Shown piece after piece: positions 1 through 20,000 of a stretch of 20,000 bases of DNA. The notes beneath the pieces were generated by a model. It was given only the letters and a program-made list of their open reading frames with translations, made no database searches and had not been told where the DNA came from. The stretch is from Dimargaris cristalligena. Lineage: Eukaryota. Position 1 is the stretch's first letter, and every line of letters starts with the position of its first letter. The position numbers and the translations under genes are program-made. The stretch is from NCBI GenBank assembly GCA_003614675.1, contig ML002224.1:54864-74863 (forward strand), given 5' to 3'.

Positions 1-807
1 AAAATCTTGCTGAGCTGTCTATACTTGGTATTTAACATGCCCAGATATGTAGTCGTCATCCATACCCAATTTGCCCTTTTTAGGTGCAGCTAGTTGGAGG
101 TATTGGAAATGCCCTTGAATCAATTTGACTAACCATCGAGCCCTGTTAGTCTATTTCACGATTAGACGCCGCATTGCAGTCCTCACACGGGCCCCAAACT
201 CAATAGGTCTCTCTGTGTCACCTATAGCAGTCATTCGCTGCTTTATAGATTGGCCGACTCATTCAGCCTCCTCAGCCCAGGGTTACTCTAGTCTCGATCC
301 GTCCCCCCTGACTCAGTAATCATTGACGTTTATCGTCTATATATTTGATTGGCGGATGTGGTGGTCTTTACTCCACCGCCCTAAGTAAGGAGGTGGCATC
401 GACAGGTCGGTTATATTTACCCGATCCCTCGATGCTGTGCTAGGATGAATCACTGTGGACTCTCGATAGGCGGAATAAACCCCACCTGTACAACATCCTC
501 AGGTGATTCCTACACCGAGGCTTATAGGCTGGGGCGGGGTTTGATTACATTAGAAATGCTATATGTTGGATCGGGAGTCTACGTTCAGTACGGTTCAATT
601 GGGCAAGTTTCTCGGGTTGGATTGTATAAAAGGGGGGGTATGTTTCCCGCCATCCGGTTATTAAGCTAGGCAGTATCCGCTCATGCCATTTGGATATTTC
701 CAAATAGTTTTTTTGTTAGTTAATTATTAGCCTTGCTATTTTCCTCTGATTTACCGGTTCCGTTTTAGATCATAGAAATAACACTAATTAGGGTACATTA
801 TTACACG

Positions 808-3257
808 ATGGATCATCCACGTACCGCTTACCGTCCCCCACCGTATGGGCTTTCGGAAGAATACATAGCTAAGCACTTGAAAGACCTACCAGGTACCCAT
901 ACCACTGACCGGATTGAAACTTTGGGCGAGGAGCTCCAGAACAGCCACCAGGTTATTATGTGGTTCCGTACCGATTTCCGAGTCAGTGACAATACTGCCC
1001 TACACTACGCCATCGCCAACAGTCGCCATGCCAAGGGGCAGGTTATTGCCCTGTACGTCGTAAGCCCTGAGGAATGGCTGTTGCATGGGGTGGGTCCAAT
1101 CAAACTCGACTTCTGGTTCCGTAATTTAGAATGTCTCCACGAAGAGTTGGCCCTGCGGGACATACCCCTGGTGATTTTAACCGCCCGACGTGCCGCGGAC
1201 GTCCCCCATATTGTAACCTCGTTTTGCCGCCGGATGCACGCCCTGCACTTGTTTTTCAACATTGAGTATGAGGTCGACGAACTGGCGCGCGATCAACGTG
1301 CCATTGAGCTACTTAATTCGACAGGAGGAAGGCCAGCTGAAGCGTTACATGCCAATGGCTCCCCCCCTGCCTCTACCACTCCCACTGGGTCTCCGCCTAT
1401 CCACGTTCACCAGTTTCATGACCAGTGTATCGTGGAACCGGGAACGGTCCTGACCAACGAAGATAGGCCCTATAGCGTATATTCCCCCTTCCGACGCAAG
1501 TGGTACCAGGTGTTCGCGCAGAACCCGGATTTCCAACGCCTGCTGCCGGCCCCGGGAATTCCCTCACCCATGGACCGGACTCTGAATTTTCAGAAGCGTC
1601 ATCCGGCCCTGTTTCTTACTGCCAAACAATTCAGCTCGTACTGGGCGGAACTACGCGGTCTCCTCCCGGTAGATCTCCAGCTGGACCCCGAAGCCTCCCG
1701 CCAGGCCGGGCAACGCTACGGGGTGGGCGAAAAACACGCTCAGACTTTATTGGCCGATTTCACCCGCCTCGTACTTTCCCAGTATAAGGAGCGGCGGGAT
1801 TTCTTCGGTGATGACGCCGGTACCAGTCGTCTCTCCACCTATTTGGCGTCGGGGATCATTTCCCCCCGCCAGTGTCTCCATGCCGCCGTGGATCACAATG
1901 ATCAGCGCTTGGAGTGCGGCGACCCGGGCGCCGTTCACTGGATTCAGGAACTGATCTGGCGGGAGTTTTACCGGCATGTCCTGGTAGCTTTCCCCCGCGT
2001 ATGTAAGAATCGGGCATTTAACCCCCGTGGCGACGGGATTCAGTGGAACGATAATCCAGAAGGCTATAAGCGATGGTGTGAGGGCATGACAGGGTACCCC
2101 ATTGTTGATGCCGGTAAGTAAGCTAAATCAGTGTCTTTACTTTAATGTTTACACAATAATGAGTGGATACGTGAGAGATGGGAAGTAGTGAGTCGGCCCC
2201 TATAATTCATATGTGTTTCGATGGGGATGGCTAATTACGAATTTATATATATATATATATCGACTGCGATCAACTTCTGTAATTTATTGTAGGGATGCGC
2301 TATTTGAATGCCATCGGGTGGCTCCACAACCGCTTGAGGATGGTGGTGGCCATGTTCCTAACCAAGGACCTTCTGATCGACTGGCGTTTGGGTGAAAAAC
2401 ATTTCAATCGCTACTTGATCGACAGTGACTTTGCAAGCAACAACGGGGGTTGGCAATGGGTAAGTTGATTTTTTCACAATAGGCTTTATCAGATGACTGC
2501 TATGGCTTACCGCATTTCCAATTTAAAAATTCTATAGCACGACACTCCCACTAATTTCCGGATCTACTACTAATGCCGTCATGATTCTCCCTTTCACTCT
2601 ACCTATCCAAACACACACACAAACACTTCATACATTCCGTCTCTTTTCCGTCCTTCTACACGGGAGTTTGGCATTTCCCCCATGATTAAGTCGGGTTCCA
2701 CAGGAACGGATGCTCAGCCGTATTTCCGGGTATTTAACCCACTGCTCCAATCGGAAAAATTTGATCCATCTGGCCGGTTTATCGCTCAGTGGGTCCCCGA
2801 GCTGAAACCCCTTTACGATAAGGGCATTAAGCGGACGGCCGACAGCAAATCCAAACTTCCCATCCATGCACCCTACGAGCGATTAAGCACCACTGAGTTC
2901 AAATCCCTCGGGTAAGTGAATTTCGGTCCAGTAGAACTATTATTTTTGGTCATGTAATGTATACCAAAGGATGGGATGCAAGGGAATGGGGATGAAAACG
3001 CATCTTAGGATGATTCTTGACTTCATATATTTACAATTGATTTCCCCAAGACAGTAACATCTCTCCCCTTCGCCCCATGACATACTCTACCTGGGCGGTT
3101 CAGAGTTAACGAGAAAACCCTTATACATCTTCTAACCTGCCTTCTTAACATTACTTCCTATTTCTCTCCCAGATATCCGAAGCCGATCGTCGAACATCAT
3201 AAAGCTAAAGATATAGCCATTAAGGTGTTTGAAGCGGCGCTTAAGAAAAAGCCGTGA
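808..3257 (+). CDS. PHR1: Class I CPD DNA photolyase, probably MTHF-antenna type; 4 exons: 808-2113, 2293-2459, 2691-2911, 3173-3257 (592 aa)
   Basis: Motifs [41 protein letters not shown] and [11 protein letters not shown] lie in exon 1. Splicing at three GTAAGT donors (2114, 2460, 2912) restores [58 protein letters not shown] and GYPKPIVEH. Exons sum to 1779 nt, in frame, ending in TGA at 3255-3257. Trp-triad equivalents are present. Confidence 0.96.
2244..2260. repeat. (TA)n microsatellite in photolyase intron 1
   Basis: tatatatatatatatat read directly. Confidence 0.85.
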
Positions 3258-5104
3258 TGGTTGGATCTGAGGTATGGAATCCACCTGTATGTTATCGGAT
3301 TGCCTTTGTCTTGGCGAATGGTGGTCCATGATTTCTGTCCATCTTTTAAAAATCAATTTAGTCGTGGGATTGATAATAAAGATAGTCCAGTGATAACAGC
3401 TTATACCACCCCTTCCCTCCCCCCTGCAGAAAAAAATACTTCGCGTTTGCCAATAGTCATACGACTATAACCAACCCCTCTTTTTGGGCCACAGATTTCT
3501 GACTTAAATTTGAACAATCGGTTCCTCTGAATAATAAAACAGACTTGCTGTGCACTGTCCGGGGTTCCTGCTGTATAGGTGCGAAAAGGTAGCGGGTATT
3601 GGGTTAGACGTTGCTTATAATTTGTTACCTCAACGTATCCTCCCACATTTAATCTTTTACGATAGTCCTATAAACCCAAGTCTTACATTTCCTCTCTGAT
3701 ACAGTGTACATTCCAAGGGGTCTAATGTCATCTAACTCTATACTGTTATGGTATGAGTGGCGCACAGGGAACTGTATGGGCAGTCGGCTAGTCGAGTGGT
3801 GTCCATGTGGAACACAGTTAAATGATGGGCCAGTAAAAGCAATGTGGCCCTGGTCGTAGGACTACAGCTCCGTGCCAAACCAGCGGAGGGTGGTCAGCAA
3901 GACGTATTGATGCATTCGCCAACGGCACTTGCGAGTACAAGTAGCAGTCGTCCGTCAAGATATATAGGGGTGTTTGGTAGGATCTCTGTGGGGTCGAAAA
4001 GGAAGTGGATTTTACACCTTTTTCCGCTATTTTAAAATCTAGAGGTGGGAAAAGGGCAGGCAAAGGATTGCCCTCCACCAGGGGCAAACGGAGTGTGCTA
4101 ATGTTCTGATTCGCGGTTCCGTTTTGGATTACAAGGTCAAATAACCGAGCCACACCCGTTCTTACGCATTGGGATCGGGCTGGCAGACTGTGTTATCTGA
4201 TCCATAGGGCAGCCTAGTGATACTAGATCACCCATCCCCTTTCTAGGTTAGTATATATCGGCCGGTCCTGCGCCCTGCCGAAGCCCCAACCCCTTTGGGT
4301 CTTTCTCCCACTTTATTTGATCCTTGATAGTGGTATTTTCTAACATCGCAATCCTCACTTGGCATACCTGTGGTGGTTGCCTATTGCGGTTTATTATTTA
4401 GTGCTCCCTTCGTTTCTCGTTCGACGCCCTACCCTTTAAGGAAGGGACTAGGTCCATTATTGTTACCACTCCCCCCCCCCCGCATCGGTTTCCTATTTGG
4501 GCTTACTTCTGCGGTGTAAACGTGACCATACAGCGTATATCCATGACCTGCACGCACGCAGCACATAAATATCCTAGGAGACTCGCCCACAGCCCCCGAC
4601 CTCCTCCTACTGCTTCGTTGTACGGGCCATTCTCGGTTGCTCAAGTGGTGCTGTAATTTAGCTGTGGCCAATTGAGCACATGGGAGAAGTTCATCCAAGC
4701 TGTATAACGAAAAATCCATTAAATTCGGCCAATATTACTAGTTAAAAATACATTCCCCATGTATTTTCCCATACACGTATAATGCAAACCCTTATATAGC
4801 TGGGCCGAATTTCACCCACATATTCTAGGCTAAACTGCATTAGAGTTTGCCACCCATCCACTTCTAATATAAACATTAATCCCCGGTCTTTTTGTTCCTC
4901 GTGCGATACTTTGTAAAAGAACACATCCTGTATTGAGCCACTCGATATTGGTTATTTCATTTTGAATAGTTTATTTTCATTCTACTATTTGATACATTTC
5001 CTACTACTCCTTCTTATTTATATTTTACTGCCCGAATAGGTTTTTATATTTATATCTTATTTAATAACTTTACCGGCGCCTCTATCAGTGAAATCCCATA
5101 CATA

Positions 5105-6394
5105 ATGCACCATCAAAAGGTGCTCGACCGTATCCTTAATGGGCTCACCTGCCCACCCATCAGCCTACCTGAGTTCCGCTATTACCTTACGCACCACGAG
5201 TGTAGCTTAGAAAATCTCAATTTCCACGAGTGGTATCGGAACTACACTTGCGCCTATCAGGCGCTTCCCCAGCATCAACAGGCGCTGATCCCATTGCCCC
5301 GCAATGATGTCATTCCGACTATGTCTGCCACTATGGTTCCCGGCTCCATTCATGTAACGGAGCCTAAATCATCTGTCGGTGACGAGATACTACCACCACC
5401 ACCTTCCGGCAGCCTTCCCCCTCCCACTAACGATCTACCCTTGCGGCAACAATGCCAGGAAGCGCTCGACCGGTTCATCCACCACGGCGCCCCGGATGAA
5501 ATAAATATCACTCATCAAGTTCGCGTCGCCTTACTTGCCCAGGTCCACTATACGACCCACCCGGCGATATTCAATCCTGTTCTAGCCGAGGCCATGTCCC
5601 TGATGCGCAACTCCTCCCTCGACGGGTTTATGAAATGGGCCAGCCAGAACATCACCCCTCGTTCCCGGAAATGGCGCCTTCTGGGGGCCGCTCTGGTCGA
5701 TGTGCTGGCCGTGGTGGCATTGGTGGTCTTGATCTGCCTGGATCTGCCCCGGGTGTACCGGTGGGCGCTTTTCCCGCCTATTCTATGGACGATTGGGGTG
5801 TATTGTACGAACACCCACCACGTTTGTTTAGTCCATTTGATCAGTAAACGGCGTGAATTGAGTTTGCTGCAGCCGAGTCGGCTAAATGGGTTGACAATGG
5901 GGGGACCTGATACATCTCGGCCGGTGCTGAACGACCCCTACGATGGCCAACTTTCCTCGGTTTCCCATTCGGGTGACGACCAGAAGAGTGCAGTAGCCGG
6001 GGGGAAGCCATCCCAGTCCGCCCATTCGCTGTCTATCCCCATGCTACTGACCTCTCCACTCAAGGGCTCAACCCCTACGCTCCGGTCTCTTTCGGCATCG
6101 ATAATCGACCCCACAACCGGAACCGTTACTATGGATCAGGGTACTTCTATTTATACGAAGCAAAGTGCTTGTAAATCGGGAAGTATATGCCAATGGGAGG
6201 ACGTTTACCCTACCGGGAATTCGTTTGACTCGCCGCTATTCCAAACCACCGTGGTGCGAGGTGATCATTATTATCAGGTCCAAGAACCATCGGTGCTTCG
6301 GGCCCAGCGTATCATGGCCATCAAATACCTCGCTCAAACCTTGGTTATAACGGCGGCCGTTTGGGTCTTCATTATGTTTCTACCGTTTTCTTGA
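5105..6394 (+). CDS. RGS-domain membrane protein, Rax1/RgsB-like architecture (N-terminal RGS domain plus about 3 C-terminal TM helices), single exon, 429 aa
   Basis: LDRILNGLTCPPISLPEFRYYLTHHECSLENLNFHEWY and FIHHGAPDEINIT are typical fungal RGS motifs. Hydrophobic segments are LLGAALVDVLAVVALVVLICL, WALFPPILWTIGVYC and YLAQTLVITAAVWVFIMFLPF. Confidence 0.85.
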   Translation: MHHQKVLDRILNGLTCPPISLPEFRYYLTHHECSLENLNFHEWYRNYTCAYQALPQHQQALIPLPRNDVIPTMSATMVPGSIHVTEPKSSVGDEILPPPPSGSLPPPTNDLPLRQQCQEALDRFIHHGAPDEINITHQVRVALLAQVHYTTHPAIFNPVLAEAMSLMRNSSLDGFMKWASQNITPRSRKWRLLGAALVDVLAVVALVVLICLDLPRVYRWALFPPILWTIGVYCTNTHHVCLVHLISKRRELSLLQPSRLNGLTMGGPDTSRPVLNDPYDGQLSSVSHSGDDQKSAVAGGKPSQSAHSLSIPMLLTSPLKGSTPTLRSLSASIIDPTTGTVTMDQGTSIYTKQSACKSGSICQWEDVYPTGNSFDSPLFQTTVVRGDHYYQVQEPSVLRAQRIMAIKYLAQTLVITAAVWVFIMFLPFS

Positions 6395-6466
6395 TTAAAT
6401 AGGATCCCAAGTGAACTTTATCATTACTATGTTATCACAATTTAATATTTTTACATACACACGCAC

Positions 6467-6482
6467 ATATATATATATATAT
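6467..6482. repeat. (AT)8 tract between the convergent 3' ends of the RGS and lipid-kinase genes; possible 3'-end efficiency element
   Basis: atatatatatatatat in the AT-rich 208-bp gap between two convergent stop codons. The functional role is inferred. Confidence 0.6.
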
Positions 6483-6602
6483 TCTACAGCTACCATGGTC
6501 CTCATTTAATTTCCCCTGAATTGTACAGGGTACGTAACGATTACAATACATTTCATAAAGTACCGTAAATAACCATTGGCTCCCATTATTTCGCAGGGTT
6601 CA

Positions 6603-7898
6603 TTAGGATAGGGTCTGTAGACCCAGAGTAGCCGGAGTGACACGGGCTTCGACCACCCCCGGTTCATGGAAGCTCATAATCTCACCATCAATGCACACTG
6701 TATGACGAGCGTTAGGGTTAGGGGAATGCGATGCCTGGAGTGGTCGTTGGGAGGAAGGTTGCATGGTCAAGCCGCGCACCTTATAGTACTCGACGTAGGG
6801 GAGTTGCACATGGGTACCTCCCCCCACGGTGGCCCCCTGCAAAAAGGCCCACAGTTGGGCCCGGGTTAAACCGCGGCCCATGACAACGTCCAGATAGGGG
6901 TCGGCCGGGGTAGCCAAGGGGGCGATACAGAAGCCGGCGCTTAGGGTGGCCTGTTTGGCGGCCAGAAAAATGGTGAACGGGCCATCGAGCTCTAATGTGT
7001 CCTGTCCGCGGTTTAAACGGTCGGTGGCCTGGGCCAGTGGGGTGGCGTCATTATTCTCGAGAGAGCGGAACTCCCCTTCAAAGGGTGAAGGTAATGTCGG
7101 AGGATTCGGCTCAGCAGTCGAGGATGAGGATAGGGGCGGGGTGGTAGTAGCAGTAGGAGAGGGATAAAATCGACGGGCCCCTTCTAATCGGACGGTACCA
7201 TGATAATCCCGCAACGTCAGCAAATTCTTGAACCCGATGATACTGAACCGGCTAGGGCCCAACCAGCGTAACCACTCGGAGTCGGCGACATTGCTGCAGT
7301 GGAATCCCCAACTAAGCACACAAAAGCTCTGCCGGAGGGTGTCCGGGGGCGGTGGGGGTACTCGAGTGCCGTCGAGGCTAACCGCATCTGCCGGGACTTT
7401 GGTTTCGATTAAATGGAATGGCTGTAAGCAGGGGTGGGTCTGTATGGTAGGATTGGTATAGCGGTGTATCGCCTGATCAACATCTGTAAAGCCCAGACTG
7501 GCGGCTAAAGCGTTACCTGACCCCAAGGGGACCACGCCCAGCCACACGGGCCCTGAAGCCTCCCTTTGGGCTTGGTGTACTCCGTTCACCACTTCATGGA
7601 TGGTACCGTCCCCACCAAGGCATAGGATAAGCAGCGGGAAGGTAGTGTCGACCGGGTGAGAGCCAGAGCCACCCTGGCGGGTGGATAGGATCCAGTCATG
7701 GGCCAGTCGCTCGGCGTGGGCCTGGCCTTGGGTGGTTTCCACCAGGGCCGGGGTTTGACCGGGTCCGCCATTCGCGCCGTCGCCGTCGCCCGAGGAAGAC
7801 CAGAACTCGGTCAGTTGAGCCGTCCATGTTTCCACACGGGAACGGTCTTGTTGACCGGCCTTGGGGTTCACAATGATTAAAGTACGAAATGGCCGCAT
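6603..7898 (-). CDS. DAGK-catalytic-domain lipid kinase (sphingosine kinase/YegS-like family), about 431 aa
   Basis: Motifs IIVNPKAG, LGGDGTIHEVVNG, VPLGSGNALA, SWGF..ADSEWLRWLGPSRF, IAPLATPADPYLDVV and IDGE. First ATG is at 7898; the track start at 7907 is a TTG. Confidence 0.9.
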   Translation of the reverse strand: MRPFRTLIIVNPKAGQQDRSRVETWTAQLTEFWSSSGDGDGANGGPGQTPALVETTQGQAHAERLAHDWILSTRQGGSGSHPVDTTFPLLILCLGGDGTIHEVVNGVHQAQREASGPVWLGVVPLGSGNALAASLGFTDVDQAIHRYTNPTIQTHPCLQPFHLIETKVPADAVSLDGTRVPPPPPDTLRQSFCVLSWGFHCSNVADSEWLRWLGPSRFSIIGFKNLLTLRDYHGTVRLEGARRFYPSPTATTTPPLSSSSTAEPNPPTLPSPFEGEFRSLENNDATPLAQATDRLNRGQDTLELDGPFTIFLAAKQATLSAGFCIAPLATPADPYLDVVMGRGLTRAQLWAFLQGATVGGGTHVQLPYVEYYKVRGLTMQPSSQRPLQASHSPNPNARHTVCIDGEIMSFHEPGVVEARVTPATLGLQTLS

Positions 7899-8425
7899 GT
7901 TGGGCAACTATAAACAAACAATAATAAGAAATGAATATAGAGGCTAAAGACCGAGGGAGGGCAAAATAGGAAGAAACAATCTAATTATTATGCCAAATAA
8001 AAGGTGAAAGAGAAGGAGGAGGGCAGCAGATGATTTACAGAGTGTATCATGCTAAGGCGATCAATACTTATCATAGTCCAGAAGGGGATTATAGGCGCGG
8101 CGGACAGGTTATTTCGGAATGTAGGAATCCGATAAGCAGGATTGCTCCCTGGGTTTATTATGTCAGTATGGAGGCTTATCCGTGGCGCTATGTATATGAG
8201 GGTATCGTCAGCAACAGCACAATAGCCTTGGGTCGGTTCATTTCCTTGTGTTCCCTAATAATGGTGGTATTAGTCCCAGGCGGCAATCCTTCGTAATTGG
8301 ACCCCGATGGCGTCAGCCCCCCCTCTGTTTCTTTGGTTTGGTCCTGTGGGAGGGGTCCTAAATAGGTCTACGTTCTCACACAGCCAAGCTGGGGACCTGA
8401 TGATTAATTAGCCAGGTCACACCAC

Positions 8426-10270
8426 CTAGAACCAGAAACTGATGCTGAAACTCGTGCTTAGGGAGCGAACATAGTGCCACCAGTAGGGCTGATTACCAGG
8501 TACATTATGGCGGTTCAAACACAGGCTGGTATTAGTATACAAAGGCAGGGTTTTTGGCCTCGCTGGAGGGAAACAACCCCCATCGATTATTTTAATAATT
8601 TCTATCCAGTGGTTAGCGATATCTACAATTGCCCTTGTGTCACTTACCGGAATATACAATATTTGCCCGGGAACCAGAATGCATTCGTAGTAAGGGGTCG
8701 AGCGGAATTCGGGGAAACAGTCGTCGTCTATGTTATCCAAATCAACCTGGCTGGTGTTGGTCATGAGGCTATCCTCGGCGTTAAAAGGATATAACCGCCC
8801 TGACTGTGCGGGTGAATAGAGGCGGATATATTTGTAGCCTACCACTTGCGTTAGTAAATTATGGTACGGGTCATGGTGGAGCGGCGACACAGTACCCGCG
8901 GGGCCGAACCAGCTATTGAGCAGCGGTTCAGCAGGGGCGGGACATTCGGCTTCGTTACCATCATCATCCGGATCAGGTCCACAGTAGCAGTAATCAGGCA
9001 CGGCTATATCCTGACGTAGGACCGGTACTTGGGCCAATAGATCATGCTGGGCTAGGTAGCCAATGGCCGGTGGCGGGTCAGGCATATTTGGAAGTTGTCC
9101 TGCGGTCTCTCCGGAATCACCCTGGTCACTAGCGGCGGCGCCCGTGGTGCCTGGGCGAATTAGATATTGCTGTACAAACTCAGCCAGCGGCATGAGGCGC
9201 TGGGACCAGTGGGGGCTGGTATAATCAGGCCCTATTTCGACTGGAACGAGGCGGTCGGCACCAATAGTCCGAACAAGATAATTCAAATCCCCCCAGGGAC
9301 GGTCGGATAAAGCGGGCCAGTGATCCACTGCTCTGGTAATAATTCGGGGCGGGGTGGGTGATGATGATGATGCCGATGATGGGTGAGGCGCCGCCACCAA
9401 ATTAGGCTGGATGCCTAAATTGAGATCGTCGGTCGCGGCGGCGGTAACGGCGGGTCCTGCAATATACTCAGTGAAGGCTACTATGGAAGGGCATTCCCAT
9501 TCGGCGACTTTCTGGCCGAGTGGATCGGCTGAAAAAGGCCAGATTAGGGGCTCCTTAATATCCAAAACGGGATACCGGATTTTGGAAGTCGAGGGAATAA
9601 TGGAGGTAGGGGCGGCTGTTGGCTCTGAACGAGCTAAATAGTCCAAGGATCGACGAAGGAGCTCACCGCGACCCGAGGGACCTCCGGTTACAATAAGGGC
9701 CGTATCCAATACCGCTGTTAGTCGCGACCGGGTGGTACAGTCGATCTCTCGAAACTCGTACCCGGCAGTGGCTTCGTGCAGCTGATAGAGGGCCTTAAAG
9801 AGGCTAGCATCGCTGAACAAAAGCCGCCATTTTGCGTGGACCTGGTCGTAACGTACACTATATATTTGGCCTTGCGCATAGTCAAGGAGAGACTCGATGG
9901 TGACTGCCAAGGTGGTTGTAGTTGAGGGTACTGCCGCCCCTTGGCCAAAGCAAAAGGGGGCTAGGCTGGGCTTCTCAGCTTTACTACCGGGCAAGTCGTG
10001 GCTGGAACAACGGGCATTGACTTGAGCCGCCAACCCGCCTAAAGACATTCGGTAGAGGTAGAGAACATCAGACGGCCATTCCGGTGGCTCGAGATCAGCA
10101 GCCTGGTCCAGCCATGGCTTCTGCAATTGAGCGAGTGTCGTCGTAACAAGGTCAAGCAGGGGCATGGGGACGCGAGCCGAGGGAATGTGGTGGCTACCTG
10201 TTACTAAATTCAAATAAAGGAGAGCATACAAATGAAAGTAGTTTAAGAAGTGTAACGTCGAGTCTCTCAT
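8426..10270 (-). CDS. JMJD5: JMJD5/KDM8-like JmjC (cupin-8) 2-oxoglutarate oxygenase; one intron at 8647-8489; start may instead be the ATG at 10165
   Basis: HWPAL..W, RLVPVEIGPDYT..WSQRLM, GYLAQHDL..QVPVLRQDIAVPDY, NSWFGPAGTVSPLHHDPYHNLLTQVVGYKYIRLY, NTSQVD and, after splicing, YIPPYWWHYVRSLSTSFSISFWF. The HxD...H iron ligands are present. Confidence 0.92.
   Translation of the reverse strand: MRDSTLHFLNYFHLYALLYLNLVTGSHHIPSARVPMPLLDLVTTTLAQLQKPWLDQAADLEPPEWPSDVLYLYRMSLGGLAAQVNARCSSHDLPGSKAEKPSLAPFCFGQGAAVPSTTTTLAVTIESLLDYAQGQIYSVRYDQVHAKWRLLFSDASLFKALYQLHEATAGYEFREIDCTTRSRLTAVLDTALIVTGGPSGRGELLRRSLDYLARSEPTAAPTSIIPSTSKIRYPVLDIKEPLIWPFSADPLGQKVAEWECPSIVAFTEYIAGPAVTAAATDDLNLGIQPNLVAAPHPSSASSSSPTPPRIITRAVDHWPALSDRPWGDLNYLVRTIGADRLVPVEIGPDYTSPHWSQRLMPLAEFVQQYLIRPGTTGAAASDQGDSGETAGQLPNMPDPPPAIGYLAQHDLLAQVPVLRQDIAVPDYCYCGPDPDDDGNEAECPAPAEPLLNSWFGPAGTVSPLHHDPYHNLLTQVVGYKYIRLYSPAQSGRLYPFNAEDSLMTNTSQVDLDNIDDDCFPEFRSTPYYECILVPGQILYIPVSDTRAIVDIANHWIEIIKIIDGGCFPPARPKTLPLYTNTSLCLNRHNVPGNQPYWWHYVRSLSTSFSISFWF
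8489..8647 (-). other. 159-nt stop-free, in-frame (3n) intron in the JmjC gene
   Basis: GTAAGT donor at 8647, TACTAAT branch at about 8537-8531, TAATCAG acceptor ending at 8489. Removing it restores the conserved YIPPxWWH motif. Confidence 0.9.
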
Positions 10271-10669
10271 TGACTAGGCTAGGGCTGGTATTATTGTGCT
10301 TATGTGTTTCCACTAGCTATTTCGCAGCTAGTTCAAATTTTAAGTGTCTCTCTTTCATACCTTCAGCAATATTCTACCAAATCCGTGAAAATGATATAGG
10401 GGGCTGATACAGTAATTTGACTAGGGAGCTGGCAATCATCTGAATTTGCAAATGGTAGTATCATCGCTGGAACATGATATAGAATGCGATTTATTAGCAA
10501 GCTCAAATCTTTGACCAGGGTTCAATTGAATAGATCCATAGGCCATGGTCGCAAAACAATCATAAAGAGCATATAAAACAATACATGGTGTGTCATTCTT
10601 AACCGAAACATATATAGAGATAGACGAGAATGATGTCCTGACCCAACTCAGACATACACGCGGGCTAAT

Positions 10670-11959
10670 TTAAGACGAATCCGTCCGGCGGGCGGGGCGA
10701 GTCCGGGATCGACCAGGGGCAGTTGGCCGTTTGAAATGCAGCGGATTGGGGGCCGGATTATGGTTCGATTTAGTGGGTGGCAAGGAGTCCATGTCAATTC
10801 CGCTGGTCTGGGCCGCACTCGCCGCCTGTTGCTGGAGAACCGGTTCAATTTCCTCCTGGATGTAAGCATCAGTTAATTCCGACAAATCATCCGTTTCCAG
10901 GCGCTTGGTGAACTGGTAGTCCAGGGATTTCTGGATATAGTTGACCAGTCCGCCCCGGTAGGCGGAGAAAAGCATGCGAGTGCGGACGGGGGATGTGATC
11001 GGGCAGTAATAAATGAAGATGGGGTATTGGCTGTTATCCGTGGCTTCTGTGCCGGTAGCCCGGAATCGATAAAGAATGAACCGGGGCTCGTCGGCGGGAA
11101 TACGGGTGACCAATTCGGCCGTGTCACGGACCGAGAAGGCCGCAGTTTCGACGGGATCCATGTCCAGACTCTCCGTCTCCGTATCCACCCGCAGGATTAC
11201 CGCATTGTCGTCGGTGGTGGCCCCGGATTTGGTCAAAGCTTGGTGGAAGGCCTCCAGCGCTGCCTCGGCCGATGGGGTCGCATTAAATTGGACACCCGGC
11301 ACATGGGCGCGCCGGGAGCTCGACGTCAAAGTAAGCTGCTCCAGATCGGCCGCCTGTTCCTTTTCCAAGCGGCGGATTTCCTTTTCCCGCTCGCTTAACG
11401 GCAGGTCGTCCAAGGGGTCCTCCCCCGCCAACTCTCCTTTACCTTCCCCTCCCGCCAACTCTAGCAAAGACCGGATTCGGTGGCTGCGGGCGAATTCCGA
11501 TAGGGTAGCAAACCGGATATCTTCGGCGTCCCGGACGGCCATAGTATGGACGAATTTATTGCTGCCCAGTTGTTTGAGGAGCGTACTCTGAGTGGAGGCG
11601 TAAATCATCTTTTCGCGCACTTTGCCGTGGTCGGGGATGTAGCTGATAAAGAGCCAACGGTCTTCGAGGTAGGTCGGAGAAGTATCGTTATGAGTGTCCG
11701 CTGCCTCCGCGGTCGACGGGGAGGTGGTGGTGTCGAGGCGGTAGAGGAGGTAGCAGGGGTCGTTACTACTGCCAACGAGGGAGGTCAGCTTGCCGAAATC
11801 GGCGTCGGCGTTCTGCTGCCATTCCCCCACGTGGTTCGCCTGGAGGGCCCCATCTGCAATGGTGACCTGGATGAAACGGGTGGTCGAGTCACTTTGGGTG
11901 GCCTGGGCAAACTGCTCGGACAGGGCCAGGGAAACTTCGATACCGCTCTGGTGCGACAT
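10670..11959 (-). CDS. TWF1: Twinfilin (two ADF-H domains plus C-terminal capping-protein-binding tail), single exon, 429 aa
   Basis: N-terminus MSHQSGI; PCYLLYRLD; WLFISYIPDHGKVREKMIYAST; linker PLSEREKE; IPADEPRFILY; FIYYCP..SPVRTRMLFS; tail FKRPTAPGR. Confidence 0.95.
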   Translation of the reverse strand: MSHQSGIEVSLALSEQFAQATQSDSTTRFIQVTIADGALQANHVGEWQQNADADFGKLTSLVGSSNDPCYLLYRLDTTTSPSTAEAADTHNDTSPTYLEDRWLFISYIPDHGKVREKMIYASTQSTLLKQLGSNKFVHTMAVRDAEDIRFATLSEFARSHRIRSLLELAGGEGKGELAGEDPLDDLPLSEREKEIRRLEKEQAADLEQLTLTSSSRRAHVPGVQFNATPSAEAALEAFHQALTKSGATTDDNAVILRVDTETESLDMDPVETAAFSVRDTAELVTRIPADEPRFILYRFRATGTEATDNSQYPIFIYYCPITSPVRTRMLFSAYRGGLVNYIQKSLDYQFTKRLETDDLSELTDAYIQEEIEPVLQQQAASAAQTSGIDMDSLPPTKSNHNPAPNPLHFKRPTAPGRSRTRPARRTDSS

Positions 11960-12946
11960 GGTTATTTATGTTTTTGTCACTTTCTCGTTTTTGAAATGGG
12001 CGGGAAGATATTAGGGGGGTGAAGGGTAATAATGCGGAGGTCAAAATACTAATACTATGGACAGGTAGGAATGTTGAATTGAACGGGTATATAAAGAGGT
12101 GCAGAAGAGGGATGGGAACGGAGAACACGGGGTGAAACTCTGGGAGCCAACGGCCATATACTATAACCATAGGAGGGGGTGTGAAACATGCTAGGTATAT
12201 ATATATATGATATATTACCTTAGTAACGGTACTGACGGACTGGGATATGGACGCTGGCTCTACAATACGTAACCCCTGCACTGTCCCGCCAAGGCTCTCC
12301 TCCTGGTGGGCTCCCTGGGTTTTTAGACTTGGGTCCTGTGATCAATTGTTCGTCGCATTGGAGATAATTAAAACTTCCATCGGCCAAGGCATGAGATGCG
12401 GAGTGCATGATACAGATACTAATACTGAGACTGCCACCGCTGTACAAGGTAAGTGGACAATCCAAGCATCCATCTGGAATCATTTAGCCTAATGTAAACT
12501 ATGGAGTATGGGAGTTCCCGGCTGAGAGGTTCCCTAACCGCTGGATGGAAAATATACCCAATCAGAGGGGAAGAATAGGCCAAGCCAATGCTGGCCCACT
12601 TGATGGTCTATCGGTCTGTGGCTAAATCGAGGCTGCAGCACACAGCCGGACGAGGCTCATCTAGTGAGGGATTTTCGCCCGTCGTTATAATCCAATCATC
12701 CAACCAGAAAGTTCGGCATACCCCCCTCCCCGCCGCACGGAAATACAACACGCTCTTTACGCTATAGACCAAGTCGCAATCACCTATTGGTTTATTACCT
12801 TTGCAGAGAAAGCGAACCGATATATACAGAACGTGTAATGAGGATCACAACATACGAGAAATTATATTACAATGCATTGCGAATGGATAGTGACCCCCCA
12901 AAATGATAAACAGTAATCAATCCGAATCGGGTCGAATTGGGAGGAA

Positions 12947-14393
12947 TCATTGGGTGGAAGTGCGTGGGGGTTTGAGCGAGGCTGGTGGAACCGATGATGA
13001 TGGAGGTACAGTGGTTGGTTTGGTAGTCGAGGCAGCCAGATCACGGATTAAAGCCCGTTTCATACGGGATATGATGACCTCGGTGGGCCGGTCAAGAAAC
13101 TGCAGGGTGGCCACTAGGGCATCGTGTTCGTTCGAGGACCGTTGGTACTGGTCTAATTTCCGCGTCAGGGTAGTATTGAAAAATGAGTCCATCAGTTGCA
13201 GTTGTTGATCAACCAGCCGGCGATTCGTCTCGGTCTGCTGGTGTATATTAGCCCGGTCATTAGTTCCACTACTTATCAATAGGGGGTCCAGGGCGGATGG
13301 GGTAAGGGGGATGTGGGCTAATGGTGGGGGATTCGGAGACTCGAATAATACTTTAAGGTACGAGGAAGTGACCGCAGACGCGATTTGTAAGCTGCAGGGA
13401 ACCAGTATAGAAGTTGAATTATTAATAGGGGCAGGGAAGGGTAAAATTGTTCGTCCGGTCGGATGACAATGGCGCTGCCGGTAGGGTAGCTGGAGGTACT
13501 TTCAGGGATGGGGTGGATAAGACAAGTGGTGAATTAAGGGGCAATGTATTATGGAAGGCCCGGTCGGGCGCAGAGTTCTGCAGTCCACGAGTCTCAACTG
13601 GGCCTGCTTGGGTCATACAGGTGGGGTGTCGGAGTTTCGGGCGGAGTTTATCCATGGATGTCTGGGCACAGTAAGCGTGCAGGTCAACGGAGTTGTGGTA
13701 ATGCGCCAACGCAACCTGTTCTGCATGAACGTGGAGGGGGGAGTTGGACGCCTTGGTAGGCCGCCTAATCCCATTCGATACGGGCGTCGGGTTGGGCATG
13801 GTAGGGATCGAAACTGGGCCAGGTTGGCTAATGGTTGGGCCCGTGAGTGAATCGGACATGCAGGGCAGCCAAATTACGACCCCCAATAGGGGCTGGAGCT
13901 GAGGCAGGGCCTCCTGGGCCAAGTCCTCGGTGAAGGAGTCATTAGGAAGTGGGGCGGGGTTTATCGACAAGGGGCGGGTCGGTTTGCTTGGGGGATTAGT
14001 CGTGGCAGTGGGAGCCACCCGCCGGGCAGCTATGACTTTAAGCAGGGCCGATTCAATAGTGTCAAAGTAACAAAGGGCCACGTCGCGCGGCTGGAGACTG
14101 TTGGTGGGGACATTGACCGCTGGTGCACAATACCACCCCACAACTGTAGACGCCGACGCTGCTGAGGCCGAGTGTAAAGGGTTGACCACGTGAGCATTGA
14201 GAATGGAGATAAGGTCGTGGTCGGAGTGGGAAAAGGGGACCAGCCCATCGATTTGGATGTGGACCTGGGGGAGACCCTGGGAATCAAGTACAGTCCGACG
14301 TTGGCCACAAAGGATCCCTTGTTTTGGAATCAGGGTCCCGCCCATGGCGATGAGTTTGGCGTAAGCCTCCGCTGGGATCGTAGCGGAGGGCAT
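12947..14393 (-). CDS. Divergent MPN-minus domain protein resembling Abraxas/ABRO1 (FAM175), with a C-terminal helical/coiled-coil segment; encoded in two frames (14393-13422 and 13501-12947), junction unresolved
   Basis: The N-terminal pattern ATIPAEAYAKL..QGILCGQ..DSQ..HIQIDGLVPF..VVGWY..QPRDV resembles remembered Abraxas (GFLLGE..DSQ..IDIQKYIP..VVGWY..TFRE). There is no JAMM HxH motif. The second frame is open from 13501 and ends in an amphipathic helical region. Confidence 0.55.
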
Positions 14394-14603
14394 GATTAAG
14401 TATTCCGGTAATAAACTCGAGTGAGAGTGGATGGGTGAAACGGTCCTGTAGGGCTTTGGGAGTAAGGGTGCTGCGGCGGGTGGATTAGCCTGATGGATGA
14501 GAGAGATGGACTAAAAGATATGTCTGGGCGGGGTGAGTGAAGAAGAGAGGGGGGGGTAGGTAGGTAAAGTAGTTGGAGTAGAAAGGTGGGGGAATCGGAG
14601 CGG

Positions 14604-14617
14604 GTTAACGCGTTAAC
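14604..14617. promoter_or_regulatory. Perfect 14-bp palindrome GTTAACGCGTTAAC containing an MCB-like ACGCGT, about 210 bp upstream of the Abraxas-like ATG
   Basis: The palindrome is read directly. ACGCGT is the MluI cell-cycle box of fungal MBF targets; function here is inferred. Confidence 0.4.
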
Positions 14618-15162
14618 GAAGGTGACACAGAGGAGTATACGTAAAGAGCAACGGAGTACGATGAGTGGAGCGAGGGTGTTTCAACGAGGATGGATGGACG
14701 GGAGCGAAACTACAGGGGCTGGATGGGCCGAGGAGCAGCAAAGGGCAGTGACAAATGTATGGACATATTCTGGGCTGACGGGCAGATGGTGCCGAGGGGT
14801 GGAAATCCGAAAGCAATGGATGAACAAGGACTTAACCAGAATACAGGAAAGATGCGACGGAATGGGTTTCTTGTATAAATGTCAAGAAGATTAATTGAGT
14901 AGGGTGTATTAGCCAGGTGGAGTCTCGACTGGCGGGATGTTCACAGGTTGTGTGAACTATATGCGTCCAGTGTAGTAGAGGATCCACTCTTATTCCAAAG
15001 ACCGTTCTACTTTGGCACTGCTGTATTTCCTTTTACCCTGCGAAGCTGCTTACACTAAAGGTTAAACATATTTTTTAGTAAAAGTCGGAGAGTCGGTTTT
15101 TGGTGGTTATAATACAGGAGGGAAATAAAAAAGAAGCGGAGTGGAGCAATGAAGAGGACAGT

Positions 15163-15456
15163 CTATTTGGCGGACTGCTTGTACATAGTCGTGTCGAGAA
15201 TTTTGACCCCGCACATGGCGCATATACCCTTCTTGTACGCGCAGGCCTGGCACCAATTGGCCTGGGGCTGGTGCACCGCTGAGCGACACACCTTGCATTT
15301 GCTCGAATACGGCTGGAAGCGGTTCTTCTTGGCAGCCAGCAATTTGTTTTCGTTGAGTTTGCGATCCTTGCCAACGGTGGCGTTTCGGGAACCGGCTTTC
15401 CAGGTATCGGAACACGCGACTTTGCCCAGCTTCTTTTCGCATTTTTGGCACACCAT
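15163..15456 (-). CDS. CRIPT: CRIPT (cysteine-rich PDZ-binding protein; minor-spliceosome-associated zinc protein), intronless, 97 aa
   Basis: MVCQKCEKKLGKV..DTWKAG..RKLNENKLL..CKVCRSAVHQ..WCQACAYKKGICAMCGVKILDT..YKQS closely matches the CRIPT family. The likely ATG is at 15456. Confidence 0.95.
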   Translation of the reverse strand: MVCQKCEKKLGKVACSDTWKAGSRNATVGKDRKLNENKLLAAKKNRFQPYSSKCKVCRSAVHQPQANWCQACAYKKGICAMCGVKILDTTMYKQSAK

Positions 15457-16213
15457 AGCGGATAATAATAGGTCAGGAAAGGCAAGTGCGAAACAAAGGG
15501 AATAAGGAAAAGAGAGAAAGGGGGGCGGGTGGAATCTAACTGAAAGTTGGCTAACTAAGAGACACACACCCAGCTAGGGAAGAAGCAGTGTATGTTAACT
15601 GAAGTCCTCCAAACCACTTTGTCCTTGATAAATAGTCAAAGGGGAAAGAAAAAGTCGGTATAGCCCGATAAATCCTACGCCCCCCCTTTTGGCTTCTCCT
15701 GTATACGAAGAATGCCTGTCCTCCAGTAGGCGGGTTTCGGTCAACGATAGGTAGGTAGGTGGGAGACACCTTCCTTCCAATGTCTTTGTGACAGATGGGG
15801 GGAGGTTTTACAGCCTCTTTATTAGCCTTGGCTCCCACTACTAGGCTGCGTCAGTGGCGCGCGTCAGTCCGCCCTGGTTTCTTCCCCCCGGAAATCGCCA
15901 GTGTAGAAGGTTTAAAAGGCCCCTTATTCCCCCCCCGAAGGTTTCCTCCAATAGCTTCTGTATCTTTCCCCAATCCCTCATTTATATTTTCATACTTCCA
16001 TTTGTCACTTATCCTTTTGTAGTTTCTTTAAGCATTCCCCCTTCTAGCGAGCCATTCCACGCGCTATTGATCAACAATACAGCGTATACTTCGCATCCGT
16101 CCTTCGCTAGCCTACAGTCCGACCTCGTACCCCAACCACCCCTGGTCGCGATCTCCCGTACTATCCCCCCCCCCACATTCGCGTGTCCTATCACCCCATC
16201 CCCACCTCGGACC
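15457..16213. promoter_or_regulatory. Divergent (head-to-head) intergenic/promoter region shared by CRIPT and NELF-A
   Basis: 757 bp between opposed ATGs, with pyrimidine-rich leaders on each transcribed strand. A central GC-rich core has GCGTCAGT twice (15848-15855, 15861-15868) around GGCGCGC. Confidence 0.55.
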
Positions 16214-19200
16214 ATGTCGGGCGAACAAAAGGTCAAGCTAGTCCAAGACTGGCTAACCCAAATCCACAACAACCACCCCCATTTCCGGGCATCGGCCATC
16301 CTGGCCAGCGAAATGACCCTCGACAACTTCCCCTACATCATGGCGCTGTGGTCCTCCCTCGATTCCGGTATCAAACTTAATTTACTCTTTTCCGCCGCTA
16401 TCGTCCGTAAGGGTATGCTTCCTACCCTATTGCCGTTCTTGGAGCAGGTAGGTTATTCCCCTTAATCCATTATATAGCGGACAATTGGCTCAGGCCGATC
16501 AACCGAATTCGGTTTATTTAGACCAAACCTTTCGGAGTATATAGATCTAGGCTGCCGTATTTTCCTGCGCTACATCCCGGTTAGTTTCTCTATCCAGGGT
16601 AACTTCAATGTGCCCTGGGGTGAGGAATGGTGGGACCATATTGGCAATACCACGGCTCAGTTACATGTCAGCAGCATACCTACCCCAGTTCACCCTGGGT
16701 GCCCCCAAACAAACCTTGGCAGTATACTAATGCAATTGGTCCTACCAAGTGAAACACCCAGTTGGATGCCTGTTATTAGAATGATGCATCTTGTTGGTGG
16801 ATACTCTGAAGAACAATGTACACTTATATAGAATACCCCCCGGGTTTCTATTTGAGGCCAAGTGCGTGAATAGACAGTGTTGGTGGCCGAATAATCGGTC
16901 AAGCTATCAGCGATATACCACACTGACGTGCACTTTTTGGATTTCAGCCCAATCCCGAAATATAAAACCATTCCTGGTACATAAATTCACACAAGGGGTT
17001 AGGGACAGGGTGCAATTATGAGATACATCAGACCTTGCATATGATAGACTTATTGTTATAATAAGCTGCTCAAGAAAGCTGAGAATAAAGTGCCCTTCGC
17101 TGGCTTCTCCAAGGCCCGACTATCTCAAAGTTGGGTACCAAACCAGCTTGACAATGAAATTTGCACATTTCCCTCCAACCAATAAAATGCCCGCTATCCC
17201 TAATGAGCACCCATTTAAGTGAGAATAAAACAAACAAACAGATGAAAGGCCTATGATTAGGCATTCAGCCCTATAATCTTAATATTATGAGAACTTTACT
17301 AATAGTCAACCGTGATATGTATTTTACCTGTTTATTTTTATCTATACCCTCCCGTAACCCATGTCATACAGATGCTTGCCGTCGCCATTACTGATAAAGA
17401 TTCGTGGGTTTCAACCATTGCCAGAGTACTCCAGCCCTATCCGAGCCGCGGTACCATTAATTTGGCCACCCCTGAGCTGACACAACTCAATCAGTCCGCC
17501 ATGGAAACCCGTAAGTGCACTATACATTTTCCTTCCGTTTCTATGCGCAATGGGTCCATCGTTTATAATTATTTTACGACCTATGCCATGCCAAGTATGG
17601 CGTGTAAGAAATTTACTGTATCGTTACTATCCCCTTCGGCTTATGGGCTAGTTATCGAGGCTTGTCCGCTAATACACATCCCCCAATTATCTCGTACTGA
17701 TTTTTAACCCTATGCTTATTCTCTTTTTTATTACATTGTCTTAGTTCGTGAGGCCCAAATCAATATCGCCCCGAAGGACTACGCCCTACTCAACTCTCCC
17801 GTTCGCGAGCGTATCTGCCCCCGCTTCACCTCGATTGATATCCTCCAAACTAACCGCGCCGTATTCCAGGTTCAGCCAAAGGCCCAAATCGCCCATACCG
17901 ATCGACTGGATGCTTTACGTCAGGCCGCTAAAGATGCCATCAATGGGGCCAAATCAGGCCTCATGTTCACTAAAACCCAGCCCCCCGCGGGTATGGGTGG
18001 GGTCGGGAGCCGCCCCGGTGCGATCGTGTCCCCCACGCATCCCAGTAAACCCGTTATCGGTGGTTTATCTCGCCAGATGCCCCCCAGTGCTGGGGTACGG
18101 CCGGGAATGCCGGGAAGTAATCCCGCTATTTCCAGCTTGTTTGTAAACCGCAAGAAACCGGCCACAGGCGCGGCCTCTTTCTTGCGTCCATCGGCCCCAA
18201 AACCCGCTAACACTGCGATTAATCGAGGTAATTATTATGATGTTCTGTATATACAAGCCCTAGCCCCCCTATTGTATTATATTATGCCGCTAGCCCTGGG
18301 AAATGGTCTCCATATTCCAGCAACCCACTGAGCTGTTTAACTTATACTAACAAACTGGTTTATTATTTTGTCTGGCTCCATCTCAATAGTAATTCCGGCG
18401 GGTGTAACTAGCCGGCCACAAAAGCAGAGTCGCGTTAAAATGCTAGACATCGATGAGGCCCAGTCTATTAACAAACAGCAGGAGGAGACTAAAATCCGCA
18501 CGAAAGAGAGTAAGTCCAATGTCCTTTAATTTGTTTTTTCTCGACTATCCATGCCATTTTAATTATGTTTGATTCAAGTTCACCCCTAATGACTTCGCCA
18601 TCTCGTGAGTGAACACTAATCAATATGCCAATTATCCCCGCCCTGGTATACCATTTCTTCTTCCCTACTCTCTTTTTCCAGACGAAATTGCGGAACGGGA
18701 AAATAAGCGCCTACAGGCCAAAAAAGAAGCTGAGGAACGCAAAATTCAAGAACAGGAGCGCAAGAAGGAGCTTCAGCGTGAAAGGCTGGAAAAACGAGCG
18801 CAGCGTCAGAAACAAAAAGAGGAGGAGGTCGCAATCAAGGCCGTTAAGCGCCAAACCCGGAAAGAGCAGCGCGAGGCGGCGGCCAAGCGCAAGGCCGATG
18901 AAGAGTCCGATGACGATGGCGATAACGTTGATAGTGATGGGGATGGTGATATAGATACTGGCGTTACAAACAAGAGTAAATTCCCCAGAAACAGTCGCAA
19001 GGAATCGACTTCCGACGATATCGAATCAGGCGAAGACCGGGGCGTCGAAGTCAACGAGTCGCCTAGCGGACCAACCAAACGCCGTCGATTGGTGCGACGG
19101 GTTTCCCGGATTCCCGACTCAGATGCCGACGATCTTCCCGATTACGAAGATAATGAGGGTGACAAGGACATACAGGTAACCGCTAAACCCAAACCCACCC

Positions 19201-19631
19201 GTTCTGCGCCAACCGCAAAGACCGTCGACGATGACGGTGACGAAGAGGATGACGACGACGACGATGGTCCTAACCAAGGGGATATGAAGGTGGATACCTC
19301 CGCGGCTGCTAATCAACCTACCACCGCTTCATTACCTAACAATGATCTGAGCGATGTTCCCCCTCAACTCCACGATCTGGTCGGTACGATTTTCCGCCAT
19401 AGTAATGTACTTAATCCCGTCGATCGGCGCGTTATCATCGATTTCCTATCCGGTAATCAGGACCGCCAGGCCCCTAATATTGACGACAGTGGCGTCTACC
19501 GGGCGGCCGTGCACCAGCAAATTGTCGCCGACCCGGCGACGGGTGCCCAAATGATAGAGCACATCGATTTTGAAATCGATTATAATACTGGTCATTGGCG
19601 TCAAATGAAACGGCGGTCACAAGCAGCTTGA
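16214..19631 (+). CDS. NELFA: Negative elongation factor A (NELF-A) homologue; 5 exons: 16214-16447, 17372-17510, 17745-18227, 18390-18509, 18682-19631 (641 aa)
   Basis: GT-AG introns give a continuous 1926-nt frame. N-terminal DWL..LDSGIKLNLLFS..EQ|MLAVAITDKDSWVSTIARVLQPYPSRGTINL resembles human LSSAVKLKLLLG..ASLDSDPWVLMVADILKSFPDTGSLNL. QKQSRVKMLDIDE resembles RKERGVKLLDISE. C-terminal IFRHSNVLNPVDRRVIIDFLSG..FEIDYNTGHWRQMKR resembles MFKTANKVTRPEKALILGFMAG..FEMNYATGQWTRFKK. Human sequences are from memory. Confidence 0.88.
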
Positions 19632-19859
19632 AATCAGTTAAATTGGCATTATTAATGTTTCCTCCCCTTCCTCGCGTGCGTCTTATTATTTTTCTTAGTT
19701 GCCACGGTCATTAGGATATCGATATACCTTTAAATATGTTTCTAATATAGTTCCGAATATATATATATATCGATTATGAGTGTGTATAGTCATATATGGG
19801 GCTAGAAATGTAATTGCTTTTGTATAACCCGAAAAAAGATGTATTAATATCAGCCACAG

Positions 19860-20000
19860 TTATAAATGTAATGGTGGCAGAGGGCTTTTAAAGGAAGGCT
19901 GTGTAATTGTAGTAACACGGCCCGGGGATCCGGGAGGGTTCAGCGTGGCCCTATCGGGTTGAAGGGCACCGGACCGTGAGGAGGAGGCCGGAAACAACCG
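19860..20000 (-). CDS. Probable 3' end of a neighbouring gene running off the window; product unknown
   Basis: GC-rich open frame RLFPASSSRSGALQPDRATLNPPGSPGRVTTITQPSFKSPLPPLHL* followed by an AT-rich region with an (AT)n tract at 19757-19770. Confidence 0.4.
   Translation of the reverse strand, partial: RLFPASSSRSGALQPDRATLNPPGSPGRVTTITQPSFKSPLPPLHL

What the first reader, a model, noticed from the sequence alone, without database searches (positions are those of the whole stretch)
16214..19631. Apparently full-length NELF-A in a fungal-type genome: candidate metazoan-style promoter-proximal pausing
Seen: five exons splice in frame into a 641-aa protein that no ORF in the track shows whole. 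It keeps three NELF-A hallmarks in the right order: the N-terminal NELF-C-binding helical domain, the VKMLDIDE motif from the Pol II-contacting tentacle region, and the C-terminal FEIDYNTGHW domain. Established: NELF enforces Pol II pausing in animals and is absent from budding and fission yeast. Inference: this lineage may retain a working NELF pausing system, which is largely unstudied in fungi. Scattered non-animal NELF homologues may already be catalogued, so novelty needs checking.
Basis: partly seen in the sequence, partly recalled or inferred. Interest (0 to 1): 0.85.

Follow-up and report, generated by a model that had tools for sequence, protein, structure and literature searches.

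The report
Fungal NELF-A gene, ordinary orthologue
This is a real gene of the fungus Dimargaris cristalligena for NELF-A, one subunit of the complex that holds RNA polymerase II near gene starts in animals; such genes already carry automatic database labels in many early-branching fungi, so it is an ordinary member of a known family, and whether it pauses polymerase in fungi remains untested.

Summary
Five exons (16214-19631, +) splice in frame through GT..AG introns into 641 aa.

The window is Dimargaris cristalligena (Kickxellomycota). The public model, called a hypothetical or HDAg domain-containing protein, has 664 aa because it adds a 23-codon exon at 16598-16666.
- That exon is absent from 15 of 15 aligned homologues.
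- It splits the conserved domain.
- It is modelled as an unstructured, low-confidence stretch.

NELF-A identity is secure.
- A profile of four Dimargaritales orthologues finds human NELF-A at E 4.8e-14.
- Profile-profile comparison with animal NELF-A gives 99.5% probability for the N-terminal domain and 97% for the C-terminal domain.
- The only five significant fold matches are NELF-A chains.
- The VKMLDIDE motif is collinear, but weak taken alone.

Orthologues occur in many non-Dikarya fungi, Amoebozoa and a glaucophyte, several already labelled NELF-A. Non-animal NELF-A is also in print (PMC4940160; bioRxiv 10.1101/2023.02.19.529146).

The functional claim could not be tested. No genome is held, so NELF-B, NELF-C/D and NELF-E could not be searched, and no RNA run was listed. 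This is a new member of a known kind, of modest interest.

The parts
16214..16447 (+). Exon 1 (aa 1-78). Start codon at 16214. [quoted passage not shown]
   Evidence: In-frame splice model. N-terminus aligns with 15 homologues. AF2 helices with pLDDT 86-97.
16448..17371 (+). Intron 1 of the five-exon model, 924 nt, GTAGGT..CAG. Much longer than the other three introns.
   Evidence: No Pfam match below E 0.03 in its ORFs. No Rfam family. No repeats.
16598..16666 (+). Disputed 69-nt exon, used only by the public 664-aa model. Probably not coding.
   Evidence: Adding it reproduces P0001 exactly, and its donor is GTCAGC. Absent from 15 of 15 homologues. It splits the domain hit: 97.2 bits as one piece against 30.3 + 48.3 bits. 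Scores against three relatives are 507.3 and 478.3 bits. The AF2 blocks covering it have pLDDT 52 and 51 and no secondary structure.
17372..17510 (+). Exon 2 (aa 79-125, first base of codon 125). Contains the conserved D-x-D-S-W-V turn. Trp aa 90 (17405-17407) aligns with human W89.
   Evidence: Exon 2 alone hits Pfam NELF-A_N at E 0.0037. Alignment to human NELF-A. W89 is described as inserting into a NELF-C pocket in PMC4940160 (passage).
17745..18227 (+). Exon 3 (aa 125-286). Holds the 'extended region' of the N-terminal NELF-C-binding part, up to about aa 194, then a Pro/Gly-rich disordered linker with an F-L-R-P-S-A-P-like motif.
   Evidence: hhalign aligns query positions 12-197 to animal positions 8-193. 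Human APFRSPTAP aligns with it. pLDDT is below 50 over P0001 residues 221-319.
18390..18509 (+). Exon 4 (aa 286-326), with VKMLDIDE at 18434-18457.
   Evidence: Coordinates. Collinear with human VKLLDISE. Alone it is weak: hhalign E 0.0013, probability 18%, 17 columns. A motif of this form is found in 36 of 151 family members against 9 of 3020 shuffles.
18682..19631 (+). Exon 5 (aa 326-641 plus stop at 19629-19631). Holds the K/E/R-rich long helix, an acidic disordered stretch and the C-terminal domain.
   Evidence: AF2 helix at P0001 residues 329-419, disorder at 424-565.
18449..18893 (+). Long charged helix (aa 306-396 of the 641-aa form; interrupted by intron 4).
   Evidence: AF2 helix H329-419 in P0001 numbering, pLDDT about 90. 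Coordinates. Only a weak sub-threshold CAF1A_acidic hit.
19353..19628 (+). C-terminal NELF-A domain (aa 550-641): two helices and a three-stranded sheet. FEIDYNTGHW lies at 19569-19598.
   Evidence: hhalign against animals: probability 97.2%, E 4.6e-11, 99 columns. AF2 pLDDT 88.4, pTM 0.75. Atlas structural match to an arthropod NELF-A cluster, TM 0.73. No Pfam family. No PDB fold match at E <= 0.001.

Best explanation
The locus is the single-copy NELF-A orthologue of Dimargaris cristalligena, inherited vertically within fungi. The public 664-aa model probably carries a spurious 23-codon exon.

Shown here: the protein has the family-wide three-part architecture.
1. An N-terminal helical domain homologous to human NELF-A residues 6-188, the part that wraps around NELF-C.
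2. A disordered 'tentacle' with two short motifs collinear with human ones.
3. A small C-terminal alpha/beta domain shared with animal and amoebozoan NELF-A.

Inferred: it most likely works as in animals. The N-terminal domain would bind a fungal NELF-C/D, and through it NELF-B. The flexible remainder would reach over Pol II-DSIF to slow early elongation.

Because NELF-E is reported only from metazoans, the fungal complex would be a three-subunit A-B-C/D form. Any pause it makes need not be the focused animal type.
For: Gene model
- In-frame GT..AG splicing.
- Contiguous alignment with 15 homologues across the exon 1/2 junction.
- An HMM of three relatives scores the five-exon form 507.3 bits and the six-exon form 478.3 bits.
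- An HMM of 11 non-Dimargaritales NELF-A N-terminal regions gives one 97.2-bit hit over aa 6-194 for five exons, against two pieces of 30.3 and 48.3 bits for six exons.

Identity
- A profile of four Dimargaritales orthologues against PDB sequences puts three NELF-A sequences on top: E 4.8e-14, 9.5e-12 and 1.3e-10. The next hit has E 0.019.
- hhalign against three animal NELF-A gives 99.5% probability, E 1.5e-22, over 178 columns.
- The C-terminal domain gives 97.2% probability, E 4.6e-11.
- Foldseek on the AF2 model finds 5 matches at E <= 0.001, and all 5 are NELF-A chains (TMt 0.46-0.58). The sixth hit has E 0.087.
- 49 of the 59 best profile hits carry Pfam NELF-A_N.
- Human W89, which inserts into NELF-C (PMC4940160, passage), is conserved.

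Vertical descent
- In a tree of 20 named sequences the 14 fungi form one side of a branch (support 84/97), the animals another (100/100), and the five Dimargaritales form a clade (100/100).

Context
- NELF-B and NELF-C/D are reported as widely distributed in eukaryotes and lost in the two model yeasts (bioRxiv 10.1101/2023.02.19.529146, passages).
Against: - Pfam NELF-A_N on the public model scores only 20.6 bits, below the 27-bit gathering cut-off, and covers only profile positions 69-120. Exon 1 alone gives no hit. I could not run Pfam on the five-exon product.
- Single-sequence phmmer against human NELF-A is marginal, E 0.0054.
- The second NELF-C-contacting tryptophan, human W24, aligns with Arg25. 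Only a neighbouring Phe24 is aromatic.
- The tentacle motif match is weak taken alone.
- No splice junction has RNA support.
- No partner subunit was seen in this genome because none could be searched.
Confidence: 0.8

Rival explanations
1. It is a true NELF-A homologue but does not act in a pausing complex. It would be a relic or a repurposed protein, working with NELF-C/D alone or in some other nuclear role, with no focal pause in this fungus.
For: - No other subunit could be shown here.
- NELF-E is reported only from metazoans, and species with only core NELF show weaker, dispersed pausing (bioRxiv 10.1101/2023.02.19.529146, passages).
- W24 is not conserved.
- A long lineage-specific charged helix and an acidic tract are inserted between the motif and the C-terminal domain.
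Against: - All three conserved modules are kept across fungi, Amoebozoa and animals. This argues for a conserved, constrained function.
- The only known role of the N-terminal domain is to bind NELF-C (PMC4940160, passages).
Confidence: 0.3
2. The public six-exon, 664-aa model is the true or an alternative product. The 23 extra residues would be a lineage-specific loop in the N-terminal domain.
For: - The exon is in frame with AG/GT borders and reproduces the deposited protein exactly.
- Using it shortens the unusually long 924-nt intron to 150 + 705 nt.
Against: - Absent from 15 of 15 homologues, including the congener D. verticillata.
- It lowers profile scores by 20-29 bits and splits the domain.
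- Its donor GTCAGC is unlike the four other donors: GTAGGT, GTAAGT, GTAATT, GTAAGT.
- AF2 gives it pLDDT of about 51 with no secondary structure.
Confidence: 0.15
3. The resemblance to NELF-A is chance or compositional, or the gene is animal contamination or a horizontal transfer.
For: Much of the protein is low-complexity (K/E-rich and D/E-rich). Single-sequence E-values are marginal.
Against: - The significant matches lie in the two ordered domains, not in the charged tracts.
- The fold search returns only NELF-A.
- The gene sits among ordinary fungal genes on a 74.9-kb contig.
- It groups with other fungi, not animals.
Confidence: 0.02

Closest known systems
Human NELF-A (NELFA/WHSC2), chain U of PDB 6GML and 8UHA, chain A of 5L3X
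   Same: - N-terminal helical domain plus extended region, aligned without gaps over human 23-117 and by hhalign over about 8-193.
- Conserved W89.
- Collinear APFRSPTAP-like and VKLLDISE-like motifs in the disordered region.
- Homologous C-terminal domain, human 424-520.
- Same predicted fold for the N-terminal part.
   Different: - About 17-21% identity.
- W24 is replaced by Arg25, with Phe24 adjacent.
- A helix of about 90 residues, rich in K/E/R, and an acidic disordered tract of about 140 residues lie between the motif and the C-terminal domain.
- Partners and pausing activity are unknown.
NELF-A orthologues of other non-Dikarya fungi: Dimargaris verticillata, Tieghemiomyces, Dispira, Basidiobolus, Mortierella sp. 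AM989 ('Negative elongation factor A'), Geosiphon, Diversispora, Funneliformis, Paraglomus, Radiomyces, Umbelopsis, Mycoemilia
   Same: - Full-length collinear homologues, E from 0 to 1e-22 with the Dimargaritales profile (names).
- They form one fungal group in the tree.
- Several carry Pfam NELF-A_N or NELF-A names.
   Different: - This copy's public model has an extra 23-residue exon.
- Dimargaritales have Phe/His where the other fungi keep a Trp near human W24.
Non-opisthokont NELF-A homologues: Acanthamoeba castellanii, Balamuthia mandrillaris and the glaucophyte Gloeochaete (found here); Dictyostelium and Chlorella (in PMC4940160)
   Same: - N-terminal domain.
- In Balamuthia (P0018) and in the unnamed representative P0021 of the cluster that holds the Acanthamoeba protein, also the mid motif and the C-terminal motif, in the same order.
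   Different: More divergent, with long lineage-specific insertions. For example, Acanthamoeba has an insert inside the N-terminal region.

Membership tests
NELF-A (Pfam NELF-A_N, PF23553; human NELFA) | N-terminal helical domain plus extended region homologous to human NELF-A 6-188 | tested here: met
   - Profile against PDB: E 4.8e-14, N-domain i-E 1.4e-9.
- hhalign: 99.5% probability, E 1.5e-22, 178 columns.
- Own HMM of 11 outgroup NELF-A: 97.2 bits over aa 6-194 of the five-exon product.
- Foldseek: 5 of 5 significant hits are NELF-A.
- Against: Pfam itself on the public 664-aa model gives 20.6 bits, below the 27-bit cut-off. The extra exon splits the domain. Pfam could not be run on the spliced 641-aa product.
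NELF-A | The two invariant tryptophans (human W24, W89) that insert into NELF-C pockets (PMC4940160, passage) | tested here: inconclusive
   W89 is conserved: Trp aa 90 of the 641-aa form, window 17405-17407. W24 aligns with Arg25, with Phe24 adjacent. Other non-Dikarya fungi keep a Trp 2-3 positions upstream.
NELF-A | Disordered region after the N-terminal part carrying the conserved motifs (human APFRSPTAP, VKLLDISE) | tested here: inconclusive
   Collinear matches, with stretch i-E of 35 and 3.3. hhalign on the cut-out region gives E 0.0013, probability 18%, 17 columns. A regex for the motif hits 36 of 151 family members against 9 of 3020 shuffles. Contact with Pol II was not tested.
NELF-A | Conserved C-terminal domain (human about 424-520) | tested here: met
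   hhalign: 97.2% probability, E 4.6e-11, 99 columns. Atlas structural match to an arthropod NELF-A cluster, TM 0.73 over residues 573-664. Confident AF2 model, pLDDT 88.4.
NELF-A | HDAg-like domain as defined by the PROSITE/InterPro profile | not tested
   Only the UniRef name 'HDAg domain-containing' for this protein was seen. That profile is not among the tools. [quoted passage not shown]
NELF complex (A, B, C/D, E) | Genes for NELF-B, NELF-C/D and NELF-E in the same genome | not testable with these tools
   No whole genome is held for the window. No tool supplied a NELF-B, NELF-C/D or NELF-E sequence to use as a query. The scan holds no other notes on this genome.
NELF complex | Physical binding to NELF-C/D and Pol II-DSIF, and stabilisation of a promoter-proximal pause | not testable with these tools
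   Needs biochemistry and PRO-seq. No partner sequence was available for a co-fold.

The most novel reading that the evidence does not exclude
Early-diverging fungi keep a working three-subunit NELF (A, B, C/D, without E). The complete NELF-A architecture (NELF-C-binding domain, tentacle motifs and C-terminal domain) was already present in the common ancestor of fungi, animals and Amoebozoa.

This would revise the published view that the Pol II-binding part of NELF-A was added on the animal stem. It would also make NELF-dependent pausing testable in culturable fungi such as Mucorales or Mortierella.
Probability: 0.35. Interest if true: 0.6.

Novelty: new member of a known kind. Interest (0 to 1): 0.3.

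Why it matters
NELF is usually taught as an animal device that yeasts lack. This locus, and the orthologues found with it, show that a complete three-module NELF-A is widespread in non-Dikarya fungi and reaches Amoebozoa.

It suggests that genetically tractable fungi with the gene could be used to ask what NELF did before animals.

For this particular gene the practical result is small. It is already auto-labelled in databases, and the main correction is that the deposited model probably contains a false 23-codon exon.

Tried and rejected
- Whole-genome search for the other subunits: no genome is held for this window.
- RNA support for the junctions: no RNA holder was listed.
- Pfam on single exons: only exon 2 gave a weak NELF-A_N hit. 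Exons 1, 3 and 4 gave nothing, and exon 5 gave only a sub-threshold CAF1A_acidic match.
- Content of the 924-nt intron: no Pfam hit below E 0.03 in four ORFs, no Rfam family in the whole window and no repeats of 25 nt or more.
- Antisense ORF 18809-19141: no family. I take it as a mirror of the low-complexity coding tract.
- Stand-alone C-terminal-domain proteins: ten short hits (89-213 aa) were looked up. Eight are unnamed predictions with no accession, most of them on short contigs. One is a partial Lunasporangiospora model and one a Pleurobrachia fragment. There is no evidence of a separate family.
- Fold of the C-terminal domain: 0 PDB matches at E <= 0.001, best TM by query 0.38.
- Literature on NELF in early-diverging fungi: 'NELF' + 'Zoopagomycota' gave 0 papers and 'NELF' + 'Dikarya' gave 0 papers. 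Two broader searches listed nothing relevant. 'NELF, fungi, pausing, lost' gave 17 papers. I read passages of three of them. PMC4215175 and PMC12716044 do not discuss fungal NELF. Passages of bioRxiv 10.1101/2023.02.19.529146, read earlier, mention fungal NELF only as the loss of NELF-B and NELF-C/D in the two model yeasts.
- Earlier notes of this scan: none on this genome or sequence. There is one note on a Naegleria NELF-B.
Full report
**Observation**

On the + strand, exons 16214-16447, 17372-17510, 17745-18227, 18390-18509 and 18682-19631 join to 1926 nt. That is 641 codons plus TGA, with no internal stop. The four introns are 924, 234, 162 and 172 nt, with donors GTAGGT, GTAAGT, GTAATT, GTAAGT and AG acceptors. 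No single ORF covers the gene.

**Source and public model**

A search with the C-terminal part returned one 100%-identical protein, P0001. It has 664 aa and is named 'hypothetical protein BJ085DRAFT_37079 [Dimargaris cristalligena]'; its UniRef name is 'HDAg domain-containing'. The species belongs to Kickxellomycota, Dimargaritales.

These are encoded by a sixth exon at 16598-16666, and adding that exon reproduces P0001 exactly. No 641-aa version appeared in the two database searches that covered its length.

**Which model is right**

The evidence favours the five-exon form.
- The 23 residues have no counterpart in any of 15 aligned homologues: four Dimargaritales including the congener D. verticillata, eight other fungi, Acanthamoeba, a shark and a sponge. 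All of them run without a gap across the exon 1/2 junction. The exception is P0004, which lacks a longer stretch there.
- An HMM of the three closest relatives scores the five-exon product 507.3 bits and the six-exon product 478.3 bits.
- An HMM of 11 N-terminal regions from outside the order gives one 97.2-bit hit over aa 6-194 for five exons. For six exons it gives two pieces of 30.3 and 48.3 bits.
- The extra exon's donor is GTCAGC, unlike the other four donors.
- In the AF2 model of P0001 the ten-residue blocks covering it have pLDDT 52 and 51 and no secondary structure. The flanking helices score 78-97.

I therefore prefer the five-exon form at about 85%. There is no RNA evidence either way.

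**Identity**

Taken alone the protein is a marginal match.
- Pfam NELF-A_N scores 20.6 bits against a 27-bit cut-off.
- phmmer against human NELF-A gives E 0.0054, although in three collinear stretches.

Profiles settle the question.
- Three further Dimargaritales orthologues were found and aligned (A1).
- Their profile finds the three distinct PDB sequences of NELF-A at E 4.8e-14, 9.5e-12 and 1.3e-10. The next hit has E 0.019. Profile positions 24-118 align without a gap to human 23-117.
- Profile-profile comparison with three animal NELF-A (sponge, shark, mite) gives 99.5% probability, E 1.5e-22, over 178 columns. This is essentially the crystallised NELF-C-binding region.
- The cut-out C-terminal region gives 97.2% probability, E 4.6e-11, over 99 columns.
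- The AF2 model (mean pLDDT 68.7, with ordered parts mostly above 85) matches only NELF-A chains at E <= 0.001: 5 of 5, TMt 0.46-0.58. The sixth match has E 0.087.
- The profile found 233 proteins at E <= 0.001 among 1.84 billion representatives. Of the 59 best, 49 carry Pfam NELF-A_N.

**The middle motif**

VKMLDIDE (aa 301-308) aligns with human VKLLDISE. An F-L-R-P-S-A-P stretch upstream aligns with human APFRSPTAP.

The statistics for this part alone are weak: i-E 3.3, and hhalign E 0.0013 with 18% probability. However, a regex for the motif hits 36 of 151 family members against 9 of 3020 shuffles. All eight proteins that have the three motifs have them in the same order. I read it as a genuine family motif whose function was not tested here.

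**Contacts with NELF-C**

Passages of PMC4940160 name two invariant tryptophans, W24 and W89, that insert into NELF-C.
- W89 is conserved here.
- W24 aligns with Arg25, next to Phe24.
This is indirect and only partial support for a retained NELF-C partner.

**Distribution and descent**

- All ten of the first ten named hits are non-Dikarya fungi. One is already called 'Negative elongation factor A [Mortierella sp. AM989]', and several are 'NELF-A N-terminal domain-containing protein'.
- Of ten further hits, seven had named organisms: Mycoemilia, Balamuthia, Acanthamoeba, the glaucophyte Gloeochaete, a shark, a mite and a sponge. Three were unnamed.
- I built a tree from the 20 sequences whose organism I knew and left out all others. 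It places the 14 fungi on one side of a branch (84/97), the animals together (100/100) and the five Dimargaritales as a clade (100/100).
This fits vertical descent. It argues against contamination or transfer from animals.

**What is known**

- PMC4940160 (passages) noted NELF-A and NELF-C homologues in Chlorella and Dictyostelium. It suggested that NELF was present in early eukaryotes.
- bioRxiv 10.1101/2023.02.19.529146 (passages) reports four points. NELF-B and NELF-C/D are widespread but lost in the two model yeasts. Apparent NELF-A homologues occur in some unicellular eukaryotes. [quoted passage not shown] NELF-E was found only in metazoans.
- In the held library, 'NELF' with 'Zoopagomycota' or with 'Dikarya' returned no paper.

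**What remains open**

The functional claim could not be tested. No genome is held, no partner sequence was available, and no RNA run was listed.

My reading is that the protein acts as the NELF-A subunit of a NELF-like complex, probably one without NELF-E. This is inferred from domain conservation. The rival reading, a conserved protein with a role other than focal pausing, stays at about 0.3.

**Verdict**

The locus is a real, correctly read gene and a secure NELF-A orthologue. It is already auto-labelled in databases and is one of many in early-diverging fungi. The useful additions are the probable correction of the public gene model and the evidence that all three NELF-A modules predate animals.

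Noticed in passing
window 19353-19628 (aa 550-641): The C-terminal NELF-A domain (two helices and a three-stranded sheet) is conserved from Amoebozoa and fungi to animals. It has no Pfam family and no PDB fold match at E <= 0.001. The solved NELF-A chains matched have only 177-199 residues in the fold library, so they probably do not include it. It looks like a conserved domain of unknown function.
   Followed up: partly
window 16448-17371: Intron 1 is 924 nt, four to six times longer than the other three introns of the gene. It has no recognisable protein, RNA family or repeat inside. The reason for its length is unexplained.
   Followed up: partly
window 15166-15573 (-): A CRIPT-family gene (Pfam Cript, E 1.5e-30) lies head-to-head with NELF-A, about 640 nt upstream. 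The two probably share a bidirectional promoter region.
   Followed up: no
window 769-2912 (+), 4970-6391 (+), 6606-7907 (-), 8429-10273 (-), 10673-11965 (-): The neighbouring ORFs are ordinary eukaryotic genes: DNA photolyase/cryptochrome (split by an intron), an RGS-domain protein, a diacylglycerol/sphingosine-kinase-like protein, a Cupin_8 (JmjC-like) protein, and a protein with two cofilin/ADF stretches that may be twinfilin-like.
   Followed up: no
window 12950-13501 (-) and 13425-14510 (-): Two long open frames (184 and 362 aa) have no Pfam match at E <= 0.001. They may be exons of one unannotated or lineage-specific gene.
   Followed up: no
P0004 (Dispira parvispora) and P0152 (Diversispora eburnea): Public models of relatives also look imperfect. 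P0004 lacks about 20 conserved residues of the N-terminal domain. P0152 is a 1004-aa member of a cluster whose representative has 621 aa, which suggests a fused model.
   Followed up: no
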